A DNA stretch of 64,000 nucleotides, taken from the NCBI GenBank assembly GCA_965285935.1, contig OZ260666.1, forward strand, positions 52,266,001-52,330,000, given 5' to 3'. Below, piece after piece: positions 1 through 64,000 of this stretch (position 1 is the first letter of the stretch; each line of letters begins with the position of its first letter). A program made the translations under genes and the position numbers. This stretch comes from Ophelia neglecta. Its lineage: Eukaryota. The notes under the pieces were generated by a model that saw only the letters and a program-made list of their open reading frames with translations, was not told where the DNA came from and did not search any database.

Positions 1-3000
1 GACAGAGGAAGGGGGAGAGGGGGTTCCTGAGTCACTGTCAGGAAGGACAGGGGTACCAGAAGGAAATGGTTAGAGAACAGATAGGGGACAAGTGTCCAAT
101 ACTGGAGGCTGATGGAGGCAGGCCCTTCATGGGGTTGGGAGGAGGGGTGTATGTATTGAAACTTTGAAGAATGCTTGTACAAGGTGGATAGTTTAAAGAA
201 TTGAAAGTATTTTATATGTGCAAATTAAGATGAGTGTTTGTATATTTATGTGTTATACTTCAAAAATACTCACTTCTAGTTCACAAGTTTATTAACTGTC
301 TGCCTCTTATTTGGAGTATGTTTGTTATAATGCAGATAGACTTTGTTGGATAACAAAGTTTCTGCTTTTAAGTTTGTCTGCTGCAAGGATTATTATTGAT
401 CAAAACAATCACTTTCAAATAATGACACAACATTTTGACAGCATATTTTGATACTGTGTCATACACTGTAGTTAATATTTGATTCCCTATTTATTACATA
501 CATGTAGATCCTTTGATTACACTAAATGGACCTAAAATTACCACCCTGCCTATTGTCTGAGGCCACTCATGCTCAGTCCATACTCACTCCACCCTAAATG
601 ATAGAAGATTTTTTCTCCAGTTGATAATAAAAAGTGTGTCTCAAGATTTGGAAGATTTGTGTGGAAACTGGATTGACTGTTCTGTACTGTTGTCTTCTGC
701 CAACTGCAGCCATTCCATTCCGTGTTAAATTTGAACACAATCCTCAGTTATCGGCGCCCTGAGCATCACATTCATGTGATTTATATTGACTTAATTCTTG
801 TTCCGGGAGGGGAGGAAAAAAGTACTATTTGCCTGAATAAAATCTATTGACAGACTGGGTATGTTCGATATTGTGAGGCACTTAAAATTGCCTCAAACCA
901 ATGAAAACCAAAGTGGAAAATTCAAATCAATTATCATCTAAATTACCCTAGGCTGTGGAAAGGTTTGATAATCACTGGCTTCAATCTTTGAAAGAACAAC
1001 TGTCATGTATGACTTTCAGCAAGAAAATACTAGCTGAGAGACAGTACCATTTGATGAGGTAATTTCTTTGTTACAGTTGATCTCTTACTCTTCATTAAGG
1101 TTGAACTATGCCCTTCCTGACAGAATTACCCTGTAGTAAATTACAGGCTTTTGACAGCGAGAAGGATCCTTTGTGGAATCAAAAGCCACAGCCTCGGGTA
1201 GAAAAGAGGGTAATTATTTTTGCTAAAATGGAGCACTCCTTAATGTTGTAATAAAACAATCGGAGAATACTGTTTGCATAAACAGAAAACTGCTTCACAT
1301 TTGGTGAATATTTGTTTAACACCAGAAAGAATTGGAGGATGAGAGTTTAAAGAAGGTTTAGGCCCTGATTATGTTGGCATGATTGGTTAGTGGCAAGTGG
1401 CATTGTGGTGGTATATTATGAGTTTGGCATTTCCCTTGGGTAATTTACATACATGTACTGTACATGAAATGTTAGAGACCCTGGAAGAGCCGAAGGCTAA
1501 TCGTTTGATAGGTTAGTCCCAGCAGGTCATCAACCGAGCAGCTTTCAGGGTGTCTAAGCTCTTCTTTGGGGTAAGCACATCGTATCTGGACAGGAAGGTT
1601 TAAAGTTTTTAGTGATCCAGTTAAGGCAGTTTTCATCCCTAGTTTTGTTTTCGTGGAATGCTCTAACTTCCGACAGACATGTATCCAGACCAGTAGGGTG
1701 GACGTTTGTACTAGCTGTTGTCAGAGGGCATCAGAAATTAGTCGGCCATAAACGAGCAAAGCTGTCGCCAAGACTCCACTTTCAGTTTATGCAAATGAGG
1801 TCAAATGGTGCGGCACAGAATGAAAAATTCACCGAGGCTGATTACTCATTGTTCTGGGCTGGTGCTTGTCTCGATGCTTGTGATAAACATGGACTTCACA
1901 TTTGCTAAAAAGCTATAAATTATCAAATGGCCATTGAAATTTATGCATGCAGCATGTTTTGCTGAAGGGGTTGAGCAGAGGATATTCTGGTTATGGGAGG
2001 GAGGCAAGGAGAGGCGACTGGCTCACCTTGGCTGGCCTAACTTGATTACAGGAAATGCCATCAGTAGATTCCAGGAGCCCCATATGGATACTCCCCAGGG
2101 CTAAGGATACACCAGCCGTACAGTTATTGTTTGGAATATCAGTTTCAGTAAACAAAACCTGGCGTTGAATACATTAGAGATCTGCGCTCGGAAACAAACC
2201 TGCCGGCAGTGCTCAGCTGTGCAATAATCTGTAAGGTTATGAGAGCATATGTCCTGCTTCGTGCGCTTACCAAAGTTTGATGAATGGTGTAAATCTCTTT
2301 AGGAGTGGATTTATTCCTTTGTAATGGAGAATACACCATAAATGTTATTATATGAATATCAGACATATAGACGACTTCATGGCATATTTTGCCTTGTGCA
2401 TGCAGTACTTGTGTGTGGCGATCTTTATGCTAATGGATATAGTACAAACAGAGCATAGGAGCATTCAATTAATTTGACAATTTTCATAAGTGCTGATTAT
2501 TTTATGTATGTCAACATGGCTAGCTGGTTTAGGATAGGAAAGAAATCAAAAAAGGTAAGATATCTGTAATATTTTAAATTAAAATTTTAAGCGGATTAAC
2601 TCTCACTGCACTGACAAAACAAAATACAACTAAATGTAGACTAGAGATGCTGTGTAGTATGTCTGGAAGCCATGGCTGGTTGTGTTAGGGTCCGCCATGT
2701 GACAGATTGTACAAAAAGCTCCTTGTTTGGTTTAGTCCCCCTTCACCTTCACATCAAATCTGCCACGGTTTAAGGGAAGTCAATTGTCAAAACAGTCAGT
2801 GAGTCATAACTGGTTACAAATACCAACTCTGTGGTGTATTTAAACAAAGCTCCACCCTGAATCTGGGATTTAAATAAAATAATATGTAGTTAAAACAGGA
2901 AATTTTATAAATATTCACAGTTCTAGTCGGTAATTATAACAGTGAACATCAGAATTATAATCACTGTAATTTCACTACAGGCTATGGTCCTTGGGGTGTT

Positions 3001-6000
3001 CAGACCTGCAGGGCTCAAGTTTAATCAATGCAAAGTCCAGGCACTGGCAATGAATAATTGTGTTTTGTGTGTTCAATATGCCATGATCTGATCAGTGGGT
3101 TGCCTGATATCGGGCAATCATAAGGACCACAGCTTTGGAAGTTGATGCATTGTTATGGACTCAGTTGATGACCAATGTCCAGCGGTCAGAGTGGACATTG
3201 GACCAGACACGTGCTGCTGGACACATTAGATGTGTGCATACCATGTGGGCAAACTTCACATTCTATCAATTGCATTGGTATTTTAATTACAGAATGTTGA
3301 TACTCAATCTTAAATCCTTTATTGATTTACAGATTTTCAGATTCAATACCCAAACAGTGGCTGCCATATTGAGAAATAGCATGATTGAAGAGACCAGCAA
3401 GAATTCAGTTTAAGTGGAATGGCTGCCATATCTGTTTGTGATATTAATCATCCTGTATGATAAAAGTATGCAAAACCATGCCGTACAGTAAAGTTTTGCA
3501 GGCAGCAGACAAATTGGATGCTGATTATCTCCAATCTCCTCCTATCTGACTAATGTTGTAACATATAAACTATTGTCATCAAAAATGATCATGCCATCAT
3601 GTTTTATGTCTCTCGTCTCTCCACACAGTGTTTGCAGACGTCATGATTAGACACACAAGCAGCTACCCATTATTTTACCCTCACAAATGGCCCATATCGC
3701 TGGTGTAAATGGAATTTTTAAAACCGTTCAGATTGAGTGTAGTAATGTCATGACATTGTAGACAGTACTGAGACTGATTTGATTTGTGGGGACACCCATC
3801 ATTTCTGTCCCAGGTGACAGGACCAATCCACCGGGGAACTCTGGTGACAGCCTGACCAGCCTCTATTGAGTTAGGGCTCCAGATGAGGATAAGATTTATA
3901 TCCCTCACCTAAATTGATAGAATCATTAAATGCCTTAACCTGATTTCCAGGGTCATATCCTCAGGCACTTCTCCCGCCTCTTTCTCTATAGATTTCTTAT
4001 AAGCCTTCTTGTGAGTGTTGTGATTTATGGATGTTATCATTAGATTCCTAGACGCAAATGCACAACATCTTCTTTTTCGTGGTTATTAATGACAACAGAC
4101 TGCCCATCATGTACTGGGAATTATGCACCAGCTAGCTCCAGTAAAAGCAAGGCCTGGAGTATTCAAAGCCCTGAAACTGGCACATGTGAAATGACTAGAC
4201 ATGCATATTGTATGCTATCAGCCCTGTGTATGCTATCAGCCCTGTGTACAGAATGAAAGTTTATTCACTAGATGTCAGCTCTGTCCATAGGAATCAGAGT
4301 GAAACTTAGTGTCATATATTTCATAAGAATATGTCTGCTGTTCATTTCTAAGATCCTTTCTTCATTTTTTATTAAGGAAGCACCCCCCCCCCCCTCCCCC
4401 TCCCAGACTCACATTCATCAGTGGACCCTTCCCCTCTTCTGCCTCCCCCCCCCCCTCCCCACCTCCCATTTTGGCCTTGAACTCTACATATAAGCAAATG
4501 TTTCATTTTGTCCTTCTGGGCCCCCCAACAATGGTAAATCCCCTGCAATTTCAAGATAAAACGTAGCAAGCATTGAAAGCTGAATACACTTTAGACAAAT
4601 GGCAGACATGCTTTTTACTGGAAGCTCAACCACATGTAGTGTGTGGGTATATACAGTACATGTATATATTGTTTCCACATGAACCAGGGTTTATTTGTAT
4701 ATGAGTATGGCTCATCTGTGCCCTTGAGTGCTATAAGCTTTAGGTGTATTGACACAACTTTAAACTCCCAACCCCCTCTGCACTCTCTCTACACCAATCT
4801 ACTAAATAGGATTGGGAAAAAACTAGCAATTGACTAGCTGTATAGTTATACCCCATTGAAGGTCGCCTGCTGCTCAGTCCTATCAGGGAAAATGCAGACA
4901 TTCACAAATTGATACTTTTCGGGTGATATTTTCTTTGCCATCAATACTTATAACAGCTTGTCAGAGAACCAGGTTCTTTAAAGCCATTTTCTCACAAAAG
5001 GTGTATTTGACAGCAGAGGTTGTACCTTGATATTAATGGCCATTAAGGCAAGGACCGAGGACAGCCACTCAGACCTGGGTCCCTCGCTGGCTGCAAAAGT
5101 GACATTTCTTCTGGCCCTAGGCTAGTCTTCATGGCAACATGTCTGACTGAGTATTGGTCAGGCTTCTCTTCATGTGACTCAGTCTGCTGCCATTCTATAA
5201 AAATATCCTAAAATTTGTCTGGGGAAATTTCCACCTGACAGGGCTCTTGTTTAAATGGCTTTAGATATTTTCAGTCTGCAAAGAGCAATTAGGTTTTTTT
5301 TATTTTTCCAAACTTCACATTGAGAATACTCAACTTGTGTGTAAAACAAAGTGAACAGTGCAACACTAGGACTTACATTTTATGGGCAAAATAATTAAAT
5401 AAAGAGAAAAACGAATAATATTAACGTCTAGCATTTTATATCTCCTAAATCTGGCCATTGTCTTTGCTTGCATATAATTGAAACAATTATAATCTATAAT
5501 TGTAAGTTTACAGACATGATAGTTATTGATAAATGTGTATTTCATTACTGATATATAATCCGTTTTAATAGTCTTTCATCCTTTCCTGATTCAGGTAAGA
5601 TGTTAGATAGAGGCTACTTGTAGGTTCCTACTAAACACAGAGACAGCAGGCTCACTTTAGTCTAAAAACAAACATTTAGATACGGGTGGGCTGACATTGT
5701 TTGGGTTCATTCTAAGGAAGCCCCCAACAGACCACAAGCCCCTCTCATGGGAAACAGAATCCTTTAATCTCCTTGGACACCTGTTTACATTAGAAGCAGG
5801 AAGTTAGTATAGGGGCTAGGGGCAGTTTAGAATTAGTACTATCTCTTCTCTGTTTAACAACTGTGTTATTGGAATTATTTTAAACAGTGATTTAATTCAT
5901 GTTGGCTTGAAAACTGTTTGAAGTCATCTTATGTCATGTTGGGGGAGAAGAGGTGGGGGGGGGGGGGTTTAAATAGTTTATACCATATGCCAGGAATGGG

Positions 6001-9000
6001 TTCTGACATATTCCCAGGGTCATTCTACGGTCAGTATGTTTTCTCCTCAGTATGTATTCTTGGACAGTAAGTCTTCTTGGAGCTCAGCATATCTTTGTAT
6101 GCGTAGCTTTGTCCCCTAATATCAGCGCAAGCATCGGAGGAAATCATGTGAAATCTTATAATTGGAAGCTTGATTGAAACCCCTCCTGTCCAAACTCAAG
6201 AGGTCAACATTGCATACACGCTCACTGGGTGAAGAGGGAACAGCACATTCTGGTCAGAAATGGCTCACAGCCATTAAAATATCACAAAGATGTCCGTACT
6301 TCATCAATAAAAAAAAAGTGCCCCCAAGAGACAGGACTCACTTAAATCATAATTTGGTAATTGCTTGTGTAGAGATAACTAGAGCTGAACTAGTACCCTG
6401 TACCATTTAGGTGTGAGGGGGGGGGGGGAGGGGGGGGGGGTTAGTGCCTTTCAACATTAATTGTCAGATTATGACATCAGGAAGATAATTATTACTCATT
6501 TCCCATTCAGAGTATTGGGGTTATGAGGCTGATTTGTTTATAGTGCACAGATTAAGGTACTGATGGCATGACAAGGGTGATTTGATACATACCCTGCTTA
6601 TTACCCAGCCCCCTGGCTCCAGCCTGTTAGGTCCCTCCTAAGAGTGTGGGCTAGGTAGGTCAAAATATTTCTTTTTTATTTCTTACCTCAACACATGTTA
6701 ATAGAGTGGTTACAGGAGGTACCTGTATTGTCTTGTAAGCTTGGCTACTCCTTTCTTGACTTGTCTTCATTTCATTCTGGGATGTCATACAGATGATGGA
6801 CAGGTCAGGGCAGGAGAAATGCTTTATAACATTATACACTGACTGATGTCAATATTTATAATGTCCTTTTGATTTTTATGTCATGTGTACTTTGGTTAAG
6901 GCAAAGTTTCATTTTAAACTTAATTCAAGCCTTCTTCTACTTGTGTAAAATGACCTCAATAATAATGTTTAAGGACAAAACTGATATTGTTTTAATGTCA
7001 TGAAGGCTTTTTGAAAAATTATAACCCTCACTTTCGAATAATCATTTATTGGCCTACATCTTTTTTTTTTCTTTTGTAGCATGTTATAATTTCCCCATTA
7101 AGTTGGTAAGAGATTGCTTAGTGCTTGTTGTTGTATATCTGATATACTGTACAAGTACATGTACATGTACATGTATGCACACAGAGCCACAGCCACCATT
7201 GGCTACCCATGTAAGTATCCACCTGCTGCCAGTTAGCTGCTAGAGTGTTTTGCCACTCCTGGGAGCTTGCTACATGTACTGGCCACCCTGTGTGTACCAG
7301 GGCTGGCTAATGATCCCTCAGACTCTCAACCTGGTGTAGGCAGTAGGCAGTGTGTACATGTCCTCTCACATCCCTCTCCTTCCTGAGAAGTGGACCTGCT
7401 AGCCCTGGTGCTAGCCCTGGGGTAAGGGTGTTGACAACCCTCCTAGACTGTCCCCCTGCTGCTATCTCTCCAGCACAGCCTCAGATGAGGACTGGCCAGG
7501 TGAACATAGCACATATCAGGTGTTGTCATCAGCCTGAGTGCTGGTAACCAGCATTGTAGATCAGGCCATTACCCCGGAAAAGTATTGTGGATTAGGCTGC
7601 TCAAATACCGCCATCATTGTGGATTAGGTCCCTCAGGGTGAGATAGTTGGTCTTCTAGTGGATAATCTCAGTGGTCAACAGACATGGTCAGCCAGGAGAA
7701 CACTAGTGGTGTGTGTCAAGTCGTGAGGTTTAATATGGAGTTCTGAACAGTTTTCAAGATTGGCTATCTTAGCGGCTGTCCTTGGCAGTATAGGCAGTGT
7801 GGTCGCTCCTCTGACTTGGCAGGTGGCTTTACCTGTACTGTGTCTACCTAGGAGTATGTTACATCTGAGGCCAGGGATCTCACCACGCCAGGCTACAGTC
7901 ATAGAGCAGATCTAACTGGATATGTAACAGGAATCAATCATAAACATGAAACATGTATAATCTCTGAACACATCCGTGGATAGGTCACAGATACAGCCAG
8001 AGATGATTTGTGGAATTTGTTTCTAGTCTTAACAAGCTAATATCAGTGTAGTATTACATGTGTGTAGGATTACTCTAGATGTGTATGTATTGAGGTTTGT
8101 GTTCACCATTATGGAATAAGCATTAAATGGATTACTAGGCTGGATTGTCATAACTGGACCTTGCCTAATTCTGTGATGGTAGGGCATCACAAGACCAAGT
8201 GGTAAGCATCAAATGTACATTTTCATGTTTTGTAATTTTTCCCTCTGATCTAGTTCAGCATTGTGTAAAATGGTATCCCAAATATAATATAAGTCAACTA
8301 GCTGTTATTATTTAACCTGGCTCCTGATATGGAGGCCTGGCTACTGCTGTCTTGTGACCATTTTAAAAGCCAACAGTTGGGTGACAGATTGTGTTTAGTA
8401 AAGCTGCCCCTGGCAGTTCATCAGTCCTGGGTGTACAGGTCCCCTTCATAACATATTCACTGTGTACCTGTTAGTATTGACTGTAGCTGAGGATGGTGAC
8501 TGTCACTAGCTTATAGTTTTACCATAACTCCACACATTTTTCACTGCATAAAACCGGTTTATTGATCATGATCCCTGCTCAGGTAAATTGAGCTCGTCAT
8601 CTAGAAATTCTTCATGCATCTTTGTGTTCTCTGTGATAATCCGTTGTTTGAAGGATCAAGTCGAGGCTGTATTCACATGAGGCTGTGCATTGCCTGGGGA
8701 CACCAACCTGTTATAGATTCTCAATATATTCATGCCAGGGTGCGAGTAAATCAACATGAATATATTGGAGAGCAGACATTCCTTACATTTGGCTGATGTG
8801 GGGCTGAGAGTTTATAAAGAAGTCTCGGTAAATGCATCACTCAGCCCCTCCCTCTTCAAATCCCATTTAATTATGATTTGTAGCAGACTCAAGTCAAGCT
8901 GCTTACAGCAGCCAAGCTCCTCCAGCCCAGCAGTTGTGGACATTTTGTACATGTAGTAATTGCCTTTCTGCGCCATTTTTTAGCTCAGTTTGTAGCAGTA

Positions 9001-10914
9001 GTATGCCGAGGGCCAGAGCAGCCACCAGCAGGCTATTAAAGTGCAGAAGCCCACCTCCACAGGTTGACATGTGTTTTCTGGTTGTGAGATTTACTTGTGT
9101 GAGGTAGCCTGCTTTATTGTCTGATCATCTCTGGAGGGCAGGCAAAGCATGGAAGACACACACCTCTCATTATATGTGTGTTATGTCAACAAATCACTGC
9201 CCAGGTCGTGCTCAAACCTCCCTCCAGTATTCTGCTCCAGATTTACTGCTCTAAATGTTACATTTTCCTTGTTTTTTTAAGCCCACACACAATCATGTTC
9301 TCTTTCACTACATTCATGTATATAAACTAATGAGAGCATGTATTTAAAAATAACATCAGGGCAATTAACCTGCTTGTAGCTTTGTGCTCCTGAGCAGGTA
9401 GGCTCCTCCTATTGACCAGCTGCCTGCATGCTCTGGGGCTTTGTTCTGCTTAAGTGGCTATTCCAACAGTGCTTGGTTGCTATGGATTTCATTCAGAGAC
9501 CTTGAAAGTGATGACACATGAAGACTGTTTTACAAGATGTTTTGCATTTTAAAGTCTTTTGAAGAACTTACTATTAGAGTGCTCTTCCATGTTGAACCCT
9601 GCAGTGCAAAGTGGATTGCTTGTAAAACGGCAGAAGATGTTGCATTTTCATTCAATGAGCATTTGATGATCAAAAATTGTGAGAGGTAATCAGTTCAGAT
9701 AGCAGTTGCATGTAGCTTTTTATTGTTTTGTTTTTAGGCGGGTGTATCTTTTTATGCAGTCACACCCATCATCTGACCATTTTTATGCCCTCTTCCCTCT
9801 CAGAAAGCATTTATTGAAAATAAATGTCAGAGTTAGCATTTCTTTATCTGGTGCTGAAGACAGGCCCCCCAGTGTGATGGCATCCTTCCGACAGCCAGGT
9901 CACCAGGTATGTAGTTTGGGTGTATTATGTCAGAGCTGATCATGTATTTACAGCCTCCTCAGTCACATCTCAGCTGACTTTATCTCCTGGATCAACACTA
10001 CAAGTCTACTCTCTTTGTAATACCTCATGTTCAAGTGGCTTTGAGGCACTCGAGTATCCTTGTTGAGAATTTTACTATTTCCCAGGAAGCCTGAGTTGAA
10101 TAGTTATTTATTTGACATGATTTTGCACATACCATTAGGCAGTTTCACATTATTTATGTGTTTATATACTTCCAATGAGCTTGATGAGTAAACTATCCAA
10201 GCTTACAAACGTCATGTCTAACATTTATGGCTGGTACTTCATAAATGCAGTTCATGATGGCAAGGTATGACCCTAATAAGAGTCTACAGTTAGAGGTCAG
10301 GTCTTCTTTATTTTATGGGAAAACCTCCCTGATGTGAAATTCTTTGTCTAATTGTCATATCAAGATCTGGGAGAATGGTCTGTTATCGGTGTAAGACAGT
10401 TTAATGTGTGGTATGATGAAGTAAATTACATGTATGCACATTACCGTAGGGTGTAAATCAGGCTGTATAGACACCCTGGACAGTTTAACACCTCAATGGT
10501 ACTTGTTGGCTGAACTTTGTTGAATTTGACAGATATGATCATAGGTGAAGTCTTTTGGTCATACCGCCTTTCTTTGGCCCCATCAGCACATGAGGACAGG
10601 TGTCATCAATGTGTAAGAGAAGGTGAAGGCACCATATTGGAGAATTGGCTGACAATCCTTTGAAGGTATTCTCTTGTTTTGTTATGGCCTCGGGCAGTAC
10701 ATATAGCTTACCTGGTCTTTTGTTTGAGAGTTCGTGTCTGAATATGTATATGTCTGGTGTGGCTTGTTCTGTCAGCTTAATGGACTGTAACACAAAAAAT
10801 AGCACTATTTGACAGAAATAGCCATCAACAACACTAGATTTGACCATTTGCTCAGAATGTGATTGGTAATTCATCATGTATTAATGCAGTTTAGTGTTGA
10901 TAGGGTTATAGACC

Positions 10915-11025
10915 TGGGTCTAACCATGACAGTCTAGAACATGGGAATATAGAAAATGACCATTAGAGGCTAGAACATGGGAAATATAAGAATGCCCATG
11001 AAAGTCTAGGACACGGGAAATACAT
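10915..11025. repeat. Short decayed tandem repeat (three copies of ccatgacagtctagaacatgggaa..., about 37 bp)
   Basis: Direct reading. Confidence 0.7.
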
Positions 11026-12318
11026 GTATTGACAAATACTTGTAGTCATCTAAAAAATGATAATGTTTGTTGAACATTAAGACATACTCGTTAGATAATT
11101 TTATACTCAAAACATAGTATTGTTTTGTCTCTTTTACTTGCATGTTTACACTGTTATCTTATTAAACAGAATTTTTTATATTTAAGCGCTGTTTACCTGA
11201 GTATTAAATGTAGTATTAAGTCAATGTATGTTTTGACAGGCATCATGAACAAATGGTACCATTTTGATAAGTTTATTGATTATTTATGGAATCAGACTGT
11301 CGGGTGTATGCTATCAGGATGTGTTTTTATTGCCATGCAATGCAATATTATGTCAATAATCCTCAATGATAAAATAGGAACAAAGCAATCACAATCAATG
11401 GCTTATAAGTTGTGAAAACTACGAGGACACCAGCATCAAAAATTAATACCGTTATATTCTAATGATAAACAATTATGTTCTACTCAATACTATGGGTGAA
11501 TTGTTTTATAAATAACATGTTGTTTCTTGTTTTGATACAAAGCATTGGATCTGTTTGTGTCATCAGATTTGTCTGTTAGGTGACATTGTGCTGAGATATT
11601 ATTTGTGTGTTAATGATAACCTTAGACAAATTAAAGCAGGTTAATCATAAACTTGTATATTCTGTGTCTGAGTATGAAATAATCACAATGTACTGGGGAC
11701 CACCTGGTCTGATAATAAAGTCCATTGTGGTGGAAAACCAGAGTTCAGGGGTTGTGAATGATTGTAACAGAAAAATGAAGTTAATAACACATTGGTGATA
11801 GGTTTATCAATTATCCTATAAGCTTCATGCCAGGAAAATTATAAACCTGATGGGGGTAAGTGGAAAAAAAGATTGATTAGGTGACAAAACTGATCAATTG
11901 TCTCAACTAATAACAAGCAAACTACCATCAAGAAGGTCACACTAGTACATCACTTGAGCAGGACTTAAACTGGTAGTTTACTTAAAACATGGTTTTCAGG
12001 ACACATTAAATCACACTGGTCTTGATAAATAGGTCAGATGATTTTTCATTATTTTCATATCAGTTGATTTAGGATAAGTCAGCCTAAGAAACCATGTTCT
12101 TATCAAGTTTATAGACAAGAGGGTCAATTAGTTACCTTGGGGTGAGAGATTGGAGTGGTGGTGATCTCACTCGATCACCTGTACTTGACTGGCTGGTGGG
12201 TGACAGTATCAGGTGGCCATGAGTTCCTGTCTGTCCCTGTGATTTATACAGGTGTCCTCCTGGTGAGAGGGTTATATATGTCTATACATGATCTGATACA
12301 TGATGAGTGTGTCTACTG

Positions 12319-13400
12319 GGCCAGGAGTTTGTATTATAACTGTAATAGTCTGGGAGGACAAGAGATGTGTATTTCATCTTGGAGAAGAGTCTGGATGGGA
12401 GGTGTACTATAACTGTGAGGGGAGTCCTGAAAGGCCAAGGGATGTGTACTATAACTGTGTGGGTACCTCTTCCAGGGACAAGGGATGTGTATTATCACTG
12501 TGAAGGGTTGCTTGGAGGGCCAAGGGGTTCATATTATAACTGTGAGGGGAGTCCCGAAGGGCCAAGGGATGTGTATTACTACTGTGTGGGCCCTCTTCCA
12601 GGGACAAGGGATGTGTATTATCACTGTGAAGGGTTGCTTGGAGGGCCAAGGGGTTCATATTATAACTGTGAGGGGAGTCCTGAAGGGCCAAGGGATGTGT
12701 ATTACTACTGTGTGGGCCCTCTTCCAGGGACAAGGGATGTGTATTATCACTGTGAAGGGTTGCTTGGAGGGCCAAGGGGTTCATATTATAACTGTGAGGG
12801 GAGTCCCGAAGGGCCAAGGGATGTGTATTACTACTGTGTAGGCCCTCTTCCAGGGACAAGGGATGTGTATTATCACTGTGAAGGGTTGCTTGGAGGGCCA
12901 AGGGGTTCATATTATAACTGTGAGGGGAGTCCCGAAGGGCCAAGGGATGTGTATTACTACTGTGTGGGCCCTCTTCCAGGGACAAGGGATGTGTATTATC
13001 ACTGTGAAGGGTTGCTTGGAGGGCCAAGGGGTTCATATTATAACTGTGAGGGGAGTCCCGAAGGGCCAAGGGATGTGTATTACTACTGTGTGGGCCCTCT
13101 TCCAGGGACAAGGGATGTGTATTATCACTGTGAAGGGTTGCTTGGAGGGCCAAGGGGTTCATATTATAACTGTGAGGGGAGTCCCGAGAGGTCAAGGGAT
13201 GTGTATTACTACTGTGAGGGGGGTCTGGGAAAGAGTTACAGGGCATGAATTGTAAATTTGAGGTGATTCTGGGAGGGCTAAGGGGGTGTGTATTATAACT
13301 GTAAGGAGGTTTTAGGAGGGACAAGGACCTGTATTATAACTATGAGGAGATTCTGGCTGGACAAGGAGTGTGCATTATAACTGTGAGGTGGTTCTGGGCA
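12319..13400. repeat. Minisatellite of 42-bp monomers, organised centrally as a 126-bp (3x42) higher-order repeat
   Basis: Three subunits (gggccaagggatgtgtattactactgtgtgggccctcttcca / gggacaagggatgtgtattatcactgtgaagggttgcttgga / gggccaaggggttcatattataactgtgaggggagtcccgaa) repeated about 5.7 times almost perfectly; degenerate monomers on both flanks. Confidence 0.95.
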
Positions 13401-14094
13401 AGGGCTGATGCTAGCATGTGTTTCTGTGTCTACTAGATCTTGTACAGAAAGCTCATGAAGAGTTTAGTTTCTAGCAAAATCCTAAGTCAAATGATTAATA
13501 ACATACATTAAGACCTGTTGATCAGTTCAGTCTTGAAGATGTTAACTTCAGTAATGAGTATTACATGATTGTATTATATATATTTGATGTAGCTGTTAGA
13601 AAAGTTGGTTTTGATGTCAGAGAAAGGGAAAATAGGTGAAATATGAACTTTGCAAGTTGGCCTTTTAAGCCCATGTACTGAGTACTGAGTAATTGAGTTG
13701 CCAGTCATAAGATAAATCCTGACAACCTGTTACTAGATGACTCAACACAAACTGAGTGAACCTCAGATTACAGAGAACTTCTGAGCTTTATCAAGTAACT
13801 AATGGCCCTGTTAACTGTATAGCCTTCTTCTCAGCTGTACAAATGCATAATTAACATTCCTAGTTCTGCACAAAGGCTAAAAACATGACAGGGTTACAGG
13901 TTATTGATAAGGAATTTGGCATAATTGAAGTAAGATAACACTTCTGTTATTGTTTTGTGTGGGTTTTCTTAGAGCTGTAGTAAGTTGGACTGATCTTAAA
14001 GATAAGGTAGGGACAAGAGCATCCTCCAGGAGTACAACTCTTTAAAGAAGGCCTGACCAAAGAACTGGTTTTTCAGAAGTATATGAAGAAGTAG

Positions 14095-16920
14095 TGGATG
14101 TATCTTCCAGGAGTTTGTATCCCCCAGGAGTATGTATCCACCAGGAGTATGTAACCTCAGGAGTATGTACCCTCCATGAGTATGTATCCACCAGGAGTAT
14201 GTACCCTCAGGAGTATGTATCCAGCAGAAGTATGTACCCTCAGGAGTATGTATCCTCCATGAGTATGTACCCTCAGGAGTATGTATCCTCCAGGAGTATG
14301 TACCCCCAGGAGTATGTATCCTCCAGGAGTATGTATCCCCCAGGAGTATGTATCCTCCAGGAGTATGTATCCTCAGGAGTATGTATCCTCAGGAGTATGT
14401 ATCCTCCAGGAGTATGTACCCCCAGGAGTATGTATCCTCCAGGAGTATGTATCCCCCAGGAGTATGTATCCTCCAGGAGTATGTACCCCCAGGAGTATGT
14501 ATCCTCAGGAGTATGTATCCACCAGTAGTATGTACCCTCAGGAGTATGTTTATGTATCCTCCAGGAGTATGTTCCCTAAAGAGTATGTTTCCTCCAGGAG
14601 TATGTTTATGTATCCTCCAGGAGTATGTACCCTCAGGAGTATGTACCCCCAGGAGTATGTACCCTCAGGAGTATGTATCCTCCAGGAGTATGTACCCTCA
14701 GGAGTATGTACCCCCAGGAGTATGTACCCTCAGGAGTATGTATCCTCCAGGAGTATGTACCCCCAGGAGTATGTACCCTCAGGAGTATGTACCCTCAGGA
14801 GTATGTACCCCCAGGAGTATGTACCCCCAGGAGTATGTATCCTCCAGGAGTATGTATCCCCCAGGAGTATGTATCCTCCAGGAGTATGTACCCCCAGGAG
14901 TATGTATCCTCAGGAGTATGTATCCACCAGTAGTATGTACCCTCAGGAGTATGTACCCCCAGGAGTATGTATCCTCAGGAGTATGTATCCACCAGTAGTA
15001 TGTACCCTCAGGAGTATGTATCCTCCAGGAGTATGTATCCTCCAGGAGTATGTATCCTCAGGAGTATGTATCCACCAGTAGTATGTACCCTCAGGAGTAT
15101 GTTTATGTATCCTCCAGGAGTATGTACCCTCAGGAGTATGTACCCCCAGGAGTATGTATCCTCCATGAGTATGTACCCTCAGGAGTATGTATCCTCCAGG
15201 AGTATGTACCCCCAGGAGTATGTATCCTCCAGGAGTATGTATCCCCCAGGAGTATGTATCCTCCAGGAGTATGTATCCTCAGGAGTATGTATCCTCAGGA
15301 GTATGTATCCTCCAGGAGTATGTACCCCCAGGAGTATGTATCCTCCAGGAGTATGTATCCCCCAGGAGTATGTATCCTCCAGGAGTATGTACCCCCAGGA
15401 GTATGTATCCTCAGGAGTATGTATCCACCAGTAGTATGTACCCTCAGGAGTATGTTTATGTATCCTTCAGGAGTATGTTCCCTAAAGAGTATGTTTCCTC
15501 CAGGAGTATGTTTATGTATCCTCCAGGAGTATGTACCCTCAGGAGTATGTACCCCCAGGAGTATGTACCCCCAGGAGTATGTACCCTCAAGAGTATGTAT
15601 CCTCCAGGAGTATGTACCCCCAGGAGTATGTATCCTCCAGGAGTATGTATCCTCCAGGAGTATGTACCCCCAGGAGTATGTATCCTCAGGAGTATGTATC
15701 CACCAGTAGTATGTACCCTCAGGAGTATGTACCCCCAGGAGTATGTACCCTCAGGAGTATGTATCCTCCAGGAGTATGTATCCCCCAGGAGTATGTATCC
15801 TCCAGGAGTATGTACCCCCAGGAGTATGTATCCTCAGGAGTATGTATCCACCAGTAGTATGTACCCTCAGGAGTATGTTTATGTATCCTCCAGGAGTATG
15901 TTCCCTAAAGAGTATGTTTCCTCCAGGAGTATGTTTATGTATCCTCCAGGAGTATGTACCCTCAGGAGTATGTACCCCCAGGAGTATGTACCCTCAGGAG
16001 TATGTATCCTCCAGGAGTATGTATCCTCCAGGAGTATGTACCCCCAGGAGTATGTATCCTCCAGGAGTATGTTTATGTATCCTCCAGGAGTATGTTCCCT
16101 AAAGAGTATGTTTCCTCCAGGAGTATGTTTATGTATCCTCCAGGAGTATGTACCCTCAGGAGTATGTACCCCCAGGAGTATGTACCCTCAGGAGTATGTA
16201 TCCTCCAGGAGTATGTATCCCCCAGGAGTATGTACCCCCAGGAGTATGTACCCTCAGGAGTATGTATCCTCCAGGAGTATGTATCCCCCAGGAGTATGTA
16301 TCCTCCAGGAGTATGTACCCCCAGGAGTATGTATCCTCCAGGAGTATGTACCCTCAGGAGTATGTATCCTCCAGGAGTATGTACCCCCAGGAGTATGTAT
16401 CCTCCAGGAGTATGTACCCCCAGGAGTATGTATCCTCCAGGAGTATGTACCCTCAGGAGTATGTATCCTCCAGGAGTATGTACCCCCAGGAGTATGTATC
16501 ATCCAGGAGTATGTTTATGTATCCTCCAGGAGTATGTACCCTCAGGAGTATGTATCCTCCAGGAGTATGTTTATGTATCCTCCAGGAGTATGTACCCTCA
16601 GGAGTATGTACCCCCAGGAGTATGTACCCCCAGGAGTATGTATCCTCCAGGAGTATGTATCCTCCAGGAGTATGTACCCCCAGGAGTATTTACCCTCAGA
16701 AGTATGTACCCTCAGGAGTATGTATCCTCCAGGAGTATGTACCCCCAGGAGTATGTATCCTCCAGGAGTATGTACCCCCAGGAGTATGTATCCTCCAGGA
16801 GTATGTACCCCCAGGAGTATGTATCCTCCAGGAGTATGTACCCCCAGGAGTATGTACCCCCAGGAGTATGTATCCTCCAGGAGTATGTACCCTCAGGAGT
16901 ATGTACCCTCAGGAGTATTT
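14095..16920. repeat. About 2.8 kb satellite of mixed 16/17-bp units CAGGAGTATGTA(CCCC/CCCT/TCCT/TCCTC/TCCCC)
   Basis: Direct reading; variant blocks recur (e.g. a 906-bp offset between 14281 and 15187). Confidence 0.97.
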
Positions 16921-19900
16921 AGTTTTTTTTCATATGTGAGTATTCTATACAGGAATAGTGGTGTGTCTAAGAGTATTACACAGACATCCATTTATTTAGT
17001 CCAGCCTCATCCTCCAGTAGTTGAGGGATAGCCAGTAGTATTTCTATAGAGTATCCCCAGGTTTATCTTTAGGGTGAGTATCTTAAGATACTTGTCTTGT
17101 TCACCTAATAGAGTTCTTAGCAATGATATCCTTGGATGAACAAGTACATGTATGTATTTCCTGTGATTTCCTGGCAGGTCGTCCTCATTTCTTGCCAGCT
17201 GACTGGATGATAATGAAAATCAGCTGCTCTTACTGGCAAATAGCCCCCTCAGTTCTCTTGTTTACATACAAACATGCTAGCTATTTCTCCCATGTGGATA
17301 TGATAGAACAGCCTTTACGTGTGCTATGAAGAGCGCTATATGTACCAGGCAGGGAGTGTCCATTTCTCTCCTCTGGCCCCCTCCTCCCCCAGGTATACAA
17401 GTGATACTGTAGACATTTTGCTGCCTCGGTGGGTGTTTTTCGTGATTCCCACCTAACCTGTAAATAGAGGTCAAGTGAGATGTGTTGGGCATGTGACTGG
17501 AGACTTTACCAAGGTGTGCCCCGTAATCCTAAGTTAACAGCCTTTTACCTTCATCAGATTGTCAAACACCATGGCTCCAGTCAGGGACAGGCAGATCCCA
17601 CGCCACAATCATTAATAGAATGGCACATGTCTATTGATGTTCCTTTGCAGTCTTTTAGCACTGAGTATCAAGATCAATTGTGGGTCAGTATTTACATAAT
17701 AAGGCATGCCAATCGTGCAGTTTTGATGTCCAGAGTTGTTTGACTTTGCTGGTTCATAGGACAAACATTAAAGTCTCAGGCAGAGTTTGGCTACAAACTT
17801 TGGACTGGCATAAGCATTTGTGTAGTAGACAGGATCTTTTGTTCAGTGTTAGTAGACTAATGAGGTATATATAGATGAGACCACCTAGTCTTAAGTTTGT
17901 CATTAACAGTGTTTACCAGTCACCCCCTGTGTGGCCTCTAATACTCTCCCATCCAGGTAGTGGAAGTGGAGGGACACAGGGCCCTGTCTCTCCTCACACC
18001 TTATTGACTTCCTACCCTATGACCTGGGGTTGAACTTAATGGCTTACTCAATTTGTACAGTGGTGTGATCCCACTCAGCACCTCCTCACAACATGCCCTG
18101 ACAGCGTCTTCCCATCATCACATAATGTAGGGGCCAGTATGAACCAGTGTCACATCCTTACGGCTTGCCAGACACTTGGGAACTGCTCTCCAGCTGGAAA
18201 TAAGATTACCAGTAAGTTATATATTTAAACCAGGATGAATTCAAGCATAATGGGCTGTAGATAGACATTAAATATGATAGATAAGTACATTTATATGAAC
18301 ATGTAAGTTATGTGATTTTCATAAGAACACTTTAGAAAGCTGTCAGATCAGATGCAGATCATTTTATGGCTTCTCCACACAAGCTTATAAAAGGTGAATG
18401 CTGGCACAAAGCCCACAATTCAGCGCTAAAGTAAAATTTGTTGATTCTTGTAATCTGAAGCTATTTTCATTCACTTGTGTAGTTTTATTTGCTTCTGGTG
18501 ACAAAAACTATTATGGCAGCAGAACTGTGACTTAGCAGAATGACCCTGTCAAAACAAGTGTCTGGTAACCGGATTGAAAAAGACTCTCCGGAATCCATTG
18601 AAATAAAAAAGGTGAATACACTCACTTGGATGGCCAAGGTTTATTGAGCACAAAATAAACTGGTTAGGGAGCCTAATTCAGTTAGAAAGCCCACTCCAAA
18701 TTACGATAGCCCTGCCACAAGTTAAGTTGTCTGCAGTTGGCACTTTACCATGGTACCATTTACTGCTGATTCTGCAATACAACTGTTGAGATACTAGGTT
18801 TATGGACAATTCAACCTTTCTGAGATAATAAAGTATATTTCCCTTGTGACTTAACAAAAATCGTTAGCATGTGCTTATGAAGGTTTCAACTCATGCTGAC
18901 AACAATAACAAATGCTCCATGCTTTTCTATAATGCAGCACTTTTAGCCCTCTGGAGCAAAGTGGCTAAGGAATTCAAAGGTTGACCAGTGATGGCATTAA
19001 ACTCTAAATATTACCCTTGAAATAAAACCATCACCAGTAAATGAATTGATTGGTATGTATTGACTGCCACTTTAAATTTTGCAGAAACATTATATGAGAA
19101 TTCATTATTATTAAAGTGGAAAATAACATATTTGAATTTTCAACCAAGGCCATCTTTATGGGAAGAATTACGGTTTGAACACCTAATATGATAAGATGAA
19201 AGCAGCAGTTATGGTTTGGGTAGTATGAATGAAAATTTTGTTCGAATTGCATTGTCTCAACCTAATGTAGTCATAAAGGAAAAGTGATTGGATGGGGCAA
19301 GCCTCATTCAAATCGGTGTTCTGCCCATTGTCCCCGATCTTTTAGCCATCCCATTGCTATAAAAACCAGATTTCTTTTGCTACGAGTGGCATTCTTCGGA
19401 GGAAATGCCACTAAGTAGATTGAGTTCAGGGCCTAGGCTTATGTCCCAAAACTCTCCCCTACTTGAACAATATTCTTGAGATGTATTTAGGAACAAAACA
19501 GCCTGCACTCTTTGTGTAATGTGTGGGCGATGGTGATTTGAAATAAAACATTGGTACAAACATCTGGATTACAGCAGGAACATGTCCAAAGTGCACACAT
19601 CCTTGTGTACTGGCTATGTTCAAGTTGAAATATAATCATGAGTAATTAGTTTAACTGGCCAGAACTGTACATACAAGAGCTAAATTTCACAAAATTATAA
19701 TATGACAGTGATAGTTATTATTAGGCATTAGTGTTTGTGTTTTTTTTATTGATATTTTACAAATCCCCCAAAAATAAAAATTAGACAGCATGCAAAACTG
19801 TGCATTCCTATAGTAACTTGAAAGGTGTGGTTGTAAAGGCATTCATAGTTTCACAGAAGCATCATGTGTCCTGCTGGTTTAACATATCTCCTTCCTGATT

Positions 19901-19954
19901 GCCATTGCTATATAGCCTAAGGCCTAGAAGCTCCTAGGGTTTGAATCTTCATTT

Positions 19955-20955
19955 GGATGCCTAGAGCAGTGGCCTTCCCATGGAGAGCCAAATCACTGGT
20001 TAGCAGACTCCAGGAGCAAATGGCCTTTCCATGGAGAGCCAAATCACTGGTTAGCAGACTCCAGGAGCAAATGGCCTTTCCATGGAGAGCCAAGTCACTG
20101 CAGTGCAGACTACTGGAACAGTGGCCTTCCCATGAAGAACCAAGCCACTGGACTGCTGCCTACTGGAACAGTGGCCTTCCCATGCAGAGCAAAGTCACTC
20201 AACTGGAGACCCCTGGAGCAGTGGCCTTCCCATGAAGAGCCAAGCCACTGGACTGCAGACCCCTGGAGCAGTAGCTAACCTGTGAAGAGCCAAGCCACCT
20301 GAAAAGCCAAGCCATCATACAGCAGACCCTAGGAGCAGGGGCCTCCCATGGGTGGCCAAGCCCCTTCCCATGGATAGCCAATGAGTCACTGGACAACATA
20401 CTCCTGGAGTAGTGGCCTTCCGATGGAGAGCCAAGCCACTGGACAGCAGAATCCTAGAGAGGCAAGCCACTGGCCAGCAGATTCCTCCAACTGTAGTCTG
20501 CCCATGGGGAGTAAAGCCACGGGATAGCAGACTCCAGGAGCAGTGGCCTTGCCATGGAGAGCCAAGCCACTGGCCAGCAGATTCCTCCAACTGTAGTCTG
20601 CCCATGGGGAGTAAAGCCACTGGCCAGCAGACCCCAGGAGCAGTGGCCTTGCCATGGGGAGCCAAGCCACTGGCCAGCAGACTCCAGGAGCAGTGGCCTT
20701 GCCATGGAGAGCCAAGCCACTGGCCAGCAGACTCCAGGAGCAGTGGCCTTGCCATGGGGAGCCAAGCCACTGGCCAGCAGACTCCAGGAGCAGTGGCCTT
20801 GCCATGGAGAGCCAAGCCACTGGCCAGCAGACTCCAGGAGCAGTGGCCTTGCCATGGAGTAGTGGCCTTGCAATGGGGAGCCAAGCCACTGGCCAGCAGA
20901 CTCCAGGAGCAGTGGCCTTGCCATAGAGAGCCAACCCACTGGCCAGCAGATTCCT
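19955..20955. repeat. 50-bp minisatellite (ggagagccaagccactggccagcagactccaggagcagtggccttgccat)
   Basis: About 19 copies; degenerate 51-bp-like copies on the left, homogeneous on the right. Confidence 0.95.
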
Positions 20956-23296
20956 GAAACAGGGCCCATCTTTATTAGAAGGATTTCCATGAATTACAAT
21001 AAATTAATGTCGCTATAACAGTATTCAATGTGCATTTCTAATGATCAAGCCAATTGCATTCCTATGTCCCAGTTTGGATGGGGCATGTCCCCTTCATTAA
21101 TGGGAAAGGAAATGCATTCTGCCACAGAATTGCATCTGGTCATGCACTTGTCATTGCTCTGTAGTCCTGGTAGTGTGTGTTGTGGGTGGGTGTTGTGGTG
21201 CACTGGAATTGAACACCAATGGTAGATTAGGTATCCATTACAGTAGCATTCACCAAACAGCTGCCTGTCTAATGGTGCTGGGTACTCTTTGATCTTAACA
21301 TATTGATTTAATTATCCAGCACAGTCTCTCAAATGTCTTTGTTTTAAATTGGTTCCTAGTCATCATTGATTCATGTGACACTGGCCCAGAGCCTGGTTTT
21401 ATAACTTTTGTGTTCACAAATGCTGAGGGGATCCCCCTGCCTCTGAAATTTCCTCTCTGATTAAGATGCCTGATTGCAGAGTAAATAATTTTACTGGATA
21501 ATCCAGCAGTTTTTGGCGATATTTTTTTGCTGCATTTGTATTGGATGTAAAATAATAGCAGGCACTTTAAAGCAGCTGTTAAGGGTAAAAAGTATGTCCA
21601 TATGCTTGTATTACGAATTGATCAGACCATGAAGACACAAGCCGTCCCTTGTTCTGTATATATCATGCACAAGCCACTGGGTTTATTTTCTTATGTCTTC
21701 TCAATGTAAGCCTAGTGAGAGATGAAATATTAACTGGATAACAGTGGTGTGTGTTAGTAACCTTTGCTTGCCCATGAGATAGATTCCCCGAGTCTCACCC
21801 CTGGGGTTACTGTATTTCCTTACACACACACACACCCTGACCTTAGCCTCTCTCTTCTGACCTCACACTCTATGCCCTGCCCTCCCTCTGACTAAATCTG
21901 CCAACATTACCCTGGCCCCAATCACTTACATCAGTGTCTATCATGAGGACCCCACACCAAAGAAATGACTAAGATAGCCACATTCCCCTGATCTGGCCGC
22001 AGTGATTGATGATATATTCGATATTACTTCCATTCAATTTGATTATTGAGGAACCAAAACCATTGGCCATCAGTGCTTTGTGATCTGCCGTTAGTATTAT
22101 GGTATGGCCTGGAATTGAACTGTGAGTCAGTTTACCACAGTATGATATGCCAGGTATCTCCAGTGTTCCCCATCAGTCAAGGAGCCCCCAATACAATCAA
22201 ACTGAGATACAATATCAGTCCATTGTAGTCCATGTCCTATGTACACAAGTGGAAACAAACATTTAAGGCCTGGAAAATAAATGTTAGTTTCTGCCATTCA
22301 AGACAGTCACTTTGCTGCCTGCACATCAATATACTTAGGCCATGTATTTCTCAAAATGCTGATTTGAAAATATAATTTGTCTGCAATTTGCTTTAGTTTG
22401 ATAATTAAATATTATCTTTCAGCCTAAAATCAAAAGTTGTTTAGTTGAAAATAGTGTGAACATTCAGTAGGTTAATCAATTTATCCTTTTGTCCACTGTA
22501 CTTGTAGAGTTTTCATCATAATAAACTAGATCAAAAAAAAGAAATTCCAAAAAAAGCTGCACGCTTGCTCCACTTGTACTAAAGTCAAACTACTAAAAAC
22601 TAATACCTTATTTTTTGGGTCTAATCTGACCCTTAGGTAAGATCATTCTCATGTACTGTATGCATATCATGAGCTTAATGATTGCCTCTGCAGTTATTCA
22701 GTACTAGATTAAAGGCAAGTTTTTGAAGAATGGTCATCAAAGGAAGGCAGTATTTGTTATTAAAATTAAATAAATGCATACAATTGAGCACTGATACGTG
22801 AACATGTACAAGTGAATCATCAATAACAGAATACAAAATTGAACCGCACTGTCCTAAATGAAAAACTTATACATGTACATGTACATTGTATCACATTGAA
22901 ATAATGTGACAATATAAAGGACACCAGCCTGATTTAGCTGTAGGTTTGCATGCTTCATGTGAGCAGAAAATAAGACATTTACTATCACTTAAGGAAAAAA
23001 CTGCTCAAAAGGAAAGTACAGCAGTTAATGTAAACTTTTATCAGGGGTAAAAGATATTTACCAGAATCCAAATTAAGAGTCTGGTGTAAGATGATAGTCA
23101 TTCTAATTTGTCCTTTATAACTATCATATATTCTTGTAGAATTTGACTACTTTGTATGTGAGAAAATAGGTTATAGAATACAAGTTTTTTGGCCAATAAA
23201 CTATTGTACTGTGGTGAAATGTATTGCTTTACATGCCATAAACTTTAGATAAGGAGCCGCCTTTACTTATGAAATGTAATATTTCTGTGTTTTCAG

Positions 23297-23488
23297 AACA
23301 CAATAACCAATGCAGACAAGTTGTTAGTGGCTGCTGAGGAACTGGCCCAGACTGGAGAATGCGACCCACAGGAGATCTACAGCGAGGCTCACCAGCTGGA
23401 GGAGAGAATGAACAGCTTCATCGCTCGAGTCGAACGCAGGCGCAATCTCCTGGACATGTCTGTCGCCTTTTACACTCACACTAAAGAG
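23297..23488 (+). CDS. TRIO: Trio exon A (spectrin repeat): NTITNADKLLVAAEELAQTGECDPQE...LLDMSVAFYTHTKE
   Basis: tttcag|AAC ... GAG|gttagt; 192 nt, phase 0/0. The donor is the first of 16 tandem copies. Confidence 0.92.
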
Positions 23489-24350
23489 GTTAGTAGTATC
23501 AATCTCCTGGACATGTCTGACGCCTTTAACACTCACACTAAAGAGGTTGGTAGTATCAATCTCCTGGACATGTCTGTCGCTTTTTACACTCACACTAAAG
23601 AGGTTAGTAGTATCAATCTCCTGGACATGTCTGACGCCTTTTACACTCACACTAAAGAGGTTAGTAGTATCAATCTCCTGGACATGTCTGACGCCTTTTA
23701 CACTCACACTAAAGAGGTTAGTAGTATTAATCTCCTGGACATGTCTGACGCCTTTTACACTCACACTAAAGAGGTTAGTAGTATCAATCTCCTGGACATG
23801 TCTGTTGCATTTTACACTCACACTAAAGAGGTTAGTAGTATCAATCTCCTGGACATGTCTGACGCCTTTAACACTCACACTAAAGAGGTTAGTAGTATCA
23901 ATCTCCTGGACATGTCTGACGCCTTTTACACTCACACTAAAGAGGTTAGTAGTATCAATCTCCTGGACATGTCTGACGCCTTTTACACTCACACTAAAGA
24001 GGTTAGTAGTATCAATCTCCTGGACATGTCTGACGCCTTTAACACTCACACTAAAGAGGTTAGTAGTATCAATCTCCTGGACATGTCTGACGCCTTTAAC
24101 ACTCACACTAAAGAGGTTAGTAGTATCAATCTCCTGGACATGTCTGACGCCTTTAACACTCACACTAAAGAGGTTAGTAGTATCAATCTCCTGGACATGT
24201 CTGACGCCTTTAACACTCACACTAAAGAGGTTAGTAGTATCAATCTCCTGGACATGTCTGACGCCTTTTACACTCACACTAAAGAGGTTAGTAGTATCAA
24301 TCTCCTGGACATGTCTGACGCCTTTAACACTCACACTAAAGAGGTGGGTA
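23443..24350 (+). repeat. 57-bp tandem array spanning the exon A 3' end and donor site (16 donor copies)
   Basis: Unit caatctcctggacatgtctgacgccttttacactcacactaaagag|gttagtagtat; GT at 23489+57n up to 24344. Confidence 0.97.
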
Positions 24351-25840
24351 GAATGACTAGATATTTAAACTTGGGGAATTGGTCAGGTACATATGATAAA
24401 ACAGGTTGATTATTAGCCAATCAGTCATATCATTCACATGTACCTTTTGCATGCAAATATCTGGGTGAAGGGCAGGTCAGGGTTTCTCAACCCAAGTTTG
24501 CAGCTGGTATATTGTACTTCTCCTCAGATATTTATTCAAATAATTACAAACAATATCATGTCATTCTCACATTCCATTGATTTTTTTTATTTAACAGGAT
24601 CAGAAACATTATAATGGCCACAAATAGGAAAATTAATTACATGTTATACCAAATAGTGTGATGATTTGAAACCCCTCCAACCACTATAAAGGGGTAGTAG
24701 TAGCATACCTTCTACCCCTTCATATAAATCCTGTATGTACATGTACTTAATGTGCAGCCATGTAAATGTATTAATTATATACAAAGTTCAATGAAAAAGT
24801 TATGCAACTGTGCCTAGAATTATTATTGTTTTCATGACATGACTATGGCGGTCTAATTCTTGACCTGAGAATAAGAGACAAATATTCAAACCATTGTGCT
24901 GATAAACTGTATTTTGAAGCTGGGAAAAGGTGTACCTTTGCATATCCAAGTTGATAGCCACTTGAGTTCATTTATAAGATAGATACCCTTATATTTTTTT
25001 ATTCCATTCACACTGACTAATAGTATTATTGTGCATTGATAAAAGAATATAATTTATATCAAAAAGGGATTTACCAAACACACATGCCATGTATTATTAA
25101 CACAGCCATTATTGTGTTCAGTATTATAGAGTACATTTTTTTAGTCTGATTATTACCAACTCAAATTAATTCAGTATTTATTAAGAAGTACAAGTACCCT
25201 GGATATGCCATTGGTGGACTGTACAGGGTTTTTCAACAAAATGGCCAATGTTTGCATTGTTGGAATGTGAAGTATTCAGGGAAAATAATCTGAAAACCAT
25301 TTAAATGTAAATGGTGAACATGCAATTGAATGCTGTGTGATTATTTCATGATAACCTTTACGTTAGGTCACTGGTTGTTTTATAATTGCACCTTTTTTCT
25401 GTAATTTTGCAATAGGGGTGTGAATAGTTAGATCAAGCTCATGCATATCAAATGGCCAGTGATGAACATTTATTGCAGGAAATTGACTGATTAATCTTTA
25501 TTTTAAGTCCAATTGTTCTGTGGTTGAGTGTTTTTTCCTGGTCAGATTTAGGCAAGTATGGAACACAAAGAGCACAATGAAATATTCTGAAATCATGAAA
25601 ACTGAGTGCTATAGAATTGAACATATTGGAAGCATATGCTCTCATCTTGTGTATATTCTTAACTTAATATTAAAACATTTAACATTTTTTGCAATACTGA
25701 CAGGATTATTTTCCGGAAGCCTGTGATTTGACGTCTGCTGCTGATAATGCTAGGTATAAGACATGCTCCAGTTTGTGATCTCTTAATATTTATCTACATA
25801 AATTCATGTGCAAAAAATAATGGCACCTTTTTCTCTGCAG

Positions 25841-26010
25841 TTGACCAATTGGTTTGAAGAGTTGAAGAGCGAGTTACAGAGTTCAGATATTGCAGACACT
25901 GTGGACGGGGCGGAAGGCCTTATAGCGCAGTTTAACCAGCAAAAAGAGGCGACCATCGACGCCAGCATTAACACCATCTCGGAGGGACAGAACTTACTGG
26001 ATCAACTCAG
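25841..26010 (+). CDS. TRIO: Trio exon B (spectrin): LTNWFEELKSELQ...EGQNLLDQLR
   Basis: ctctgcag|TTG ... AG|gtaaaa; 170 nt, phase 0/2. Confidence 0.92.
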
Positions 26011-29000
26011 GTAAAAACCTTTATGTAGTCGAATCTGCCTGTAAACATGTCAGCATATAAATATACATAATGTGTTTGTACCAGTCGGTGTGAAAGATGT
26101 GTGTAGGAGTAGTGCAGAGGATCTGGAGTTCAGAAAAACAACTGAATATATGGACTTCTCCCACTTAAGCCCTAATCAATCTGAAAGGAACTGAAGCTAT
26201 ACAGTTGCTGAGGCAGGTACACTGTACTGACATGTTGTCATTCTCTATGGGTTTCCATATTTGTCAGTGAAGAGCAGTGTAAAACCATCACAATCTACAC
26301 AGTACCTGTAAAATACAGTGTGTGCTCGGTCTGATACAAATCCCTGTCAAGGTAACTGCGGGAGTCCCTGTCTCATCTAGCAGCTTACAAAGACCAGATT
26401 AATGAAGGTATTTATACTATAATTGCATTGCTTTATTAGATTTTCTATGGTGTTAATCTTGCCAATATATTATGTCCAATGTAATTATTAGCCATCATGT
26501 TGTTGATGTTGGTGGCTGAAGAAGGTAACATCTACCTTGCCCATGTTCAGGGCATGGTGCCAGGTATATTTGTGCCAGTATGTATTTGTATCAGCGCTGA
26601 CCTATAATTGTTGACTGCTTTCAAAGTTATTTCAATGAACTTTTACTATGAAAAAATATTTAAATGAACATCAGGTTGTGAGGTTTTGTGTAAGGAATTA
26701 TTGAGATGATGGTTTATTTAGACAAACCTTCCAATTAAGTGTGGATGAAGCCGGGTTAAAAGTCAGTTGAAGTTATCTCTCCATTGAGTTGACATAGTCA
26801 CATAAAACATAATCAGTTGGAATGAGACTCCTCATTGAGATCTTTGTTATGGAGCTGTCTTTGGCATGATGAATCATATTGATTAATGGCCTTATTACAA
26901 AATGGTGGAATTATTAGCCTCTGTGAACTGGTGATCAGGATCCTTGGCTGTGTAAAGTCAGCGGGGCACAACAGAGAGCTGGCAGGTTTGTCTCATAAAT
27001 AATACCCTATTAAATGTTATGGGGAAAAAACTATGATTTTCCTGAAATATTCATATACAACACATCAGTCAAAATTTCATGCCTCATTAACAGTCATCGG
27101 ATCATTTTTCCAAGGAGATTTATTATAAAGTTTTGTAGTCTACTATTATGCTTTGAATAACTTCAAGCATATTTGTGTTGGTATCTGTTGGTAATCAAGG
27201 GATACAGCCTTATTTATTTAAGACAGGGCCCCAGTATGCCACCCTTACAAAAAGTGTTCTCTTCCTGTTTAGCAATAATAAAAAATTCCAGGTCTCAGAT
27301 AATCTTTATAGCTTATGGTGCAAGACAGCAAGATAAAGAAATGTAGCACAAACCTCTTGTGTCACCCCGTAGTTTGGTAAGAGTGATCTCTGACCTTCTC
27401 TTGGGCTCTATAGTTTGATAATGAGAGCACTCTTGACAGCGGTAAATGGTTTTTATCACCCCCCTCCAACCCTTTTCTGTAATTGACTCTGTTGATTCCC
27501 CCTGACTAATATCACATTTATAAGTTGATTCAGAAAACAGAGCCACAAGCAGTTTACTAACAGTTTGTACCTGGCAGACGCGTTTCAGTGAGTATTGGTA
27601 TCACTGGGGTTGTGTCTCCCCAGCCCACCCCAGTGAGTCACTGTAATCTGCTCTGATCAGCATCATCATTCATACCAACTTCATCCACTATACATATTTT
27701 GCTCGGTAAACCAAATTAACAGGCACCCATCTCTATGCCATAAGTAAGGAATTGATCATGGTTGCTTTCCATAAAGCATTTATTTGGGACTTTTTTGAAA
27801 CATTCAATCTAATTTCAAACAGATGTGAACAAATTTATTTTTGCAAACAAAAGGTGAATTTATTTGGCAGATCTCCCAAAAATTGACATTATTTATTAGT
27901 GTTTAAGTCTACATGGTCTTTTATTATTCTAATTACTTCATTCAGTAACATTAGTTGTTCCCAAAATAAAATATATATAAACAGCAGCACAATATTTGCC
28001 CAACATCATATTTAACAGTTTTGCTCTATACTGTACATAAAAGCTAGTGTTGTTTGTGGTGTATTTTTTTTTTGCTTTGGAGCCTTTGGTAACTAGCCAA
28101 GCTGTTCTATGTCGGAAATACCTAGCTACATTACAGCAAGAAATCCACTCCAAATTACTTGCTTACTGAGGTAAAAAATGCTCCCCCAGAAGAGGTACAT
28201 TGTGATTTTTATGACATTTTGAAGCTAACTTATTCTATGTGTGAATTGGTTCAGGTTTTCAAAACAATCCAATAAAAGCTGTGCAAGAATCAGCAGCAAG
28301 TGCCATGGATTACAGAGAGATGGAGAGCCAGGAGCAAAGAGGCCTCTCCTCTAGCTAAAGTCATTTGTACAGACTCGGTAGACAGTAAGTTCAGTTGGGT
28401 GGACCATAGCACATTCTCCACGAGTAAATGGAAAAAAGGCACTTAGTGCACTTAGCTTGTTATGTGACATATTTACCATGTCCATTGCTGATCCAAAAAG
28501 AAAGAGATTTATTTTCTTTTAATAGAGCAAATATTTGTAGACAGAATGAATAGCTCTTATAAGATTTCCCAAGGTGAATTTGTTTATTTAATGAAGAAAT
28601 ATTTCATGACATGAAAGAGTTGTCTGGCACATGGCCTCTTTCCCTCATCCTCTCTGCCTTATCCCAGGCCCATTTCAGTTGTACAGGTATGTAATGGTAT
28701 GTACCTGTGTATGTTTCATGCTCTCCATCAAACACTATACTGGCCTAAGCTCAGCTCTTCCTCAGCTTAACAACCATTTCTCAGGGAAGTGTGTGTGAGC
28801 AGACTGGTGAAGCTGGCCAAGTCAGGTTTTGTAAATAATCTCCTTTATGGGTGAGGGAGACTGACATCCAGTAATAGGCTTCTCTCCTTGGGCCAGGGGT
28901 ACAGGGAGGTGCCTTTCTAAGGACCAGCAATCCAGGCAGGAGACTTCTTAATAGACCGAGGGAATAGCAAGGATACAAGGGAGTGCTTACTTTTTATCCA

Positions 29001-30593
29001 GAGTGCAGGGAGGAGACTGTTTCATAGTCACCTGTCTAACTGGAGAGTCCTCCGTCAATGGGTCATAGCTACAGCACACAGGAAGGACCCTTCTGTCATT
29101 GGTTCTGGGATACAGGGAGGGTAAGGGGCTATGGGGTAGAAGCTGTCCAAGAGTCATGGACTGATACAGGAGGGACAATTTGTTCTAGGGCCATTGAAAC
29201 ATGGGAGAGCTCAATTTGACTCTTTAAACCATTGATCTAAGTTGAACTTATGATTAGAAGAAATCTAGGCACTTGCAAGGGAACCTCAGTGTGGTAATAT
29301 CAATTTCTTATAGTTATCTTACAGATTAAGATTATAGTTAATTGACCTTTGCCCTGCGAAGTAACTTTTTAAGTATAATTGTCGGCAAGTAGAGAAAAAA
29401 ATGCTGGTTAAACTGATCAGTTCTAGGGTATACTTGTCAGTACTCATAGAGCACAGCTTGTATCTTGTTGGCATTTCTGTTACCTCCTTTATCCTAAGGA
29501 TGGTATGTGATAAGAACAAAAAAAGGTCTGAAATTGTAACCATTTATCCCAGTAAAGGAATGTTACAGTACATGATGCCCCCTGTGGTGCCATTCCCACC
29601 AAGACTTTGAGCCATGCCTTGTTTACTTATGGGGATGACCTGAGCTCTTATTAAAATCTGCCAGCTCTTGTCAAATTAGTCAAAACCTGGGTCCGCCTTC
29701 TAATATTGACCCCATAGAAATAATTGCCAACTATTATCCTGCAGTCTCCTGTCAGCATGAAAAGTCCTGTAGTGGACAAGGGTGGGTGAGATGTCGGATT
29801 CTATTGGGACTACAGTAATATCTTTAATGCAGACCCATGCTGTATTGGCAGAAATTATCTTATTTTTAAGAGGCATGCCCCAGTGGAGTACAGGTCTGTC
29901 TGGTGCATTATATGTAAAAAGACTATTATACAATAATATATTATTCCAATTTTGGCAATCACATTTTTATTATATTGTGATGGCGTTTATTGATGTCAGA
30001 TAGATATATGTATGCCTGTTTGGATGGAGAGCAGCAAGTCTCTGGCCAGCTTAGCAGGTTCCACCATCCCCCTGACTTCCTTGCTGTGATATACTGTCCT
30101 GTTGTTCTATGGCTCCCTTTTCCCCAGAACAAGGTTAATGGCGACATTCATACATGCATTGAACAATTCCTGGATCTGTGTGTCATGCTGTTTCTCTGAC
30201 TGCAATACCTTTCCTGTTTTTCTGTAATTTCTTGGAAGTTGTGAACATGAGCGATGGCTCTAGTGTTGTCCTGAGTGGCAAGGTTGATGTATGCTTAGCC
30301 CCGGCTGGGAAGGCCTGAGCAGCATCCTCTGTTTGTAGGCATTGTTGGAAATAAAAGCCTGGAAGTGTGTTATTTTATCTGTGGAAAGAGCTGATGTACG
30401 AAATGGAGCCTTGATTCTGTGTTAGCCCACAAGGTCAGGATTGATATGCCCAGATGGTCTCCTGTCATGTATAGTACACATGGAGGGAGTCCTTCCAGGG
30501 AGGAGAAGGAGGCAGGAGACCCAGCCATCACAAACATAGACTCCATGTAACCTTAAAGGCTGAGACGTCAAACATATTGATGGATTTATATGG

Positions 30594-31455
30594 GGATAGC
30601 ATCTTGACATCCCATTGTGGTCCTGGAGGAGGATAGCATCTTGACATCCCATTGTGGTCCTGGAGAAGGATAGCATCTTGACATCCCATTGTGGTCCTGG
30701 AGGAGGATAGCATCTTGACATTCCATTGTTGTCCTGGAGGAGGATAGCATCTTGACATCCCATTGTGGTCCTGGAGGAGGATAGCATCTTGACATCCCAT
30801 TGTGGTCCTGGAGAAGGATAGCATCTTGACATCCCATTGTGGTCCTGGAGGAGGATAGCATCTTGACATTCCATTGTTGTCCTGGAGGAGGATAGCATCT
30901 TGACATCCCATTGTGGTCCTGGAGGAGGATAGCATCTTGACACTCCATTGTTGTCCTGGAGGAGGATAGCATCTTGACATCCCATTGTGGTCCTGGAGGA
31001 GGATAGCATCTTGACATTCCATTGTTGTCCTGGAGGACATCCCATTGTGGTCCTGGAGGAGGATAGCATCTTGACATCCCATTGTGGTCCTGGAGGAAGA
31101 TAGCATCTTGACATCCCATTGTGGTCCTGGTGGAGGGTATCTTTTTGGCATCCCATTGTGGTTCTGGAGGAGGATAGTATCTTGACATACCATTTTGGTC
31201 CTTGATGAGGTATCATCCTTGCATTCCATTGTGGCCCTGGAGAAGAATATATCATTTTAGCATCCCACTAAGGACCTGGAGATGGATATCGTTTTAGCAT
31301 TCCATTGTGGTACTGGTGGAGGGTAACATCTTAGCATCACATCATGGTTCTAGTTGAGGATATCACCTTAGCATCCCATTATGATCCTGGAGTAGAATAT
31401 TATCTTAGCATCCCATTATAGTACTGACGGAGGGTAACATGTCTGCATCCCATTG
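30594..31455. repeat. 37-bp minisatellite (ggatagcatcttgacatcccattgtggtcctggagga)
   Basis: Homogeneous to about 31130, then progressively decayed. Confidence 0.95.
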
Positions 31456-34400
31456 AAGTCATACATTATTTAGATTGCTATATCAGATGTGACAAGTATG
31501 TAGAAAGTGACTGAGAGTAAGATTGCACAGAGCATGCCAAGTAGACCATAAGTGGGTCTGGTGGTGATGTGTAGGCAATTTACAGCAAGCCTTTTCTCAT
31601 TTGACAAGTACTCTCCTCCGTAAATACATGTATATTGTGGCTAATCTGCCAAGAACAATTCAGCCTGGGCTCCCTGGTTGTGTGCCTACAACACATCTGG
31701 ACATACCAAGGCAGCCTCGCAATGCTTCAGACTTACATGTATATCAGATCTCTTGCCATCCTGTGGGTCCTCTGGGTTATAATACCAGCATTAACATAGC
31801 TTCCTCTGATTCTATCGGTCCACAGGTCCAACTTTCACTTCAATTGTAACCTACTAAATCATTGCTCTGATGAGAGGATGTAAGGCGCCCCTTCTGTTTC
31901 CCCCTTGTTAGTTTTCACCCGTAGTTTACTGCTACGATAATCATAACATGTTGCTGATTCTAGCTGCATCTGCCAAGCTGGGTAAAAAGATAAATAAAAA
32001 TGCAATGGCAATGTCAGCCGGCTTACTTCCTGAGTTATTAGGGGGAAACTATATTAGTCATTGCAGCATTAATGTAGAGGTTTGACAACTAGTGGAGTAT
32101 CAGTCAGCATTGATCACCAAGCCCTGTAGCTCTGTGTATGTAATGGTAATGATATGGGGATCATACCATCAATGTTCTGGAAACTACCCAGACTGGATTG
32201 ATCATCATTTGACAATTTTACCTCAGAAGAATCTAGGGAATGGGCCCCAAATACTATTACCTGTTTGCTAGAAACATTGTTTAGACAGCCTGGCTTGCCT
32301 CTCAGATGCCTGGGATGGTACCTGGCATTAGGGAATCTCCACAGATGAGAGCTTACTGGTCCATTTCCTTTTTTTCTATAAACATTCTCTGTTTCCCTCA
32401 CTAAGTTATAAAAATGTATTTGTTCAGTGTTTTTTTTTACTGCAGGCCCCTTACACTCGGAATAAAGTTTCCATTTATCCAATTACTCTCCATTCTTGTT
32501 TAATCAGTGGTGACTATCCTGTGACTTAGCTCTTTTTGTATATTATTGTTCACAGGTTTTGACTATGTTCATCCAGGGGCTTGTGTGAACAGACAACTAA
32601 CACCATCTGTATTACTTTATGGTGACATTACCCACTTAAAATTGCCCATTAAAAAAGTCATGTTTCTTTCCATTCAGCGGTGCTTGTTAGATCTATGAGA
32701 ACTTGTTGAGCATGATTCAAACCCCTTTAGGCATACATCAAAACAAATTGGTTGATTATTTACTTGGGTCAGACTTGAGCCTCTGTTCATTTGGCAGAGC
32801 AGCTCATTCTTTGATCAGGCTGCTCTAGTTGCCCTTGACATAAATCGTGTGTAACTGTCGGTGAGGACATACTTTTTACAGGAAGACAATCCAGTCCAAC
32901 ATTCTACCCACAATAATGAGGGTAGGAGACTTGTATGAAGCTTCCTGACATGTTTGTCCAGCACTGCTGTCCAAGAGATTGGAGGCCCTTGGTTCTGTAA
33001 TTGTTTCCCTCTCTTGCCCACCGCCCTCTGGTGTTGGTTGACATTTGGTGTGATTTGGTGTTTTGTGTGTTTTTGTCTGGTGCTGTGCTGGGTGTATTGG
33101 TTCTGTATTTTACATGCAAGTCTCTGAGTGAAGTCTGGGTATCAGACCTCCAGCAACTGGTTATCTATTATAGTGATAGGCTTGAAGTCTATTGATAACT
33201 ACCTGTGTCTGTCTCGGCCTCTCCTGTCTTACATCCAGGGGATTACTAACGCCACCTCCTAATGAAAATGATCCTACATTATCTTTGGCTGAACAAAAGT
33301 TAAATTTACACCTACTTGTTTACAAATCTGACTCTTGTTTCATTCTGAGCGAAGTGCTAATAAAAATGATCTTCCAGTAATCATGAAAGAATCAACCAAC
33401 AGTTTCCTAGGAAGTCTTCCTTAGGAACGTGTTGAGCAGTTTGTTGAGTTACTTGCTGATAGCTTTTATTGGATTTTAACAGTTGATAGTTAATGTGTTC
33501 AGTAAATAGTAAAACAGTTATATTTCAATTGTATTTCACTGTGTTTTGAATAGAATTTGTTAGCATTTTGGCAAATACGATTACTGGAAAAACAGTGCAT
33601 ATCTGCTGACGTTGCTGATGACCCTACCTGGCCTGTATTGGTTGTGTATGTGAGCTGGCATACACTTGTGTATATGTCAAATTGCTCTCTGAATATTGTT
33701 CCTAAATCATCCTCCCATATATATGGAGTGGATGATGAAAACCTTTCTTAAGCTCCGAAGGTTTTTTATTACTAAGTGCCATATTCCTGTCTGCTTTTGA
33801 AAGTGCTTCATTCTTATTTTATTAGCTGCACATCAAAATTCCTTGAAGGCTTTATTTTAATGCATCTCTGACATACTGTATTAGACAGATCAGGGTAAAA
33901 GTGCTCCCCTATTCACCACAAGGCCACATACCCCATGGCTGGGGAGTAGGGGTTGCCTGTAACTCAGACATATATTATATGTATGATGTATGTATATTAA
34001 GTGGAGTGTAGGCCAGTGGTCCTCTGAGAGGCTCCCTAGAAACTGTACACCACTTATCACAGTCCCTCTCCAAGCCTTCCTGCACACCCGAGACTCTATG
34101 TTAAAACTGAGATATCCTGGCTAACTGATAAACAAAGATCATCTCCCAATCCTATAGTTTACTGGGGGATGATGGAGTAGTTCGTGGGGGTGGGGAATCA
34201 ACAAGTATAATAAATCTTGATTTATTTCATTAATATTTGAAAGTTTTGTAAGCTAGTTAAAATCATGAATAGTCTTTTTAAGACATACATGTACACATGT
34301 CACAGTATGTGTATGTCTTCATCTTTGCCCAGTCATTGTTTGATGTCTTACTCATCTATTTATCCCCTGTCATAATGCAATGAACAGATAAAGTGGTAAA

Positions 34401-35234
34401 CTACATATATAGCCCATTTATACTAGAATTTTAGAATAATCCATTGAAATGAACAGTGCTCAATGTTCCACTTTCTCCCTGCTCAATACACTTCAGAAGA
34501 AAGCAAGGTGAGCCTGTCATGTTTTCACAAGGAGAAGTAGACTGGAAATGTCTTATTGGGGATAAGAAGATAAGGGAGAGTGTTTGAGGGGATCAGCCCA
34601 TGGTTCAGGGGATCAGCTCATGAGTGGGAGGCTGACTCAGACAAAGTGGCAGCCAAACAAAAATTAACACTGGCCCTTTCAACATACTCCAAGTACTCTC
34701 TACAGAGCAGCTCGTTGACGTACATGTCTAGCAAATACAAAGTCTTGTGTACATGTACAGTAGTATCTCCTGTACCTGTCCTTCATCTACCTGGCTCATT
34801 ATCACCGAAAATCAGTAATGTTGAGGCATTATTTAGACATTTAGGGAAGATAAGGTTTTTTAGGTCCTCATTAGCGTATGTTTAAAGACAATTTACTTTA
34901 TTAAATATTATTTGTAACATTTATGTTTACAGTTCTTCAAAATTGATAAAATATCAGTTCATGTAGGACAAGTAAATAATATCATATTTATATGTATATT
35001 GATATTTTATGATAGTTTTTTTATTGCCACAATCTTATTCTTGTAAACAGGTAAAGATGATCATTTGTGTAGAGGTCTTGTTCTTATACTCCATGAGAAA
35101 AACTGCATCAACAAGAAAAGGCCATTAAGATGTATAATCCTCTCTAATGGGCTGTCATAGCCCCCTGATCTCTCACCCGATTCTCTATAAATCATGAGAG
35201 ATTCAGCTCTGTATCAAAGGCTGCCTTGTCTAAG

Positions 35235-35344
35235 ATGCTGCAGCACACTTTTTCCCACTATAGAGCACAATTTCCCCCTCTCCTTGACATCGACTCTGAG
35301 CCAACTCGGAGCCAATACCTGGAGCAAATTAAGGCACAGGGCAG
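35235..35344 (+). CDS. Candidate alternative first (or cassette) exon: MLQHTFSHYRAQFPPLLDIDSEPTRSQYLEQIKAQG(R)
   Basis: AAGATGC start; strong CAG|gtaagc donor in phase 2, matching exon C; TATAAAT at 35186-35192. Confidence 0.4.
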
Positions 35345-36375
35345 GTAAGCTAAGTGCTTCAAGCACAATTAACAGGCATAAAAACGATAATAAGAACAGT
35401 GGCAATGTTTTCTGATCTGCCTGAAGGAAAATGTCAATAGATGTTCCTGCATGGACAATGCCCAAGGAAAATGAAAGTGTTTATAATGAGGAAATTGAGA
35501 TATATGGTATTATAAGTATGCCTGGTGCCTGGTTAGCCTCTGCCACACTGTTCCATGCAAGTTTAATACTGTAAACATGGCTGACTGTAGATGTGTTGTT
35601 TTTTGTGCCTGGTAGTGATAATTGCTCAAGCCATTATTGCTTTTTGTTTGGAGTCAATGGAAAATATATTACTATTCCCAGAAGTATTCTCAAAACTCAG
35701 AGGGAGAATGAATGACTGATTGTTCTCAGAGTAAACCCAAGGCTATTAACCCTTATCATACTGGATACCTCCACAATTGTATTATATCACTGGTCATTAA
35801 AGAATCCTGACAAGTACTTTATCCGACTATAATTATAACAAATTTGACTTTATTCCATGTTCCACTGTTTTCTAAGTCAATTTGTTCATCCCTGGAAAAT
35901 GTTGAACAACCTTGAAGTTATCTTCAGTGGTCTTGTACATCTTACAGTCTCCTTACCTGAAGTAGAGACTTCCTCCTGTTATGAGCCAGTCTGGAGGTCT
36001 GGCCCAAATCAGTCTCAAGCTGCCCGGCATACTATGCCCTGCATGTCCCCAGCTCATACTGTATACATTTCATGCATTGTACAGAGAGATTTTGCAGTAA
36101 CTTGGATGATATGTATGAGGAAAGTCAACATTGAGGATGAGGTTGCCTTTTTCTCACCATTATACCCTGGGAAAGTGTTTTATGATAATGTTGGTGAATG
36201 AATCTAGCAAGCATTATTTTATGAACCAATGAAAACTCTACTATTTAAAAAGCAACTGCTACAATTCACAAAAAGTGCCCTTATGTGTTGGATGTTCCTT
36301 TGTCTCTGCTTTTTACTTAGTCCCTGGTATCAGCAGTGGAGGCTTTAGACATGTCTTTCTATGAAGGTACATCTA

Positions 36376-36553
36376 CGGTAGTCCCTGCACTGTAGGGCCA
36401 CCCCTATATCCAAAGAAAAGTCCCCCTACATCGCTGGTGGCCCTTCATTGGAGGTTCTGAAACATGGAAAAGATAGGACATGTGAAGTCAAAAATTGTCC
36501 TGCCATTGCAGGTGGCCCTTCATTGGAGGGACCCTTCATCACAGGGACCACTG
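36376..36553. mobile_element. Decayed Tc1/mariner-type MITE
   Basis: TA|cggtagtccctg... and ...cagggaccactg(g)TA inverted ends; internal direct repeat ggtggcccttcattggagg x2. Confidence 0.65.
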
Positions 36554-36649
36554 GTATATGTATATCTCTTATTGTAACACCAACAGTATAGTGGTCATTG
36601 AGTTGCTCTATTGTAGTTTTAATAGCTGCTTCAGAGACATGGAATAATA

Positions 36650-37003
36650 TACCGACTTAGTGTTCGCTGGTCACCCCTGTTGTTCTAGATTGCAGCCATG
36701 CGTTGTTATACTACTTGCCTGTGGTTGTACTACTCATGTTTGCTGTCAAACAGAGCACTGTTTGGAGATTCATTACAGTGTCTACCAGAATAGCAAGGAT
36801 CAAACTATCAAACAAATATGTTGTATTTTTTATTTATTTGCAGTACTCATATATACATTCCGTGTTATATTATGGTGGCTCTCACGCTAGCAATTACCTA
36901 AATCTTAGTGAGGGTCTCCATGGCCAGAATTATAATTTACCATCAATCATTGTACATGTGCATTTTGCTATGATCGAATGAATATATCTGAATCTGAATC
37001 TGA
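36650..37003 (+). mobile_element. Possible 3' end remnant of a non-LTR retroelement
   Basis: Ends in a (TCTGAA)n-type tail (tatctgaatctgaatctga); 5' boundary uncertain. Confidence 0.3.
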
Positions 37004-37244
37004 TCAAACATATATTGGTGGAACGCTGATAAGGAAATGCCAGTTTGATTTAATTGTGTTTAGACTTCATGCAAAACAAAATACTACTATATTTTAGCAG
37101 TCTGTAAGAAACTATCAGTACTCTTATTTGATCATACAACTTAAGTGTTTTGTAACCATTTATTGTTAAACAGTTCCTAAATAATATATCAATATCAACA
37201 ACTGGAAAAATGTGTAATCCATTGCAAATTGCTGATTTTTTCAG

Positions 37245-37300
37245 AACTCTCGGGATGGATGCTGACAAAAGTGCTAACAGTGACTACGGAGTGATTGAAG
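37245..37300 (+). CDS. TRIO: Trio exon C: (R)TLGMDADKSANSDYGVIE(G)
   Basis: tttttcag|A ... G|gtaatc; 56 nt, phase 2/1, exactly bridging exons B and D. Length fits the homologous segment. Confidence 0.8.
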
Positions 37301-37939
37301 GTAATCCTGAAGTATCATCTTGTCTCATCTTCTGTAACGTCCTGATAGGACAATGTAGTGCACAATGTGTATCAGTAAAAAAAATACTTCAAAAACAAAA
37401 GTTAATAAGATGGGCACACATCAATTCACACATTTCTGTTAAGGTTGCCCAGTACACCCTTTGTGTTAGCTAATCCACTCATATAACCCCCTCTTCCCCC
37501 CTTCTATACACCCCTCCATGTCCAACCCAGTACATATTTCATAGGCAGCATCTGACCAATAACATTTTAACACCCCCTCCCCCCCAATTAAGTCTGATCT
37601 AGTACATAGGACACCCCTAGGGTCTCACCTAGGCCAAATCCCCCCCCCCCCCCATGTCTGACTCACCCCATTACATATTTCAACTGTAGTGTCTGACCAA
37701 TTTCATTTTCTATTTCTTTCTTGACATATACTTTCCTTTCCACAGTAGTACTTACTACTGATTCATTCAGAATGTTCAATGATTTAATAAAAATGATGAT
37801 TTTACATTATAATGTTACTATCATCTACTTCCCTTGTGGGAACACACAAAACAAACAAACTTTAAGCATGTATTCCACAGTAAAACCCAAGGAGGCCTTA
37901 TTTTAAGACTAGAGGTTCACCCTTGTCATTGTGTTTCAG

Positions 37940-38055
37940 GGGTGCTACACCAGCTCCAGGAAGGCCGGGAGCAGCTGGAGGACCTGTGGAACGCCAGACG
38001 ACTCAAACTGGACATGTGTCTCCAACTCAGACTCTTTGAGAGAGAGGCACTAGAA
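37940..38055 (+). CDS. TRIO: Trio exon D (spectrin): VLHQLQEGREQLEDLWNARRLKLDMCLQLRLFEREALE
   Basis: gtttcag|GG ... GAA|gtaaga; 116 nt, phase 1/0. Confidence 0.92.
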
Positions 38056-38364
38056 GTAAGACTCCTCAGCTGCTCACTCACATTAAATCAGCCAATTTGT
38101 CTCCATTCATACAACCTGGAATCATTATTTTAAATCAGCAAAAGAATAGAAAATATGTAATCAATCTGTGCTCATTCTTTTGAGTTGTTGGCATTAGTTT
38201 ATTTGATTGGTAGTCCCTGTCATTGATACTTAGTAGATAAAAGAATAAGAACTAAGTGACCATTATCAGTGGAGTGGACCATTTGCTGTGTTTCATCATT
38301 TAAATTGCTAGTACAGTATATCACTGACTGACTATCATTGAGATATCTGTTTGTCTCCTCTCAG

Positions 38365-38526
38365 TTGTCTAACCAGTTGGAGCTGTGGGCTGAGGAGTTA
38401 CAGCATGTAGAGCTGAGTACAGACGTGGGGAAAGCCGAGCAGTTCTTAGGCATGCACAATGACAGTGTTCTTCACATGCAGAACTGTGTCTTTGACTTAT
38501 TACAAAGGGGGCAGGACCTCTCTACG
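38365..38526 (+). CDS. TRIO: Trio exon E (spectrin): LSNQLELWAEELQ...FDLLQRGQDLST
   Basis: ctctcag|TTG ... ACG|gtaagt; 162 nt, phase 0/0. Confidence 0.92.
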
Positions 38527-38958
38527 GTAAGTTTGTCTACTAAAGTCACAGGAACTCTGTAGGGTAAGTTGTCTAAAGGGGCAGGACCTCTCTACTGTGG
38601 GTTGTCTAAAGGGGCAGGACCTCTCTACTGTGGGTTGTCTAAAGGGGCAGGACCTCTCTACTGTGGGTTGTCTAAAGGGGCAGGACCTCTCTACTGTAGG
38701 TTGTCTTAAGGGGCAGGACCTCTCTACTGTGGGTTGTCTAAAGGAGGCAGGACCTCTCTACCGTAGGTTGTCTAAAGGGGCAGGACCTCTCTACTGTGGG
38801 TTGTCTAAAGGGGCAGGACCTCTCTACTGTGGGTTGTCTAGAGGGGCCAGGACTTCTCTACTGTAGGTTGTCTAGAGGGGCCAGGACATCTCTACTGTAG
38901 GTTGTCTAGAGGGGACAGGACTTCTCTACTGTAGGTTGTCTAAAGGGGGCAGGACCTC
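38503..38958 (+). repeat. 33-bp tandem array spanning the exon E 3' end and donor site
   Basis: Unit aaaggggcaggacctctctact|gtgggttgtct versus the true junction aaagggggcaggacctctctacg|gtaagtttgtct; about 12 copies. Confidence 0.93.
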
Positions 38959-40134
38959 TAACATCTGTACACAGTTGACTTAGTTATGTGGCATTATTGA
39001 GCTGTTCTAGTTTAAGAAGTCTAACTGTTCATTCATATTTCTTGTTTTTTTTTTTTTTGCTACTAATAAGCCTATCTATAATTAACTCTTCAAGTATTAT
39101 TACTCCATCAAATGTCAGTATAAGACAGTTTTCTTGCATTGAAACAGTCTTGTATCTGGAGCGTTCTTGGCTTTTTAGTCAGCATGTACTCAAGTTGATC
39201 GAGCAGACGAGAGAAATGTGCTAATTTTGTCATGGCCTTGGTATGAAGCATGCCAGAGTACAGGTACATCAAGGCTTCGAGATGTGCTGATGGAGAGAAT
39301 GGCCTGCTGAACATCATTATCAAGTGTGGGTTATTACCACACAAGTGTCTTCCAAGTGCCAATGATGTACACTGTACTGTCATTAAGGGGCCAGGAGTGA
39401 TCTTCCCTCCTTCTGACTGGTCTCCTGACTGGGGATTGACCACACCTCTGATGTGGTGTAATAAAAGATGGCTGTCATTTAGCCATATACTCAGGGCATG
39501 ATCTGTGACCAATACATTCATAGATGATCATTGACATGCAAAACACCCATCCCATCAAACCATTAGGTGGCCCTTAGTGTAAAGTAGGCCCATGTCTAAG
39601 TTCATACTCATTTCACAGTTCATGTATTATAGATTTGACTTGTCTACAGCCCAGTCCATGGGCCAGGGGCCGGGCGAGTGGGGAGGAGAGAGCTCTGCCC
39701 TGATGGTGATCTGATATTGATCTGGACACAGATCGATACTCATTGTGGATGGTTTACATGTCAGATGTGGCCAGGTGTGGCAGACGTGTCCCGTAAACAA
39801 CCTTTACAACTTCACTGGGCATTTAATGACCCTCCATATTGTGTTTTACACAGTAGGGTAATGTGTTGGCTATAAATTAAATCAACCTTTGTAGAGGGAT
39901 GCTTGACATGACGTCTGTCCATAAAACCTTGGCCGGATAAATTACAAAGGCTATTTACGTTTTATATATTGATAGATATTCCATTATTGCTGGCACAATA
40001 TTAATGATAATATGAAATATTGCCAGTGCTTTTTAAATTGATGGTTATAGCCAGAATGAATGTATTTGCTATGATTTGCACTAGATGACCTAGCCTGTCT
40101 TGGTGGATTTGTGGGCCCTGCGAATCACACACTG

Positions 40135-41689
40135 TGTTTACTATTGTAGTTATTTGAGCAGTTGGGTGTACAGTTGATGACATATTGATGTTTACTATTG
40201 TAGTTATTTGAGCAGTCGGGTGTTCAGTTGATGACATATTGTTGTTTACTATTGTAGTTATTTGAGAAGTCGGGTGTACATTTGATGACATATTGTTGTT
40301 TACTATTGTAGTTATTTGAGCAGTCGGGTGTACAGTTGATGACATATTGTTGTTTACTATTGTAGTTATTTGAGCAGTCGGGTGTACAGTTGATGACATA
40401 TTGATGTTTACTATTGTAGTTATTTGAGCGGTCGGGTGAACAGTTTATGACATATTTTTGTTCACTATTGTAGTTATTTGAGAAGTCGGGTGTTCAGTTG
40501 ATGACATATTGTTGTTTACTATTGTAGTTATTTGAGCAGTCGGGTGTTCAGTTGATGACATATTGTTGTTTTCTATTGTAGTTATTTGAGCAGTCGGGTG
40601 TACAGTTGATGACATATTGTTGTTTACTATTGTAGTTATTTGAGCAGTCGGGTGTACAGTTGATGACATATTGATGTTTACTATTGTAGTTATTTGAGCA
40701 GTCGGGTGTACAGTTGATGACATATTGATGTTTACTATTGTAGTTATTTGAGCAGTTGGGTGTACAGTTGATGACCTATTGATGTTTACTTTTGTAGTTA
40801 TTTGAGCAGTCGGGTGTTCAGTTGATGACATATTGTTGTTTTCTATTGTAGTTATTTGAGCAGTCGGGTGTACAGTTGATGACATATTGTTGTTTACTAT
40901 TGTAGTTATTTGAGCAGTCGGGTGTACAGTTGATGACATATTGATGTTTACTATTGTAGTTATTTGAGCAGTCGGGTGTACAGTTGATGACATTGATGTT
41001 TACTATTGTAGTTATTTGAGCAGTCGGGTGTTCAGTTGATGACCTATTAATGTTTACTATTGTAGTTATATGAGCAGTCGGGTGTACAGTTGATGACATA
41101 TTGTTGTTTACTATTGTAGTTATTTGAGAAGTTGGGTGTTCAGTTGATGACATATTGATGTTTACTATTGTAGTTATTTGTGAAGTCGGTCGTTCAGTTG
41201 ATGACATATTGATGTTTACTATTGTAGTTATTTGAACAGTCGGGTGTACAGTTGATGACATATTGATGTTTACTATTGTAGTTATTTGAGCAGTCGGGTG
41301 TTCAGTTGATGACCTATTGATGTTTACTATTGTAGTTATATGAGCGGTCAGGTGTACAGTTGATGACATATTGTTGTTTACTATTGTAGTTATATGAGCA
41401 GTCGGGTGTACAGTTGATGACATATTGATGTTTACTATTGTAGTTATTTGAGCAGTCGGGTGTACAGTTGATGACATATTGATGTTTACTATTGTAGTTA
41501 TTTGAGCAGTCGGGTGTTCAGTTGATGACCTATTAATGTTTACTATTGTAGTTATATGAGCAGTCGGGTGTACAGTTGATGACATATTGTTGTTTACTAT
41601 TGTAGTTATTTGAGCAGTCGGGTGTACAGTTGATGACCTATTGATATTTACTATTGTAGTTATTTGAGCAGTCGGGTGTACAGTTGATG
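40135..41689 (+). repeat. 54-bp tandem array spanning the acceptor site and exon F 5' end (about 29 acceptor copies)
   Basis: Unit acatattgatgtttactattgtag|ttatttgagcagtcgggtgtacagttgatg; first AG at 40148-40149, last at 41658-41659; one 2-bp deletion near 40990. Confidence 0.97.
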
Positions 41690-41842
41690 GCTGATTCTCA
41701 GTATGATGCTCAGACTCGTATCCAGGCTCTGCTTGAGTTCTTACATGAAAGGGAAATGGACCTGGAGGATCTCGCCGAACAAAAACGCATCAAACTTGAC
41801 CAGTGCGTCCAGCTCAGACACTTTGAGGCTGAGGCCAGACAG
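41660..41842 (+). CDS. TRIO: Trio exon F (spectrin): LFEQSGVQLMADSQYDAQTRIQALLEFLHE...QLRHFEAEARQ
   Basis: tattgtag|TTA ... CAG|gtatga; 183 nt, phase 0/0. The acceptor is the last copy of a 54-bp array. This frame is not in the ORF track. Confidence 0.9.
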
Positions 41843-42343
41843 GTATGAAATCCAAGTGATTAATAGTAACTCCCCAAAGTTATCATAGAGTTCTCATAAT
41901 TTACACATACCTTAACAAACTGAGATGAATTAGTCAGAAAATAACATTGAATATATCTTAAATTTACATATCAGGGAAACAAGTTGTCAACCCCTTCAAA
42001 CTTTGGTCTAAAAGGTGCCATAGAAGCCCTGAAAATTTATCATAATTGAAATATTGATTACCCTGACTCATTGTTTGGAATAAAAAGTGCTAGGGAAGAG
42101 TCATTAAAAACATAAAATAAAAGTACATCCCACCCATATTTGAATGAGTCCCCTGGACACTCAGGAAGATGAAATGAATATTAAACATTGCCATGCCTTT
42201 CTCTTGTGGAAATATATTATCTGAGAAATACCCCTAGTAATTTTGTATGGCCTAAGACAACTCCCATCTTATTGGAGAAACCAAATAATTGTGTGTAGAC
42301 CTAGTACTAGTCGTGCCCAGTAAGATTGTTGTGTATGATTTAG

Positions 42344-42463
42344 GTGATCACATGGATCCGTAACGGGGAGTCTATGATCACGGTCAGTCTGGTGTGCCCT
42401 AACTCCCTACTTGAGGCAGAACAGCTGAGAAAGGAACACGAAAAATTCCAAGTCGCCATTGAG
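42344..42463 (+). CDS. TRIO: Trio exon G (spectrin): [40 protein letters not shown]
   Basis: atttag|GTG ... GAG|gtaaga; 120 nt, phase 0/0. Confidence 0.93.
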
Positions 42464-42795
42464 GTAAGACATTAATCTTTCAAAATGGAATATCTCAAAT
42501 TGGGTGGGTTCCTGCCTTTTGAAATAGGCAGCCGTGATGTAAAAGTTAAAATCAGGTTTATCTTCATGCACATGTGTTTGCTTTGAATTTGATAGCCAGA
42601 TAAAAGAGAAAATAATTCTGATATTTGGGAAGCCATTGTAATATTTATTTTGTTTTGGATTTTATGAGAAGCAGGAAGGGTGAAAATGCCAAACACACAG
42701 AGGTTGCTAGTGAATTAGGAAACCATTGTTTATCCCGAATACATTCTTTGTAAATATGATGTTTTTGGTTTTTAAAACAGTTGTTTTCTTTGCAG

Positions 42796-42878
42796 AAAAC
42801 CCACCAAGCTGCTGTGCAGGCCACACAAAAAGCTGAATTGATGATACAGAATAACCACTACAATAGTGAATTAGTCAG
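42796..42878 (+). CDS. TRIO: Trio exon H: KTHQAAVQATQKAELMIQNNHYNSELV(R)
   Basis: ctttgcag|AAA ... AG|gtaata; 83 nt, phase 0/2. Confidence 0.92.
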
Positions 42879-43165
42879 GTAATAAAACCATTACAATAGT
42901 GAATTAGTCAGGTGAATAAATCCACTACAATAGTGAATTGGTCAGGTCAGTAACCGCTACAGTGGTGAATTAGTTGGGAAAATAACCACTACAATAATAA
43001 ATTTGTCCTGAATAAGTCAGGTTAATAACCACTACAAAATTGAATTCCTGACTGATACTTTGGTGATTTAGTCATGGAAACAGCTATTATAATAGTGAAT
43101 GTGTATGGTAAACAACCACTACAATAGTGAATTTACTCCACAACCACTAGTTCATTAGTGAATGT
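42852..43165 (+). repeat. Decayed 33-34 bp array spanning the exon H 3' end and donor site
   Basis: aaccactacaatagtgaattagtcag|gtaataa followed by about 8-9 increasingly diverged copies. Confidence 0.85.
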
Positions 43166-43439
43166 GCTGAATTTCATGCCTGGCCTTTACATGTTTATAT
43201 CATACTGCAGGGCAAAAGTATGGTTGTGTGATAGTCTTTTCATATAGCAGTGAAAATTACCTGAATAGCAGGGAGGGTGGGGTCTACCTTATTAAAAACT
43301 AGAGGATTTTAACATCACAAAATACCTGCCATTATGTATCCAAGCTAAAGAGCATGCTGGCTAACAGAAATGGAATGACAGTTCACAGTAGAAGAAGCAG
43401 TATGAAATATCTCATTAAAGGCTATCACTTCTGTTACAG

Positions 43440-43548
43440 ATCTATTGGAGAAAATATAACCAGCAGATGGCAGCAGCTGATGTTCCATGCTGAGGAGCGC
43501 ATGAAATTAGTCATGGCATCCATGAATTGGTTTAAAACTGCTGAACAG
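43440..43548 (+). CDS. TRIO: Trio exon I: SIGENITSRWQQLMFHAEERMKLVMASMNWFKTAEQ
   Basis: gttacag|A ... CAG|gtacat; 109 nt, phase 2/0. Confidence 0.93.
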
Positions 43549-43801
43549 GTACATGTTCACATTAGAAGGAATGAGTAGTCCCAATAGAATCAAGTGTATT
43601 ATGACAACTGTGTAGCTGTTTTGATATACAAGAATAGGTATTCCTAAAGTAAAAGAAACAAGATGTAAATGCTATATAATCTTTTGCAGTGATATGTTAG
43701 TAATTTTTTTAAGGGCTTTACTTGTGATTTAACCTTCAAAATTGCATGCCATGGTGGTCCAAGTCCCCTTAATATTTTCTGGTATGTACTACTCTACAAA
43801 G

Positions 43802-43948
43802 GTATGCTCTGTGCTGGAGTCGCTGGAGAGGGAGTATCGTAGAGACGAGGACTGGTGTGGTACGGAACGGGCCAACACCGCTGACAAGGTCCAGTACATG
43901 AACCAACTCATCACCAAACACCAAGAACAGAAAGAGGCCTTTCTCAAG
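43802..43948 (+). CDS. TRIO: Trio exon J: VCSVLESLEREYRRDEDWCG...KHQEQKEAFLK
   Basis: ctacaaag|GTA (AAG acceptor) ... AAG|gtagga; 147 nt, phase 0/0. Confidence 0.9.
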
Positions 43949-44085
43949 GTAGGACTGGCACGAGGGAGACATGTCGGGTGATTGTAGCCCAGTATAACAA
44001 AAATACCAGCATTGATGGACATTTGAAGTTGCGGTATGAATAGGCTGACTCTATTAGTTTTAATTTTGCGGTTTTCTTGTTGCAG

Positions 44086-44194
44086 GCATGTACTCTTGCC
44101 CGCCGCACTGCTGAGACGTTTTTAAAGTATGTCCACCGTAATGTTCACACCCTGCACATGCAGGTCACTCGTAACCCAGAACAGCAAGTCAAAG
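44086..44194 (+). CDS. TRIO: Trio exon K: ACTLARRTAETFLKYVHRNVHTLHMQVTRNPEQQVK
   Basis: gttgcag|GCA ... G|gtgagc; 109 nt, phase 0/1. Confidence 0.93.
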
Positions 44195-44395
44195 GTGAGC
44201 CTCCTTCTAATGCCAAATGTCTCAATAGTTCTCATTAAAATAGCAACAGAACATATTTAATTATCTTTTTTCTTGAAGTTAAACCTAGAATCAGTTACAT
44301 AATTACTTATAAGAAGGTCTTTCCCTCTTATGTTTTTTTGTGATAATTTACAAGTAATGGTTTTTGCCACAACCACACCTGATTTCTGTGTGTAG

Positions 44396-44634
44396 CCACT
44401 CTGGATCACCTGTTGAAGCAGGAGAATATGGTGTTAGAGTATTGGACCATGAGGAAGAGGAAGCTCGACCAGTGTTCACAGTTTGTGTTGTTTGAGAGGA
44501 GTGCCAAGCAGGCCTTGGACTGGATCCACGACACTGGCGACCTCTATCTGTCAACACACACAAATGTGGGCAAGGACCTCACCGAGACGGAGGCCCTGCT
44601 CAAGGAACACAATGAGTTCAAGGGGACGGCCAAG
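44396..44634 (+). CDS. TRIO: Trio exon L (spectrin): TLDHLLKQENMVLEYWTMRKRKLDQC...KEHNEFKGTAK
   Basis: gtgtgtag|CC ... AAG|gtaggt; 239 nt, phase 1/0. Confidence 0.94.
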
Positions 44635-45659
44635 GTAGGTCTGCAACCCACACACACTTACCACTCCTCACCGATCCATTATTATTAACAGTTTCAACTC
44701 TGAATATCTGTAACTAAAGGGGTATCTGCCCCTGTAGAAGAATGTGGTATTGAAAGACTTAAAATATGAATTTTTATTTCTAATGGCAAACAGGAAGTGT
44801 CTCATTGTTTTATAATTTCATTAACCTACTTACTCTATATGTAAATTGGTGGATAACTTAAACTAAAATAAGTAAAAGTCACTTTTTGAGGTCAATACAG
44901 TTGTGGACACACTAACCGTTAAACATTGATGTTTGTGAACAGACCTATTTCATATGCTGTGATTTGAAAAGGCATGGATATAAAGTAAGTCAGCTTGCAA
45001 TCAATGCTGAATCGTGAAACAAGTCACTGGCAGGCGATTGGTGTGGCTTAATAAAGTACATGTACCTATAAGCACATGTATACCACGCTCTCCTCATGTG
45101 TACATATCCAGCCTGCTGTCGCCAAGCCAGGTTCAGTTCTCTCCTATTTTAATTGTACAAATTGATATCAGAATCATTCAGCAGATGGCACAATATGTTT
45201 TGATGATTGACACACAGCTTAGCTTCCAAGGGCCAGTAGTATTAAACTCCCTGCCTCTGCTTGCTTTCTTCTGCAGCCATTGCTTGGAAGGTCATCAACA
45301 GTATCCGTGGCTGCCCGCTTAGCTTAGAACAATGAATGATGACCCCATGGTCTAAATGCTGAATTCATTTGTTGCTTAGCTGAGCTAGACACATTTGCCT
45401 TTTCTAATAAGCAAGGATTAGATTTGGCCATATGGCACGTGCTTGGTGTGCATTACCCCCAGCCTGGTTTGCAGTTCATGTGCTTGTCCGTGAAGGACAT
45501 GTTTGGCTCAACACCTGGCCGGCCAGAAGAGGATTATGCCAATACAGGGAGCAATCAGACATGTGATTAATAATTAATGGCTGTTAGCTAAAAGAGGAGG
45601 GACTCTTTGATGCTGGGATGTTTATGGGGAGGATGTGACTTGGGACAGTGACGTATGAC

Positions 45660-46195
45660 TTCTGTGAGGTGTATCAAGTGGCATATCACCACATATGTCA
45701 GGTGGCATATCACTGTGTTAGGTGGCATATCCCTGTGTCAGGTGGCATTGTGTCAGGTGGCATTTCCCTGTGTCAGGTGGTATATCTCTGTGTCAGGTGG
45801 CATATCTCAGTGTCAGGTGGCATATCTCTGTGTCAGGTGGCATATCTCTGTGTCAGGTGGCACATCACTGTGTTAGGTGGCATATCTCTGTGTCAGGTGG
45901 CATATCTCTGTGTCAGGTGGCATTGTGTCAGGTGGCATATCTCTGTGTCAGGTGGCATTGTGTCAGGTGGTATATTACTGTGTTAGGTGGCATATCTCTG
46001 TGTCAGGTGGCATATCTCTGTGTCAGGTGGCATTTCCCTGTGTCAGGTGCCATATCTCTGTGTCAGGTGGCATATCCCTGTGTCAGCTGGCATATCCCTG
46101 TGTCAGCTGGCATATCCCTGTGTCAGCTGGCATATCCCTGTGTCAGGTGGCATTGTGTCAGGTGGCATATTCCTGTGTCAGGTGGCATATCACAC
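45660..46195. repeat. 20-bp minisatellite (tgtgtcaggtggcatatctc) with 15-bp deletion variants
   Basis: Direct reading; about 27 copies. Confidence 0.95.
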
Positions 46196-49100
46196 AGTGC
46201 TCACATTACCAGGCTTGCTGTGTTGACATTAACAACTGTAAAACTCAGTGAAAATCAGCCATGAGCAGAAGTAGAAAACAAATACTTATTGCAGCAACAC
46301 TATAAATTGATCAATGAAATTATCATGTAAATATTAATGAATCCCCCTTCATTACCAATATGGCCTGCTCTTCTAGCTGGCCCTAGTAGAGCATTACAGC
46401 CAGCTGATCACTGAGATACGTCGGACTAATTTAGAAATGAAGGTATTTCTAAATAGGGCAGAATCCTTATTAATCTAAACAATGATCTTTGATAAGACTG
46501 GACCCTCTTTGCATATAATCACAATACTGATGGATGAATAATTTATAAGTAATTAATCATTGTATCAGTTTCTTGTGACCAGTTTCATTTGTCTGTGGCT
46601 TTGATATTAATCTAAGCTGTTCTCTGTGCCAGCTTAGACAGATCATCTGAGTTGTGCTCTGAGCTGGCTTAGACAGATCAAACTCTGGGTCATCAGTGGA
46701 CAGTAATTAGAGTAATCATAATGACCGTGTTTGGTGGTTCTTGGTGGCTTTGCTTGGTGGCAGGGCTAGCTATTGGCCGGAGGATGACATTGTAGTACTA
46801 TGACCACCTCTGTAATTGTAGGGTGGCATGGCCTGATGGTGCCACTGATAGTTAATGTCTTGTTGCACATGACCAGTGTAGTGTGCTGCCTGTGCTGCCC
46901 CCTTAGCTCAGGTGTGTTGTGAAGTGACAACAATAAACAAGATTACCTTTATTATGGTGTCTGTGTTGGAACTATTAATTATTTTTAAATAGATTCATAA
47001 CCTTTTTGGACTCTCTTTTATTAAGACACCATTCTATCTTGTCATGTTATCTGCTCACTCTTTTCACCCAAACTACTTGTCTATTAGACCATTCTGCCAC
47101 TTCTTTATAATACAAAATGAAAAGTGGGCTAATTATTCATTTTGTGTGGCGTTCAATGATTTCATTGTGTTGATTTAAAATTTGTGAAAATTTAAAAAGG
47201 TGATTATTCCAAGACAATGACGCTGAATAATACACATGTCTGTAATTTCCACTCAATTTAATTTAATGAATAAAAGCATAGTTCAAAAGGGGGAAGGGTG
47301 TTTGAAAGGTTTATGATCAAACGCAAAAAATGACAATGCAACTGACAGTAGATGGTACTTAAACGGCCAAAGGGCCGTACAACTGCTGACACTGGCAAGT
47401 ATCTTGTAGAGTTTTTACTCTCTTGAAGTTCTAAGTGCTTCGCTAATGAAATATGGGCATTTTTTATCAAATGGAGTGATCACTTTGACACTACACTGGT
47501 AATGTAATTCTATTGACCTAAGTTTATTTGTTTAAATACAATATTATCTGATATCATGACAAAACAATGTTGCTATGCTGTAATAAAATTAATATGCAAT
47601 TTTTTGAAGTATTTAACCACTGTTACAATTAAACCTGTCCTTATCATAAAACTGGCCCTCCACCAAATGACCTGAGGGTTATAAATGTTAGGTGACAGGT
47701 ATTCCTGGGTATTGTCATGTGATCTATTGTTGTGCTTTTCTTTGCTCTGTGGGCAACCAGCCATATAGATATGTCTATGTCCTGAATGTTGACTGGATGT
47801 ATTTAACAGACAGATGCCTGATTGTCAAAACCCTGTCCCCATGGTGTGAACTTTTGTTAATATTTATGCAGCAAGGGCATGTAATGGGCTGGCCAAGAGG
47901 GTGAGGGCCATGGAGGGGCAACAGCTTTAGGTCTTTCCTCTCTAGGGGGTAGTAATTATAGTATTTAACTATTAGTCTCATTAACGTTAAGTCTCATTAG
48001 TCTGATTCTACAGGCTGACATCCCTGTTCCACTGTTAGAAGGCTGCTGTATCTCTGTTGTATTTCCACCCCCACCCCCCCCCCCCACCCCACCCCACACA
48101 CACAGAGTAACTGACAGGAGTTTGACCATGTTGACTGGCCATGATACTGGGTAATGTAAATGGTCTTTGTCCTGTCAAGATGTGATATAGCTTCCTGCCT
48201 GGTTGGCTTAGCTTCCTGGCAAGCCTGCTTATTATAAAAGAATGTTTGTCATAATTTCTAAGCCACGTAGCCATTGTTTGTAGCATTTTTCATTTGAAGT
48301 GGATAGTAAGTGAGCAACATTCAATAACATGGATGAATAGCAAGCATGAATGAACAGCATTCAGTGGTCAGTCATGTGTGACCCAGTTACAGGTGACGGG
48401 GAAACCATGACAACGAGCCCATGTCCTCCCGAGCCAATGTCCTCCGGTGGAGATGTATTGATGGGACTTATTGTCCTGTTAGGCTGGGAGTAGTGCCACT
48501 CCAGCACTGGTGAAAGCAGGAGAAAGCAGAAGAGGGGCTCTTTGTGTCATTGTTAAAGCTTCCCTAAATGTTGGCAGCTCACTCAAAAAACCTACCCGGG
48601 ACCCGGGCATTCTGAGAAGACTGTGGAGGTCAAGAGGGATGGTGGCATGGCATTGCTGGGTATCACTGGCTGGTGGATTTAACACAATGATAGAGTAGAG
48701 GTGTGGGAGGCCGCCACTATCTCCGAGGGGCTCAGACCATCAATAGCAACTTATAATTCTGACAGGATACAGTAATGAATTGTGGGATTACTGATGGGAT
48801 ATATGGCTGATTTATTCTCGGCACACATTTCTGCACCTAGCGTGTTTGGAGTGCCTGGTACACAATGAAGCAGGCCTCTATGTGCCTTGACCTGTTGGTG
48901 TTCCCGTGTGGACGGATGATGCTGGCCTGACAATGCTAACTAGATGTTGGCCTATTCAGCATGTTTTATAATGTATTACATAGTCAAACTGCCTTTGTTC
49001 TCTGACATACTTGAGTGTGCACACAAGAGATGAACACCTGGCTAGGTGTCAGACTGTACAGGACGATGAGACTACATTTTAATAAGCTAGTTTGTGATAT

Positions 49101-49771
49101 TCCAATTCATTAGGTAAGTTCTGCTAGCAATCCCTGGTGTTGTATCTTTGATGACAGCAGCCTGTTGTCACAGACATGTTCACATTTGTTCATGTCAATT
49201 ATACAGACAGTGGCAAAGACTCAGATTACTTGACATGTACTAAACCTTTTTGTTTAAAACTGACAAATATTAATTTTTCAACCACACACTACTTAAAGTG
49301 GAGAAATTACATCCTATATAAGCCAGTGAAGTTTTAAAGGTCCCTGTTTATTATTCATGTGAATGCTTAGGTCTAACATCATTATTCACTGATTTCTGTC
49401 ACCAGGTTGTGCAAAGGAGATCTGATAACATTTAATAACATGTATGATAATTTAACCAGTCATGTAATTATGGTTTTAAAAAGGGCTGTGATTCCAGGTG
49501 TTAGTAGTATACTGATTTTCAGTGAGTTTTTGTTTGATGCACTTATTGAGTATGTAGTATGAATGATGTATTCCCTGCACTGGGACCAGCTTCCTGCCAT
49601 ACCTTCCTGGAAACTCTGTTTGTGATCACAGCTATATCTTGACAAGAAGGGCATATTTATTTGTATTCTGTTTACATGTATATACAAACAAAGATGACAA
49701 CTTTTAATGTAAATGTATTATATGTTGACTCTTAAGAGTCCTGAAAACAACTACTGTGCCCAAAGTGAGTT

Positions 49772-50098
49772 ACCACCAAAGCGTGTCCGAGTGGTTAGGG
49801 CGTCCGCTTTGGGAGATTGGGGTTCGAAGCTTGATCGCGTCAAACCTAAGACGTAAAAATAGGTACTGATAGCTCCCCTGCCAGGCGCCCAGTATTTTGG
49901 GGGTAGTATCAGGACTGGTCAACCAGGTGTCAGTATAATGTGACTGGGTGGGGCTCCCTGTCTGGTGTCTACGGCAGGTACTCCAATGAGGCCACACTCT
50001 AAAGAGGGCATTGAGCCCACTGTCACAAGTAGGCGCTGTGGAGACATGACCGATAAGTGTTGAAAGCCACGTTAAACCCCAAACAACAACAACAACAA
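49772..50098 (+). mobile_element. Full-length tRNA-derived SINE (Meta/MESC-like core, tentative) with (AAC)n tail and 13-bp TSD
   Basis: A-box-like gtccgagtggttag and B-box ggttcgaagc; CpG-rich body; tail aaacaacaacaac; TSD cccaaagtgagtt (49759-49771) / cccagagtgagtt (50099-50111). Confidence 0.85.
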
Positions 50099-53000
50099 CC
50101 CAGAGTGAGTTGGAAACTCCTTTTTTTTTCTTCAAATCTAATGCTTTTGCACTTTTATTTATCTTACTTGATTGGGATATTGTACTTGGACCATATCAAA
50201 ACCTTTTGTAGTATATTTATTATTTTATTTTAGGCTTTATATTTATTTTGGTTGAATATATATAAATGTAAAATTAACAGTTAGCTATTTGTCAGACGCT
50301 CATGTTTGAAGTCATTGGTTTATTAATTGCCTATGTAATAGTCACCTGATGTAAAACATATGAACATAATTGAGTTTAATTAAGGCTTAACCTCACAATA
50401 AGGCCAAAAAAAGAATACATCCAGGCATATTTATATATATATGGGTAATTCCACTTATTCCAGTTGCATTTTCAAGTCTGGCAAGCATACATGTGGTGGC
50501 AAGGGCTGACATTTTTATTTCATCAACATTTTGTTATATTAGGAAATTGCTTGCCATTGTTTTTTTTTCATATGCAATTGCACAAGTACTGTATAAGAAG
50601 GAGCTCTAGTTCCTTGACATTGCTTTGACAACCTGCTGTTGCTGGTGATGAGTCAACCATTTGATTTTAACCTTTGATTCTTGGCTCACTTGTTGTAAGG
50701 ATGTTTGGTCGGCTGCAGCAGACCTGATTCTCTGACCACCTGTTTGTTGGGATGCCTCCTACAATGATGATTCACCCACAGCGTTGAGAGCCTGCTCACT
50801 AGGCCCAGACCCTGTAACTGGGTGATCATTACCCATCAGAGCACCCATCCTAGCTCCCAGTCGGAGCTCCCTTCAGCCTGACCGTTGTAGCATGCCGCCA
50901 TCCATAGAGGAGGCTTTCCCCGCTGTCCAGATTTCAATAACCCTGTGAGGCTGTATTGAAAGGGATTGATGGCTGATCAGCCTGTTGTGTGATATTGCTG
51001 CTGACACGTTCTCCTCACATTTTGATACATGACCATCAATATATCGTCCCAATACAGGTCAGAGGCAGGATGATGTGTATTCAAGGCCAGAAGTATGAAT
51101 AATTAGTGGTCTTTCTTTCTGGCACATCTTCTAAGAAGTTACTCAGGCCACACCAGATAAATCATTGTTAACCTGACCTTTTGTGAAATATCCACATCTT
51201 TGTTTAAATATGTTAATTGCATTTTAACTGAGAAGCAATACTTCTTATGATTCCCAGGTTTGTCTAGTCCATTGCTTAACACTTGTCTTAGCTGTGATCT
51301 GCTTTGCTCTGCACCCAACAATCAGTATAATATTAGTAATATTAATGCATGGCACATTTGATAATTTACACTTCCAAAAGCAAATGGGAGTCTGATTTCC
51401 CCGAGACAGGTGTCCGTCACATCCAGTACATTATGTTTGGAGCCCCGTTGTTCATTAAAAAGGGACCTGTGGTGTGTGAATCAAGCTTTTTCTTACCCTG
51501 TCCTCACAATGGACTAATCTGCCATGTGTGTCTGCCCCTCTGCCTCTTCTCCTCTCCCTCACTGCCACACATGATGTATCCCTCTCTGGTCAGCAATGGA
51601 CACGGGCCAGGGAAGTTCTCCATTCTAGTTAATAATATCAATGGCTTTTCATCTACCAAATCAATGGTGTTTAGCCATATCAGTAGCACACTTGGTGGTA
51701 TTATGATAGCAATTCATGTCGGAAATAGGCAGCAGCCTTGACTGTTCATTGTAGCATATGTTCTTCAATCAATAATCAATCTCGAGTGGCTGATCAATGT
51801 GGTATGTGTTAGGTGGTATGTTTTACCAGAGATATTAGACAGCCTTTACACTGGGACTGGTGGCTGACGGTGCCCATCACCTGAATCATGTCAGCCATCA
51901 TCAAGGTGCAAGAAACTTTCATTGTTCTGGTGGATTGAATTTTGTGTCTCTTTGTGTCAAGAAGAGTGTGTTACTGTGAATTCAGAATCAACACTGATTA
52001 AAGCAACAAGTAAAAGGAATTCTTATTGTTTTCTGGATGCTATGGCTGTGTAAAAAGCTAAGGAATGAACTTGTGAGCCGGCTAGGAACTCAAGTCCTGA
52101 TATATTGTATTGTGGCTAGGCTCTGATGTGGTGATGTTGGATGTCATTGCCCAATGTTTACTATTGTGTGCAAAATGGACGTAGAAATACACCTATCATA
52201 TCAGTGACTTCTCTGATAGTGCCATAGACCACAAATGCTGAGTGTAATGTTTGCTTGCCATCCTGCCGGCCCTGGGACCTAGGGAGTCTGTATTCTCTGA
52301 TGAGTAGCCAGTGAGTAGCCAGTGGTCAGAACCGATGACCTGGGACCCATTAAAGAGAGAGTATGACAGAGAGAGTGTGTGATGAAGCTCCATGCACTGT
52401 CCCCACTTCCTGGCCACTGATTGTATTCCTCTTTCCGTATACATGTACACTCACATATTTGACTAAAAGTCTGGTTGCACATAAAAGAATTGCACCAACA
52501 ATAGATGGATGCATGTTCAAGTCCCAGAGCAGTGGACAAGCCTGCATGCAGAAAAGGCAGGATTACCAAACTCAGGGCTATCAGCATAATCAGTGTGTCT
52601 GGGAGTGATCTGAATCCCACATGATGGCTCCTTGGTTCAATATCTCTAACATTTATGGATTTACACTCAGAAAATAAATAGTTGCACAGTTATTCAGTGT
52701 TTACAGGAATGTTACGGTAGTTTGTTAAGATTATAACTCACCACACTTGGACCTTACAGCCTATGTAAGGTATCTCATCGAGCAATTTCCTTTTGAGTCC
52801 CAGGTCCCAGTGACTAGAAATGAGAAGTAAGCTGCTGGATTGCTAAGAATAATCACCAGATAAGCTGATAATTCTGCTACTTAGAGAGATAGCAAACAAA
52901 TTATGGGCTGAAATCAATGGAAGTAGTATTTCCTATCACCAGTTCCTGGGAGAAGTTTATACCCAGATAGTAATGTTTTGTGTAACTGCATGTAAGCAAC

Positions 53001-53375
53001 TGGGGTCTAACTAAAGATCTCAGTGGATCATTGTTCCATAAACAGTTTTGGTTTTCCTTGCGGAGAACAGTTTTGAATAATACAGGATATCAGTACAATG
53101 GAAAACAGTAGACCTTCTAACGCTGGATGTGGACCATTTAGCTATGAGGATTTTTAATCCATGACTGCCATTTTCTAAACTGGAAAACAAAGAAACTAGG
53201 AAAATGATACCAATTTGACTTTTGGGACTCCTATATAGATTATACCTTATGTTTTGTCTGGTCACAATTGGCAGTCCTGTCAGATAGTGTGGTAGCCAAG
53301 CCTACACCTTGATGGTCCTCATCTGAGATACATTCAGTACAGTTGATCCCCAGAGTATGAGACCCAGATAGTACA

Positions 53376-53540
53376 ATGGCAGGGGGATACACCCCCTCGA
53401 TCTATACAGACAAGACCTACTCGGCCAGTCTTTATGCCATGTGTGCGGTGGCCATACCAGAAGACTTTGATGACATTCCCTTGCCTTCTCGCAGTAAGAG
53501 TATGGAAGACTTGAGTGAGGAAGGCGGCTCCCAGAATAGG
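53376..53540 (+). CDS. Candidate alternative first coding exon of a short Trio isoform (MAGGYTPSIY...SMEDLSEEGGSQNR)
   Basis: ACAATGG Kozak; in-frame upstream TGA at 53358; 55 codons ending AGG|gtagga in phase 0, matching exon M; coding-like composition. Confidence 0.5.
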
Positions 53541-54310
53541 GTAGGAGTCTGGCAGGGTCATCGTCATGTACCTCTATATTGTAAATCAACAACCTAATTT
53601 GTCCACATTTAGACCCTTCACCCAATCTTCATCAGGCCCCAGGTCCTTGCGTGTTTGTTCCTGATCTCGACAGTGGAGCCCCCAGGCATGGCTTGCATGG
53701 GGAGATAATATACCTCTGTGACCCCTGTATCAGGTCCTAATAAGGCCTGGGCCGCAAACTATTCTCAGTCTGATCACATTATTTTATCTGCTGCTGGGTT
53801 TGATAGACCCAAAAGTCTGAGACTTCTGGCCAACAAGGAATCTGTGTTTAAACCAATTAATTTGCACTAGACACAATGCCGTTGATTAATATTTCAAGAT
53901 GTCTGAAATAAGCTCATGAACTCCTGTGAATTGTTGTCAATAGTACTCAAAGTTGGCATGCCAGAATAAAAGAACATGTACGTCAATTTGTGTACTGTGG
54001 AAAGATTGGAGCCACTACAGTACATGAAACTTGATAAGAGATGCCCTGGTGGTTTGTGTATATTTGAAAAATTTAAAGTCAAAACATGAGACAAGATCCA
54101 ATCTTGCACCGTCCATAAAACCTCAATGTCGGTTTGTAACATACCAACCACCTTCATGACAGAATATTTGTATACCGCTAGTTGTATTTCCCAGCAGTAC
54201 ATCTTATAGGTGACATTGGGGTGCTTTATTGTAATTGTCTGACAATAGAACTCTCCTATGTCACAGTCACTTGTGTGTTATTGTGTTTTATATATATGTG
54301 GTATTTTCAG

Positions 54311-54393
54311 GAGACCCGAGAGAAGGTAAAGCTGCTGATCCAGCTGGCTGACAGTCTGGTGGAGAAGGGACATGCCCATGCTGCCAGTATCAA
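54311..54393 (+). CDS. TRIO: Trio exon M: ETREKVKLLIQLADSLVEKGHAHAASI(K)
   Basis: ttttcag|GAG ... AA|gtatgt; 83 nt, phase 0/2. Confidence 0.94.
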
Positions 54394-54672
54394 GTATGTA
54401 ACTGTATTTTCTACACAATTCAGCTCATGGTCTGATCTTAACAGAGAAGAATGCTAATTCATAAAGGCCCCAGTGTCTTGCTGAAGATTTAATCAAATGC
54501 CTTTGACATTCAACTGACAAGGCTTCTTCCCAACCAATTGCAAATGTACGTGTACATGCTGCCATGCTGGGAAAGACTTACACCAATTTAGCCACCCTTC
54601 TCAATTGGTTAATTTCTATCCTTTTATTTGGTTACCAGCTAACATGAGGGTTTATTTTCTTCCGTTGTGCAG

Positions 54673-54778
54673 GTCATGGGTTGCTGCTGTGGACAAACGC
54701 TACAAGGATTTTTCCTCACGAATGGAGAAGTACAGAATGAAGCTGGAGACGACACTTGGTCTGACGCATGACTCCAGC
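54673..54778 (+). CDS. TRIO: Trio exon N: SWVAAVDKRYKDFSSRMEKYRMKLETTLGLTHDSS
   Basis: gtgcag|G ... AGC|gtaagt; 106 nt, phase 2/0. Confidence 0.93.
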
Positions 54779-55210
54779 GTAAGTCGTCTGCTATGGAGTA
54801 CATGTACCGCTAACTGAGCTCTCTATGTATCCTATGTGTATGATATCTGTGAACATCTAGTACCAGAAAGTGTAAATACAAAGATATATTTGAAGTCTGT
54901 AAGTCTGGACATTTTTTTTATTTTGAAAAAGCTTGGGTGGCCAAAAAATAAGAACTTCGAACAGCACAAAGTGTAAATTGTTTCTCTTAGACCTTAACCA
55001 GTGAATTGCCAGATGCCCAGTTCTATTTTTTTAAACTACTGCCTTGATCATATGTTGTTGTGTATACATGAACTATGTTCAAGACTAGGTATCTGTGGTC
55101 AGTCCAAAATCACAGTTAAGTTGTTCTTGAAAATGGTTAACGATGAAGCTGGATAGTTATCATTCAGTATAGGAGCAAGTGATTATTTGTTATTTGTATG
55201 TGTTTTGTAG

Positions 55211-55314
55211 AGTGAGAAGGAGGACCGACACAGTGACCCCGCACTGGAAGAAAAACTACAGCAGACGGCCAAGGAACTCAACGAGGAGAAGCGAAAGTCT
55301 GCTCGCAGGAAAGA
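55211..55314 (+). CDS. TRIO: Trio exon O (pre-DH linker): SEKEDRHSDPALEEKLQQTAKELNEEKRKSARRK(E)
   Basis: ttttgtag|AGT ... GA|gtacgt; 104 nt, phase 0/2. Confidence 0.93.
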
Positions 55315-55589
55315 GTACGTTCTATTACCTTAATACCACATCTAAACCAGTATTAAATAATTAGAAAAAGTCATATTATGATTTGATATCTTGGAGAGAA
55401 TATAATCCTAGATACATGCCTAACTAAGAACTTAATACCTTGCTGAAAGATCCCTTTTTATGAACGATTGTAAAAGTAAATTGTGCACCAAGATATCCTA
55501 AAATGTTGATAAGCTTGTGTGTACTAGAATTTGTAAAGCTATAAATAAAGTAGATGAATTTGACGATGAACTTTCTGATATCACTGTAG

Positions 55590-55656
55590 GTTTATCATGG
55601 CTGAACTTCTCCAAACAGAAAGAACCTATGTCAAGGATCTGGAAACTTGTATTAAT
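55590..55656 (+). CDS. TRIO: Trio exon P (DH1 start): FIMAELLQTERTYVKDLETCIN
   Basis: actgtag|G ... AAT|gtaaga; 67 nt, phase 2/0. DH CR1 motif EL.QTE..YV.DL. Confidence 0.94.
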
Positions 55657-56088
55657 GTAAGATATGTCTGTTGTAATGCTAATCAATTGGTTTCTTATGT
55701 AATAGACACAAATAAAAATATCACAATGCTTTTAGGAATTTTTCTGTGAGAAATTCATTATCTCAAGTAGTGCCTAGAACAGAATTTTTGATGACTCTTG
55801 CCTATAAATTGTGGAAATAAAAGGAGTAAGCTAGTGGTTAGATTATTGGATCATCCATACAAGGGAAACACTGAATTAAATTTGGGCTGAAAAAAGGGAA
55901 AACAGGAGCTCCAGAAGAGCTGTGTGCCACCACATGTGTGCTACCAGTGATGATAACAATTGCCAGCTGGTGAGCACCCAAACTGATTGTGTCTTCCTCA
56001 GATAACTAACAGGAAGTGCTGATACGCCCTCTCGAGATATCTAAGGTGTTAGTCTCATGGTCAAGTAGCACTGTTGCATATACATGTA

Positions 56089-56265
56089 CAGTGAATCCTG
56101 CTTTAAAGACCACCTCTATATTCAGACAACCTGCAAATTCAGACCACCCATAAAAAGACCATAGTACACTCTTTCAATGTAAAATAACTGTGTAAACAGA
56201 CCACCTCAGTAATCAGACCAGTTTGTGCCAGTCCCTTGGGTGGTCTTAATGCACAGGTTTCACTG
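56089..56265. mobile_element. Tc1/mariner (pogo/Tigger-like) MITE
   Basis: TA|cagtgaatcctgctttaaagaccacc ... ggtggtcttaatgcacaggtttcactg|TA: imperfect TIRs of about 26 bp, CAGT termini, TA TSD. Confidence 0.85.
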
Positions 56266-56903
56266 TACTTGAAAAGTGTGTTGCAATCTTGCAAATTCAG
56301 CATTTAAACATTAGATGTGAAAAAGAGACACTAGACAAGGCCAAACAAATGGTAAGGGGTTCACAATGCCCTGGCTGTCTGAATCAATGGTTTGTGCCCT
56401 TACCCAGAATATTGCCCTGTGATTCCTGGCGATTTCAATTATGATCAGTCTGCAACCAGAAAATTCAGTTTGTGACCCTGCAAGAATAGTCAATATTGCT
56501 GGGGCAATAGGACATTGAGACTATGTTGTGTAATTCAGAAAACATAAGACCATTAATGTGTCAACACCAATGGAAGAGAAACATGTCCCATTTGGCAAAT
56601 TACCTAACCAAATTTGGCAGATTAATTTATCCATACATGTAGAAAATGATGCATATTAATTTTATTGTCTGATTTTAGAAATAATTTTTAACATATTTAT
56701 ATTTCAACATAGAAAATATTTTTTTGTTCCTTAAACATGCATAAAACTTGTGTCAATTAATATTTAAAGAGTCCCAAAACTATCTCCATTCTGTGATAAT
56801 ATGTGGAATTACTTTTAACACATATAGTTTGCCATTTATCTATTGACTATGCCAGTATTATTTCATTATCTGTGGTGATCTAAACCACCTTTATTCATTG
56901 CAG

Positions 56904-57010
56904 TGTTACATGAAGGGCATGCAGAATGCTAATTATGTGCCATCCGGTATTGCCAACAAAGTGCATGTCATATTTGGAAACATGGAGGATATTTATACTT
57001 TTCATAACAA
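56904..57010 (+). CDS. TRIO: Trio exon Q (DH1): CYMKGMQNANYVPSGIANKVHVIFGNMEDIYTFHN
   Basis: attgcag|TGT ... AA|gtaagc; 107 nt, phase 0/2. IFGN..DIY.FH DH motif. Confidence 0.94.
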
Positions 57011-57126
57011 GTAAGCTCTGTTTTTGTTTGCTCAAAGAGGTACAACTGAATCTTTACTAATCAGCGTTCAATGAAATTTTAAAGAGATTTTCTGGGCTTT
57101 ATGTTGACGTGAAAGTAAAGTAGTAG

Positions 57127-57411
<285 letters not shown>

Positions 57412-57490
57412 TGATAATTTGTATTATTATAAGGTAAAAGAGTAGAAAGGAGTTTAGGGTATTTGTTTCATGGACTGTGTTTTTTTGCAG

Positions 57491-57715
57491 GCTGAGCGTT
57501 TTTCTATCTATGTGACGTACTGTAAGAACAAGCCAGACTCTAACCAAGTGCTGGTACAGTTCGCCGGGACCTTCTTTGACGAGATCCAGCACCGTCATGA
57601 CCTGCCCGGCCCTATCGCATCCTATCTCATCAAACCTGTACAGAGAATTACCAAATACCAACTACTACTCAAAGACCTGCTGTCCTGCTGCGAAGAGGGA
57701 CAAGGCGAAATCAAG
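57491..57715 (+). CDS. TRIO: Trio exon S (DH1): [17 protein letters not shown]...[31 protein letters not shown]
   Basis: ttttgcag|GCT ... AAG|gtcggc; 225 nt, phase 0/0. DH CR3 motif. Confidence 0.95.
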
Positions 57716-58655
57716 GTCGGCCTTCAATACTCTGTTCTTGTATGTTAAAGGTTGAAAATCATGTTCTAAACAAGTACTAAACACTAACCGATGTTATGAT
57801 AGGGTTCCCAAGCCGAGAATCTGCAACAAGGGGGAAATTGACAGTTTGTCATTCCCAGTTGGGAATTAACCGGGATTGTTGATAAAATAAGGTCAAAATC
57901 TGTGAATTTACCTGGAAAATATAAAACCAGAAGAAAACAGATTTCTTTGCTGTATATTTCCATGGTCCTTGTGCCGTTGATCAAGGTGTGAAGAGCCTTG
58001 TTGTGAGGACAAGTGCAGTTTATTTATTTGGGAACTGGTGCTAGTAGTATATTTCAAGATTGTGGCAGTGCCTTAGCATAGACTGTGCACTCTACTAGAC
58101 CAATGAAAGCAGTCTCTGGCAAACAAGATTTCCAGTGTACCTTGTTTTCTAGTGGGAAGTATCGGGACAAACCAATCACATAGGCCGTTGGTAATTCTAT
58201 AGAGCATATCAAAAAATGTCACTCAGCTGAAAAGGTATCTTGTATATTTTGAGCATTTTAACATAGCCGGTAACAACAAGTTTGTTCACATTGCTGGGCT
58301 CAATGAGTGATAATATGTATAGTTCATGTCAACAACCTTAGTTTTTTTACCATCCTTTATTACATAGAACAAATTGAAAATAACCCTGTGAAATCTATAA
58401 ATATAACAGTGAAAATTAATCTTGACTGGGATATAGGCTTGAATGTTGTCAGGATGGAAAAAAGTGGGAACTCTATGAATATGTGTAAAGGGTATTTTAT
58501 GAAAAGAAAAATATGTATGTAAACTGTTATTATACTCGACTTATATTAAGGCCTATCTGCTTAAGCTGTTGATGAATTTCCTTGATCATAGTATCCCATT
58601 GAAATACTTTACTTTAAAGTTTAAAGATTGTATCAGACATTTGTTTGGTTTTCAG

Positions 58656-58733
58656 GATGGTCTTGAAGTAATGTTAAATGTGCCAAAAAGAGCCAATGAT
58701 GCCATGCACTTGTCTATGCTGGATGGATATGAC
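58656..58733 (+). CDS. TRIO: Trio exon T (DH1 end): DGLEVMLNVPKRANDAMHLSMLDGYD
   Basis: ttttcag|GAT ... GAC|gtaagt; 78 nt, phase 0/0. Confidence 0.95.
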
Positions 58734-59095
58734 GTAAGTAAATCTCAAGGCTTTACGCAACTTGTATATCATAACTAGGTAAAGCCCAGGGATATATGCG
58801 CCTTATATATCTTAACGGCTATACGCACCTTATATATTATAACTAAGTAAAGCTCATGGCTGTATCTGTATCTGATTTATTATAACTAAGTTAAGCTCAT
58901 GGCTGTATCTGTATCTGATTTAATATAACTAAATGAAGCCTATGGTCATACTCTCATGTGCTATATTACAAGGAGTGAAGCCCAGTAAATACATGTTATA
59001 CCGTCCAAGTAAGATGAAGCCCAGAGCTTGGTATATGTTATTTATTAAAACCAAGTTAAGGCTTGAGCTGTACACTTCTTATAAGTTATGGCTTC
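58734..59095 (+). repeat. Decayed array of about 43-bp units beginning at the exon T donor
   Basis: Two near-identical copies of gtaaagctcatggctgtatctgtatctgatttattataactaa plus diverged copies; the first starts in gtaagtaaatctcaaggct. Confidence 0.7.
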
Positions 59096-59270
59096 ATGTA
59101 AGAAAAGGCCAGGGCTATTCAAAATATGTATAATTGATAAATGAGTAAAAAACACTACTATATGTATAAATATTCTAATATGGAGAAGCCTGTTTCACTG
59201 TTGTATTGTTTCTGGTCAAGTTTTCCACAGTATGTCTTGTCAGTCACCCTGTTTGGTGTTCCATCCGTAG

Positions 59271-59459
59271 GAGCAGTTAAATGTAGAGACCCTGGGAGAA
59301 GTTCTGCTTCAGGACCAGTTCACAGTCTGGGACCCAAAGCAGCTCATCAAAAAAGGCAGAGAAAGGCACCTCTTCCTCTTTGAAATGTGTCTCCTCTTCT
59401 CAAAAGAAACCAAAGATAGCACCGGAAAGTCTAAATATATCTACAAGTTTAAACTCATG
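59271..59459 (+). CDS. TRIO: Trio exon U (PH1): (EQ)LNVETLGEVLLQDQFTVWDPKQLIKKGRERHLFLFEM...KYIYKFKLM
   Basis: ccgtag|GAG (start could instead be 59274 or 59277, tandem NAGs) ... ATG|gtaggt; phase 0/0. Confidence 0.92.
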
Positions 59460-59794
59460 GTAGGTGATTATGGAAGATGTGTGTGTTGCCAATATCTGGA
59501 CGGAATTATTGAACTTTTATATGTTATTTTAGTTTTTCTGGAATGACAATAGTAGTTGTACTACAAGGATAAGGTCTTATGTTGGCCAGTCATTATTCAC
59601 TTAAATTTGACATATGGAAGATTGGACAAGCTTCTATGGAGTTGTAGTCACCCGTTGAAGTGATGGGGAAATATTTGAAATTTACAGTTTCCACATGTAA
59701 TAAGATGTAGTTGCATGTCCAGATAGCTAGTTTTATCAAATGCACTATTAATTAAACACTACAGTTATTATGATCAGAGCTGTTCTTTTTACAG

Positions 59795-59899
59795 ACCAAT
59801 GAGATTGGTGTGACAGAGCACATAGAGGGAGATGAGTGTAAATTTGCCATTTGGACTGGTACTGTGGCTCCTGTGTCTGACTACAAAGTAGTACTCAGG
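59795..59899 (+). CDS. TRIO: Trio exon V (PH1): TNEIGVTEHIEGDECKFAIWTGTVAPVSDYKVVLR
   Basis: ttttacag|ACC ... AGG|gtaagt; 105 nt, phase 0/0. Confidence 0.95.
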
Positions 59900-60075
59900 G
59901 TAAGTAGTATACGGAACTGGCAAAGCCATCCTTTACAAGAGCAAGAGAGGACTTACATAGTAGTAACAGATTTTATAAAATGTCAAGAGATTTCCGAGGG
60001 GGGAGGATTTTGATAATATGCTGGTAACCTTTACTCTGTGATTCTGGTGTCAGTATGTGTTTTTTGATTGCTCAG

Positions 60076-60224
60076 GCCTCCTCCCTGGAAACTAAGCAGC
60101 TGTGGATCAGACGTCTGAGAGAGCTGATCCAGGAGAGACTGCTCTACATCAGCTCAGCCCTCAACAAGGGCCCCATCTTCAAACCTCCACCACTAAAGAT
60201 GTTCAGCCAGAACAGAGCCAGCAG
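60076..60224 (+). CDS. TRIO: Trio exon W (PH1 end): ASSLETKQLWIRRLRELIQERLL...SQNRAS(R)
   Basis: gctcag|GCC ... AG|gtcaga; 149 nt, phase 0/2. PH C-terminal helix with the conserved Trp. Confidence 0.9.
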
Positions 60225-60514
60225 GTCAGACAAACTCTATAATCAATGTGTATCTTTAACTAAGACATCACCTTCTCCAGTGATCCTAACATAAACCTGC
60301 TAGCATCAGTATGTCAGATATTGTAACATTTCAGAATTTCGCATGAATTATTGGCAGACCCTCCTAAATTTGCTGTCGACTTGGAATTTTTTTAAGTGAC
60401 CTTACAAATTCAAATGAGAAAGGAAAAATCATTATATCCTACACTGTTGGGGTTCATTGATCATGTTGTTCCAAGGTTTTGTCTTGTGTTGATATATTCT
60501 GATGTGGTTTATAG

Positions 60515-60680
60515 AGACATGGACGACTCGACATCACTTGAAGACATGTCTTTTGAGCGTTCACTGCCAGAACGAGGCTCTATGACTTCCATGACCTCTA
60601 TGAACTCCAACGCCACCACGTGTACTACTGACAGTTCCGGGAGTGGCTGTAGTTTTAACGCTACCAACTCTGTTAATAAG
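60515..60680 (+). CDS. TRIO: Trio exon X (Ser/Thr-rich linker before SH3): DMDDSTSLEDMSFERS...NATNSVNK
   Basis: tttatag|A ... AAG|gtagga; 166 nt, phase 2/0. Phase fits exon W; composition resembles the RDGEDLDSQGDGSS..SIASRTS..DSDK linker. Confidence 0.8.
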
Positions 60681-61148
60681 GTAGGACCCTCTCTTTTTAT
60701 ATGCCACACAAAAATCTCAAAACATCTGTAGAAGGTTAGGGTTCTCTGGACAAAACACATATAACTACGAGGTAAAGCATTAACAGCAAGAAAATCTCCA
60801 ATGTAGTTTAAAGGGTAGGACTGTAAATTAAAATAGGAACTAGCTATAAGAGTTAATAATACTGATGGATGAAACCTCCATGCCATTGTTGCAGTTTTTG
60901 CCCAAACTAGGGGACAAATCTGCATAAAATTTACAGGGAAAACAGAACATGGTTATGAGCAAAACCCACAAATAGTAAATATCAGAAATAAGGATAAAAA
61001 CATATGTACTGTTAAATAATTGCTAACTTTCAACCACAGAAGACTATGTACAAGATTACATAATGAAAAAAGGACATACATGTGCAATAATTTTCTTCTA
61101 CCCCAGGGCATGGTGTACCAAGTTATATACCCAAGATGCTATAGATTA

Positions 61149-61586
61149 TTTATGCCTCCACCCTGAAGGATGGGAGGCATTAGGTAGTCCAGTGATCTCA
61201 TATTTGACCTTGGGTCCCTTTTTTTAGGATGAAATAGAATTTATTTTGTAATGATCTGTGGGAGGTCTCCTTTTTTTAATTCTTAACTGCCAGGGTTAAA
61301 CCTCTGAAATTTGGCATGAAGGTAGCCCTTGAGATTCTGTGCATTTTTTATTAGGTATGTCCGTAGAGAAAATCCTGTTTTCCTGCCATTTTTAGACCTT
61401 AAAAGTAAATTTTTGGAAACACAAGCTGGTAATTTGATGAGGAGCATCTTCCCCTCATATCAGGTTTCTTTATTTTGCAATTCAATATTAAACTGCTTGC
61501 TGTCCATTGCGGAGACATCCATGCATCACCAGGTGTTGATTGACAGTCAGACCCGAGTACGCTCCGAATCCAGTTATATCTAGTTT
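61149..61586 (+). mobile_element. Non-autonomous Helentron-associated (HINE/DINE-1-like) element
   Basis: 5' ttATGCCTCC...GGAGGCAT short inverted repeat; 3' GGAGACAT sub-terminal repeat; CpG-rich 3' segment; terminus ...atatctagttt in T-rich context; no TSD. Confidence 0.6.
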
Positions 61587-61891
61587 ATAGCAGTTTTGGT
61601 TGTAATGTTAATTAATGTAAATTGAGTTATCAAACAATTCAATGAAACTTCTATGGGCAGATGTCTGCTGAATTCAAGGGGGGAGTTTAAAGGAAGTGTG
61701 CTTATTTGCACTGTGGCTGATACTTGTTCATGATCAGACATCCTAGAACTGGTTAAATGGACATTAGCCTTCAGATTATGTAGGTTTTTTTTATCATGAT
61801 TCTTGACATTTTCTAATGACTCTAGACCCTGCTTGCACCTGATTCCTGTTGGAGGCTATTTACTCTCACATTTGTGTCCACAAAAACTTCT

Positions 61892-61982
61892 TATGCAGAG
61901 AATACTGGCTGGTATTTATCTATGCAGAAGATACTGGCTGGTGTTTATCTGTGCAGAGAATACTGGTTGGTGTTTATCAGAT
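61892..61982. repeat. Short tandem repeat, 3 copies of about 30 bp (tgcagagaatactggctggtgtttatc)
   Basis: Direct reading. Confidence 0.8.
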
Positions 61983-64000
61983 ACATGGTAGAGTAAGGCC
62001 TAAGTCTTGTAAGATGAGGACAAACTACCGGTATTAGGTATCAGGTCCCCCGTACATAGCAGAGGATCGTTATGTTTTCATTGAACTGCATCTGATGTTC
62101 CTTGGTTGCTCTTGGTTAAAGCCTAGGGTTTTCACTCACAATTTTAGATATGTATCAAATTTTTGTCTTGGATTGTGTTTGCATTTTCAAAGAACAAGAT
62201 GGCCACCAGGATCACCCAACATTTCCTTTGTCATGTAAAAAAAAAAAAACCCTCATAAGTATTTAGTCCTTTTTGGTGGGCTTCTAGAATTAACCAATGT
62301 CTGGCCTGAAATTGTATTTAGCAACCTTTGAACAAATTTAGTTGCCATGGCAATTGGAAAAAATGACTGATTTTACATTCTGTCTAACTTTTTTAATATG
62401 TTGTTAAAAACAATAAATAGTTCATAATACTTCTGTATTTCAATCCCCATAGCACGTTCGTCTTTAACTTTTAGCATAGTAGTTTTGAAATACAAAGACA
62501 TTTTGTATAAATAAACATGCCAGGACAGTGCTTAAATAACTTGTCCATTATAGCGTGGTTGGTTGAGGTTGATACTGGCATGAATGAGAACAGTGCCTTC
62601 TGAAGGATCTAGACAAATACCAAGCCAGCTCCGGCTGATTTCATCTTCAGGCTGAGCAGTCTGTTGCAAGGGTGATGTTCTACAGATGTTTGAGGCACTG
62701 TATACCTACGACTTCTGTTGATGTACATTTTCAGTTATTGTCTGTCTTCCTTGACAATTGTGTATGTTTGCTGTTTAACGAAGTGTTCTGTGCTAGCCGT
62801 TGTTAATAAATGAAGTGACTTTGTACACAGTAAATAAATAAGCTATAACTCTGAGCAGCAGGATATCAGTGCACACCATTTATAATTAATGTGGAAACAT
62901 TGACCATGTAGTTACCTTGTTTGGTCTGCCTACCAATTAATTTTCTGTACCTCAGGGCAAAGCCTCCACAATGGCATAAATAAATAGATGGCTTGTAATT
63001 CCTCTCTCTGGCTAGGACCCATTAATGTATTCGATACCTCCACCCCCCCCCCCCTTTCTCCCCCATTTGCCAGTGCCCACTCATGGCCTCATTGTGATTC
63101 CAAGCACCCCCCCCCCCCTAGCATTGAGGATAATGTATCTGTATTGTGGGCTTGATGAACTACCTGTCGGAGTCTAATCCTGCTTAATCATTGGCCCTCT
63201 GCTCTCTCATGAATGAGGACTGCGGTGTGTGCAGAAGTGTGGGAAGGCACACAATAGGAGGATAGGGAGAAGAGCCGTATGCTGTCTGCATGTTTATGTT
63301 TATGTCAGGATTGAGATCTGGCACAGGAGCTGGTGTATGTGACTGGGCCAATGTAGCTGTGTGTACTGCCAGTGTGACACTTGTGGAGTTTTCTAGTTAG
63401 ATGGAGCTCTAACAGAAGGCTTGGAGGTTGGTCTGCCATCGATTGTCCATTGCCGCCTGCCGATTGCCGCCTGCCAGAGAGGATCCTTCGTCTGTGTCTC
63501 TCAACTTGGTGGTTACCACTTGTAGAGCCTGCCCACCCTACATGTACAGAAGGTAAGCCTTTACCAAACTTGGCTCCACACACCATCATCATCTGACAGA
63601 CGGAGGGGTGGCCATATACATGCTACACACAGATCCATGCAATATTGATTTCTCAGTTATTTAGCAGCCAAGGTTATTGTTGGCCTCTATTTTGTGTTAG
63701 TAAGCAGTAATTACTAGCTGCAGTTACTAGTATCAGCCACTTGTGTATGGACATGTATTAATGGTATTAATATGTATACTTGTATATGGTATTTCATGGA
63801 GACATGATTTATGCAGCAAGCCCTGTGAGAGGTCACTGCCAGCTTGTTTCAGCATTAAATGGCAACCATTTTCGATCAGGTACTAATGTCGGTATATCAG
63901 ATTCATAGGCCTCAATACCTATTACTTTTAGGTACCAAGTCCGGATGGAACCCTATAGTCAGTTACTGGATACTGGTTACTGATATCCACATTACATGGG

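Follow-up and report, generated by a model that had tools for sequence, protein, structure and literature searches.

Tandem repeats that carry an exon-intron boundary were described in amphioxus as mirages, affecting the globin genes BflGb6 and BflGb9, Adh3, troponin C and PGBD5, and in the accessible parts of the two reports RT-PCR suggested that splicing was undisturbed (PMC3087553, PMC3902484). The 37-bp VNTR in intron 7 of human F7 offers five to nine identical donors, of which only the first, authentic one is used according to the available excerpts of the study, and this repeat served as a natural model of splice-site choice (PMC1557585); classic experiments with two-copy duplications gave conflicting results, as summarised in the same excerpts (PMC1557585). 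A VNTR beside the donor of human ABCA7 intron 18 yields stop-containing transcripts and is disease-associated, and in the RNA set of that study no correlation could be drawn between splicing and the length of the repeat (PMC13747324). A search of open-access text returned no paper in which a natural acceptor array was used to isolate the effect of position, and nothing relevant on junction repeats, in molluscs or in general, was found by title in the literature.

The window analysed here, a stretch of 64,000 nucleotides of the Ophelia neglecta genome, contains an acceptor array in the Trio gene (Table 1). This array is real, and it is a mirage, that is, of a type already named in lancelets and published. 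Tandem Repeats Finder gave a period of 54, 28.8 copies and 94% matches for 40135-41689. The 29 AG-bearing units had their first AG at 40149 and their last at 41659, with a spacing of 54 nt in 27 cases and of 52 nt in one (40959 to 41011). In each unit, 24 nt from the end of the intron were followed by the first 30 nt of exon 41660-41842, as the earlier note had described, and its count of about 28 decoy acceptors upstream of the real one, each ending in a stop, was also confirmed, since 28 extra AGs were present and 28/28 of the upstream acceptors ran into a stop before donor 41842.

Table 1. Features of the Trio locus; positions refer to the window except where a separate region is named.
Feature	Positions	Strand	Description
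Acceptor mirage minisatellite	40135..41689	+	54-bp unit, 29 units, 28 of them with an extra acceptor (40149-41605)
Authentic 3' splice site module	41636..41659	+	motifs at -27/-24/-16, T-rich tract, TAG, phase 0; score 6.8; putative branch point
Trio exon F	41660..41842	+	183 nt, 61 aa, spectrin-repeat region; first 30 nt = last array unit
Trio exon E	38365..38526	+	162 nt, donor 38526; PF23323 Kalirin-like spectrin match weak, under the cut-off
Phase-0 intron	38527..41659	+	3133 nt, about 2/3 occupied by two arrays
Donor mirage of intron 38527-41659	38508..38959	+	33 bp x 13.4; 12 extra GT sites (11 weakened), each running into a stop
Donor mirage of Trio exon 23297-23488	23443..24345	+	57 bp x 15.8; 15 extra donors, in frame, stop-free
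Degenerate donor mirage of exon 42796-42878	42853..43007	+	32 bp x 4.7; a stop follows the extra sites
Degenerate donor array (38 bp, outside the window) of an upstream Trio exon	L060:4392-4559		

All four sequence-level features of a mirage were found: tandem units of minisatellite size, a unit lying across a genuine, homology-confirmed exon-intron boundary of Trio, intronic extra copies that carry splice signals and leave exon 41660-41842 open, and concerted evolution with a diverged boundary unit. The first (boundary) unit was the most diverged, with 10 mismatches as compared with 0-5 in the remaining units. We counted 19 distinct unit types; the exon part was identical to the real exon in 10 of the 28 copies, and the AG was intact in 29/29 units. 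Variation per site was 0.039 in the intron part and 0.035 in the exon part, and the variant codons of the copied exon part comprised nine non-synonymous and three synonymous ones, as expected for unselected DNA. Because 32 of the 54 columns of the unit were invariant, so that two given columns would be invariant by chance about 1/3 of the time, the never-lost AG says little and its invariance is within chance.

An assembly artefact was ruled out by the 19 unit types together with the contigs from three DNA runs (one sample, possibly the source sample), in which the unit goes on at 41689, the edge of the array. Read depth was much higher on the repeat than on the exon (X1, 665 vs 28), a rough figure in which depth is not copy number and contigs collapse repeats. 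When the 762-Mb genome was searched, no copy of exon F was found elsewhere, all 17 matches falling at the Trio locus.

Exon F matched Trio/Kalirin proteins, the best of 33 being the Trio of Haliotis rufescens with 82% identity, and tblastn located Trio exons in order over the window and the neighbouring DNA, encoding spectrin repeats, DH and PH, with a PF00621 match. When 38526 was joined to 41660, the junction aligned gap-free in 18 of the 20 spanning homologs, out of 33 examined, so that 41659 is the ancestral acceptor; it is also the only productive one, as had been claimed in the earlier note. On the predicted protein, the conserved sequence is restored by acceptor 41659 alone, and the predicted Trio coding sequence looks ordinary and unaltered by the array. 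Homology mapping also showed that positions 1-23296 of the window are part of one 26.6-kb Trio intron, in which large arrays of 42 bp (12397-13393), 16 bp x 167 (14098-16918) and 50 bp (19960-20859) occur with no exon detected at them. Further downstream, positions 53376-53540 are open for 55 codons, beginning with an ATG and ending at a donor-like GT in phase 0, within the 9.7-kb intron before exon 54311; a shorter form of Trio might start with this segment as its alternative first exon.

The stops behind the 28 upstream acceptors consisted of 15 early TGA or TAA codons, 12 TAGs of the next unit and one stop reached after a 2-nt deletion had shifted the frame, in agreement with the previous description of the stop as the TAG of the next copy, often joined by a TGA. 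The premature stop was located upstream of later junctions for 28/28 of these acceptors, as expected by chance. That all 28 copies keep the AG and end in a stop would be in line with a selected control of dose, the rheostat suggested in the earlier note, whereby the level of Trio would be tuned by the number of copies through the fraction of transcripts that contain a stop. In order to know how often such stops arise by default, we simulated 40,000 duplications across real junctions and scored whether the first extra site stays in frame and stop-free. It was kept open in 15% of the simulated duplications and failed in the other 85%. Moreover, 140/140 phase-0 TAG acceptors gave a stop with the 24 + 30 layout, since the TAG of the acceptor itself is then read in frame; the stop is thus automatic for an acceptor of this kind when the length of the unit is divisible by three. 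With these default rates the focal stops need no selection, and a design behind them is not supported. We consider a selected dose control very unlikely.

In order to compare the copies with the real site, splice-site matrices were trained on 684 acceptors and 683 donors of this genome that homology had identified in Trio, in 30 myosin stretches and in 14 dynein regions. Acceptor 41659 scored below the sample median of 8.5 and was beaten by 27 of its own 28 copies, so that strength cannot select it and position must. Branch-point-like motifs were present in every unit at -27, -24 and -16, the branch point of the last unit being predicted at -24 or -27. Going upstream from 41659, the next AG was at 41629; hence no other AG lies between 41659 and its own likely branch point. 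Scanning runs from the branch point to the AG. It follows that scanning does not favour the first copy, and the issue becomes which whole module is chosen. The array had been presented as a natural test of exon definition, and as a test bed it is a fair one, the real site being outscored by nearly all the copies, but the contrast drawn between scanning and exon definition was overstated, given the branch-point-like motifs that each unit carries. RNA structure masking the copies was not apparent, as folding was not unusual across the exon and the last three units (z = 0.42). The rest of the exon (153 nt) follows the last copy alone, which has 183 nt to a strong donor (41842, score 9.8), and position would be the selector that remains for the last acceptor.

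With one of the next three copies upstream as its acceptor, the exon would measure 237, 291 or 345 nt; among the 682 sampled exons, 17%, 8% and 4%, respectively, are at least that long. Size alone thus cannot exclude the two nearest copies. Under exon definition only the closest few would yield exons of ordinary size, and any leak should fall on these few, without scaling to 28. The copies past the third one would give exons of at least 399 nt, in a sample where only 4% reach 345 nt, which makes scaling with copy number unlikely and argues further against dose control. A leak without selection, in which a measurable part of the splicing goes to the nearest copies, their products are destroyed by nonsense-mediated decay and Trio is slightly lowered in alleles that carry the array, as a mild load rather than as a control, finds some support in the copies that score equal to or above the real site, in the branch-point-like motif of each unit and in the normal exon sizes given by the two nearest copies. 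The ABCA7 repeat is a precedent for it, and by analogy speaks against a silent by-product, as it does yield stop-containing transcripts (PMC13747324); the conflicting results of the two-copy duplication experiments also weigh against a silent by-product. On the other hand, both the amphioxus mirages and the repeat of F7 have been described as silent, which by analogy would favour a by-product, and strong leakage should favour variants that destroy the AG, which were found in 0/29 units, although this is a weak test. We regard such a leak as unlikely.

The AG was followed by TT in every unit and never by GT, and a recursive splice site was ruled out, the AG not being directly before a GT. A coding repeat or micro-exon array was rejected as well, given the stops in the exon frame, the mostly non-synonymous variants and the lack of a good internal donor. 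For the amphioxus mirages an intron-gain model has been drawn, as seen in the accessible part of that report (PMC3087553), and by the same token the array might be raw material for new exons or introns, with a unit spliced in as a micro-exon by means of an array-internal donor. One unit does contain an internal donor scoring 6.6, at 41351, but it sits 16 nt past its AG and its use would cause a frameshift; no more than three donors of the array score above 5, and the acceptor has no adjoining GT. This possibility is extremely remote.

The donor of intron 38527-41659 had also been noted as amplified. This was correct as regards the repeat itself (Table 1), but a strong site was kept in the first copy only, which scored 9.5 vs 10.0, the other 11 scoring 4.4-5.2. 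The extra donors at 23443-24345, spaced as 23488 + 57n, were as strong as the real donor, with 19 aa per unit, and the use of any of them would add 19 residues per unit to the spectrin repeat. As these donors are in frame and stop-free, leakage there would be visible without blocking decay; that one Trio donor array is wholly stop-free is a further point against dose control. Pfam matches on the translation of this array were repeat artefacts, with zero passing stretches.

The frequency of junction arrays was evaluated in 45 regions from three gene families (Trio, myosin and dynein), for which the exon set is incomplete. Trio had 30 arrays of at least three copies, five of them on junctions and 25/30 intronic, touching no exon. 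Over the 45 regions, 13/86 arrays spanned a detected junction vs 3.5 expected (P = 7e-5; one of the 13 corresponds to a weak donor call). The five Trio junction arrays and this excess are what dose control could still appeal to. However, the excess fell to 8/56 vs 2.9 (P = 0.01) without Trio, the gene chosen for the finding, and to 4/31 vs 1.9 (P = 0.12) when one repeat-rich dynein gene was also removed, which weighs against that proposal. At the level of positions there was no excess when any single copy was counted (17/1297 junctions vs 143/10928 intronic points, P = 1.0); when two outward copies were required, the figures were 15/1296 vs 64/12,920 (P = 0.005), and 9/1211 vs 56/12,070 (P = 0.19) without Trio. 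Copies at junctions were directed into the intron, 17 being outward vs 1 inward, and 15 vs 0 in the two-copy test. The first copy was open in two to three of the 13 junction arrays, as compared with about two expected by chance (15%); this shows no stop bias and also counts against dose control. By eye, 7/13 further arrays lay on exon edges missed by the automatic calls, and these were kept outside the tests. Junction arrays thus affect about 1% of junctions, cluster in repeat-rich genes and may be in modest excess.

Several of the sampled regions deserve mention in their own right. A minisatellite-rich dynein heavy-chain region (L126-L129, G000:C1:7902001-7942000, minus strand) had at least five exon-edge arrays, on donors and acceptors. 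Another dynein gene (L137:1556-2362, G000:C5, minus strand) had an acceptor array of 64 bp x 12.6 in which every third extra acceptor was open and in frame. In a myosin gene (L042:4786-5232, G000:C8, minus strand) the acceptor array was of 66 bp x 6.8, its nearest extra acceptor being open and in frame and the farther ones frame-shifted by one 67-bp unit. A dynein heavy chain with an uninterrupted frame of 2953 codons (L079/L082-L083, G000:C1:29.53 Mb) and a myosin with an intron-free head domain (L009, G000:C8:42.86 Mb) were found too, both with intron-rich paralogs; intron loss or retrocopies are possible for these two genes.

It is our view that the acceptor array, a minisatellite made of a tandem-duplicated Trio intron-exon boundary, is probably a tolerated by-product that is spliced past by means of the last, original acceptor. 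A single 54-bp duplication across the acceptor may have grown by unequal exchange or slippage, and turnover would have homogenised the array; arrays like this one would persist only where the copies spread into the intron. The advantage of the last acceptor would be its position, with the full exon behind it and nearest to the strong donor 41842. A leak, if any, would mostly reach the one to three closest copies, and nonsense-mediated decay would probably clear its products. From these considerations we infer that 41659 would be the sole acceptor used in splicing. Pure neutrality leaves the junction excess (13/86 vs 3.5) unexplained. One could suppose, at the other extreme, that exon-edge minisatellites arise or persist in this genome two to four times above chance and that some of them are read, with the acceptor array leaking to its nearest copies, so that the dose of Trio is lowered according to the allele, and the 23443-24345 array adding 19-residue units to a spectrin repeat. 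We find this quite improbable; if true, exon-edge repeats would form a heritable, length-variable layer of splicing control.

The Trio array is most likely one more clean mirage. Its value is that of a reagent, as it provides 29 near-identical 3' splice-site modules of which the productive one is nearly the weakest, and so isolates the effect of position; the F7 repeat, according to the available excerpts, gave the corresponding test for donors. Should leakage be found to track array length, exon-edge repeats would contribute to variation in expression among invertebrates whose genomes are rich in repeats.

As far as the accessible texts describe these systems, the closest likeness is to BflGb6 of amphioxus, also an acceptor array with intron end and exon start in tandem (PMC3087553), although the Trio array has 29 copies vs 3-6. 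Like the amphioxus mirages in general, it retains the splice dinucleotides, has a unit (54 bp) inside the reported range of 10-160 bp and shows a less homogenised boundary unit, the boundary exclusion of PMC3087553; both acceptor and donor mirages are present in amphioxus and in this genome. In contrast to those mirages, the Trio array belongs to a non-chordate host, has both ends of one intron amplified and is known here from one assembly. ABCA7 shares with it a repeat adjacent to a splice site and premature stops on use, and is a precedent for a length-linked effect, but that repeat is on the donor side and disease-associated, while the Trio array is known here from DNA alone. The F7 repeat resembles it in having identical functional splice sites in tandem, and in F7 the site by the intact exon wins through position. 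The difference is that F7 repeats the donor, whereas in Trio the acceptor is repeated together with the branch-point region, so that this array probes the choice of the 3' site.
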